Positions 1 through 39,336 of a DNA stretch of 39,336 bases are shown in pieces. The translations under genes were made by a program, and so were the position numbers. Numbering within the stretch: the stretch's first letter is position 1; each line of letters begins with the position of its first letter. Below the pieces are notes generated by a model. That model worked only from the letters and a program-made list of their open reading frames with translations, was not told the origin of the DNA and did no database searches. The stretch is from a virus. Taxonomy: Duplodnaviria > Caudoviricetes. The stretch is from IMG/VR virus record IMGVR_UViG_3300038393_000662, positions 1 through 39,336 of that record. The stretch is one strand, 5' to 3'.

Positions 1-122
1 CCGGTGCAGCGCCCGCAGGGGTAGCAGGATCAACACGTAGTAGCCGACCGCGATCAGGACCGCGATCAACCCCTTGAGCGCCACCGCGTAAACCCAGCCC
101 GGCATCACCCATTCCCAGCCCG
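1..122. repeat. Terminal direct repeat, copy 1 (circular assembly overlap)
   Basis: 1-122 is identical to 39215-39336. Confidence 0.97.
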
Positions 123-139
123 CCTCGTGCGGGCTTTTT
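117..139 (+). terminator. Intrinsic terminator after the ejection-protein genes
   Basis: AGCCCGC-ctcgt-GCGGGCT stem followed by TTTT. Confidence 0.7.
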
Positions 140-158
140 GCTTTCCGGAGCCTACCAC

Positions 159-989
159 ATGCCCAGCTTCCGCCTCGTCGACAAGACGCGGACCTTTTTC
201 GGCAACCAGGCCCAGCTGCTCGCGGGCGGCAGCCTCGTGTTCTACAACGCTGGCACCACGACGCCGCAAGACGTCTATGGCGATGAGGCGCTAACCGTGA
301 ACAACGGCAACACCGTCGGCCTGGACAGCTCCGGCCGGCCCAGCGTGGATGTGTGGGCCGACACCACCGACGCCTACTTCATGGAGATTTACGACGCTGC
401 CAGCGTGAAGCAGGGCGAACTCGACAACATGAAGGTGCCGGGCGGCGCGGGGCAGACGATCCCGGTCCCCAACGACGGCGAATACCTCTCGGGCGATGGG
501 ACCAACATCCTTGCCGTCTCGCTCGACGGCAAGCTCCTGCCTGACATGGCGGGCAACGCCAACAAGATCCTTGGCACGGACGGCTCGCTTGCGAGCTGGA
601 TCGCCAAGCCGGCGGACGGCGCCGCGGGCGTCTCGGACATCGTCATTACATCGGGCTCGGTGAAGTGGAGCAGCGGGTCAAGCCACACGTTGCAGCAGTA
701 CGCCAGCGACACCGTCACTGGCACCAACAGCCTCGAGGTCTCCAAGACGATCACCTTCCCGACCGCCTACAGCTCGGCGCCGAAGGTTCTCGTCACCGTC
801 ACTGGCACCAACGCCAGCGCTGCGAGCAACGTCGAGGTACGCACGCGCGTGTCGGCGATCAGCGCCACGGGCTTCACGGTGGTGTTCTCCAATCGCACCG
901 GCGGCTCGTCGGCTGACCTATCCGGGAACGGCCTGCTCACCGGCACGGTGTCGTTCAATTGGGAAGCCATCGGGCCGACCGCGTCGTGA
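159..989 (+). CDS. Tail spike/fibre: virion-attachment N-domain plus C-terminal gp53/H-lectin-like domain
   Basis: GGAG then ATG at 159; N-terminal LAGGSLVFYNAGTTTP..LDSSGRP resembles podoviral tailspike head-binding domains; C-terminal TITFPTAYSSAP..TGFTV..FNWEAIG. Confidence 0.7.
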   Translation: MPSFRLVDKTRTFFGNQAQLLAGGSLVFYNAGTTTPQDVYGDEALTVNNGNTVGLDSSGRPSVDVWADTTDAYFMEIYDAASVKQGELDNMKVPGGAGQTIPVPNDGEYLSGDGTNILAVSLDGKLLPDMAGNANKILGTDGSLASWIAKPADGAAGVSDIVITSGSVKWSSGSSHTLQQYASDTVTGTNSLEVSKTITFPTAYSSAPKVLVTVTGTNASAASNVEVRTRVSAISATGFTVVFSNRTGGSSADLSGNGLLTGTVSFNWEAIGPTAS

Positions 990-1327
990 CGCTCCCCAAC
1001 GTCGCCCAGGCCGCCGTCGACGACCGCGGTCACTTCGTCGCGTCGTGGCGCAACTGGTTGGCGTCGATCGAACGTGCGGTATCACAGACGACCGGCAACA
1101 GCACCGACGCCACGGCCGCTATCGCCGCCATTGCCACGGCGCTCGGCTCGCCAGACGGCTCGGTCGAGAACATCCCCGACCAGAACTGGCTCGCGCCGTT
1201 CGTCATCCGTGGCACCGGTGGCATCAGCGTGAGCGGCACGCCTGAGTCCGGCTCCGTCCTGATCAGCGCGAACGGCAGTGGAACATCCATGCCTGCCGTC
1301 ATGGCGCGCATTTTTCTGAGGGGCTGA
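986..1327 (+). CDS. Tail protein, possibly tail-needle (gp26)-like anchor
   Basis: GTGA overlap with upstream stop; N-terminal LP..VDDRG..W..WL followed by Ala-rich helix. Confidence 0.5.
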   Translation: MTLPNVAQAAVDDRGHFVASWRNWLASIERAVSQTTGNSTDATAAIAAIATALGSPDGSVENIPDQNWLAPFVIRGTGGISVSGTPESGSVLISANGSGTSMPAVMARIFLRG

Positions 1328-1328
1328 C

Positions 1329-2177
1329 GTGCTACTCAAGTCCACTGACACATTGCAGGTATTGCTCGCGGGCACGGTTGCGGCGAATCAAGCGCAATTT
1401 GTCGCGATGTTCGTCGACATCGCGACCGATTGCACCACCAGTTCGCCTAGCAACAGCAGCGGCACGACCAATAACACGACGGCCGTCTCGTGGGTGGGCT
1501 CACCTGCACCCGACCAGGTGCGCGACGTCCAATACCTGTCGCTCTACAACGCGGACACGGCCGGCATCACCGTGACGGTCCGGCTCAACGACGGCACCAA
1601 CACCCGCATTCTGCAAAAGGTGACGCTCGCCACCGGCGACCGCCTCGAATACACGCGCAACGGCTTCACGCTGATCACTGCGGGTGGCACGTCGGGCGGC
1701 ATGTCCAACCCGATGACCACGACGGGAGACGTCATCACGGGCGGCTCCTCGGGCACGCCCCAGCGGTTGGCCGTGGGTAGCACGGGCCAGAAGCTCACTG
1801 TTGTGTCTGGCGCGCCTGCGTGGACGTATACCTACGACACCTGGGGCATTTCGGTGTCGGACGAAACGACGGCGATCACGACTGGCACCGCTAAAGTCAC
1901 TTTTTATGCCCCTTACGACGGCGCGTGGGACGAGGTCTACACGGGTGTGTCGGTGCAGTCCACGTCAGGCGTGGTGACGACCAACGTCAAGAAGAACGGC
2001 GCGACGATCTTCTCCACCAAGCCCAGCATCGACGCCACCGAGGACACCAGCCTGACCGGCACGGTGGCTGTTCTCAGCACGACCACGTTTACCAAAGGCG
2101 ACAAGATCACGATCGACATCGACGCGGCCGGCACCGGCGCGGCGGGGCTGAAGGTGTTCTTTCGGGTCCACTACTGA
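1329..2177 (+). CDS. Tail fibre/appendage protein
   Basis: Thr/Gly-rich beta protein with fibre repeat GD(V)ITG..GTPQRLAVGSTGQKL. Confidence 0.6.
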   Translation: MLLKSTDTLQVLLAGTVAANQAQFVAMFVDIATDCTTSSPSNSSGTTNNTTAVSWVGSPAPDQVRDVQYLSLYNADTAGITVTVRLNDGTNTRILQKVTLATGDRLEYTRNGFTLITAGGTSGGMSNPMTTTGDVITGGSSGTPQRLAVGSTGQKLTVVSGAPAWTYTYDTWGISVSDETTAITTGTAKVTFYAPYDGAWDEVYTGVSVQSTSGVVTTNVKKNGATIFSTKPSIDATEDTSLTGTVAVLSTTTFTKGDKITIDIDAAGTGAAGLKVFFRVHY

Positions 2178-2887
2178 TGTTCCTCCTAAGCCCCTATCGC
2201 TTCGGCAACACCCCATCGGATCCCAACTTTTCCAATGTCGTCCTGTTGTGCCACATGGAAGGCGCGAACGGAGGGGCCACGTTCACCGACAGTTCTTCCA
2301 GCGCCAAGACCATCACGGTTCTAACGGGCACGACGAACAGCAACACGCAGGTCAAGTTTGGCTCAACATCCTGCTTCATAACCGGCTCCGACTCGGGCGG
2401 CCTGTCCCTCGCGTCCAGCGCGGACTTCGGCTTCGGTGCCGGTGACTTCACGATTGAGGCGTGGTGCTATGCGACCAACGTCACCTCGCGTCTCAATACC
2501 ATTTTCGACTGCCGCCTGAGTGGCGCGACGGGCGTTCAATTGTTCATCGGGGGCGGCGCATATACCGTTGCAGCAAGCTCCATAGGCTGCTCGAGCAATA
2601 CCGGCATCCTGGCAACGGGAACCGGCGTGTCTGCGAATACTTGGCTGCATTGCGCTCTCACCCGCTCCGGCACAACGCTCCGGGGCTTTGTGGGGGGAGC
2701 GCAGGCGTTCAGCGTTACCGACTCGCGGACCTATGCTTCCTCGGCTGCGGTCTACATCGGGCGAGACCCGAATGGGACGTCCCTGCAAGGCTTCGGCGGC
2801 TACTTGGACGACGTGCGCGTGACCAAAGGTGTCGCACGTTACACCGCCAATTTCACGCCGCCGACGGCTGCATTCCCTGATCACTGA
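2177..2887 (+). CDS. LamG/concanavalin-A-like lectin tail-tip protein
   Basis: TGATG coupling at 2175-2179; DPNFSNVVLLCHMEG, DFTIEAW, WLHCALTRSG, GYLDDVRVTKGVARYTANFTPP. Confidence 0.8.
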   Translation: MFLLSPYRFGNTPSDPNFSNVVLLCHMEGANGGATFTDSSSSAKTITVLTGTTNSNTQVKFGSTSCFITGSDSGGLSLASSADFGFGAGDFTIEAWCYATNVTSRLNTIFDCRLSGATGVQLFIGGGAYTVAASSIGCSSNTGILATGTGVSANTWLHCALTRSGTTLRGFVGGAQAFSVTDSRTYASSAAVYIGRDPNGTSLQGFGGYLDDVRVTKGVARYTANFTPPTAAFPDH

Positions 2888-3782
2888 TGCGGGGTGTGCG
2901 GAAGTAGCGCTCCACCGTGTAGTAGCTGATGGACGCCAGCGCGAGCGAGCCGGCCAACGTCAGGCCGAGGTTCGCCTGCCAGCCCCATGCCTCGGGCACC
3001 ATGAACGTCATGGGGTAGTGGAACAGGTAGACCCCGTACGAAATGCGCCCGACATAGACGAGCGCCGGCCGGGTGACGAAAGGCAAGGGCGTCAGGTTCG
3101 ACAACAGCAGCACGCAGGCCGTCGCCGCCTCGGCGAACGGGATGCCCGCCGGAATGCCTAACCCAAGCGCAAGCGTGGCTAGCCCGAGCAAGGCCAGCGG
3201 CAGCCAGGACGTCATAGGGAGGAACGCGAGCAGCGAACCGAACACCAGGCCCGACATGCGCGTATCGAAGCGGAAGCCATCGGCCGGCGCGATCAGGTGG
3301 GCGGACGCCCAGAGCGTCGTCGCGACATACAGGCCCAGCATCATCCACACGGGCCGGCGCGAGCGCATCACGACGGGCAGCAGGGCGGGCCAGAGCAGGT
3401 AGTAATGTTCTTCAACCGCGAGGCTCCACGTATGCGCCAGCGCGCCGGGCGTGCCACCAAAGAGCCAGCCGTAATCGGTGAGGTAGAGCAGCACCCGGCC
3501 CGCGCCCGCAGGCGTTGCCCAGCGGATAGCCAGAACCAGGCCGACGAGCACACACAGGGCCGGGTAGAGACGCCGCGCACGGCGCAGGTAGAACGCCCCG
3601 AGCCGGATGCCGCCCGACTCCTGCTCGCGCTTGAGAATCGAGGTGATGAGGTAGCCGGACAGGACAAAGAACACGTCCACGCCCAGCTTCCCGCCGCCGA
3701 GATACGGCACGTCGCAGTGATACGCGACCACGCCCAGCACCGCCAGCGCCCGTATGCCATCCAAGGCCGGGTTGTATTTCAT
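2853..3782 (-). CDS. Acyltransferase-3 family membrane O-acetyltransferase (Oac/OafA-like)
   Basis: LDGIRALAV..YH, GVDVFFVLSGYLIT, FYLRRARRLYP, HTWSLAVEEHYY, GRISYGVYLFH, SYYTVE; multiple TM segments. Confidence 0.92.
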   Translation of the reverse strand: MKYNPALDGIRALAVLGVVAYHCDVPYLGGGKLGVDVFFVLSGYLITSILKREQESGGIRLGAFYLRRARRLYPALCVLVGLVLAIRWATPAGAGRVLLYLTDYGWLFGGTPGALAHTWSLAVEEHYYLLWPALLPVVMRSRRPVWMMLGLYVATTLWASAHLIAPADGFRFDTRMSGLVFGSLLAFLPMTSWLPLALLGLATLALGLGIPAGIPFAEAATACVLLLSNLTPLPFVTRPALVYVGRISYGVYLFHYPMTFMVPEAWGWQANLGLTLAGSLALASISYYTVERYFRTPRISDQGMQPSAA

Positions 3783-4057
3783 TCGGCGGGGAATGGATCT
3801 GTCGGCTGCGTGAACTGCAAGTCGTAAGGGACATAGCCAGGGTCGCCGGGATGGCTGACCTTTACGTCCGAGATGAAGCCGTAGTGTGCGGGTGCCTCCG
3901 TGCGTCGGATGCAGACTTCATCGACCCGGTCGACCTCTCCCTCCTTTAGGCGGTAGGTCACGGTCATGGTGTGCCAGCCACTTTCCGGCTGGACCTTGCC
4001 CATCGCCGCGGCTTCGGCGTGCAGGGCTTCCAGTGCGCTTGTCAGTTTCTCGTTCAT
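3779..4057 (-). CDS. Hypothetical protein coupled to acyltransferase
   Basis: AAGGTGAG before ATG; ATGA overlap with acyltransferase start. Confidence 0.7.
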   Translation of the reverse strand: MNEKLTSALEALHAEAAAMGKVQPESGWHTMTVTYRLKEGEVDRVDEVCIRRTEAPAHYGFISDVKVSHPGDPGYVPYDLQFTQPTDPFPAE

Positions 4058-4257
4058 GCGCTCACCTTACCGCCGCCCCACGCGGCTGGCTGTAGGAAAA
4101 CCCTGATCGCCATTCCAGACTTCGCCGATCCCCATCGACGGGGACAACGGAGCACAGTAGGCGCACCGGCAACGCGCGGGCCTGTGGCCCACCCACCGCG
4201 CGGGCCTCGTCAGGGGTGACGGGGCTGCCGGGCTTTGAAGGGTGAGACGGGCAAAGG

Positions 4258-4275
4258 CTGCACAAAAACTGCACA
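4258..4275. promoter_or_regulatory. Putative integrase arm-type sites (left)
   Basis: CTGCACAAAAACTGCACA, tandem CTGCAC at 11-bp period. Confidence 0.6.
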
Positions 4276-4303
4276 GCCCGTTTTGCCAGAATCGCCTAAG
4301 TGC

Positions 4304-4359
4304 TTGTGCCGGAAGAGAGATTTGAACTCTCACGACCTTGCGGCCGGCGGATTTTGAGT
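4304..4359 (-). other. attP core: 3' half of tRNA-Leu(CAA)
   Basis: Minus strand ACT-CAA-AATCCGCC-GGCCGCAAGGTCGT-GAGAG-TTCAAAT-CTCTC-TTCCGGC-A: anticodon loop, long variable arm, T arm and 3' acceptor strand; no D arm; next to integrase. Confidence 0.9.
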
Positions 4360-4432
4360 TCATGGCGCTACCCGGAATCCTAGGTTTTATGCGGGTTTCA
4401 GCGGTCTGAAACGGACTCAAACGACCCAACGA

Positions 4433-4450
4433 CTGCACAAATCCTGCACC
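4433..4450. promoter_or_regulatory. Putative integrase arm-type sites (right)
   Basis: CTGCACAAATCCTGCACC, same motif and period as 4258-4275. Confidence 0.6.
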
Positions 4451-4453
4451 GCC

Positions 4454-5380
4454 TTAGGCCAGCTTCCGCACCGCATCGGCGAGGTGCGAGGGCAGCAGGT
4501 GGGCGTACCGCTTGGTGACGGCCGGGCTGCTGTGGCCTAGGAACTCGCCGATGGTGTGCAGGGGCACGCCCGCCTGCGCCAGCCACGACGCGCAGGTGTG
4601 GCGCAGATCGTGCCAACGGCAGTCGATCCCCGTCTTCTGGCGCGCGGTCGCCCACGCCTCGCGGATCTGACGATCCCCGATCTTCAATGGCAACGCTTCG
4701 GCGATGGCCTGCACCTTCGGGTGCAGCGGGACCATCTGAAGCGTTCGCGTTTTTCCGCTGCGGTCCAGCCGCAGAAACTCCCCTTGCACGTCATGCCGGG
4801 TCAGCCTGAGCAGGTGTCCACGCCGGATGCCCGTATACGCCGCCAGGCGCACGTATGCGGCCGCCGCAGGGTCAGGGCACGCCTTGGCTAGCGCCTCGAC
4901 CTCCACGAGCGTCAGGAAGCGTTCCCGTGGCGATTCTGGCAGCAGGGCAATCGCGGCCGGACGATCCAGCCAGCCCCACTCGCGCCATGCCGCCCGCGCG
5001 ATCTGGCGAAGGATGCGGCCCTTGTGGTTCACGGTGGCCGGGGCTTTGTCGATCTCGGCTTCCTTGATCTCAGACCACACGGTGCCGACCTCCGTCAGCT
5101 TGCGCCCGTGGATGTACGGGAGCAGGGCGCGGACGTGGTTTCGGGTTTGCCGCGCCGACCGCAGGCGGGGGACGTGTCCTGTCAGCCAGCGTTCCACGGC
5201 ATCGGCAATCAGTCGTTCTGGCTGCCGACCAGCCGCAGCGTCCCGGACCTTGGCGAGCCAAGCCCGTTCGAATGCTTTGGCGTCGGCGAACGTCCAGTGG
5301 CGAGAAGTCTTGCGATACGTTCGTCCGCCGTAGCAGACGGTGACTTGATAGCTTCCGTTATCTCGCTTGGCGACGGGCAT
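4454..5380 (-). CDS. int: Tyrosine integrase
   Basis: YTGIR, K(TR), HDLRH, LGHS..VT.RY catalytic motifs; probable start MPVAKR at 5380. Confidence 0.95.
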   Translation of the reverse strand: MPVAKRDNGSYQVTVCYGGRTYRKTSRHWTFADAKAFERAWLAKVRDAAAGRQPERLIADAVERWLTGHVPRLRSARQTRNHVRALLPYIHGRKLTEVGTVWSEIKEAEIDKAPATVNHKGRILRQIARAAWREWGWLDRPAAIALLPESPRERFLTLVEVEALAKACPDPAAAAYVRLAAYTGIRRGHLLRLTRHDVQGEFLRLDRSGKTRTLQMVPLHPKVQAIAEALPLKIGDRQIREAWATARQKTGIDCRWHDLRHTCASWLAQAGVPLHTIGEFLGHSSPAVTKRYAHLLPSHLADAVRKLA

Positions 5381-5571
5381 TGCTGGCGTACCTTGCGGCG
5401 CGCCCAAAAGGCGGCCAGGTCGGCGGGGTGGATGCGGTCGGACTTGGCGCTGGAGCCTACGCGCGTCACGGCGAGGTCGCCAGCGGCAATGGCCCGGCGC
5501 AGGGTCTTGGTCGAGCATTCACACCGCTCGGCAGCCTGCGCGACGGTCAAAAGGCGTTCTGCTGCGCTCAT
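5209..5571 (-). CDS. xis: Excisionase (MerR-like HTH)
   Basis: LLTVAQAAERCECSTKTLRRAIAAGDL..RIHPADL; directly upstream of int. Confidence 0.8.
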   Translation of the reverse strand: MSAAERLLTVAQAAERCECSTKTLRRAIAAGDLAVTRVGSSAKSDRIHPADLAAFWARRKVRQQCPSPSEITEAIKSPSATADERIARLLATGRSPTPKHSNGLGSPRSGTLRLVGSQND

Positions 5572-5603
5572 CCTGCCATCCAGACGTGGGCGTGGTGGGT
5601 CAT
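5568..5603 (-). CDS. 11-aa mini-ORF MTHHAHVWMAG
   Basis: ATGA overlaps with both upstream stop and xis start. Confidence 0.45.
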   Translation of the reverse strand: MTHHAHVWMAG

Positions 5604-5845
5604 GCGCTTTCGATGCGAATCCCAATGATGGCCGCTAGGGCTTGCAGGATGTCGCCGCCATAGCGGCAGCCCGATCCGTACCCGCCATCGCCGAGCGGCT
5701 TGATGTCGCCATCGCAAGCCAGTTCGTTGTCCTCTGGCGCGTCTTCGGCATAAGGGTCGCTCTTGTAGAGCGTCCAGCAGTCGTTATCGACAATCGCCAC
5801 GCAGCCGGGGTTGTCGCGGATGATCTGCACAAGGTCTTTCATCAC
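5600..5845 (-). CDS. Hypothetical early-left protein
   Basis: GGAG RBS, GTGA coupling. Confidence 0.7.
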   Translation of the reverse strand: MMKDLVQIIRDNPGCVAIVDNDCWTLYKSDPYAEDAPEDNELACDGDIKPLGDGGYGSGCRYGGDILQALAAIIGIRIESA

Positions 5846-6072
5846 GTCTCCTTCGCCTCCGGGGTGGGGCGGGCGGTTAGCGCAGAAATCTTCGCGAGTG
5901 CGTCAGATCGCAGGCGGAAGATCAGCGCGTCCTTCCCTTCGCAGGCGTGCATATATCGGCGCTCGCCCTTCGGCTTGCACTGGATGCCGAACCACGTCTC
6001 GTTCGTGGTCAGGTCAACCCACTCCCGGACGCGGAAGCGCGAGCCGCCCAATGTCCAAATCTTCTCGCTCAT
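5842..6072 (-). CDS. Hypothetical early-left protein
   Basis: GGGGAG upstream of ATG 6072; operon packing. Confidence 0.65.
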   Translation of the reverse strand: MSEKIWTLGGSRFRVREWVDLTTNETWFGIQCKPKGERRYMHACEGKDALIFRLRSDALAKISALTARPTPEAKET

Positions 6073-6073
6073 C

Positions 6074-6478
6074 TCACTCCCCACCAGGCACGGGAACCAG
6101 CGCGACGGTTTGGCCGCTGATTTTTTGCGCGTCTATCGGATTGTTGAGGTCGAAATAGACGGTCGCCGCGTGGATAAGCGCCCCTTCCTTGAAGAGGCCG
6201 CACGCACCAACCGCCGCCCCCTTCACCCGTTCCTCCATCCCCCGCAACCGCTCGTAATCGGCGAGGAGGTTTGGCAGGGCGTTGATGACTTCGATAATCA
6301 GCGGTGCATTGGGTGCGCCAGTCGCTTCGTCGTTGGTGTATATGGCGGCAACTTCATCCACGTCCGCGTAACGCCCCTCCGGGCCACCGTAGATGTTGCC
6401 GTTCTCGGACCAGTGCCACGGCCCCGGCGTCGCCTTCGCAAGCAGCTCCCGCAAACGTTCTACGTTGATATCGCTCAT
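6074..6478 (-). CDS. Ead/Ea22-like early protein
   Basis: LRELLAKATPGPW..NA.LI..NALP.LL motif. Confidence 0.65.
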   Translation of the reverse strand: MSDINVERLRELLAKATPGPWHWSENGNIYGGPEGRYADVDEVAAIYTNDEATGAPNAPLIIEVINALPNLLADYERLRGMEERVKGAAVGACGLFKEGALIHAATVYFDLNNPIDAQKISGQTVALVPVPGGE

Positions 6479-7134
6479 GGGCGGTCCTTAAGGGCGGCGT
6501 CGATGACGGCGTCAAGCGTTGCGCCGTGCCAGCGGTTAAACCCGATCGGCGTGTTCGGATAAATCTGCAGGGTCCAGATCGTGTTGGTCGCCTTCATTCG
6601 CTCAACCTCGGCCGGTTCCTCGTCGGCGAAATCCTCGGGGAATTGCTCGATCCAGTCGGCAGCCGTCATGTAATTGGTGGCATGCTCGTCGTTGCGCGAC
6701 AGGGTGAGGCTGCACGGCGTGGCGTCCCGCAACCATCGCCACTTTTCCGCATCCCGCCCATCCCGCTCCCGCTGGGCCGCGAGTTGGGCGCAAGCCTCAA
6801 ATTGCAGGCGGTACGCTTCGTCTTTCGCGGCAAGTTCGCCCCGCGCCTCCGCGAGCTGGGATTCGGCGGATTCGGCGCGTTGCTTCCACTGCGCTCCGGT
6901 CGCGTTGATTTCGTCGTACAACGCCAGTGGGATCACTACGTCCTCGGGGCGGCGCTCGATGTCCTCCCGCGCCTCCGCAAGCTGACGCTCCAAGTCGGCG
7001 ATGTGGGCGCGGATGGTGTCGTAAGCCACAGTCGGAACCTCGGCGTAAGCAACGCCTCGATACGAAACCGGCTCTTTTCGCGCAGCATCAGCGAGGGCCA
7101 ACGCCTCGGCCACGTCGGCGGGGGTGTCAGTCAT
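6475..7134 (-). CDS. Hypothetical coiled-coil early protein
   Basis: LERQLAEAR repeats, DAEKWRWLRD..LDAVIDAAL; start may be GTG 7146. Confidence 0.7.
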   Translation of the reverse strand: MTDTPADVAEALALADAARKEPVSYRGVAYAEVPTVAYDTIRAHIADLERQLAEAREDIERRPEDVVIPLALYDEINATGAQWKQRAESAESQLAEARGELAAKDEAYRLQFEACAQLAAQRERDGRDAEKWRWLRDATPCSLTLSRNDEHATNYMTAADWIEQFPEDFADEEPAEVERMKATNTIWTLQIYPNTPIGFNRWHGATLDAVIDAALKDRP

Positions 7135-7142
7135 GGCTGGGC

Positions 7143-7331
7143 TCACAGGAAATGTCCGATGGTGACGCCAATGGCGAGAAAGGCGGCGAGCCCGATGATT
7201 GAAACGCCGAGACATCCTTCCATTAGCCCGTTGTTTCCTTCGCGCAAGTCGGAGTCGATAGCGAAACCGACGATGAGGCCGAGCAGTACGATCCCAAGCG
7301 GCACGGCCCACCAATGCAAGGTGATCGTCAT
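7143..7331 (-). CDS. Small two-TM membrane protein
   Basis: ATGA coupling at 7331; two hydrophobic helices. Confidence 0.7.
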   Translation of the reverse strand: MTITLHWWAVPLGIVLLGLIVGFAIDSDLREGNNGLMEGCLGVSIIGLAAFLAIGVTIGHFL

Positions 7332-8266
7332 TTGCCTTCCCCCTGGTCCTGCGCGGCGGTCACGCCGAGAAACGTGCATCCATTCACCTGATCGGCCCGC
7401 GCGCAAACTACGCGCACACCTCGCACCGTCGCGTTGCGAAGTTCGCCATGCTCGCCAAGGTCGATGAGGCCATCCACCCCGCTCGGCCCGCTGGCGAGGA
7501 GGTCCCGTGTCGCGTTGCACTTTGAGCAGTAAAGCGCGCCGTCCAAGTCAATCTCAGGCTGCCAACGGTGATGACACTCCCCGCCCTGCACCTGCGGGCT
7601 GGCAAGGGCAACACGAAGCGCGGCCGCGATGAATCGCTTATCGCTTTCCGGGTACACCGCCTGCTCGGGGAACGAACCCATGTCGCACGCGCTATAGGCC
7701 GCCTTGCAGGCATCCACGACGAGCGCATCGAAGGCAAAGCCCTCCGGCGCGGCCTGCGGGCTGGCGGTGAGGGCTTCCAAATCATCCTCGTTAACGCAAT
7801 CGCAAAACCCGGCACCGCCACCCAGCGATGGAACGCCGCATTCCCATCGGGTCGGCGTATCAAACTGGACGAATGGGTTTTGCGAACGCTCAAGCACCGT
7901 GCCGACCTGTCCGGCGTCGCTATGCCGCTGGGCCACCAACAGGCGCACCCGGTCGCCTTTCTTGAACTTCGGTTCCCTGCTCATCGGCTTGCCTCGGTCG
8001 GGGTGGCGTAGAGGGGGAACAGCTCGTGAGCCGTCGCTTCTGTGTTGGCACATGCGCTCTGCCATCCCTTGCGTTAGATAAACCGCATCAGCCCAAACTC
8101 GTCCGTCGAGCACCAGCCAAGCCATCGGCTCCCCCGCCTGCTTCATCAGCTCGATCGCGGCGTCCAGCGCACGCACCTTGTCGAACGCGGTCGGGCAGAC
8201 CATCGCCGCATAGGCATTGCGGATCGCCTCCAATACAGCGACGTGGGCCGCCTGGTGGGTGGTCAT
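7328..8266 (-). CDS. Mosaic hypothetical protein (possible internal start at 7984)
   Basis: Coupled at both ends; internal KFKKGDRVR SH3/KOW-like segment and CxxC. Confidence 0.65.
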   Translation of the reverse strand: MTTHQAAHVAVLEAIRNAYAAMVCPTAFDKVRALDAAIELMKQAGEPMAWLVLDGRVWADAVYLTQGMAERMCQHRSDGSRAVPPLRHPDRGKPMSREPKFKKGDRVRLLVAQRHSDAGQVGTVLERSQNPFVQFDTPTRWECGVPSLGGGAGFCDCVNEDDLEALTASPQAAPEGFAFDALVVDACKAAYSACDMGSFPEQAVYPESDKRFIAAALRVALASPQVQGGECHHRWQPEIDLDGALYCSKCNATRDLLASGPSGVDGLIDLGEHGELRNATVRGVRVVCARADQVNGCTFLGVTAAQDQGEGK

Positions 8267-8514
8267 GGGGTGGCTGCTCCGATGTTGGCGAGAAGCGCGT
8301 CAATTTCGCGACGGTGCGCGGCGCACTTGCGGGTCGGCATCCATGATGCAGCGGCCTTAAGCAGCGGGACCGCTTGCCGCCGCCATTCGATCAGCTCGCG
8401 CACGGCGGCTCGCGCTGCCACCATCTCGTCAAACTCCGCCACCGACAAGGCGAGTGCGAAGCGTTCGTGATGCTTCGAGAGCACCGTCAGCACGTCAATT
8501 CCCTTCCCACTCAT
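8263..8514 (-). CDS. Hypothetical protein
   Basis: GGAG RBS, ATGA coupling. Confidence 0.7.
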   Translation of the reverse strand: MSGKGIDVLTVLSKHHERFALALSVAEFDEMVAARAAVRELIEWRRQAVPLLKAAASWMPTRKCAAHRREIDALLANIGAATP

Positions 8515-8903
8515 GGCGACTGCGGCTCCTTGAGGTTGGCGGAGGTGGCGAGGGCGATGGCGTCACGAACCTTCTGGCCGACGCTGCCTTCGTGCGGATC
8601 GGCACTCGGGTCGATCATGCAAATCAGTTCCAGCAGATCGCGCGCCTCAATAAGCGCATCCAACAGCGTCGGCGCGGCTGCGATCAGGCGGGCATCCGCT
8701 TCTCCGCTGTTGCTGCCGAACTCCGGACCGTCCTGCCCGTCAACCGTAGCGCGCGTTGTTTTGTTCCAGACGTAGGCCAGTTGCTCGACGCCTTCGGCAT
8801 CAACGCGATAGCCGCCAGCGTCATCCCACGTCGAATACTTGTGCGGCGGGTCGTAATGAAGCGACCACGGCCCCGGCGTGTGCTTCGTCTCATTGCGCTC
8901 CAT
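8511..8903 (-). CDS. Hypothetical early protein with HTPGPW..ADARLIAAAP motif
   Basis: Common lambdoid early-gene motif; GAGG RBS. Confidence 0.75.
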   Translation of the reverse strand: MERNETKHTPGPWSLHYDPPHKYSTWDDAGGYRVDAEGVEQLAYVWNKTTRATVDGQDGPEFGSNSGEADARLIAAAPTLLDALIEARDLLELICMIDPSADPHEGSVGQKVRDAIALATSANLKEPQSP

Positions 8904-9130
8904 GTGCGTTCCTCAGTTAGCTGCGCTTCGACTGGCGGGCGCGCATGTTGCGGCGCTTGCGGGCGTGGCGCTTCATTGCGGCCACGGAGATATGGCGATT
9001 CCGGAGCTTCGGGCGCCACGGACGCGCTGGGCCGTCATCGGCATAGGCGATAGGCGTCCAAGCAGGGCCTCCGAGAGCAAGGCCGGCAGCCGTCAACATC
9101 ACAACTCGGGTGGACATGTGCGTTCCTCAG
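8901..9130. repeat. 16-bp direct repeat CATGTGCGTTCCTCAG (8901-8916, 9115-9130)
   Basis: Identical RBS+ATG cassette of two adjacent genes. Confidence 0.9.
8917..9117 (-). CDS. Small basic protein
   Basis: GAGG RBS; hydrophobic N-terminus, Arg/Lys-rich tail. Confidence 0.65.
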   Translation of the reverse strand: MSTRVVMLTAAGLALGGPAWTPIAYADDGPARPWRPKLRNRHISVAAMKRHARKRRNMRARQSKRS

Positions 9131-9140
9131 GCGGCTTGGG

Positions 9141-9578
9141 TTAGAAGGGCGGGAGATCGTCGTCGGCGAAGTCATCGCCGGCCGGCTGCGCCTGGCGCTG
9201 CGGGCGCTCACTCCGTACCTGACGTGGTTCGCCGCGGCCATCCGCCTTCCCGCCGAGCATCTGCATTTCGTCCGCCACGATGTCCGTCGTGTACTTCTCG
9301 ACGCCGTCCTGCCCCGTGTACTTGTCGTAGCGGATCGAGCCCTCGACGTAGCACTGCGAGCCTTTCCGCAGGTACTCGCCGGCGATCTCGCCGAGCTTTC
9401 CGAAGAACTTGACGCGGTGCCACTCGGTGCGCTCCTGCGTCTGCCCGTCCTTGTCCTTGCGGACAGATGTCGTGGCGAGGCGAATGGTCGTCACCGCCAT
9501 GCCGCCCTGCGTGTACTTCGTTTCAGGGTCGTCGCCCAAGTTGCCGACGAGGATTACCTTGTTGATGCCGCGTGCCAT
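9141..9578 (-). CDS. ssb: Single-stranded DNA-binding protein
   Basis: [28 protein letters not shown]; acidic tail DDDLPPF. Confidence 0.97.
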
Positions 9579-10241
9579 TTATGCCGCCCTCTGATAAAGG
9601 TTAGAAAGAATTTGCTGCGCTTCGCCCCACGCGCTTAGCGTGTGGGCCTGCAGTTCGGCGATCTTTGCCTCGTCGCGCTGCACTCGTTGCACGTAGAGAT
9701 TCAGCGGCGCGGGGAAATGCGGGTTGTAGGAAACGAAGTCCCACCAACTGCGGCCTGTTACCCATAGACCGCCTTGGATCTGTTCGATGTGCTCGGGAGG
9801 CAGGCCCTCACGCAACGTCGTGGCGTGGACGACGATCGACATCGGGCACTTGATCTCGCCACCGCCATCGTCATCCACGAGAAAGTCGGGAGACGCCCCT
9901 ACGAACGGGTAATCCGGATGCCGGATGAAACCGCACTGTTCGACCAGTCGCCCCGTGCGGGCTTCGTAGGCAGCCAGCGCCTCGGGCTCCATCTCTTTGC
10001 CGTAAGCAAGCGCGCGAGCGTGTGCCTGCTCAACGGGCCGGCCCGTCAGTATCTCGGCCACCACGCGGTCGATTTGCTCGAGTCGCATTTGGGGCGCTGG
10101 CTTCTGCTGCCCCTTACGCGGGCCGGACTTGAACTTGACGCCAGGCTCCCACCACAACGAACCAAGAATCGAAGCGGTAAAGCAGCCAGCCCGTTCGGCG
10201 AGCCAAGCATCGTTTCCCTGGTTCGGGTTGCCGCCGTCCAT
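9579..10241 (-). CDS. YqaJ/lambda-exonuclease family nuclease
   Basis: W..ER.G.FTAS, G.EME..A, GASPD, EIKCP, QIQGGLW. Confidence 0.92.
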   Translation of the reverse strand: MDGGNPNQGNDAWLAERAGCFTASILGSLWWEPGVKFKSGPRKGQQKPAPQMRLEQIDRVVAEILTGRPVEQAHARALAYGKEMEPEALAAYEARTGRLVEQCGFIRHPDYPFVGASPDFLVDDDGGGEIKCPMSIVVHATTLREGLPPEHIEQIQGGLWVTGRSWWDFVSYNPHFPAPLNLYVQRVQRDEAKIAELQAHTLSAWGEAQQILSNLYQRAA

Positions 10242-11005
10242 TAGCGGCGCTCCTTCTTGAGTTCCGCCTTGCGGGCGCTGTGATAGCTGCGCAGGCGGGA
10301 AAGCAGTCGGGCGGGCAGGCCGGCGGTCGCAATCTCACGTTCCAGTTTTGCGAGCGCGACAGGACTGGTGCTGTCCTTGATTGCCGCTTCAAAGTCGGCG
10401 ACCTTCGCCATGACTTCGTCGCTCACGCCGCTATTCGCGCCGTTGCCGTCGTCGTCGTCGCCGGTGCGTAGGTTGAAGATCATCAATGTGAGATAGCGGC
10501 GCGCGTAGGTAATGGCCGAGCCGCGGGCGTGGGTCGGCGTCTTGTTCACCGACCCCTGAATGCCCTTGTCATCCATTGGGTTGTCGTATTCGAAATGCTC
10601 GGAATGCCCGCCGACATGCTTCACCGTGCAGACGACACGGACGTGATTGGCGAGCGGAGACTCGGCGGTGCCAAAGCTCAGGCTGAAGCCGTGCCGGGTG
10701 TAGATCGGCGCGATCTGCTGGTTGATCCCATCAAGGGTGGCGTAGTCGCTGCTCGTCTGTGTGTTGTGGCGATCGCGCGCGATCATCGGCATTTCGGACT
10801 GCGCGGCTTTCATCGCATCTGCGTAGGCTCGCTCGGCCTGGCGCGCCTCCATGCGTTCGTGCATGGCAAACAGGCGCTCCATCTTCTCGACGTCTACGGA
10901 TGGATCGGCGGCGGCACGGGCCACCGCAGACATCAGGGCGGCGCTGTCGTTGATCGGGACGATGGCCGCGGACGGCTGCGGCTCGGACTTCTGCAATGCG
11001 GACAT
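10241..11005 (-). CDS. erf: ERF family single-strand annealing recombinase
   Basis: GSAITYARRY.L..IFNL.TGDDDDG motif; GGAG before ATG 11005. Confidence 0.92.
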   Translation of the reverse strand: MSALQKSEPQPSAAIVPINDSAALMSAVARAAADPSVDVEKMERLFAMHERMEARQAERAYADAMKAAQSEMPMIARDRHNTQTSSDYATLDGINQQIAPIYTRHGFSLSFGTAESPLANHVRVVCTVKHVGGHSEHFEYDNPMDDKGIQGSVNKTPTHARGSAITYARRYLTLMIFNLRTGDDDDGNGANSGVSDEVMAKVADFEAAIKDSTSPVALAKLEREIATAGLPARLLSRLRSYHSARKAELKKERR

Positions 11006-11021
11006 GCTCTCTCTCCTTGAA

Positions 11022-11180
11022 TCAGTGGAAGCCGAAGGCCAATGCAGCAGCAGCGGCCAGCAGCAGGGCAATGGATGTGGCGGGGCCGTACTGGTGGCGG
11101 CGGCGCCGGCGCGGGCCAGCCGACAAGGTCACGGCGTCGATGCCGTGCGCCAACAGGCGAACCTCAAGCCTCGCGTTCAC
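11022..11180 (-). CDS. Small protein with C-terminal TM helix
   Basis: GTGA coupling at 11180. Confidence 0.5.
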   Translation of the reverse strand: MNARLEVRLLAHGIDAVTLSAGPRRRRRHQYGPATSIALLLAAAAALAFGFH

Positions 11181-11557
11181 AGCGGCAGCTCCGGCAGCAG
11201 CGCGTAGCCCTCGTCCTCGGCGGCGTCGCTCGCCTGGTCGTGCAGGTAGACGGCCATGCGTGCGCGGATCAGGCGGCCGAGTTCGGCGTCGTCGTGGTGG
11301 CGGTACGCGAGCCACATGCCCTTCGACGGCTTGTTCGCCGCGTGCTCAAGCGCGTCGCGCAGCCTCGTGTCGTCCTGCTGGTACTGGCGCACCAGTTCGG
11401 GCGTGCGCTTGCCGACGAAGTCGGCGCGGGCGTGGTCGCGGGCTTCTTCTTCCGCTTCGGCGCGCTTTTCCTCGTCGGTCAGCGGTTCCGGCTCCGGAAA
11501 CATCCGGTTGAGCTGTTCGAACACGGGCCACAGCGGATTCAGGACGGCGGCGTTCAT
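11177..11557 (-). CDS. Hypothetical protein
   Basis: GGAG RBS, ATGA coupling at 11557. Confidence 0.7.
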   Translation of the reverse strand: MNAAVLNPLWPVFEQLNRMFPEPEPLTDEEKRAEAEEEARDHARADFVGKRTPELVRQYQQDDTRLRDALEHAANKPSKGMWLAYRHHDDAELGRLIRARMAVYLHDQASDAAEDEGYALLPELPL

Positions 11558-11688
11558 GGCGTCACTCCAATGACGTGCAGGAAGTCGCGCGGGAAGGCGA
11601 CCATCCAGCAGAGAAGGGCGGACAGGGCGTAGCAGGCGAACATCGCCAGCAGCTCGTCGGGGGATTCGGGAAAGGCGCCGCGGTTCAT
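11554..11688 (-). CDS. Small membrane protein
   Basis: ATGA coupling at 11688; one hydrophobic helix. Confidence 0.55.
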   Translation of the reverse strand: MNRGAFPESPDELLAMFACYALSALLCWMVAFPRDFLHVIGVTP

Positions 11689-11918
11689 GCGGCACCGCCG
11701 GGCAGGCACACCGGGCGCATAGCGATCTGGCGCCAGCGGAAGTAGCGCGCCGAGCGGTGGCCGATGCCCGCCACCCGCGCCCACGCCAGCTCGGCCAGCG
11801 GGTCACGCTCGGGGGAGTAGGGACGGCCCTTGGCGCACGGGTTGTGCGACAGCGACCAACGGCGGCGGCTTGGCGATTCCAGCCGGCCGGCTTCCTCGTT
11901 CCACTGCTGCTGTGCCAT
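11685..11918 (-). CDS. First gene of pL operon, Arg-rich hypothetical
   Basis: AGGAGG upstream; follows pL. Confidence 0.6.
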   Translation of the reverse strand: MAQQQWNEEAGRLESPSRRRWSLSHNPCAKGRPYSPERDPLAELAWARVAGIGHRSARYFRWRQIAMRPVCLPGGAA

Positions 11919-11960
11919 CCCCCTGCCTCCTGCCGGCGGGTCGCTGCCGGCTTGGAAACA

Positions 11961-12001
11961 AGATTAGGCGCTCCTTATTCCATTGTCAATAGGGGTTCCT
12001 A
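11961..12001 (-). promoter_or_regulatory. pL promoter with two operators
   Basis: TTGACA(11989-84)-17-TAATCT(11966-61); TAGG-N4-CCTW sites at 11965-11976 and 11990-12001. Confidence 0.85.
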
Positions 12002-12018
12002 ACTTTTTTCGTTCAGGC

Positions 12019-12043
12019 AAAAAAAAGGCCCGCTGGGCGGGCT
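12019..12043 (-). terminator. Terminator of the cI operon
   Basis: AGCCCGC-cca-GCGGGCC followed by T8 on minus strand. Confidence 0.85.
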
Positions 12044-12055
12044 AGGGAGGTGAGC

Positions 12056-12238
12056 TTATTCGCCGGCTTCGCGACGGAAGGTGGGGCAGCCTGCGTGGAC
12101 GCGCCGCAGTTGGCGATCCATCTCCTCTAGGCGAGGAAGCAGCACGATCAACCTACGAAGCGCGGCGCGCTCTTGGTCCGTCAGATACGGCTCGGTCTTG
12201 ACCGCGCGCCTCACGAACGGCAAAACCGTTGCGCTCAT
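12056..12238 (-). CDS. Small protein co-transcribed with repressor
   Basis: GGAG before ATG 12238; lies between cI and its terminator. Confidence 0.65.
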   Translation of the reverse strand: MSATVLPFVRRAVKTEPYLTDQERAALRRLIVLLPRLEEMDRQLRRVHAGCPTFRREAGE

Positions 12239-12245
12239 GACTCCG

Positions 12246-12785
12246 CTATCCGCGGTTGTGGTTTCTCCCTGGTGCTCTGCCGATTCGCTCACGCGCCGCC
12301 TCCCCTTCCTTCCTCAACCTGGCCTGTTGTTCAAACTCCCGCTCCTCATCGGGCGGTAGCCGCCCGCCTGCAAGTTTGAGGCGGGGAATCAGCGACAGCA
12401 CCAGATCCGAAGCAGAACGGGCGGTGCGCGGGCCTCCGTGGTCGAGGTCGAACAGAAGCAACGTCACCGCCTCGTGAAGGATGTCGGGGGTGAGTGTCAA
12501 CGTTTGCGACGCCGATTCCGATTGGGTGGATGAGTTAGCCGGCGTTGTGGTGTCTGACTTGTTCAACCGCATAGGACCATTGCCAGTTGACAGCCATTCC
12601 GGCCGCACGCCGAGCCGCTTTGCGGCCGCCAACAGGTTTGCGCCCTCTAGGCGTTTGGTGCGACCGGACAGCCAATCGGCCACGGAGGGAGGCTTGACGC
12701 CGCACGCGCGCGCCAGATCGACAGGCCGGACAACCGGCGGCCCCTTCATCGCCAGTTCTAGGCGCTCTTTAAGCGTGTTCCCCAT
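12246..12785 (-). CDS. cI: CI-like repressor (XRE HTH, no S24 domain seen)
   Basis: LKERL..DLARACGVKPPSVADWLSG..LGVRPEWL.TG.G; divergent from cro. Confidence 0.88.
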   Translation of the reverse strand: MGNTLKERLELAMKGPPVVRPVDLARACGVKPPSVADWLSGRTKRLEGANLLAAAKRLGVRPEWLSTGNGPMRLNKSDTTTPANSSTQSESASQTLTLTPDILHEAVTLLLFDLDHGGPRTARSASDLVLSLIPRLKLAGGRLPPDEEREFEQQARLRKEGEAARERIGRAPGRNHNRG

Positions 12786-12791
12786 CTCAGA

Positions 12792-12851
12792 ATCGTAGGT
12801 GCCGACAAATTCGGAATGCCTATTGACTTCCGAATAAGGAGCCCCTAACCT
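12792..12851. promoter_or_regulatory. OR region: pRM (-) and pR (+) with operators
   Basis: pR TTGACT(12823)-17-TAACCT(12846); pRM -10 TACGAT(12797-92); operators TCGG-AATG-CCTA 12811-22 and AAGG-AGCC-CCTA 12836-47. Confidence 0.82.
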
Positions 12852-12858
12852 ACGTGCC

Positions 12859-13056
12859 ATGAACGCATCCATCCGGCTAGCCAACAAGGTCATCAACGGG
12901 ATGGGGGGGACCAAGGCGGTCGCCGACCTCCTCGAGATCAAGCCGCCCTCCGTGAGCGAGTGGCGCAAGACCGGCATCCCGAAGGCACGGGCCCAAACGC
13001 TGCAACTCCTGCGGCCGGACCTGTTCCCGCGGAAGCGCGAACGGGCGGTGGTCTAG
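12859..13056 (+). CDS. cro: Cro-like repressor
   Basis: MGGTKAVADLLEIKPPSVSEW..GIP..R..L...RPDLF. Confidence 0.88.
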   Translation: MNASIRLANKVINGMGGTKAVADLLEIKPPSVSEWRKTGIPKARAQTLQLLRPDLFPRKRERAVV

Positions 13057-13080
13057 GTGAGACGGATTTCCTAACACGCG

Positions 13081-13110
13081 AGCCTGCTCTGGAGAGGGCG
13101 GGCTTTTTTT
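13081..13110 (+). terminator. tR1-like terminator
   Basis: AGCCTGCTCT-ggag-AGGGCGGGCT followed by T run. Confidence 0.8.
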
Positions 13111-13168
13111 GTAGCTGAACAGGGTTGTCCGACGCCGTCCGACGGTATCGGACACAGGGGGAAAGGGG

Positions 13169-13558
13169 ATGGAGAAGCAGCAAATTCCGCTGTTCGTGGA
13201 GGACTACAACGAGGCGATCCGCGCCACGGTGCAGGCCCTCGGCGGCTTCAAGCGCATCGGCGCGGAGCTGAAACCCGACATGGCGGTCGACGCCGCGGGC
13301 CGCTGGCTGTCCGACTGCTGCAACCCGGACAAGCGCGAGAAGCTGGCGCCGTCCGAACTCGCCTACATCCGCAAGCGCGCCCGCACCGAAGGCGTGCACA
13401 TCCTCGCCGCCTACGAGATGCGCGAGGCTGGCTATGCCGAGCCGCAGCCGCTCGAGCCGCAGGACGAACGGGCTGCCCTCATGCGCGACTTCATCCGCGC
13501 CCAGCAGGGCATGCAGGCCATCGTCGCGCGCATGGAGCGCATCGGCGGTGGGGCATGA
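13169..13558 (+). CDS. CII-like regulator
   Basis: Position after cro; GGFKRIGAEL..L..CCNPDKREKL pattern. Confidence 0.65.
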   Translation: MEKQQIPLFVEDYNEAIRATVQALGGFKRIGAELKPDMAVDAAGRWLSDCCNPDKREKLAPSELAYIRKRARTEGVHILAAYEMREAGYAEPQPLEPQDERAALMRDFIRAQQGMQAIVARMERIGGGA

Positions 13559-13749
13559 ACGACTGGACCCCCGACCAGCAACGCGCCGCGCTGCGAATGA
13601 AAGCCGCCCAGCTGCGCGAGGTGACGCTGCGCTGCGATGACGCGCTGCACTTCGCCCGCGAGCGCCGCTTCGAACAGTGGCGCCAGGACACGGTCTACCC
13701 GCAGGCGGTGAACCGCTGGCTGGCGGTGATCGGGGAGGGTGCCCGATGA
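13555..13749 (+). CDS. Hypothetical protein
   Basis: ATGA coupling at both ends. Confidence 0.65.
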   Translation: MNDWTPDQQRAALRMKAAQLREVTLRCDDALHFARERRFEQWRQDTVYPQAVNRWLAVIGEGAR

Positions 13750-14078
13750 GCGCCCAACTCGCCATCGACTTCCGCCGCCCCCATCGCCCGTACTGGCCGA
13801 CCACGCCGCTCTCCCTGCACCAGATGGCCGGCGCGATCCGCCTGGCCGAGCAGCAGGACGAGGCGGTCGTCGCCATCTTCCGCGCGCTGCAGTCGAAGCT
13901 CACGCCCTCGCAGGTGCACCGCGTCGGCGTCGCTAACGGGCGTCAGTGGCTCATCCAGAGCGTGCGTCGTTCGATGACCAACCTTGCGAACGCTGGAGTC
14001 CTGACTCACTTGCATGAATCCCGCATGGGGCCGCATGGCCGGCCAGAGACCTGCTGGCAGCTCCCGGAGGGCTCCTGA
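13746..14078 (+). CDS. Winged-helix DNA-binding protein
   Basis: LTPSQV..SVRRSMTNL..GVL..W wHTH pattern. Confidence 0.6.
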   Translation: MSAQLAIDFRRPHRPYWPTTPLSLHQMAGAIRLAEQQDEAVVAIFRALQSKLTPSQVHRVGVANGRQWLIQSVRRSMTNLANAGVLTHLHESRMGPHGRPETCWQLPEGS

Positions 14079-14079
14079 T

Positions 14080-14739
14080 ATGGACCGGGTGACACATCCG
14101 ATCGGGCAGCGATTCGGAAAGCTGGTCGTGCTCTCGACATTCATGCGGGGCGATCGCTACTACACCTGCGCTTGCGATTGCGGCGCGACCACTGACGTGC
14201 GCCGCACTCATCTTCTCCGTGGAATGACCCAGTCCTGCGGCTGCCTGCGCATCAAGCATGGACTGCTTCGCAACGGTGTCCGGCCGGACGGCGAAGCAAG
14301 CTGGCGCGGCATCAAGTCGCGTTGCGAGAGCCCCAACGACAAGAGTTTCCGTCATTACGGCGGACGGGGAATCTCTGTCTGTGAAAGGTGGTCTCGCTCA
14401 CTCGCGGACTTCCTGGCTGATATGGGACCGCGCCCGAGTCGCGCCCACTCCATCGATCGGATCGACGTCAACGGCAACTATGAGCCCGGCAACTGCCGTT
14501 GGGCTACCCCTACACAGCAGGCGAGAAATCAGCGCCGCACCGTGTTGAACGAGGAGTCGGCCGAACTCATCCGGCACCTGAGCCGCGAAGGGTTGAGTCA
14601 CCGCGAGATATCGATTGCTTTGAACATCAACAAGAGCACGGTCTCAGGTGTTGCCGCTGGGCATTTTTGGCGGCTGGCGGGTTCGCAGGTTGCATGCCCC
14701 CAGCAGGACTCTGCGGGCGTGGCCGTGGAGGCAACGTGA
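14080..14739 (+). CDS. HNH-type homing endonuclease-like protein with C-terminal HTH
   Basis: IGQRFGKL, CACDCG, SCGC, YGGRGI.VCERW, HSIDRIDVNGNYEPGNCRWAT. Confidence 0.85.
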   Translation: MDRVTHPIGQRFGKLVVLSTFMRGDRYYTCACDCGATTDVRRTHLLRGMTQSCGCLRIKHGLLRNGVRPDGEASWRGIKSRCESPNDKSFRHYGGRGISVCERWSRSLADFLADMGPRPSRAHSIDRIDVNGNYEPGNCRWATPTQQARNQRRTVLNEESAELIRHLSREGLSHREISIALNINKSTVSGVAAGHFWRLAGSQVACPQQDSAGVAVEAT

Positions 14740-15605
14740 GCGACACCTACACGAAGCTCTTTTCGTCCATCACGGAATCGACCGTGTGGGGCGAAGCGTA
14801 CGCGACCCGGATCGTGTGGGTGACGATGCTCGCGATGGCCGACGCACAGGGCGACGTCTACGGCGCCGTGCCAGGGCTTGCCCGTCGCGCCAACGTGACC
14901 CTTCCGGAAGTCGAGGCGGCGCTGGCTGCGTTCCTGACGCCGGATCCCTACAGCCGCACGAAGGACGACGACGGCCGCCGCATCGAGGAAATCGAAGGCG
15001 GTTGGCACTTGATCAACCACGGCAAGTATTCCGCCATCCGGGGCACGGACGAGCGCCGCGAGTACAAGCGCCAGTGGGACCGGGAAAACCGCCCCAGCGG
15101 CCATGCCCGCTCAGTCCGACAGCAGTCCGACAACAGTCCGACAAAACCCGACAGTCCGGCCCCACCAGCACTAACACCAACACCAGACCTAAAAGAGCAA
15201 GAGCAAAAAAGCTCTGCTCGGCAGGCCGAGCGGTTCGCCGACTTCTGGGCTGTCTACCCGAAGAAGGTCAAGCGGAAGGACGCCGAGGCGCTGTGGACGC
15301 GCCGGAAGTTCGACGCCATCGCCGATGCGCTCATCGCCGACGTGCTCAACCGCGCCGCCAACGATGACGGCTGGCAACGGGGCTATGTGCCCGACCCGAC
15401 GACTTACCTCAACCAGGAACGCTGGAACGACGAAGTGCGCGCTGCGCCGACCGCCCGCGCTGGGCCGGCAGCTCCGGCACCGAGCAGGGCGCTTCTGGCG
15501 ATGCAGAAAATTCAGGGGGTGAAACGTGGACTGGCTGGTAATCGAGCTGACGAACGGACTAACGAAGCTGGCGTCCCTCGGCTTGGCGTGGACACCGAGC
15601 TATGA
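14736..15605 (+). CDS. Replication initiator (lambda O-like)
   Basis: YTKLFSSITEST.W N-domain, linker with iterons, F..FW..YPKK..P..YLNQERW.D C-domain; GTG at 14736. Confidence 0.85.
   Translation: MSDTYTKLFSSITESTVWGEAYATRIVWVTMLAMADAQGDVYGAVPGLARRANVTLPEVEAALAAFLTPDPYSRTKDDDGRRIEEIEGGWHLINHGKYSAIRGTDERREYKRQWDRENRPSGHARSVRQQSDNSPTKPDSPAPPALTPTPDLKEQEQKSSARQAERFADFWAVYPKKVKRKDAEALWTRRKFDAIADALIADVLNRAANDDGWQRGYVPDPTTYLNQERWNDEVRAAPTARAGPAAPAPSRALLAMQKIQGVKRGLAGNRADERTNEAGVPRLGVDTEL
15112..15160 (+). repeat. Origin iterons
   Basis: CAGTCCGACA x3 at 11-bp period (15112, 15123, 15134) plus degenerate copies, followed by an A-rich tract. Confidence 0.8.
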
Positions 15606-15990
15606 CGTGATCGACGTGACCGTGGGGACGTGGCTGGAAGCCGTCACCATCGGCCGCGAGTGGGAGGAAACGCGCGACGCCCCGCGCATCCGCCAAGCGT
15701 TCGTGACGCTGGCGAATAGCCGCGAATCCTGGCCGGCTCCCAAGCATTTCCTCGACGCGCTGCCGCGAGTCGAACAGCGCGCGATGGGATACGAGGTCAA
15801 GCCGCTTACGCCGGAGCAGGCGGACGCGCGCATGGCACACATCCGCGCCATGCTCGACCAGCCCCTCCCGGAAGCATCTGGCCGCGAAGTGCCGGCCCGC
15901 CTGCGGAACACGACTGACGTCCGCGCGACGGAAGCGGCCCTGCGTGAGCACTACAGCGACCGCAAGAGCGCGGCGGCGGGTGACGCATGA
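15526..15990 (+). CDS. Replication accessory protein (P/loader-like position)
   Basis: Follows initiator; WPAP..F motif. Confidence 0.55.
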   Translation: MDWLVIELTNGLTKLASLGLAWTPSYDVIDVTVGTWLEAVTIGREWEETRDAPRIRQAFVTLANSRESWPAPKHFLDALPRVEQRAMGYEVKPLTPEQADARMAHIRAMLDQPLPEASGREVPARLRNTTDVRATEAALREHYSDRKSAAAGDA

Positions 15991-16193
15991 GCCCGTCGCG
16001 CGCCCGTCGCTGCACGTCCGTTCCGCGCATCGCCCGCGCCTTGGGTGAAGCCGGCCCTGCGCTGCTCGCCCTGTCCGACACCGTGCTCGCGCGCGATGTC
16101 ATGGATCGCTTTAGCGTCGGCCGCACAACCGCACACGCGGCGGTCGACCTTGCCCGCGCCAGCCGTCCCGATCGTTATGCGAGGGCCGCATGA
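15987..16193 (+). CDS. Small HTH-like protein
   Basis: VMDRFSVGRTTA; coupled. Confidence 0.55.
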   Translation: MSPSRARRCTSVPRIARALGEAGPALLALSDTVLARDVMDRFSVGRTTAHAAVDLARASRPDRYARAA

Positions 16194-16402
16194 GCCCGCG
16201 CAACTTCACCAGCGAATCCGGCCGCGCCGCGCAGGTGGTGCGGATGGCGGGCAAGCGCCGCGACGAGGACGAAACGTTCCAGCGCGCGAACGCGCCCGAC
16301 CTCTACACCTGCCCGCACTGCGGCGAAACCCTGAGCGGTCCGCCGAAGTTCTACACCTGCCCGAACGTGCTGATGGGCGACGGCGAGCGGAGAGTGGCAT
16401 GA
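16190..16402 (+). CDS. Small zinc-ribbon protein
   Basis: CPHC..C; coupled. Confidence 0.55.
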   Translation: MSPRNFTSESGRAAQVVRMAGKRRDEDETFQRANAPDLYTCPHCGETLSGPPKFYTCPNVLMGDGERRVA

Positions 16403-16548
16403 ACTGGCTCTGCCGCATTGGCCTGCACAAGTGGGTGGACGTCTATCGCTGGGCGGCGCGGACCTACTTCATGGGATTCCCATGCGGTCCTGGCTTTGCA
16501 CTTGTCGCCGAAAAGTGTCGCCGTTGCAAAAGACGGAGGAAGGCATGA
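16399..16548 (+). CDS. Small Cys/His protein (LCRIGLHKW..CRRC)
   Basis: ATGA coupling at both ends; common prophage motif. Confidence 0.55.
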   Translation: MNWLCRIGLHKWVDVYRWAARTYFMGFPCGPGFALVAEKCRRCKRRRKA

Positions 16549-17030
16549 ACGCCATGGTCAAGCCCGCCAAGCGCCGCAAGCCGCGCCACGCGCTGCGCGT
16601 CATCAAGGGTGGCTATGCGCCGGCCGATGCGAGTACCGCGGCGGTGCTGCGCCAGGGGCACCGCGTCGGGGACCTCGTGTTCGTCGAGTTCACGAAGCCG
16701 CGCAATCCCGGGTTCCACCGGCTCGCACACCAGCTCGGCGGCCTGCTTGCCGAAAACCTCGACGCCTTTGAGGGCATGGACTGGCACGCGGTGCTCAAGC
16801 GCCTGCAGATCGAGGGCGACATCGGCTGCGACCACATCGCGCTGATCTTCCCCGGCGTCGGCCCGGTCGAATACCGGCAGGCGCGCAGCCTGTCGTACGA
16901 GTCGATGGATGAGGACGAATTTAGAGGCGTGATCGCGGCGATGTGCCGGCATGTTGCGAAAACGTACTGGCCGACGTGTAGCGCCGACGAGATCGAGCGC
17001 ATGGCGTCGTGCTGGGTGGAGGCCACCTGA
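16545..17030 (+). CDS. DUF1367/NinB-like protein
   Basis: KPRNPGFHR..H, SLSYESMDEDEF; GGAGG RBS. Confidence 0.7.
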   Translation: MNAMVKPAKRRKPRHALRVIKGGYAPADASTAAVLRQGHRVGDLVFVEFTKPRNPGFHRLAHQLGGLLAENLDAFEGMDWHAVLKRLQIEGDIGCDHIALIFPGVGPVEYRQARSLSYESMDEDEFRGVIAAMCRHVAKTYWPTCSADEIERMASCWVEAT

Positions 17031-17356
17031 TGGGCCTGCATGCATCCCTCGGTGTCTCGCACCTCACGCATCGCAGTGACTTTGTGCCTATCGAGCGCGG
17101 GTCGAATGTCGCCGCGCTGACGCAATCGGTGAGCAACTGCGGCAAGAAGAGAAAGGGTGAACTTGCCGGCCATCCTCTGCTGATCGCCTACGCACGGTTT
17201 GTCGGATGGGCCATCGAGCAGGCGCAGTTCCCGACGCCAGAACGGGTGATGACGCGCTTCGGCATAAGCCGAGCGACCGCGTATCGCTGGCTGACGGCGC
17301 TCGCCGAAGCCTACGGCGTGGACAAGCCGAGACGAGACGGGCGGGTGACGGAATGA
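17030..17356 (+). CDS. HTH DNA-binding protein
   Basis: PTPERVMTRFGISRATAYRW. Confidence 0.65.
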   Translation: MGLHASLGVSHLTHRSDFVPIERGSNVAALTQSVSNCGKKRKGELAGHPLLIAYARFVGWAIEQAQFPTPERVMTRFGISRATAYRWLTALAEAYGVDKPRRDGRVTE

Positions 17357-17619
17357 GATCGAAGAACTCCAAGGCGCACACCGCCGCCGAGTCCGCGCAC
17401 ATCGCGGCCGTCAAGTCGGTCCCGTGCGTGGTCTGCGATGCGCCGGCCCCGAGCGCCGCGCACCACATCGTGCAAGGGCAGCACTACACCACGGTCGCCC
17501 TGTGCTGGCACTGCCACCAAGGGCCGCAGGGCATCCATGGGGACAAAACACTCTGGCGCATCCGAAAGCTGGATGAGCTGGGCGCACTGAACGAAACACT
17601 GCGGAGGGTTAGGGGATGA
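17353..17619 (+). CDS. Ref/DUF968-like HNH-fold nuclease
   Basis: PCVVC..AHHI..VALCWHCHQG..GIHG. Confidence 0.75.
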   Translation: MRSKNSKAHTAAESAHIAAVKSVPCVVCDAPAPSAAHHIVQGQHYTTVALCWHCHQGPQGIHGDKTLWRIRKLDELGALNETLRRVRG

Positions 17620-17858
17620 GCGAGACAACGAAGCGGCACATGCTGCAACCGACGAAGGACCGCCTGCGCGACGCGCTCCGCAGTGCGGCGGACCGAATCG
17701 AACAGCTGCAGGCGAAGCTCGCCTGGTGGGAAGAACACCACGAGCAAGCGGTGGCCGACGCGCTGCTCGACAACGGCATGCCGCGCTGGCTGGTGCTGGT
17801 GCTGGGCGCGCTGGTGGGCGCGGGCGTGGTGGCGATTGCGGAGGCGCTGCTGGCATGA
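17616..17858 (+). CDS. Hypothetical protein with C-terminal TM
   Basis: Coupled; hydrophobic tail. Confidence 0.6.
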   Translation: MSETTKRHMLQPTKDRLRDALRSAADRIEQLQAKLAWWEEHHEQAVADALLDNGMPRWLVLVLGALVGAGVVAIAEALLA

Positions 17859-18139
17859 GCAGCCATAACGTCTCCCTTCCGTTCGTCGCCGGCAGCACAC
17901 AGCGGCAGACGCCGACGCAGCTCGCCGAGTCGGCCATCGAGAACATCGCCCTCCATCGCCGGTACGGCCGGCACCGCAAGCCGCTGGTCTACGGAGTGGC
18001 AATGGATCCTGCGGGCCGCGTGGTCGTCGACCACCTGCACAACGTGCCTCCGGCCGAATGGCTGATGACGTGCACGTACAAGACTGACCCGGACGAGCTC
18101 GCCGAGCAGATCCGCGCCGAAATCGAGGAGCGCGCATGA
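17855..18139 (+). CDS. Hypothetical protein
   Basis: ATGA coupling. Confidence 0.65.
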   Translation: MSSHNVSLPFVAGSTQRQTPTQLAESAIENIALHRRYGRHRKPLVYGVAMDPAGRVVVDHLHNVPPAEWLMTCTYKTDPDELAEQIRAEIEERA

Positions 18140-18306
18140 GTCGGCCGACCGCGCAGGAATTTCACCGGGCGATGGACTTGGGCGGGCAGGCACGCCGCGC
18201 AGGCCACACGCAGGACCGCAACCCATACCGCAACGGACTCACCGACAAAGATCGCGTGCTGGCCGAGGCGTGGGTAGTGGGCTGGGAACAGGGGAAGAAG
18301 CGATGA
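18136..18306 (+). CDS. Rmf/CrpP-fold small protein (56 aa, not in ORF track)
   Basis: MSRPTAQEFHRAMDLGGQARRAGHTQDRNPYRNGLTDKDRVLAEAWVVGWEQGKKR; ATGA coupling at both ends. Confidence 0.75.
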   Translation: MSRPTAQEFHRAMDLGGQARRAGHTQDRNPYRNGLTDKDRVLAEAWVVGWEQGKKR

Positions 18307-18494
18307 GGGTCCGGTTCTATTGTGACGTGTGGGTCGGCATGGGGCCGGAGACGGGCTTCTATGCGCACTCTCGACCGATCAACCAGAAGCCCGAAGGCAC
18401 GAGCCGCGTCGCGTTCGACGTGGAGATTCCCGACCGCCTCATCGCTCCGTTTGACGCCGCCGCCGATGCGGTCTTGGTGGCCGAAGATGAGTGA
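18303..18494 (+). CDS. Hypothetical protein
   Basis: Coupled start MRVRFYC. Confidence 0.6.
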   Translation: MRVRFYCDVWVGMGPETGFYAHSRPINQKPEGTSRVAFDVEIPDRLIAPFDAAADAVLVAEDE

Positions 18495-18663
18495 TCTCCC
18501 GAACACCGAACAGATGCTCGACGACCTGTCGAAGCGCGAAGGGCTGGACACGTTCTGGCAGATGCTCGCGATGGGACTGCAAGTGTTGCCGCATGTCTTT
18601 AGCGATGACGAGGTAGCGATCATCGCCAAGCAGGCCGCCAAGCGGACAGGAGTCGGGCAGTGA
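18487..18663 (+). CDS. Hypothetical protein
   Basis: Overlaps neighbours, start MSDLP. Confidence 0.55.
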   Translation: MSDLPNTEQMLDDLSKREGLDTFWQMLAMGLQVLPHVFSDDEVAIIAKQAAKRTGVGQ

Positions 18664-18959
18664 GACGCGCTGCCAAAGTCGACGCCAACCACGCCGAGAT
18701 CGTCAAGGCACTACGGTCCGCAGGCTGCGGCGTCCTCGACCTGTCGGCGGTCGGCAATGGCTGCCCGGACCTGCTGGTGACGCCTCCGGTGCATCCGTTC
18801 GGCGCGGTGCTGCTGGAAGTGAAGGACGCAAACAAGCCGCCGAGCGCGAGAAAACTCACGCCGGCACAGGAGAAGTTTCACCGGGCATGGAAGGGCCCGC
18901 TGCACGTAGTGACGTCGCCGATCGAAGCGTTGGCGGCGGTGGGGATCAAGGCGGCATAA
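18660..18959 (+). CDS. VRR-NUC-like PD-(D/E)xK nuclease/resolvase
   Basis: DANH.EIV..LR..G, GCPDLLV, LLEVK, LTPAQ..F. Confidence 0.85.
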   Translation: MRRAAKVDANHAEIVKALRSAGCGVLDLSAVGNGCPDLLVTPPVHPFGAVLLEVKDANKPPSARKLTPAQEKFHRAWKGPLHVVTSPIEALAAVGIKAA

Positions 18960-18973
18960 CCGAAGGGGGCGAC

Positions 18974-19462
18974 ATGGGAAGCGCGCTGTGGAGTAGCGAA
19001 CGGCCGGAGTTCGTCGAGCGCGTCGCCAAGCTGGCTGGCGGCACGACGTTCCGGCTGCCTGGGGGCGGACATGGCACGAAGGCGGACCACCTGCCGGATG
19101 CGCACGCGATTGCGGCGGCGTTGGCCTACGGACGAGAAGGGCCGGCGGACATCGGGCCGGACGTGGCCTACTGCTGGGTGCTGCAAAACGACGCCTATCG
19201 GCACAAGGTCGTGCCTCTGCTGATCGAGGCGTTGCGGGGCCACGCTTTCCGGAGCGTGATGCGCTACCGCAAGCACGCGGCCGACGCCGCCTGGGCCGCG
19301 ATGATCTGGAACCGCGCCGGCACGCGCCCGGCCGATGCGCCGCCGGCCTATGACCGCATGCTGCTGGTGGCCTGCGCCACGCTTGAGCGGAAGGCGTGGG
19401 ATGCACTGGCCGCGGCTGAACGGGCCTACCGGCGCGGCGCTGTGGCGCAGACAGGGACTTGA
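18974..19462 (+). CDS. Late-gene antiterminator (Q-like, by position)
   Basis: Last early-right gene before a non-coding leader with terminators; helical. Confidence 0.5.
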   Translation: MGSALWSSERPEFVERVAKLAGGTTFRLPGGGHGTKADHLPDAHAIAAALAYGREGPADIGPDVAYCWVLQNDAYRHKVVPLLIEALRGHAFRSVMRYRKHAADAAWAAMIWNRAGTRPADAPPAYDRMLLVACATLERKAWDALAAAERAYRRGAVAQTGT

Positions 19463-19500
19463 CGACGCGGTGAAAATCTGAAATCCTGCGTCGTGAAAGG

Positions 19501-19540
19501 AACCCGCTGCGCCTCACGGCCGGCGGGTTTCGTCGTTTCC
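19501..19540 (+). terminator. Late-leader hairpin/terminator 1
   Basis: AACCCGCTG...CGGCGGGTT then TCGTCGTTT. Confidence 0.55.
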
Positions 19541-19589
19541 GGCCCTCGTCGGAACAGCCGCGGCGCCTCTCTCCCGCCCCGGCACCCCT

Positions 19590-19627
19590 GGCGGCCTGTC
19601 GCATCCCCCGGCAGGCCGCCTTTTTAT
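19590..19627 (+). terminator. tR'-like late-leader terminator 2
   Basis: GGCGGCCTGTCG-catcccc-CGGCAGGCCGCC-TTTTT. Confidence 0.85.
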
Positions 19628-19654
19628 TCCCCAGTCCGGCATGGAGCATGCGCC

Positions 19655-19999
19655 TTGAACGGACTGTTCCCCGAGGACTCGGCGGCGCGCAAGACGTTCC
19701 CGATCTACTCGGGGCTTCTGCAGTATTTCCCCGCCGCGCTCGCTGCCGTCGCAAACCACAGCTACAAGGGCAACGAGAAGCACAACCCCGGCCAGCCGCT
19801 GCACCACGACCGCGCCAAGTCCGACGACGAGGCCGATGCGCTGGTTCGGCACCTGATGGAAGGCGACTACGTCGGCATGGCGTGGCGGGCGCTGTCCCTG
19901 CTGCAGAAGCATTGCGAGGCGCGCGGCGCCCCGATCGCGCCGGCGGCGCGGAATGCACGACCGCCGCTTAACCTGCCGGCAACGGACACCGGCGACTAA
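19655..19999 (+). CDS. DUF5664 / dATP-dGTP diphosphohydrolase-domain protein
   Basis: RK..PI..G...YFP.AL.AVA..S..GNEKH..DAL.RHL..AWRAL..LQ; TTG start 8 nt after GGAG. Confidence 0.72.
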   Translation: MNGLFPEDSAARKTFPIYSGLLQYFPAALAAVANHSYKGNEKHNPGQPLHHDRAKSDDEADALVRHLMEGDYVGMAWRALSLLQKHCEARGAPIAPAARNARPPLNLPATDTGD

Positions 20000-20001
20000 C
20001 C

Positions 20002-20841
20002 ATGGCTGGGCGGACGCTCTACGTCATCCCCGACACGCAGGTCCGTCCGGGCGACATCACCGACCACCTCGACTGGATCGCCGCCGACATCGTGCGGCGC
20101 AAACCGGACGGAGTGAAGGTGCTCGGCGACTGGTGGGATCTTCCCAGCCTGTCGAAGTATTCGCCGGCCGGCGGCACGGAAAAGGAAGGTGCGCGGCTCC
20201 TGGCGGACTTAGAGGCGGGCGAGGCGGCCATGAGCCGGCTCACCGTGCCGATCCACAAGGAAATCACGCGCCTTCGGAGTGGGCACCGCAAGCGGTGGGA
20301 TCCCGAGTTCGATTTCTACGAAGGCAACCACGAACACCGCGCGGCGCGCTTTGCGAGCGACGACGCACGGTTCGAGGGTGTCGTCGGCACGCACCTGTGC
20401 AACGTCGAGGCGTTCGGCTTCACCCGGCATAAGTTCCTTGTCCCCCACGAGACGGACGGCGTCTGGTTCAGCCACTACTGGCAGTCGCCGCACAGCGACC
20501 GCCCCATCGGCGGAACCATCGACAACCGGCTCAACAAGCTGGGGTTCTCGTTCGTGCAGGGCCATGAGCAGGGCAAGCGGTACAGCGACCGTCCTCTGCC
20601 GAACGGCAAGCGCCTACACGGCATGGTGCTCGGTAGCTGCTATCTCGGGCGCGAGTCCTATCGCGGGCCCCAAGCCTGCAACGAGTGGCGCGGCGTGGCC
20701 GTGCTGCACGACGTGCGCGACGGCGACATGGCGCCGATGTTCCTCGACCTGCAGTACCTGTGCCGCGAGTACGAAGGCATGGAGTTGTACGACTACCTGC
20801 GCAAGCGGTATCCGGAACGGGATTGGAGTCATTTGGCATGA
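20002..20841 (+). CDS. Calcineurin-like metallophosphoesterase
   Basis: PDTQ, LGDWWD, GNHE, SHY, GHEQ metal motifs. Confidence 0.9.
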   Translation: MAGRTLYVIPDTQVRPGDITDHLDWIAADIVRRKPDGVKVLGDWWDLPSLSKYSPAGGTEKEGARLLADLEAGEAAMSRLTVPIHKEITRLRSGHRKRWDPEFDFYEGNHEHRAARFASDDARFEGVVGTHLCNVEAFGFTRHKFLVPHETDGVWFSHYWQSPHSDRPIGGTIDNRLNKLGFSFVQGHEQGKRYSDRPLPNGKRLHGMVLGSCYLGRESYRGPQACNEWRGVAVLHDVRDGDMAPMFLDLQYLCREYEGMELYDYLRKRYPERDWSHLA

Positions 20842-21425
20842 GCACCGACGCCGTCGTCCGCGAGATTACGCGGCGCGCCTGGCGTTTCGGTGTTTCGGTC
20901 CTGCTCTCGCCGGACTCGACGGTGGACTGCGACGGATTCTGGTCGCAGGGGTGGTTCGATGGCGACGACAAGAAACTTGTGGTCGGCACCGGCTGCGATG
21001 AGCAGAAATGGCTCGGTGTCCTGCTTCATGAGTATTCGCACCTGACCCAATGGGTCGAGCGCGCTCCGGTATGGCGCGAGGACGAGAAAGATGGCGCTGT
21101 CATTGACGACTGGCTCAAGGGCAAGTCGGTACGGAACGCACGCAAGGCGGTTGCGGCGCGCCGCGAGCTTGAAGCGGATTGCGAGCGGCGCACGGTGCGC
21201 CTGATTCGCGAGCTCGAGGCTCCGATCGACCTCGATCGGTACATCCGCGGCGCGAACAGCTACATCCACTTCTACAACGTCATCGCCGAAAAGCGGAAGT
21301 GGTACGCCCCGGGCCGTGGCCCGTACAGCGTGCCCGAAGTCCTGGCGGTCGCGAACCCAACGCTGGACGACGACTTCAGCAAAACCCCGGCGGCACTCCG
21401 CGCCGCGTTGCTGACCTGTATCTGA
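20838..21425 (+). CDS. Zincin-like metallopeptidase
   Basis: VLLHEYSH..QW and downstream ELEADCE; ATGA coupling. Confidence 0.7.
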   Translation: MSTDAVVREITRRAWRFGVSVLLSPDSTVDCDGFWSQGWFDGDDKKLVVGTGCDEQKWLGVLLHEYSHLTQWVERAPVWREDEKDGAVIDDWLKGKSVRNARKAVAARRELEADCERRTVRLIRELEAPIDLDRYIRGANSYIHFYNVIAEKRKWYAPGRGPYSVPEVLAVANPTLDDDFSKTPAALRAALLTCI

Positions 21426-21432
21426 GGCGACC

Positions 21433-21903
21433 ATGACCCCGGCCACGCTCATCGACGTGGTCATCGGGCCGACGTTCGAACTGCTGGGCCCGAAGTATGG
21501 CGGCGCGCACGCCGAGACGATGCTGGTCGCGATCGCGCTACAGGAATCCGGGCTGCGGAACCGCGAGCAGGTTGGCGGCCCGGCGCGCGGCTGGTGGCAG
21601 TTCGAAGTCGGCGGCGTGAAGGGCGTGCTGCATCACCCGCAGTCGTCGGCAAAGGCCGCCGAGGTGTGCGCGAAGCTGCGCTATCCGGTCGACAGCGTGC
21701 TCGTCCAACGCGCGCTATCGCACAACGACATTCTGGCCTGCGCGCTGGCGCGACTGCTGCTGTGGACCGACACCAAGCCGTTGCCGACCAACGAGTCGGA
21801 CGGCTGGGCGTACTACCAGAGAAATTGGCGCCCCGGCCGTCCTCGGATCGAGCGGTGGGGCGAGTCGTGGGCGACGGCCGTGCAAGCGGTCTACAAGGAC
21901 TGA
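21433..21903 (+). CDS. Endolysin (lysozyme-like fold)
   Basis: AIALQESG..R.Q.GGPARG.WQFE..Y.RNWRPG.P; precedes holin/spanins. Confidence 0.8.
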   Translation: MTPATLIDVVIGPTFELLGPKYGGAHAETMLVAIALQESGLRNREQVGGPARGWWQFEVGGVKGVLHHPQSSAKAAEVCAKLRYPVDSVLVQRALSHNDILACALARLLLWTDTKPLPTNESDGWAYYQRNWRPGRPRIERWGESWATAVQAVYKD

Positions 21904-21907
21904 TTGC

Positions 21908-22105
21908 ATGGATCCGACGCTGGCCGTGACGCTGGGGGCACTCGCTGTCACCGGGATTGTGTGGCTCGTGCGCCTCGAAGGGCGCCATAACGTGCTCTCG
22001 GTGCGCCAGGACGCCACGGAGAAGCGCGTCGACGGGCTAGAGGATCGGATCATCGCCCAGCTCGACCGGATCGAACAAAAGCTCGACGGGAAGGCCGACA
22101 AGTGA
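21908..22105 (+). CDS. Holin/antiholin-like (1 TM + coiled coil)
   Basis: N-terminal TM, LDRIEQKLD tail, in lysis cassette. Confidence 0.55.
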   Translation: MDPTLAVTLGALAVTGIVWLVRLEGRHNVLSVRQDATEKRVDGLEDRIIAQLDRIEQKLDGKADK

Positions 22106-22332
22106 ACATCCGTGAACGCTGGCATGCCTTCGTGCTGCGCCTCGATGGATCGCTCGCGCGCTACTACGGCTGGGGCCTGATGGCACTCGGCGCGGTCGTG
22201 CAATACGCCGCCACGGATACGACATGGGCCGCCTATCTCGGCAAGTGGGGCGGACTCGCCACGTTCGCGATCGGTTTCGCGGCGCAGCAGATCGGCAAAG
22301 CGCGGCGCGCTGACGAGATCAGGGACAGCTGA
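22102..22332 (+). CDS. Holin-like (2 TM)
   Basis: Two hydrophobic segments, charged C-terminus. Confidence 0.6.
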   Translation: MNIRERWHAFVLRLDGSLARYYGWGLMALGAVVQYAATDTTWAAYLGKWGGLATFAIGFAAQQIGKARRADEIRDS

Positions 22333-22838
22333 TGTCCGAGTTCGCGCTCGTCAAGCTGCTCGGTGGCTACCGGGCGACGGCCTTCGCGCTACTTGCCGTG
22401 CTGGCGGTCGCGGCGTGCTTCTTTCTACGCGCAAATGAAGCCGCTGATCATCTTCGTGCCGATGCCGCCGAGCAAAGAGCGCAGAGCCTCGCGAGCGACC
22501 TTCGAGACACAAAAGCCGCGCTGAGCGCCGAACGAGCGCAACGCGCCGCAGCGGAAACGATCGCTGCCAAGTACGAACAGGACAAATCCAATGCCCAGGC
22601 TGCTTCGGATCGTGTTGTTGCTGACCTTCGCGCTGGGCGTGAGCGGTTTCGGAGCCTGTGGGCAGAGTGTGCGTCCCGACCGGCCGGCGGTGTGCCCGGT
22701 GCTCCCGCCGGCGCCAGCGAGCCTGATGGTCAAGCCGACGACCGAGCAGCGAGTGCGGGCCGAATTGTTCGCGCCGCCGCCGAGTGCGACGCCCAAGTCC
22801 GCGGGCTCCAAGCCCTGATCCGGGCGGATCGGCAGTGA
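22332..22838 (+). CDS. i-spanin (Rz-like)
   Basis: N-terminal TM, coiled coil, DLRAG..R..C, AECDAQVRGLQ. Confidence 0.85.
   Translation: MSEFALVKLLGGYRATAFALLAVLAVAACFFLRANEAADHLRADAAEQRAQSLASDLRDTKAALSAERAQRAAAETIAAKYEQDKSNAQAASDRVVADLRAGRERFRSLWAECASRPAGGVPGAPAGASEPDGQADDRAASAGRIVRAAAECDAQVRGLQALIRADRQ
22591..22818 (+). CDS. o-spanin (Rz1-like lipoprotein) embedded in Rz
   Basis: +1 frame; signal peptide ending GAC; Pro-rich CPVLPPAPASLM. Confidence 0.8.
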   Translation: MPRLLRIVLLLTFALGVSGFGACGQSVRPDRPAVCPVLPPAPASLMVKPTTEQRVRAELFAPPPSATPKSAGSKP

Positions 22839-22948
22839 TCGTCCTGTTCGCGACCGGCGTCGCCCTCTCGGGCTTCGCGCTGTCGTGCGTGGTGATCGGA
22901 ATTTACCGGCTGGTCGACCAGACCGGCCTCGAACGTGGATGGTGGTGA
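22835..22948 (+). CDS. 37-aa membrane peptide
   Basis: GTGA coupling; MIVLFATGVALSGFALSCVVIGIYRLVDQTGLERGWW. Confidence 0.5.
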   Translation: MIVLFATGVALSGFALSCVVIGIYRLVDQTGLERGWW

Positions 22949-22951
22949 CGC

Positions 22952-23704
22952 ATGCCTGACAACTTCCTCGGACGCATGCCGCACCTGTTCGGGCGCTACT
23001 CGTTGCCGGATGTGATGGGCCGCCTGTTCCATCGCGACCACGGCGACACGCCGATGGCGCCGACGCAGTACACGGGCGGACTCGCGGGCGGCAGCTACAT
23101 GCCGTCGAACTTCCCGCTCAATCCGCCGAGCACCAGCGTCAACTACACCGGCGGCGATCCGATGACGCCGAGCATGGGCACGCTCAATCCGGGCGCCGGC
23201 TACACGCCGCCGGATTGGTCGACGTACCTGCAGAACCCCGACCTCACCATCAAGACGGGTGACAACGGAGGCGGCACCAGCGCGGGGCACTCCACGGGTA
23301 GCACGGGCGGCAGCACCTTCACCGGCAACAGCTCGGGCGGCACGCTCGGTGGCGGCTATGCGGTCGACCCCTCGCAATGGGGCGCGTTCGGCCTTGGCGG
23401 TGACAGCGGCCCCGTCAATGGCGGCATCGGCTCCGGCTACGCGCTGCAACTGATGGGCGGCGGCATGCACGAGGGTGGCGGCTTCGGTGGTGGCCTCGCC
23501 GGCTTCATGGCGCGCCCGCAGACGGGCGGCGCGCTGCCCCCGCAGAGCAATGCGCCCAACGTCCTGACGGGTGGCGGCCTGCCGCCCCAGGCCGCGATGG
23601 CCGTCCGCACCGGCGGCGGTAGTCAGGTGCAGCAGATGCCGCAGAACCGCCTCGGCGGCTTCGGTGGTGGCTACAACTTCGGCATGGGTGGACGCCTGCG
23701 ATGA
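22952..23704 (+). CDS. Gly/Ser/Thr/Asn/Gln-rich low-complexity protein
   Basis: GC3-rich phage-like codon use; ATGA coupling to next gene. Confidence 0.75.
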
Positions 23705-24135
23705 GCCGCAGCACGACCGCCTACGCGAGCGCGACCAACCGCGAGCGCGTACATGCGCTGGAACTGTTCGCCGGCGAGACGACGCCGGTCTCGGTCGACT
23801 TCACCGCGATCCTCGGCGCCACGCCGGCGCTGTCGAGCGCGACGTGGGAGATCGACAACCCGACGGTTGCGGTGATGTCCGATGCCGTGATCGACGGCAA
23901 CACCTCGCAGATCACGCTCGCCGCGCAATCGGCTGGCACCGCGACGCTGCGCTGCATCGGCGGCACGGACAGCGGCACCAAGTGCGTGCAGATGTTCGCG
24001 CTGCAAGTCGACGCGGCTCCGTACTTCGCCACGGACACCGCGGCCGGGCCGACCTCGCTCGAGGCCACGGCCGTAGTGGTCGGCGGTGGTGGTGGTGGGT
24101 TGGGTGGCGGCGCACTCGACGGGGGCGGCGCATGA
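23701..24135 (+). CDS. Fibre adaptor-like beta protein
   Basis: GE....VDF..L.....SATW pattern; precedes fibre gene. Confidence 0.5.
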
Positions 24136-25751
24136 CGGCCTTCTACCTCCGCAGCGACACGACGGCGGCTTGGGCGGCGGCCAATCCGATCCTTGCCGCG
24201 GGCGAGCCCGGCGTCGAGATCATTTCGACCTCGCCGGCGCGCTTCAAAATGAAGCTCGGCGACGGCGTCACGCATTGGAACGACCTGTCGTATGCGCAGG
24301 CGGGACTCGCGGGTGCCACCGGACCACAAGGCCCAGCCGGCCCGACCGGACCACAAGGCCCGACCGGACCCGCGGGTGCGGATGGTTCCGGCGTGTCGAT
24401 CGTCGGCTCCGTGGCGACCACTGGCGATCTGCCTGGGTCCGGTACGGCGGGGCAGGGCTACATCGTGCAGGCCGATGGGCACCTCTACATCTGGCCGGTA
24501 GGCGGAAGCGCTTGGCTCGACGTCGGCCAGATTCAAGGACCGCAAGGGCCCACGGGCGCAACAGGCCCTACCGGCCCAGCTGGCCCGGCCGGCGCGACTG
24601 GCGCCACAGGCGCAACGGGACCGGCCGGACCCACTGGCGCCACTGGCGCGACAGGCCCCGCCGGCGCAACCGGAGCTACGGGCGCCACCGGCCCCAAGGG
24701 CGACAAGGGTGACACCGGACCAGCGGGCTCGGGTGGCGACCCCACGTTCGACGGCACCTATGGCGCCGACCCCACGGGCGTGAGCAACTGCGACACCGCC
24801 TGGGCGAGTGCGATGTCAGCGGGCGTGCGCTTCCGGCTGCGCGCCGGCACGTACCGCTTCGCCAATGAAATCCCCTACAACGCCGAAGTCGAGATCGTCG
24901 GCGACGGCCCGAACAAGGTGTTCCTGCGCAGCTACACGACCACCGGCAACGGCATGGTCGTAACCGGCTCCTCAAGCCTCGGCTCGGCGAACCGCATTGT
25001 CGCGAGCGGCTTCACCCTTGAGTACAAAGGAACGGGCCAGGCAGCCGGCAAGGGCGGCGTCGTATTCAAGCGCAAGCCGTTCTGGCAGAACGTGGTCGTC
25101 AAAGGCTTTCGCGACTTCTGCGGTCGGCCCGATTCGATCGACGGCACAGTGGGCGGCGCGGTGTTCTTTCCCGAGCTGCGCAACTGCCGATTCGCGGAGA
25201 GCACCGCGGGCGATGGGTTCCAGCTGCGTTTCGGCGCGAACTGCTGGAACTTCAACAACTGCCAATTCGACAAGAACGCCAAGAAGGGCTTTCACCACTA
25301 CACGGACGGCGGCGCCACCTACGGGACCGTCATCAAGGGCGGTCAGGCCAGCTACAACAGCGAGCAGGGCTGGTACATCGAGAACGGCACCGACATTTCC
25401 ATCGATGGGATCTACGGCGAGTACAACTGCAGCCCGACGAACACGAACACGGATGGGTACACGAACACGGCGCTGTCCGCGACCGACCGCATGGTTGACT
25501 TCCACTTCGGAGATGGTGCCAACCGGGTAAAGGCCAACCTCGCAGCGGTCCTCGGCAACAACGACGCCCATGTGCGCGTCCCGAGCGCGACCAATGCCTA
25601 CAGCGCCAAGGTGGATGTCACGGCGGGCGGCAAGCGCTACACCCCGATCTGCGGTGCGCTGCGGACCTCGACCGCGACCACGCTCACGCAGCTCGTGGCT
25701 GACTTCAACGCGGCCATTACGGCCCTCAAGAATGGGAAGGTCGGCGGCTAA
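24132..25751 (+). CDS. Collagen-repeat fibre with hyaluronidase/Mtd-like N-terminus and pectate-lyase-like beta-helix
   Basis: [22 protein letters not shown]; two (GXY)n tracts; YGADPTG..D.AW..A..AGTYRF then beta-helix repeats. Confidence 0.85.
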
Positions 25752-25786
25752 ATCAAAGCCGCTGATTTAATTTCAAAGGAAATCAA

Positions 25787-26083
25787 ATGGCACGCGGAGG
25801 CAGGCGTGATGGCGCTGGCCGCAAGCCGGGCACGCTAAACAAGGCGACGCAGGAGCAGCGCGACGCGATTGCGGCATCGGGGCTGACGCCGCTCGAATAC
25901 ATGCTGGCTGTGATGCGAGACGGCGGCGCGGACGAAGCTCGGCGCCTGGACGCGGCCAAGGCGGCGGCGCCCTACTGCCACGCGCGCCTCACGGCGGTGG
26001 AACTCAGCGGCCCCGGCGGCGACCCTGTCGAGACGGTGAGCCGCATCGAACTGGTCGCGATGCGTGACAGCCGTCCGGATTGA
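25787..26083 (+). CDS. terS: Terminase small subunit
   Basis: GG.R.GAGRK.G..NK, TPLEYML.VMR, AAKAAAPY.H; precedes TerL. Confidence 0.75.
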   Translation: MARGGRRDGAGRKPGTLNKATQEQRDAIAASGLTPLEYMLAVMRDGGADEARRLDAAKAAAPYCHARLTAVELSGPGGDPVETVSRIELVAMRDSRPD

Positions 26084-27380
26084 ACTCCCCGACAAGCTGA
26101 TCCCGGTATTCGAGGGGCCGGCGGACGTCCGCGGCGCCTACGGTGGCCGCGGCTCGGCCAAGACGCGCAGCTTCGCCAAGATGGCGGCGGTTCGCGGGCT
26201 GATGTACGGCAAAGCCGGCGTGTCGGGGCAAATCCTCTGCGCGCGCCAGTTCATGAACTCGCTCGACGACTCGTCGCTCGAGGAAGTGAAGAGGGCAATC
26301 GAGGACGAGCCGTTCCTGGCCGAGTACTACGAGGTCGGCGAGAAGTTCATCCGCAGCCGAGATCGGCGCGTGTGGTTTTCGTTCGCTGGCTTGGATCGCA
26401 GCATCGAGTCGATCAAGTCGAAGGGCCGCATCCTGCTGTGCTGGGTGGACGAGGCCGAGCCGGTCACCGACAGCGCGTGGTCGATCCTGATCCCGACGCT
26501 GCGCGAGGAAGGCGAGGGCTGGAACGCCGAGCTGTGGGTGACGTGGAACCCGAAGCGCAAGAGCGCAGCGGTGGAGCGGCGCTTTCGTCAGTCGACCGAT
26601 CCGCTGGTGAAGGTCGTCGAGCTCAACTGGCGTGACAACCCGCGGTTCCCGGCGAAGTTGGAACGCGACAGGCAGCGTGACCTCGCCGATCCGCTGGCGG
26701 ACTACCCGCATGTGTGGGAGGGCGCGTTTGCCACGGCGATCACCGGCGCCTACTACGCCACCGATCTGACGAAGGCGAAGCAGGAAGGCCGCATCAGCGT
26801 CGTGGCGGCCGATCCGCTGCTGACGCTGCGGGTGCATTGCGACATCGGCGGTACGGGCGCCAAGGCCGACGCTTTCACGATGTGGGTTGACCAGTTCGTG
26901 GGCCAGCAGGTCCGCATCATCGACTACTACGAAGCGGTCGGGCAGCCGATGGCGACGCACGCCGCCTGGCTGCGCTCGAAGGGCTACACGCCGGAGCGGA
27001 CGACCATCGTGCTTCCGCATGACGGCGCGCAGCAGGACAAGGTGTACGCCGTGTCCTACCGCAGCGCCTTCGAGGACATGGGCTACACGGTCGTCGTGAT
27101 CCCGAACATGGGCGCCGGCGCGGCATCCCGCCGCATCGAAGCGGCACGCCGGCTGTTCCCGAGCATCTGGTTCAACGAATCCACAACCGGCCCAGGGCGC
27201 GACGCGCTGGGCTGGTATCACGAAAAGCGGGACGAGGAACGCGGCATCGGCTTGGGGCCGAATCACGACTGGGCGAGCCATGCGGCCGACAGCTTTGGCC
27301 TGATCGCCGTCGACCACGCCAGCCACGCCCCGAGCCTGCCGATCGGCCCTGACTTCTACGACTACGCGGTGGACTACTGA
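26064..27380 (+). CDS. terL: Terminase large subunit (PBSX-like)
   Basis: YGGRGSAKT Walker A, WVDEAE Walker B, TWNP, RNase H DIG..D, SHAADSF. Confidence 0.96.
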   Translation: MTAVRIELPDKLIPVFEGPADVRGAYGGRGSAKTRSFAKMAAVRGLMYGKAGVSGQILCARQFMNSLDDSSLEEVKRAIEDEPFLAEYYEVGEKFIRSRDRRVWFSFAGLDRSIESIKSKGRILLCWVDEAEPVTDSAWSILIPTLREEGEGWNAELWVTWNPKRKSAAVERRFRQSTDPLVKVVELNWRDNPRFPAKLERDRQRDLADPLADYPHVWEGAFATAITGAYYATDLTKAKQEGRISVVAADPLLTLRVHCDIGGTGAKADAFTMWVDQFVGQQVRIIDYYEAVGQPMATHAAWLRSKGYTPERTTIVLPHDGAQQDKVYAVSYRSAFEDMGYTVVVIPNMGAGAASRRIEAARRLFPSIWFNESTTGPGRDALGWYHEKRDEERGIGLGPNHDWASHAADSFGLIAVDHASHAPSLPIGPDFYDYAVDY

Positions 27381-27382
27381 CC

Positions 27383-29416
27383 ATGGGCTACACGAAAGAG
27401 CAGCGCGCCGACAACAAGCTGCTCGACGCCATGCGCGAGCAGTACCCGAAGGCCGTGGATGCGTGCTCGACGCTGTACGACATGGCGCGCGATGACATCA
27501 AGTTCGTCAGCGTGCCTGGCAACCAGTGGGACGAGACGCTCAAGCAGCGGCGCAAGAACCGGCCGACCTATGAGTTCCCGAAGCTGCGCATGCAGCTACA
27601 GCAGATCATCAACGAAATGCGGCAGACCCGCCCGCAGGGCAAGGTGCGCGGCGTCGAGGAAGCCGACCGGGGCCTCGCCGAACTGATGCAGGGCCTGTGC
27701 CGGAACATCGAATCCACCAGCACCGCCGACCGCGCCTACGACATCGCCTTCGAACAGGCGGTGATGGGCGGCATGGGCGTATGGCGGATCTGCACGGATT
27801 ACCTGAACGACGACGACCTCGAACAGGACATCCGCATCGAGCCGATTCGCAACTTCGCGTGCGTGAAGTTCGACCCGGCCGCGGTGAAGATCGACCGCCG
27901 CGACGCGCGCTACGTGTTCGTCGAGGAACTGATCCCGCGCAGCCAGTTCGAGGCCGACTATCCGGACGCCAAGCTGGAGGATTTCGAAGGCGACGCCCAT
28001 TGCCGGCAGCACTGGCAGGACCGCGATCAGGTCCGCATCGCGGAGTACTGGTACAAAAAGCCGGTCACGCGCGAGCTGTGGGTGGTGCGCTCGGCCAACG
28101 GCGATTCGGTGGTGAACAGCGACGAGCTCGGCGTGTCCGAGGATGAGCTGGCCGCCGCTGGGCTGGAAATCGTCAACCGCCGCACGGTCAAGACCCACAA
28201 GGTCTGCATGCGGATCACCAACGGCCACGAGTGGTTGACCGACGAGTACGAGTTCCCGTCCAAGTACATCCCGATCGTCGTCACCTGGGGGAACATCCTC
28301 AACGTCGATGGCGAGGACTACTGGTGCGGCGCGGCACGCTTCGGCAAGGACCAGCAGCGGCTCCACAACGTGCACCGCACGGCTATCATCGAGGCGGTAG
28401 CGAAGTCGCCGAAGGCACCGTTCATCGCCAAGCCGAAGTGGGTCGGCCCGCACAAGCGCCAGTGGGACAACGCCAACGCCGAGGACTACCCGGTGCTGTG
28501 GCTCGACGACAGCGCCGAGCCCGGCGGCATCCCGCAGCGCGTCCCGCAGGCCGAGGTGCCGGTCGCGCTGATCCAGCTCGCGGGCATGGACGCCGACGAC
28601 ATGAAGGCGGCCACGGGCATCTACGACGCCTCGTTGGGCGCCCGGTCGAACGAGACGTCGGGCCTCGCCATCAACTCGCGCAAGCAGCAGGGCGCGACGG
28701 CGACGTTCAACTACATCGACAACCTCACCTACGCGATCCGCTACACCTACGAAATCCTCGTCGACATGATCCCGCGCGTGTACGACACGCCGCGCGTGGT
28801 CCGCATCCTCGGTGACGACGGCGCCGCGAAGTGGAAGCAGCTCTACCAGGAAGTGCAGGACCCGGAGACGGGCGAGACACGCATCCTGAACGACATCCGC
28901 AAGGGCAAGTACGACGTCACGGTGACGGTCGGCCCGAGCTATGCGACGCAGCGCATGGAGGCGGCCGAAGGGTTCGCCCAGCTTGCCGGCCAGATCGGCG
29001 GCGCGTTCCCGGCGGTTGGCCCGCTGCTCGCCTACGCGACCATGCACAACAGCGACCTGCCGGGCATGGAGGAGATCGACAAGGCGCTGCGTAAGGTGCT
29101 AGTCGGGCAGGGCTTGCTCGAGCCGAAGGAAGGCGACCAGCCGCCGGCGCCGCCGCAGCCCAACCCGAAGGACGTTGCCGACGCGCAGAACAAGCAAGCG
29201 AGCGCCGCGCTCAACCAGGCGAAGGCCGAGGGCCAGCAGCTGCAGAACGTGCAGACGCAGGCCCAACTCATGCACGCGCACATGATGGGCGGCATGCCAC
29301 CGCCGCACCCGATGATGCCGCCACCCGGACCGCAGTTCGGGCCACCCGACCAGCCGCCGCAAGGCGGTTTTTTTTCGCCTGACGGTCAGCCGCCGGGCAG
29401 CCCCACCGGCTTCTAG
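27383..29416 (+). CDS. P22-like portal protein
   Basis: 677 aa; G.QW..R.NRP, KD.QR.HN, SNETSG.AI..RK.QG, G.YDV.V..GPSY.TQR.EA. Confidence 0.93.
   Translation: MGYTKEQRADNKLLDAMREQYPKAVDACSTLYDMARDDIKFVSVPGNQWDETLKQRRKNRPTYEFPKLRMQLQQIINEMRQTRPQGKVRGVEEADRGLAELMQGLCRNIESTSTADRAYDIAFEQAVMGGMGVWRICTDYLNDDDLEQDIRIEPIRNFACVKFDPAAVKIDRRDARYVFVEELIPRSQFEADYPDAKLEDFEGDAHCRQHWQDRDQVRIAEYWYKKPVTRELWVVRSANGDSVVNSDELGVSEDELAAAGLEIVNRRTVKTHKVCMRITNGHEWLTDEYEFPSKYIPIVVTWGNILNVDGEDYWCGAARFGKDQQRLHNVHRTAIIEAVAKSPKAPFIAKPKWVGPHKRQWDNANAEDYPVLWLDDSAEPGGIPQRVPQAEVPVALIQLAGMDADDMKAATGIYDASLGARSNETSGLAINSRKQQGATATFNYIDNLTYAIRYTYEILVDMIPRVYDTPRVVRILGDDGAAKWKQLYQEVQDPETGETRILNDIRKGKYDVTVTVGPSYATQRMEAAEGFAQLAGQIGGAFPAVGPLLAYATMHNSDLPGMEEIDKALRKVLVGQGLLEPKEGDQPPAPPQPNPKDVADAQNKQASAALNQAKAEGQQLQNVQTQAQLMHAHMMGGMPPPHPMMPPPGPQFGPPDQPPQGGFFSPDGQPPGSPTGF
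29353..29375 (+). terminator. Terminator-like hairpin inside portal 3' end
   Basis: GCCGCC-gcaa-GGCGGT-TTTTTTT. Confidence 0.7.
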
Positions 29417-29460
29417 CCGGCCCGCATCGGCGCGGTCACGCCGAATCCCCTGAGGAACCG

Positions 29461-30336
29461 ATGAGCGATACAACCAACACCGCCCCGAGCGGTGCGGACG
29501 CTGCTGCGCCCGCTCCCAAGTCCGACGCCGAAGCCGCCCTGCAGGCGCAGGCGACGCCCGAAGCGAAGCCCGAGCCCACCGAAGAGCAGAAGGCCGCCGA
29601 ACAGGCGGAAAAACAGCGTCAGGAGGAAGAAGGCAAGAAGAAAAACCGCACCCGCGAGTACATCGTCCGACTGCAAAGCCGCGTCGCCGAGCTCGAAAGC
29701 CGTCTGCACTCGCAGGTGCAGGTTCCGCAGTCCAACGCGCACCGCGCGTCGCCGAATCAGTCGCAGGGGGAAGCACGTCCCACGCTGGCCGACTACGGCT
29801 ACGACTTCAACGCCTGGCAACAGGCCGACACCGAATGGGTCGACAGGCAGGCAGAGCGTCGCGCCGCCGAACTGTTCGACAAACGCGCCACGCAGGCGCG
29901 ACAGCAGGAAACCGTAGCCTCCTACGAGTCGAAGATCGCCGCGTTCGCCGAGCAAGCCCCCGACTTCTATGAGGTCGTCGGCTCGATCGACCCGGCCTTC
30001 CTTCCGAGCGAATTGCAGGCCGCGATCATGGCCCACCCCGACGGGCCGGCGATCGCTTACCACCTCGGGACCAATGACGAAGCTCTCTGGAATCTGGCGT
30101 CGATCCGGGCCGATCTGCTGCCCGCCGCCGTCCAGCGACTCGCCGCGCGTCTAGGCGCCGCGCCCGCCCCGCAGGGAAGCCCTGCGCCGGCCATCACGCC
30201 GACCAAACCCATCACCCAGGCCCCGCGACCCGCGCCCACGGTCGGCGGTCGTGCGCCCGTGTCTGTTGACCCGGAGCGCATGACGACCGACCAGTGGCTC
30301 GAGTGGCGGCAGGCCCAACTCAAGAAAAAGGGCTAA
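29461..30336 (+). CDS. Scaffolding protein
   Basis: Between portal and coat; PDF.EV, GPAIAYHLG, MT..QW..WR..Q end. Confidence 0.85.
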   Translation: MSDTTNTAPSGADAAAPAPKSDAEAALQAQATPEAKPEPTEEQKAAEQAEKQRQEEEGKKKNRTREYIVRLQSRVAELESRLHSQVQVPQSNAHRASPNQSQGEARPTLADYGYDFNAWQQADTEWVDRQAERRAAELFDKRATQARQQETVASYESKIAAFAEQAPDFYEVVGSIDPAFLPSELQAAIMAHPDGPAIAYHLGTNDEALWNLASIRADLLPAAVQRLAARLGAAPAPQGSPAPAITPTKPITQAPRPAPTVGGRAPVSVDPERMTTDQWLEWRQAQLKKKG

Positions 30337-30342
30337 TCCACC

Positions 30343-31536
30343 ATGAGCAACACCCTGCTGACCCCGACCGCAGTGACCCGCGAGTCGCTGCGCGTCCTCC
30401 ACCAGAAGCTGAACTTCGTCGGCAACATCACCCGCGATTACGACGAGTCGTTCGCGAACTCCGGCGCCAAGATCGGCGACACCATCAAGATCCGCCTGCC
30501 GAACCAGTACACGGTGCGCTCGGGCGCGACGCTGTCGACGCAGGACACGACCGAGACCTCGGTCAGCCTGCAGGTCAACAACCAGAAGGGCGTGGACCTC
30601 AACTTTACCTCGGTCGACCTGACGCTCTCGCTGGACGATTTCAGCAAGCGCATCATCGACCCGGCGATGTCGGTCCTGGCTGCGGCCATCGAGTCGGACG
30701 TGCTGTCCAACGTCTACCAGGACGTCTACCAGTCCATCTGGAACGGCGGCGCGGCGGCGACCTACAACAAGGCGCTCGACTGCCGCGTGCTGCTGCAGCG
30801 TGCCCTGGCCCCGGCCAACGACCGCACCATGCTCCTCGATCCGCAGGCGATGGCCGACGTGATCAAGGACACCAAGACGCTGTTCCAGGACGACGCCTCG
30901 ATCTCGAAGCAGTACCGCGAGGCGATGGTCGGCCGTGCGGCCGGCTTCGACTGGGGCGAGAACACCATCCTGCCGAGCCACACGCGCGGCGCGGCGGACA
31001 CCGCCTACGTCGTCAACACCTCGACCGGAATCACCTCGGGCTCCAACCTGATCGCCGTGACCACCGGCACCGGCGCGGCCAACAAGGGCGACGTGTTCAC
31101 CATCGCCGGCGTGTACTCCGTGCATCCGGAGACGAAGGTGTCGACCGGCCAGCTGCAGCAGTTCGTGGTCGCGACGGCCTACGCCGGCGGCGGCGGCAAC
31201 ATCACCGTATCGCCGACCCCCGTCACCTCGGGCGCGACGCAGAACGTCACGATCGTTTCGGCCGGCGCAGGCAAGGCGGTGACGTGGGCCGGCACGCTGT
31301 CGACCGCCGTGCAGACGGGCCTGGCGTTCCAGAAGGGTGCGTTCGCGTTCGCGACCGCCGACCTGGTCATGCCGAAGGGCGTCGATTTCGCCGCGCGCGA
31401 AGTCATGGATGGCATCAGCATGCGCATCGTCCGCAACTACGACATCGTGAACGACAAGTTCCCGTGCCGTCTCGACGTGCTGTACGGCTATAAGACGCTG
31501 CGTGCCGGCCTGGCCGCGCGTTTCCACAACAACTGA
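30343..31536 (+). CDS. P22-family major capsid protein
   Basis: N.LLTP..VTRE.L..L, GAKIGDTI.IRLP, CRLDVLYG. Confidence 0.95.
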   Translation: MSNTLLTPTAVTRESLRVLHQKLNFVGNITRDYDESFANSGAKIGDTIKIRLPNQYTVRSGATLSTQDTTETSVSLQVNNQKGVDLNFTSVDLTLSLDDFSKRIIDPAMSVLAAAIESDVLSNVYQDVYQSIWNGGAAATYNKALDCRVLLQRALAPANDRTMLLDPQAMADVIKDTKTLFQDDASISKQYREAMVGRAAGFDWGENTILPSHTRGAADTAYVVNTSTGITSGSNLIAVTTGTGAANKGDVFTIAGVYSVHPETKVSTGQLQQFVVATAYAGGGGNITVSPTPVTSGATQNVTIVSAGAGKAVTWAGTLSTAVQTGLAFQKGAFAFATADLVMPKGVDFAAREVMDGISMRIVRNYDIVNDKFPCRLDVLYGYKTLRAGLAARFHNN

Positions 31537-31552
31537 TCCACCAGCAGCGCCT

Positions 31553-31583
31553 AGCGGGGGCCCTTCGGGGCCCTCGCTCTTTT
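31553..31583 (+). terminator. Terminator after capsid gene
   Basis: AGCGGGGGCCC-TTCG-GGGCCCTCGCT-CTTTT. Confidence 0.85.
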
Positions 31584-31594
31584 CCGGAGTCGCC

Positions 31595-32002
31595 ATGACC
31601 CAGGTTTCCAGCATCGTGCGCGATGCCCTGCTGCACTTGCGGGTGCAGGACGCGGCCGAAGCCGTCGACGCGCAGGCCATGCAGGACGCGATTCGCGCCC
31701 TCAACGGCATGATGCAGCGATGGGAGGCCGATGGCGTCTCGGTCGGGTGGACCGACGTGTCCGCGCCCGATGACGCCCTGTCTGCGCCCTCTGAGGCGGA
31801 GGAGGCCATTTCCTACAACCTCGCCGTGCGCCTGCGTGCGCGCTACGGCGTGGCGATTGACCCCGACGTGATCCAGATGGCGACGGACGGCCTGGCCGCC
31901 CTGCGCGCCGACGTCATCGCCAACACCTATTCCCGCATCAGCTACGCCGACCTGCCCATGGGCGAGGGCTGGTGTGGCGGCTACAACTTCAACAACGGCT
32001 GA
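31595..32002 (+). CDS. Head-tail adaptor (P22 gp4-like)
   Basis: IV.DAL..L.V..DA...LN.MM..W...G; YNLA.RL...YG; GGAG RBS. Confidence 0.85.
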   Translation: MTQVSSIVRDALLHLRVQDAAEAVDAQAMQDAIRALNGMMQRWEADGVSVGWTDVSAPDDALSAPSEAEEAISYNLAVRLRARYGVAIDPDVIQMATDGLAALRADVIANTYSRISYADLPMGEGWCGGYNFNNG

Positions 32003-32005
32003 CCG

Positions 32006-34165
32006 ATGACCGACCACGTCATCCAGGTTCGCTACACGAAGGACGCCGGCAACTGGGCGTCCTTCCGCGACCTCAACGCCGGCGCGACGGGTGCGTTCGG
32101 CAAGCAGCTGGCGGCGCGCCAGCTCGGCCAGGCGCTTTGGCGCGTGTGGGAGACGTGCGACACCTCACCGTTCCCCGCCGACCTCTACGGAGCCGCGATA
32201 CTTGTCAACGGGGCGTCGGATTGGCAGGACTTCCCGCTGCCGGATGGCAGTTACGACGACCAGACGCGCGAGTGGACGCAACAGGACGTCGTCAACTACC
32301 TGCCGCTGTTCGCTCAGCAGGGAGGCGCGCGCTCGAGGGCGCTGTACCGCACGGCGCCGGGGCTGGATGTGTTCGCCAACATCGGAAACGGCCCGCATCG
32401 CGGCGCGATCAGTGTCGAAGGGACGTTGTTCGTGGTGTCTGGCACCGCGCTCTATGAGGTGGCGAAGGACGGCACGGCGACCAGCCGCGGCACGATCCCC
32501 GGCACCGGCCGGGTGTGCATGGCCTACAACCAGATCACCAGCGGCAACCAGCTGGTCATCGGCAACGGATCGAGCGGCTACGTCTACAACACGGTGACGG
32601 GCACGTTCACGCAGATCACCGACGACGGCTTTGCCGGCTTCAAGTCCTGCGACTTCCTCAACCAGTACATCGTCGGCGTCGAGCCGCTGGGCCGGTTCTG
32701 GTATCACTCCGAGCTCGTCGATGCGCTGAGCTACAACACGCTGGACCGCTACGGCGCGGAAACCTCGCCCGACGCGATCATGGGGCTGATCGCCTCGCAC
32801 AACGAAGTGCTCGTGTTCGGCGCCCGCACGATCGAGCCGTGGGTCAACGAGCAGGAAAGCAACGCGGCGGCCACGGCCTTCCAATTGCAGCGCGGATCGG
32901 TGATTGAGCGCGGATGCCTCAACGGCAACACGATTCGCAGGCTCGACAACTCGGTGTTCTTCCTCGGCGACGACCGCATCGTGTACCGGCTCAACGGCTA
33001 TACGCCGGTGCCGATCAGCACGCAGCCGATGGCGGTCGCCTTCCGCGACCTCGACCCGACCAAGGCGTTCGCGTTCACCTTCGAGGACAACGGGCACGTC
33101 GTCTACTACCTCACCTGGGGCGACGGGCGGACGTGGGGCTATGACGTGGCGAGCCAGAAGTGGCACCGCCGCGAGTCCTTCGGCCTGAATCGCTGGCGCC
33201 TCAACACGCTGGTGAAGTGGGGCAACGAGTGGGTCGGCGGCGATTTCCAGAACGGCAAGCTCTACCGCATCGCCTGGGGCTATCCCTACGAGGGCTGCGA
33301 GATCATGCCGCGGCGGCTGCGCACGAGCGTGCTGCATGCCGACAGCAACCCGGTCACGGTCAACGGCTTCCGCATCGAGGCCGCCACCGGCCAGCCGATG
33401 TCGGTGCTCGGCGCGGCGTTGCCGCCGGCGATCAGCGGCGCGCTGCCGGATGCGACCGCCGGCGACGTCATCGACTATCAGTACACCGTCACGCCAGCCT
33501 ACCCGGGCCAAGCAGTCACGCTTTCCGTCAGTGGGGATTTCCCGCCTGGTCTCACCTTGGACGCAACCGGGCATGTTACCGGAACGCTGCCAAGTGGATC
33601 AGACGGGATCTACACCTTCTCGATTCGGCCATCGAGCGAATGCGCCGATGGCGCCGCGCTCAATGAGGTGGTGACGATTGCGCCGCTGCCGTCTGTCGAC
33701 TATGACGTAACGGGCATTCCCTACAAATTCATGTACGCAGCCGATGCGAACATCAATACCGACTACTCCTCGCCGAGCTACGACGATTCGGCATGGAGCA
33801 CGGGACAAGGTGGATTCGGTTTCGAAGGGACGACGGCCTTCGCGGATCAGGACATCAATACCGGCACGGACCGCGGGTATGGCGCGCGCATCTGGCTGCG
33901 TCAGCGCGTGGCGATGGCGGCCGGCCGCGATTGTCTGGTGACGGTCTACCGCGACGACGGCGCGAAGTTCTGGTGGAACGGCGTGAACTACGCCCTGAGC
34001 ACGACCACCGACTACTACCGCCTCACGGTCACGATTCCTGGCTCCGCGGTCACTGGCAACGACCTCGCCGCGCTGCGCGTTACCGATGGTAAGCCCGACC
34101 CCGGTGATTCGGGTTCGGTGGGCTCGGACGGCATCTACGCCTCGATGAAGTTCCAGTCGCTATGA
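32006..34165 (+). CDS. Tail hub/packaged-DNA stabilization protein (P22 gp10-like), apparently permuted, with Ig-like and sugar-binding-like extension
   Basis: NYLP..APGL, AETSPD.I, VFG..TIE.W, DNSVFFLG, TW.YD..QKWH.R; PPGLTLD.TG.VTG Ig motif. Confidence 0.85.
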   Translation: MTDHVIQVRYTKDAGNWASFRDLNAGATGAFGKQLAARQLGQALWRVWETCDTSPFPADLYGAAILVNGASDWQDFPLPDGSYDDQTREWTQQDVVNYLPLFAQQGGARSRALYRTAPGLDVFANIGNGPHRGAISVEGTLFVVSGTALYEVAKDGTATSRGTIPGTGRVCMAYNQITSGNQLVIGNGSSGYVYNTVTGTFTQITDDGFAGFKSCDFLNQYIVGVEPLGRFWYHSELVDALSYNTLDRYGAETSPDAIMGLIASHNEVLVFGARTIEPWVNEQESNAAATAFQLQRGSVIERGCLNGNTIRRLDNSVFFLGDDRIVYRLNGYTPVPISTQPMAVAFRDLDPTKAFAFTFEDNGHVVYYLTWGDGRTWGYDVASQKWHRRESFGLNRWRLNTLVKWGNEWVGGDFQNGKLYRIAWGYPYEGCEIMPRRLRTSVLHADSNPVTVNGFRIEAATGQPMSVLGAALPPAISGALPDATAGDVIDYQYTVTPAYPGQAVTLSVSGDFPPGLTLDATGHVTGTLPSGSDGIYTFSIRPSSECADGAALNEVVTIAPLPSVDYDVTGIPYKFMYAADANINTDYSSPSYDDSAWSTGQGGFGFEGTTAFADQDINTGTDRGYGARIWLRQRVAMAAGRDCLVTVYRDDGAKFWWNGVNYALSTTTDYYRLTVTIPGSAVTGNDLAALRVTDGKPDPGDSGSVGSDGIYASMKFQSL

Positions 34166-34698
34166 GCCCCATCCGCGTAATCGGTCGCCTCGACGTAAGC
34201 GCGGCAGTGAAGCAGCTCGATGCCAACCCGCAGGTGTGGAACCGGCACAGCCTGCGGCGTGAGGCGTATGTGCATCGGCAGGTCGACGACATTTGGGTGC
34301 GCTACAACGCGTGGGCCAACTTCACCGGCGACGCGGCGGCCTTCAACGGCCCGCACGAGTCGGTGTGGTATCCGGTCGTGACCGAGGTGCCGGCGCTGTG
34401 GTCGCTGGCGCGGCAGGCCAAGCGGATCGCAGGCGCGACGGAACTCGGCGGCGTGCTGGTGACGCGGATCCCGCCAGGCGGTCGTGTCGAGCCGCACATC
34501 GACCGCGGCTGGCACGCGGAAACGTACCGCAAGATCGGTGTGCAGATCAGCGGCCACGAACAGCAGGCGTTCTGTTTCGACGATGCGGAGCTGCGCCCGC
34601 TCACCGGCGACGTGTACGAGTTCCGCAACGACATCACGCATTGGGTGGTGAACGACTCCCCGGTGCCGCGCATCACCCTGATCGTCTGCTGCAAATGA
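34162..34698 (+). CDS. Asp/Asn beta-hydroxylase-like 2OG-Fe(II) oxygenase
   Basis: IPPGG.V.PHID (HxD), HWVVN (distal His), RITLI (2OG Arg). Confidence 0.85.
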   Translation: MSPIRVIGRLDVSAAVKQLDANPQVWNRHSLRREAYVHRQVDDIWVRYNAWANFTGDAAAFNGPHESVWYPVVTEVPALWSLARQAKRIAGATELGGVLVTRIPPGGRVEPHIDRGWHAETYRKIGVQISGHEQQAFCFDDAELRPLTGDVYEFRNDITHWVVNDSPVPRITLIVCCK

Positions 34699-35207
34699 AC
34701 GTAGACTTCTGCGTGCTGGGCCTGCCGCGGTCCGGCACGACATGGTGTGCCAACTGGTTGACCACGGACACGACGCTGTGCCTGCACGACCCGTTCCGGT
34801 TCCTGCCGGAGCAGTGGCCGCGCGACGGCCGACGCTTCGGGGTGAGCTGCACAGGCGGCTACCTGATGCCGAAGTGGCTGGACCGGCTCGACTGCCCGAT
34901 CGCCGTGATTGAGCGCGACCCGGCCGACTGCGACGCCTCGCTGGCGCGCATGGGGCTCGGGCAGGTAGGTGTGCTGGCGCCAGAGCTCGCCCGCGTCGAC
35001 GCTCGACGATGGCGGTTTGCTGACCTCTGGAACGAAGAAAAAGCCCGCGACCTGTGGGCTTTTTTATTGCCTGACGTGCGTTTCGACGCCGTGCGCTACC
35101 GCCTGCTGCGCGACATGCAGGTGCAACCCCACCCGAGAACGTGGACTCCCGACACTGACGTGTTGCGGGAGCTGCAAGCGCGCGGCTTGTTGCCGCAGGA
35201 GAACTGA
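34695..35207 (+). CDS. Sulfotransferase-like protein
   Basis: VLGLPRSGTTW (5'-PSB loop), LHDP, RDPADCDAS (3'-PB R-x-P-x-D-x3-S). Confidence 0.75.
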   Translation: MNVDFCVLGLPRSGTTWCANWLTTDTTLCLHDPFRFLPEQWPRDGRRFGVSCTGGYLMPKWLDRLDCPIAVIERDPADCDASLARMGLGQVGVLAPELARVDARRWRFADLWNEEKARDLWAFLLPDVRFDAVRYRLLRDMQVQPHPRTWTPDTDVLRELQARGLLPQEN

Positions 35208-35209
35208 AC

Positions 35210-35830
35210 ATGCCATGGGGCTATGCAGCGGTCGCCGTTGCCAGCATCTACAGCGCGAACAAGCAGTCCAAGGCTGGCGAGAAAGGCGCCCAAGGACAGG
35301 TGGCGGCGTCACAGTACGCCACCGACGAGCAGCGCCGCGAATACGACCAGTCGCGGCAGGACCAGCTGCCGTTCCTGCAGGCCGGACAGGATGCGCTCGG
35401 CCGTCAGGCCGCGTTCCTCAATGGGGACTGGTCCGGCTTCGAGAACTCGCCCGACTACAAATTCGCGCTGGATCAAGGGCTCAAGCTGTCCGACCGCAGC
35501 GCGGCCGCGCGCGGCTCGCTGTTCAGCGGCGGTCATTCCGCCGACCTGATGCAGCTCGGGCAGGGGCTCGCGCAGCAGAACGCGAACGACTACTGGAACA
35601 AGCTCGCCGGCCGCGCGGGGCAGGGGCAGGTCACGGCCTCCAACCTCGGCCAACTCGGCGCCAACATGGCGACCAACATCGGCAACAACGCGATGAACGG
35701 TGCCAACGCGCGCGCGTCGAGCTATGCGAACACCGCCAACGCCTGGGGCAACGCGACCAACCAGCTCGCTGGGCTGGTCGGCCAGTACTACGGAAACCGC
35801 GCCAACACCAACACGGGGCAGTGGTACTGA
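35210..35830 (+). CDS. DNA ejection protein (gp7-like)
   Basis: Ala/Gly/Gln/Asn-rich; P.LQAG..AL, SP.Y.F...QG, AAARG.L.SG. Confidence 0.8.
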   Translation: MPWGYAAVAVASIYSANKQSKAGEKGAQGQVAASQYATDEQRREYDQSRQDQLPFLQAGQDALGRQAAFLNGDWSGFENSPDYKFALDQGLKLSDRSAAARGSLFSGGHSADLMQLGQGLAQQNANDYWNKLAGRAGQGQVTASNLGQLGANMATNIGNNAMNGANARASSYANTANAWGNATNQLAGLVGQYYGNRANTNTGQWY

Positions 35831-35831
35831 C

Positions 35832-37289
35832 ATGGCCGACATCCTTCCCGTTTCGCAGATGATCCAGCAGCCGAACCTGTTGGGCGGTTTCCAGCAGGGG
35901 CTGCAGTTCGGCCAGGCGCAGCGTGACCGGCGCAACAACCAGCAAGCCGCGCAGCTGTACGCGCAGGCGATGCAGGCGCCCGTCGAGCAGCGGCCGGCGC
36001 TGCTCGCGCAGATCGCGCAGCTGACCGGCGTCGAAGGCGCCACGACCGCGCAGGCTGGACTCGGCCGGCAGGACAGCGCCGCGCACGACGACCTCGTGCA
36101 GTCCGCCAGCCAGTTCGCGGCCATCGCCGAGGCTGATCCCGCCACCGCCCAGCAGATGTACCCGGCGCTCGCGGCCAAGGCGCACGCCGTGGGCATTCCC
36201 GTGCCGACGACCTACGACCCGCGGTTCCTGCCGGCGATCCAGAAGCTCGCCACCATCGGCAGCCCGGGCGGCGCGGTGCAGTCGACCTACGTCGACGCGC
36301 AGGGCAACCGGGTCGCGATCATGCGCGACGGCTCGCACCAGGTGATCGGGCAGAACGCACCGAACATGCAGATCATCGACAACGGGCAGGGGTTCTACGG
36401 CGTCAACAAGTCGAATCTGGCCGCCACGCCTGTAACGTTGGGCGGCGCCCCACAACAGGCCGCGCCGACGCAGTTCACCGGCGTCGATGGCCGCCCCGTG
36501 CAGATCGACCCGAATCTGCCGCCGGCCGTGCAGGCGTCCATTCGCGCCAACGAGGGCGCCTACGCGCAGGCGCCGAACATGGCGACCGCACAGATCGGCC
36601 AGCAGCCACAGCAGTTGCGGAGCATGCCGAAGCCGGCCGACATCCGCGCCGAGCAGGCGCAGGCCATGCAGATCGCCGAGTTCAACGCCAAGCAGTCGCA
36701 CACGCTTTCGCCGGCCGAAGTGGCCGCGCGCGGCTATCGGCCCGGCACCATCGTGCAGGTCGACGGATTTGGCAACGAGTCGGTCAAGCAAGCGCCGGAA
36801 GGCGCACGCAACAGCATGTCCGACGTCGACCGCCGTGCCATCCTCGCGGCGAAACAGAAGGTGCCGCAGCTGCAGAACGCCATCCGCGGCCTCGATCGCA
36901 TCAACGACGCCCTCAAGGCGCTGCAAGGTGGCCTCGTCGATACGGGCCCGCTGGATCAGTTCGCGCAGCGGTACACGAAAGAAGGGCAAGAGCTAGAGGC
37001 GGCGGTCGGCGGCATCCAGAACAGCATCCTCGCACTCACCCGCGTGCCGGGCATCGGCTCACAGTCCGACCTCGAAGCACGTATCGCGATGCTGCAATAC
37101 CCATCGCTCGACAAGAACCCCGAAACGAACGCTCGCACGCTGCAGAACCTCAGATTGTTCATGCAGGACTTGGCGAATGCCTATCAGAACGTGCTATCGC
37201 AGCCTGACGCCGCGCCATCGACGACGCACGCGCCATCCGCCAGCGGTGCCAGCTACGACCCACTGGGCATCATGCAAGGAGGCCACTGA
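35832..37289 (+). CDS. DNA ejection protein (gp20-like by position)
   Basis: Gln/Ala-rich, Cys-free, second of three. Confidence 0.65.
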   Translation: MADILPVSQMIQQPNLLGGFQQGLQFGQAQRDRRNNQQAAQLYAQAMQAPVEQRPALLAQIAQLTGVEGATTAQAGLGRQDSAAHDDLVQSASQFAAIAEADPATAQQMYPALAAKAHAVGIPVPTTYDPRFLPAIQKLATIGSPGGAVQSTYVDAQGNRVAIMRDGSHQVIGQNAPNMQIIDNGQGFYGVNKSNLAATPVTLGGAPQQAAPTQFTGVDGRPVQIDPNLPPAVQASIRANEGAYAQAPNMATAQIGQQPQQLRSMPKPADIRAEQAQAMQIAEFNAKQSHTLSPAEVAARGYRPGTIVQVDGFGNESVKQAPEGARNSMSDVDRRAILAAKQKVPQLQNAIRGLDRINDALKALQGGLVDTGPLDQFAQRYTKEGQELEAAVGGIQNSILALTRVPGIGSQSDLEARIAMLQYPSLDKNPETNARTLQNLRLFMQDLANAYQNVLSQPDAAPSTTHAPSASGASYDPLGIMQGGH

Positions 37290-39184
37290 TGCCGACGCTC
37301 GCCGAGCTGAAAGCCTCGTCGCCCGCGTATGCGGCGATGGACGACATGCAGTTTGCGTCCAAGGTGTACCGCACGCACTACGCCGACAAGATGAGTTTCC
37401 CGGAGTTCGCGCAGCGGGTCGGGTTCGACCCGTACGGCGACGCACAGGGTCACGATCCGACTGAGGGCATGTCCAACGCCGACAAATTCTGGTCCGGCAT
37501 GGGCAAGGCGTTCACCGACACCGGCCACGGGCTAGTGCAACTCGGCGCGACGGGCTCGCGCATCGTTGCCGAGCACACGCCGGACATTCTCGGCGGCGCC
37601 CGCGGCGTGCAGTTCTATGGCGACATCGAACGCAAGCTGCAGGCGCAGGAGGCGGAGCGCCGCCAGCGCGACAAGCCGCTGATGAGCACCAAGGCCGGCA
37701 CGGCGGGCGAGGTGGCGGGCGTTCTGGCGCAGATCCTCGGCCCCGGCATCGCATTGCGTGGCACGGCGGCTGGTGCGGCGCTGCTGCCGCGGACCATCGC
37801 CGGCAACGTGGTGCAGGGCGTTGGCATGGGTGCCCTGCGGCCCGTCACGAACAATGGCGAGCGCAGCACCAACATGCTCGTCGGTGGCGGACTGGGCGTA
37901 TTCGGCTCGGCGGCTCCGAAGATCGTGGGCGGCGCCGCGCGCCCGGTGGTCAACTACCTGGGGCGCTTCGGCCAGAAGGGTGCACAGAAGCAGGCCGCAC
38001 GGATCATCGCCGACGAAGCGGCGAACCGTGCCAACCTACTCGCCGCCGCCCCGAGCAATGTCCCGGGCGTGCAGCGCACGCTCGCGGAGGAATCGCTGGA
38101 TCCCGGCATCGCGCGCCTGGAGCGCAACGCCCGCAGCACGGGGCAGGGCTTCGACGCGATCGACCGGCAGAACAACCTCGCCCGCGTGGATGCGCTGCGG
38201 GGGGTCGCCGGCACGCCTGAGGACATGGCAGCAGCCGAGGCCGAGCGGCACGCCACCTCCGAACCGTTCCGCCGCGCGGCAATGCGTGCGACCGGCGTCG
38301 ATACCGAAACGCTCCGCAACCAACTCGCCCGTGCACAGCAGCTGTTCGACGGCCGTCCGGCCGTGCAGCAGACACTCGACTATGTCGCCAACCAGCTCTA
38401 CCGCGATGCCACGCCGGCCGAACTCAAGGCGGGGTTCCCGGCGCGCATTCCGCGCGACGAGGTCGCCGGCCTGTCGAACGTGCGCGACACACTCAAAGAC
38501 CTGATGAACGGCAAGCTGTCCGGCGATGCGCCGGCAGCGGAGGCCGCCACGCGTCAGATCATGATGGTCCGCAACGGCCTCGACCGCGCGATCGGCAAAA
38601 CGGCGCCCGAGTTCAAGGGCTACCTACAGGCGTACCGTGAAGGCTCGCAGCCGATCAACCGGATGCAGCTCGGCCAGCATCTCCTCGACAAGGGGTCGGG
38701 CGCGGTGCTGGATCCGGTGACGGGCGCGCCGACACTCGCGCCGGCGGCGTTCAGCCGGCAGGCCAACAACCTAGACGCCGCGGCCGCAGCGGCCACAGGT
38801 TTCCGCAAGGCCAAGGCGGCCGACATCCTGCAGCCGCAGGACACGGCGATCATCAAAGCGATTCAGGACGACTTGGAGCGCAAGGCGTTCGCCGGCACAG
38901 CGGGCAGTGGCGGCAATTCGCACACGTTCGAACGGCAGGCGCTCGAGAACAAGCTCGGCGCGCAAGCAGCCAGCGGCGTGCCCGTGCTCGGCAAGTTCGC
39001 CAGCGTGCTCAACCAGATCAACGACCGCCGCGTGCAAGCCCAGGTGGTTTACCTGCTGCAGAACCCGAGCCGCGCCCGGGCCGTGCTGTCCTCACTCCCG
39101 GCCGATGAGCGGCGAGTCGTCCAGGACGCGCTGTCCCGGGCTGGCGGCCTCGCCGGCGCCATGACGCCCGCGCTCGCGGAATAG
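37289..39184 (+). CDS. DNA ejection protein (gp16-like by position)
   Basis: Large Ala/Gly-rich helical protein with hydrophobic GxxxG segments. Confidence 0.65.
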   Translation: MPTLAELKASSPAYAAMDDMQFASKVYRTHYADKMSFPEFAQRVGFDPYGDAQGHDPTEGMSNADKFWSGMGKAFTDTGHGLVQLGATGSRIVAEHTPDILGGARGVQFYGDIERKLQAQEAERRQRDKPLMSTKAGTAGEVAGVLAQILGPGIALRGTAAGAALLPRTIAGNVVQGVGMGALRPVTNNGERSTNMLVGGGLGVFGSAAPKIVGGAARPVVNYLGRFGQKGAQKQAARIIADEAANRANLLAAAPSNVPGVQRTLAEESLDPGIARLERNARSTGQGFDAIDRQNNLARVDALRGVAGTPEDMAAAEAERHATSEPFRRAAMRATGVDTETLRNQLARAQQLFDGRPAVQQTLDYVANQLYRDATPAELKAGFPARIPRDEVAGLSNVRDTLKDLMNGKLSGDAPAAEAATRQIMMVRNGLDRAIGKTAPEFKGYLQAYREGSQPINRMQLGQHLLDKGSGAVLDPVTGAPTLAPAAFSRQANNLDAAAAAATGFRKAKAADILQPQDTAIIKAIQDDLERKAFAGTAGSGGNSHTFERQALENKLGAQAASGVPVLGKFASVLNQINDRRVQAQVVYLLQNPSRARAVLSSLPADERRVVQDALSRAGGLAGAMTPALAE

Positions 39185-39322
39185 GAACCGCACCACCGCG
39201 TTATCGGGTAGGCGCCGGTGCAGCGCCCGCAGGGGTAGCAGGATCAACACGTAGTAGCCGACCGCGATCAGGACCGCGATCAACCCCTTGAGCGCCACCG
39301 CGTAAACCCAGCCCGGCATCAC
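39092..39322 (-). CDS. Small antisense membrane protein
   Basis: Long hydrophobic N-terminus then basic segment; overlaps 3' end of gp16-like gene. Confidence 0.5.
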   Translation of the reverse strand: MMPGWVYAVALKGLIAVLIAVGYYVLILLPLRALHRRLPDNAVVRFLFRERGRHGAGEAASPGQRVLDDSPLIGRE

Positions 39323-39336
39323 CCATTCCCAGCCCG
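39215..39336. repeat. Terminal direct repeat, copy 2
   Basis: Identical to 1-122. Confidence 0.97.

Follow-up and report, generated by a model that had tools for sequence, protein, structure and literature searches.

A hydroxylase and sulfotransferase gene pair of a short-tailed phage may modify the N-terminus of the adjacent first ejection protein

In the genome of a short-tailed phage, two small enzyme genes located between the gp10 hub gene and the first ejection gene are likely to modify the N-terminus of the gp7-like first ejection protein, since this protein carries proline at position 2 at every non-redundant locus in which the first of the two genes is present. The first gene (HYD) encodes a predicted Fe(II)/2-oxoglutarate oxygenase and the second (ST) a minimal sulfotransferase-fold protein, and the slightly favoured reading is that Pro2 is hydroxylated and then, optionally, sulfated from host PAPS. 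The slot between the hub and the first ejection gene holds long-unexplained genes, such as gene 14 of P22; if its enzymes modify the adjacent N-terminus, many unannotated phage genes would be assigned a function together with a defined substrate residue.

The window, i.e. the whole analysed stretch of 39,336 nucleotides, is record IMGVR_UViG_3300038393_000662, a complete virus with direct terminal repeats. Its features relevant here are as follows.

24132..25751, + strand: collagen-repeat fibre, a rival substrate that is not favoured
32006..34165, + strand: gp10-like head closure or tail hub gene, the stop of which overlaps the HYD start
34162..34698, + strand: HYD, 178 aa, predicted Fe(II)/2-oxoglutarate oxygenase, AspH/proline-hydroxylase-like (H112, D114, H160; R170), from motif and model
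34695..35207, + strand: ST, 170 aa, minimal sulfotransferase-fold protein (PRSGTTW; R74-x7-S82; H31-D32), from motif and model
35210..35830, + strand: gp7-like first ejection protein, N-terminus MPWG, from a PHROG match; the proposed substrate
35210..35260, + strand: uncharged N-terminal segment of the gp7-like protein, 17 residues, matching the 20 cut residues of P22 gp7 in position, with no sequence likeness
35213..35215, + strand: codon for Pro2 of the gp7-like protein, the position that co-varies with HYD
35832..37289, + strand: second ejection protein (gp20 position), named from position only, without a family match
37289..39184, + strand: third ejection protein (gp16 position), starting MPT and named from position only; a possible second substrate

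The earlier note on this DNA described a coupled gene pair between the gp10 hub and the first ejection gene, and the reading frames bear this out: an ATGA overlap at 34162 joins the gp10 gene to HYD, another at 34695 joins HYD to ST, and the gp7-like ATG at 35210 lies just after ST. P22 genes 26 and 14, which were said to occupy this slot, are found there in the P22 record. The upstream flank of the pair matches PHROG 578 (head closure, E 8.6e-106) and the downstream flank PHROG 598 (DNA ejection, E 2.4e-41). Both genes are under purifying selection, as indicated by dN/dS values against five close relatives of 0.11–0.17 for HYD and 0.03–0.18 for ST. A scan for promoters and terminators around the pair gave no signal exceeding shuffles.

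The assignment of HYD to the 2OG-Fe(II) oxygenases, made in the earlier note, holds at the level of sequence and structural model. The HxD..H triad and the arginine lie in the motifs PHID (111–114), HWVVN (160–164) and RITL (170–173); all 112 HYD sequences have H112, D114 and R170, and conservation of H160 is at least 90 %, the roles of these residues being assigned from the motif and not from a ligand-bound model. The match of HYD to PF05118 (E 4e-4, 20.6 bits) falls below the curated cut-off of 22.6, and most of the listed relatives carry this domain; single-sequence searches of the PDB returned no useful match for HYD or ST. The HYD model (pLDDT 95.7) adopts a double-stranded beta-helix fold, with L-proline cis-4-hydroxylase 4P7W (E 1.6e-9, TM 0.72) and 4P7X as the best Foldseek matches, a nucleoside-antibiotic hydroxylase ranking third, proline 3-hydroxylase 1E5R fourth, AspH 24th and AlkB-type enzymes 22nd or lower. 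The fold closest to that of HYD is that of the free L-proline cis-4- and cis-3-hydroxylases (4P7W and 1E5R, grouped with AspH in PF05118), which have the triad and the C-terminal arginine in common with it, although HYD comprises 178 aa as against 260–286 aa and shares only 16–17 % identity with them. Amides, esters and N-acyl compounds were not accepted as substrates by known free-proline hydroxylases (PMC6958525), and the fold match therefore does not transfer their activity to HYD; activity on a peptide would be new with respect to these enzymes.

The sulfotransferase assignment of ST likewise stands at the sequence and model level. The 5'-phosphosulfate loop P-[KR]-S-G-T-x-W and the 3'-phosphate motif R-x7-S are both present, within GLPRSGTTW (9–17) and RDPADCDAS (74–82), and the latter region aligns with RNPKDTAVS of SULT7A1. 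P11, R12, S13, W17 and R74 occur in all of 119 ST sequences, with S82 conserved to at least 90 %, while in 139 distant relatives the frequencies are 97 % for R12, 95 % for S13, 97 % for W17, 99 % for R74 and 92 % for S82. The match to PF13469 (E 2e-3, 18.9 bits) is under the curated cut-off of 27. For the ST model (pLDDT 94.2), the top nine VIA rows are all sulfotransferases (Z 10.9–9.5), led by TPST1 (Z 10.9, rmsd 3.2, 144 aligned residues), with kinases next at Z 9.2 and 9.0 and rows 5–9 within 1 Z of the first kinase; Foldseek comparison with sulfotransferases gave E values of about 1e-3. A profile search of the PDB yielded sulfotransferases in 26 of 28 matches and no kinase. The catalytic base is a histidine in cytosolic sulfotransferases and a glutamate in TPST; in ST the position of the cytosolic histidine is Thr53, and H31 (99 %) and D/E32 (97 %) are conserved in the 139 distant relatives. 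TPST1/2 and Sulfotransfer_3 (PF13469) provide the best structural match, with both PAP-binding motifs in common, whereas ST, at 170 aa, falls short of the matched chains by about 100 residues and is part of a stand-alone family comprising 1,744 clusters at 50 % identity. The labels 'hydrolase' (PHROG 10855) and 'nucleotide triphosphate hydrolase' (GenBank) were rejected as the function of ST because the lysine of Walker A, GxxxxGK[ST], is missing, position 15 being T or S in 98 % of the 139 relatives.

These data bear on the improbable alternative that ST is a kinase-like P-loop enzyme and that the target of the pair is DNA, nucleotides or a molecule of the host surface, in an AlkB/TET-like or LpxO-like manner. 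The kinase Z scores, the third rank of a nucleoside-antibiotic hydroxylase for HYD, the hydrolase annotation of cultured relatives and the location of some of these near ribonucleotide reductase or exonuclease genes are all in line with such a role. On the other hand, the outcome named in advance as refuting, a second protein modelling as a P-loop kinase, did not arise; ST keeps both PAPS motifs without the Walker-A lysine, the profile matches include no kinase, and the tracking of HYD by Pro2 would be left unexplained.

This tracking is the main evidence for the ejection protein as the target. The gp7-like protein starts with Met-Pro in 96/96 non-redundant HYD loci, six starts having been corrected by hand; an automatic start-calling rule that ignores residues 2–4 gives Pro2 in 90/96. 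At loci without HYD, Pro2 was found in 16/77, of which seven have a short cupin, four a gp14-like GNAT, three a DDxxD protein and one ST alone; the sixteenth is Xylella phage Xfas53, with an MPW start and no slot enzyme. A set fetched by gp10 alone showed the same association (8/8 with HYD vs 4/31 without, p 8e-6). On the gp10 tree 16 independent pairs gave a mean of 14.6 changing the same way and none opposite (p 6e-5), and on a gp7 tree built minus the first 25 residues ten independent pairs gave 9.1 and none, respectively (p 0.004). All four proline codons are used in HYD loci (29/28/22/17), the positions neighbouring Pro2 are 27–82 % conserved and the median identity among HYD proteins themselves is 49 %. 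In 85/96 HYD loci the third residue is W or F, which may be the modified site instead. The cassette and the gp7 start codon are neighbours and could be exchanged together. The co-variation with HYD supports the ejection-protein target put forward in the earlier note and narrows it to Pro2 of the gp7-like protein; the collagen fibre named alongside it is a poor general candidate.

That the pair acts on the collagen fibre or on tail-collar-type proteins is highly improbable. The window carries such a fibre, and Iyer et al. 2010 (PMC2938197) predicts bacterial operons of a beta-hydroxylase and a sulfotransferase with collagen-like or tail-collar substrates, often including a PAPS synthetase. The phage pair has in common with the operons described there the adjacency of the two enzyme classes and the logic of hydroxylation followed by sulfation on a co-encoded protein; it differs in its location in a podophage late operon, its optional pairing and the evidence pointing to the N-terminal proline of an ejection protein. 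With regard to the co-encoded substrate, collagen was found in 5/25 HYD records compared with 2/25 without HYD, and was absent from 17 and present in 4 of 21 HYD records that were at least 90 % complete; the fibre gene of the window is 8 kb away, whereas linkage of HYD to the ejection gene is near constant. With regard to the PAPS-synthesis genes it mentions, no APS kinase was found in the phage of the window or in any of 36 ST-bearing records (0/36); the enzyme is present in 5/5 bacterial genomes with HYD prophages. Cultured environmental strains with such prophages belong to Rhodanobacter caeni, Noviluteimonas gilva, Frateuria and Dyella.

The two genes co-occur beyond the window, contrary to the earlier note's refuting outcome of no co-occurrence elsewhere: ST adjoins HYD in 45/99 HYD loci, in both gene orders. 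However, a fixed hydroxylate-then-sulfate pathway is not supported as obligate, as each gene is often found without the other (54/99 HYD loci lack ST and 38/55 ST loci lack HYD). The latter figure lends weight to a somewhat unlikely alternative in which HYD hydroxylates the ejection protein N-terminus and ST works independently, on a free amine, Ser/Thr/Tyr, another virion protein or a small molecule. ST without HYD precedes ejection proteins starting MA, MG or MW and occurs among siphophage tail-tip genes, Pseudomonas siphophages carry ST relatives in their early or replication regions, and residues 2–22 of the ejection protein hold no ST-specific hydroxyl site among 58 HYD loci. An independent ST accords less well with the frequent adjacency, with the scattering of ST–HYD pairs over much of the ST tree and with the ST subfamily of the window (support 99), in which HYD lies upstream in 13/14 members. 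One locus of this subfamily (L014) lacks HYD, and the ejection protein there opens with MVAA, in line with the tracking of HYD by Pro2; one ST–HYD locus (L437) has no adjacent ejection-like gene.

Under the favoured reading of Pro2 hydroxylation with optional sulfation, removal of Met would first expose the N-terminal proline of the gp7-like protein. Methionine aminopeptidase takes off a Met that is followed by Pro, and the free secondary amine then exposed is like that of free L-proline. HYD would then hydroxylate this residue, and an action of HYD on the exposed N-terminal proline is considered probable. In an optional second modification ST would add sulfate from host PAPS; that it is the new hydroxyl which is sulfated, and not the amine or a nearby Ser or Tyr, is put forward tentatively, at somewhat less than even likelihood. 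The cap might perhaps govern the fate of the uncharged segment, i.e. whether host peptidases trim it, whether it is packaged into the head or whether it enters the membrane.

A comparison with P22 affects where such a mark would end up. P22 gp7 matches the gp7-like family profile (E 2e-12), and its first 20 residues, which match the uncharged segment in position, are removed and nearly dispensable, their deletion leaving about 60 % of the burst (PMC8402733). As P22 cleaves off the matching segment, the virion may not keep the mark; of the 'virion modification' proposed earlier, the ejection protein as target is supported, while retention in the virion is uncertain. An unlikely but related alternative is that the modified product is the released leader peptide, which acts outside the virion, or that the mark only times cleavage; its chemistry overlaps that of the favoured reading, from which it differs in the final location of the mark. 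The P22 leader, however, is charged and dissimilar in sequence to the uncharged segments of HYD phages.

In other phages the same slot holds GNATs (including P22 gp14-like ones), cupins or another oxygenase, and each of these goes with a different N-terminus. P22 gp14 (DUF2824), in the gene 10-26-14-7 slot, shares its position with HYD and ST and, in a two-protein search, matches with E 1.9e-6 the gp14-like GNAT family that sister phages have in their place, but differs in fold and chemistry; no paper showing modification of gp7 by gp14 was found. The GNATs and cupins of sister phages might do the job tentatively suggested for the cap, control over the fate of the N-terminal segment. A broader and rather speculative view is of a swappable RiPP-like tailoring slot before the first ejection gene of podophages, in which hydroxylase, sulfotransferase, cupin, GNAT, DUF6445 oxygenase and prenyltransferase-like enzymes would cap matched N-termini, here with an N-terminal hydroxyproline O-sulfate, the diversity reflecting an arms race with host peptidases or sensors. 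The literature search found no report of this O-sulfate as a protein modification, and none, within a mostly open-access scope, of enzymatic modification of a phage ejection-protein N-terminus or of an HYD–ST pair in phages, although the supplement of PMC2938197 may list phage cases. If slot enzymes do modify the adjacent N-termini, the DNA-ejection machine would be subject to post-translational tailoring, the 2010 prediction of bacterial hydroxylate-then-sulfate chemistry would be put to a test, and two tools would become available, an N-terminal prolyl hydroxylase of 178 aa and a sulfotransferase of 170 aa. For the gene after the gp7-like gene no link between Pro2 and HYD was detected (11/63 vs 13/63); the third ejection protein showed some excess of Pro2 (16/50 vs 1/22).

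The two enzyme genes lie in a complete viral genome (39,336 bases, with direct terminal repeats) whose late operon follows the P22-like order of terminase, portal, coat, gp4, gp10 hub and ejection genes. The coupled pair described in the earlier note, between the hub and the first ejection gene, was confirmed together with its ATGA overlaps, and every motif named there is present in the two ORFs, an Fe(II)/2-oxoglutarate oxygenase-like protein (HYD, 178 aa) and a sulfotransferase-fold protein (ST, 170 aa).

32006-34165, gp10 hub gene
34162-34698, HYD, ATGA overlap
34695-35207, ST, ATGA overlap
35210-35830, first ejection gene (gp7-like), PHROG 598

Comparison with five close relatives indicates purifying selection on both enzymes (dN/dS 0.03-0.18). 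A host of the Rhodanobacter, Noviluteimonas, Frateuria or Dyella kind is suggested, because the closest named HYD relatives (54-60% identity) are found in such genomes. The gp10 gene opens with a segment of about 70 residues (31972-32220, PHROG 19101 match), which in Xfas53 and many relatives (e.g. locus L199:6414-6632) stands downstream of gp10 as a small gene of its own, and its product ends in an Ig-like domain and a further extension.

The fold check proposed earlier assigned both predicted proteins to the expected classes. The HYD model (pLDDT 95.7) matches L-proline cis-4-hydroxylase best (E 1.6e-9, TM 0.72), followed by a nucleoside-antibiotic hydroxylase and proline 3-hydroxylase, with AspH and AlkB-type enzymes far below; its score for PF05118 falls slightly under the family cut-off. 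Among 112 sequences H112, D114 and R170 are invariant and H160 nearly so. For ST (pLDDT 94.2), Foldseek matches were weak, with sulfotransferases at the top, while in a full VIA search rows 1-9 were all sulfotransferases, with TPST1 first (Z 10.9, rmsd 3.2, 144 aligned), and kinases entered at Z 9.2. Of 28 matches in a PDB profile search, 26 were sulfotransferases and none was a kinase, and both PAP-binding motifs aligned. These motifs are kept in 139 distant relatives, and the Walker-A lysine is absent. ST belongs to a small, stand-alone family of 1,744 clusters, in which the best 148 new matches have a median length of 172. No APS kinase was found in the window phage or in 36 ST-bearing records, and one is present in five of five bacterial genomes carrying HYD prophages; PAPS would therefore be supplied by the host.

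The survey of pair conservation upheld co-occurrence but not a fixed pair. ST adjoins HYD in 45 of the 99 non-redundant HYD loci whose flanks were long enough (15 HYD-ST, 30 ST-HYD) and is absent from the other 54; HYD is present in 17 of 55 ST loci. The pair is thus an old, recurrent but optional one. In the window's ST subfamily, 13 of 14 members have HYD upstream. ST also stands without HYD in front of ejection genes, amid siphophage tail-tip genes (antisense in L039, L041 and L057; L055 groups with L039), and in early regions of the cultured Pseudomonas phages PaMx28, NP1 and PaMx11 (L156-L159, annotated as hydrolases), which offer material for ST assays. The link of HYD to the ejection gene is far steadier: a gp7-family match lies downstream in 69 of the 99 loci; of the 30 that lack one, 29 encode a protein starting with MP in the genes that follow (one settled by hand), and L437 is the sole case with neither. 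Many HYD loci (e.g. L101:4653-4820) also encode a protein of 55-75 aa (FDxYFAS...MQxHPGAGTKEH) that has no Pfam match and commonly comes after HYD or forms a fusion with it.

The gp7-like protein begins MPWG, and its second residue (Pro2, codon 35213..35215) is the proposed HYD substrate. Starts were called by a rule that took no account of residues 2-4 in 282 of 299 loci with a gp7 match (17 skipped); 175 were non-redundant, and two lacking both gp10 and HYD were dropped. By this automatic rule Pro2 occurs in 90 of 96 HYD loci versus 16 of the 77 loci without HYD. The six exceptions are miscalled starts, four of them through in-frame TAG codons, and all six proteins begin MP; of the 14 skipped HYD loci, 11 show PW or PF at the beginning of the protein, in some cases after a start codon other than ATG, and three duplicate L051. 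As most HYD rows came from HYD-anchored searches, the gp10-anchored set of the window's clade serves as the unbiased set, and there the counts are 8/8 versus 4/31 (p 8e-6); a second, freshwater clade, with a single HYD locus, gives no information. The four proline codons occur at similar frequencies, and the positions beside Pro2 vary. In a FastTree phylogeny of gp10 (139 rows) HYD switches state 22 times, and Pro2 changes with it in a mean of 14.6 of 16 independent pairs and in the opposite direction in none; a gp7 tree (156 rows) from which residues 1-25 were left out gives 9.1 of 10 pairs, again with none opposite. Physical linkage of the cassette to the neighbouring start could still account for the association. 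The gene after gp7 shows no such link (11/63 versus 13/63), and the third ejection gene shows some Pro2 excess (16/50 versus 1/22). Pro2 is not exclusive to HYD loci, since Xfas53 has MPW without a slot enzyme; L014, with the window's ST subfamily and no HYD, has an ejection protein starting MVAA. Collagen, a target considered earlier, was found in only 5 of 25 HYD records.

Methionine is removed before proline, which exposes an N-terminal proline. In the trimmed gp7-like protein this residue, resembling free proline, would most likely be hydroxylated by HYD, with possible sulfation of the product by ST. Amides are not substrates of the known free-proline hydroxylases (PMC6958525), so action on a peptide Pro2 would imply changed specificity. 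The purpose of the mark is the weakest link of the argument. P22 gp7 forms an extracellular channel into the outer membrane (bioRxiv 10.64898/2026.09.03.749273; review PMC8954989), and its residues 1-20 are cut by host OpdA and nearly dispensable (PMC8402733). This leader occupies the same position as the uncharged segment of the window protein; the mark may therefore, by analogy, end up on a leader that the virion does not keep.

Bacterial hydroxylate-then-sulfate operons acting on collagen-like or tail-collar proteins were predicted by Iyer et al. 2010 (PMC2938197). In a roseophage paper, GNATs and one aspartyl hydroxylase are counted among the auxiliary metabolic genes, and its available text does not connect them with ejection proteins (PMC11288001); the accessible portion of PMC9728967 holds nothing further on the slot between gp10 and gp7. 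The literature search found no report of a HYD/ST system in phages. The gene pair is real and likely represents a new form of the predicted chemistry, with a named, testable substrate residue.

In loci fetched by gp10 alone, the slot holds GNATs, gp14-like proteins (matched by P22 gp14), long and short cupins, a DUF6445 oxygenase and a DDxxD protein, and the start of the ejection protein tracks the slot enzyme. Starts of MP[W/F/L/I/A/V/Y] accompany HYD, starts of MT, MS or MA the long cupin (Pro2 0/30), and starts of MA or MG the combination of DUF6445 and GNAT (Pro2 0/11). The 150-aa DDxxD protein (L218:6567-7034, L256, L273, L031:6504-6959, L032), presumably prenyltransferase-like and without a Pfam match, stands before ejection proteins starting MPDP or after ST. 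The cultured Pseudomonas phage PfAn1 (L162) carries a different PF05118 hydroxylase and a GNAT there, and its ejection protein starts MVAA.

Several gp7 genes have unusual reading frames. In-frame TAG interrupts otherwise continuous genes in L089, L090, L092, L384, L051, L149 and L399, which give seven normal-looking proteins when it is read as Gln, and L014 has in-frame stops of the same pattern; such a pattern points to possible amber recoding or read-through within a single podophage group. Downstream of an HNH gene insertion, the gp7 start is ACG with a good Shine-Dalgarno sequence (L123:4573, L137:6946), GTG (L016) or unclear (L098); in L106 it is possibly ATA. Elsewhere in the window, a 309-aa membrane acyltransferase-like ORF (2853-3782, minus strand), which we take from its motifs to be O-antigen acetylase-like, adjoins an integrase-like ORF (4454-5518), an arrangement that would fit a temperate, serotype-converting phage.
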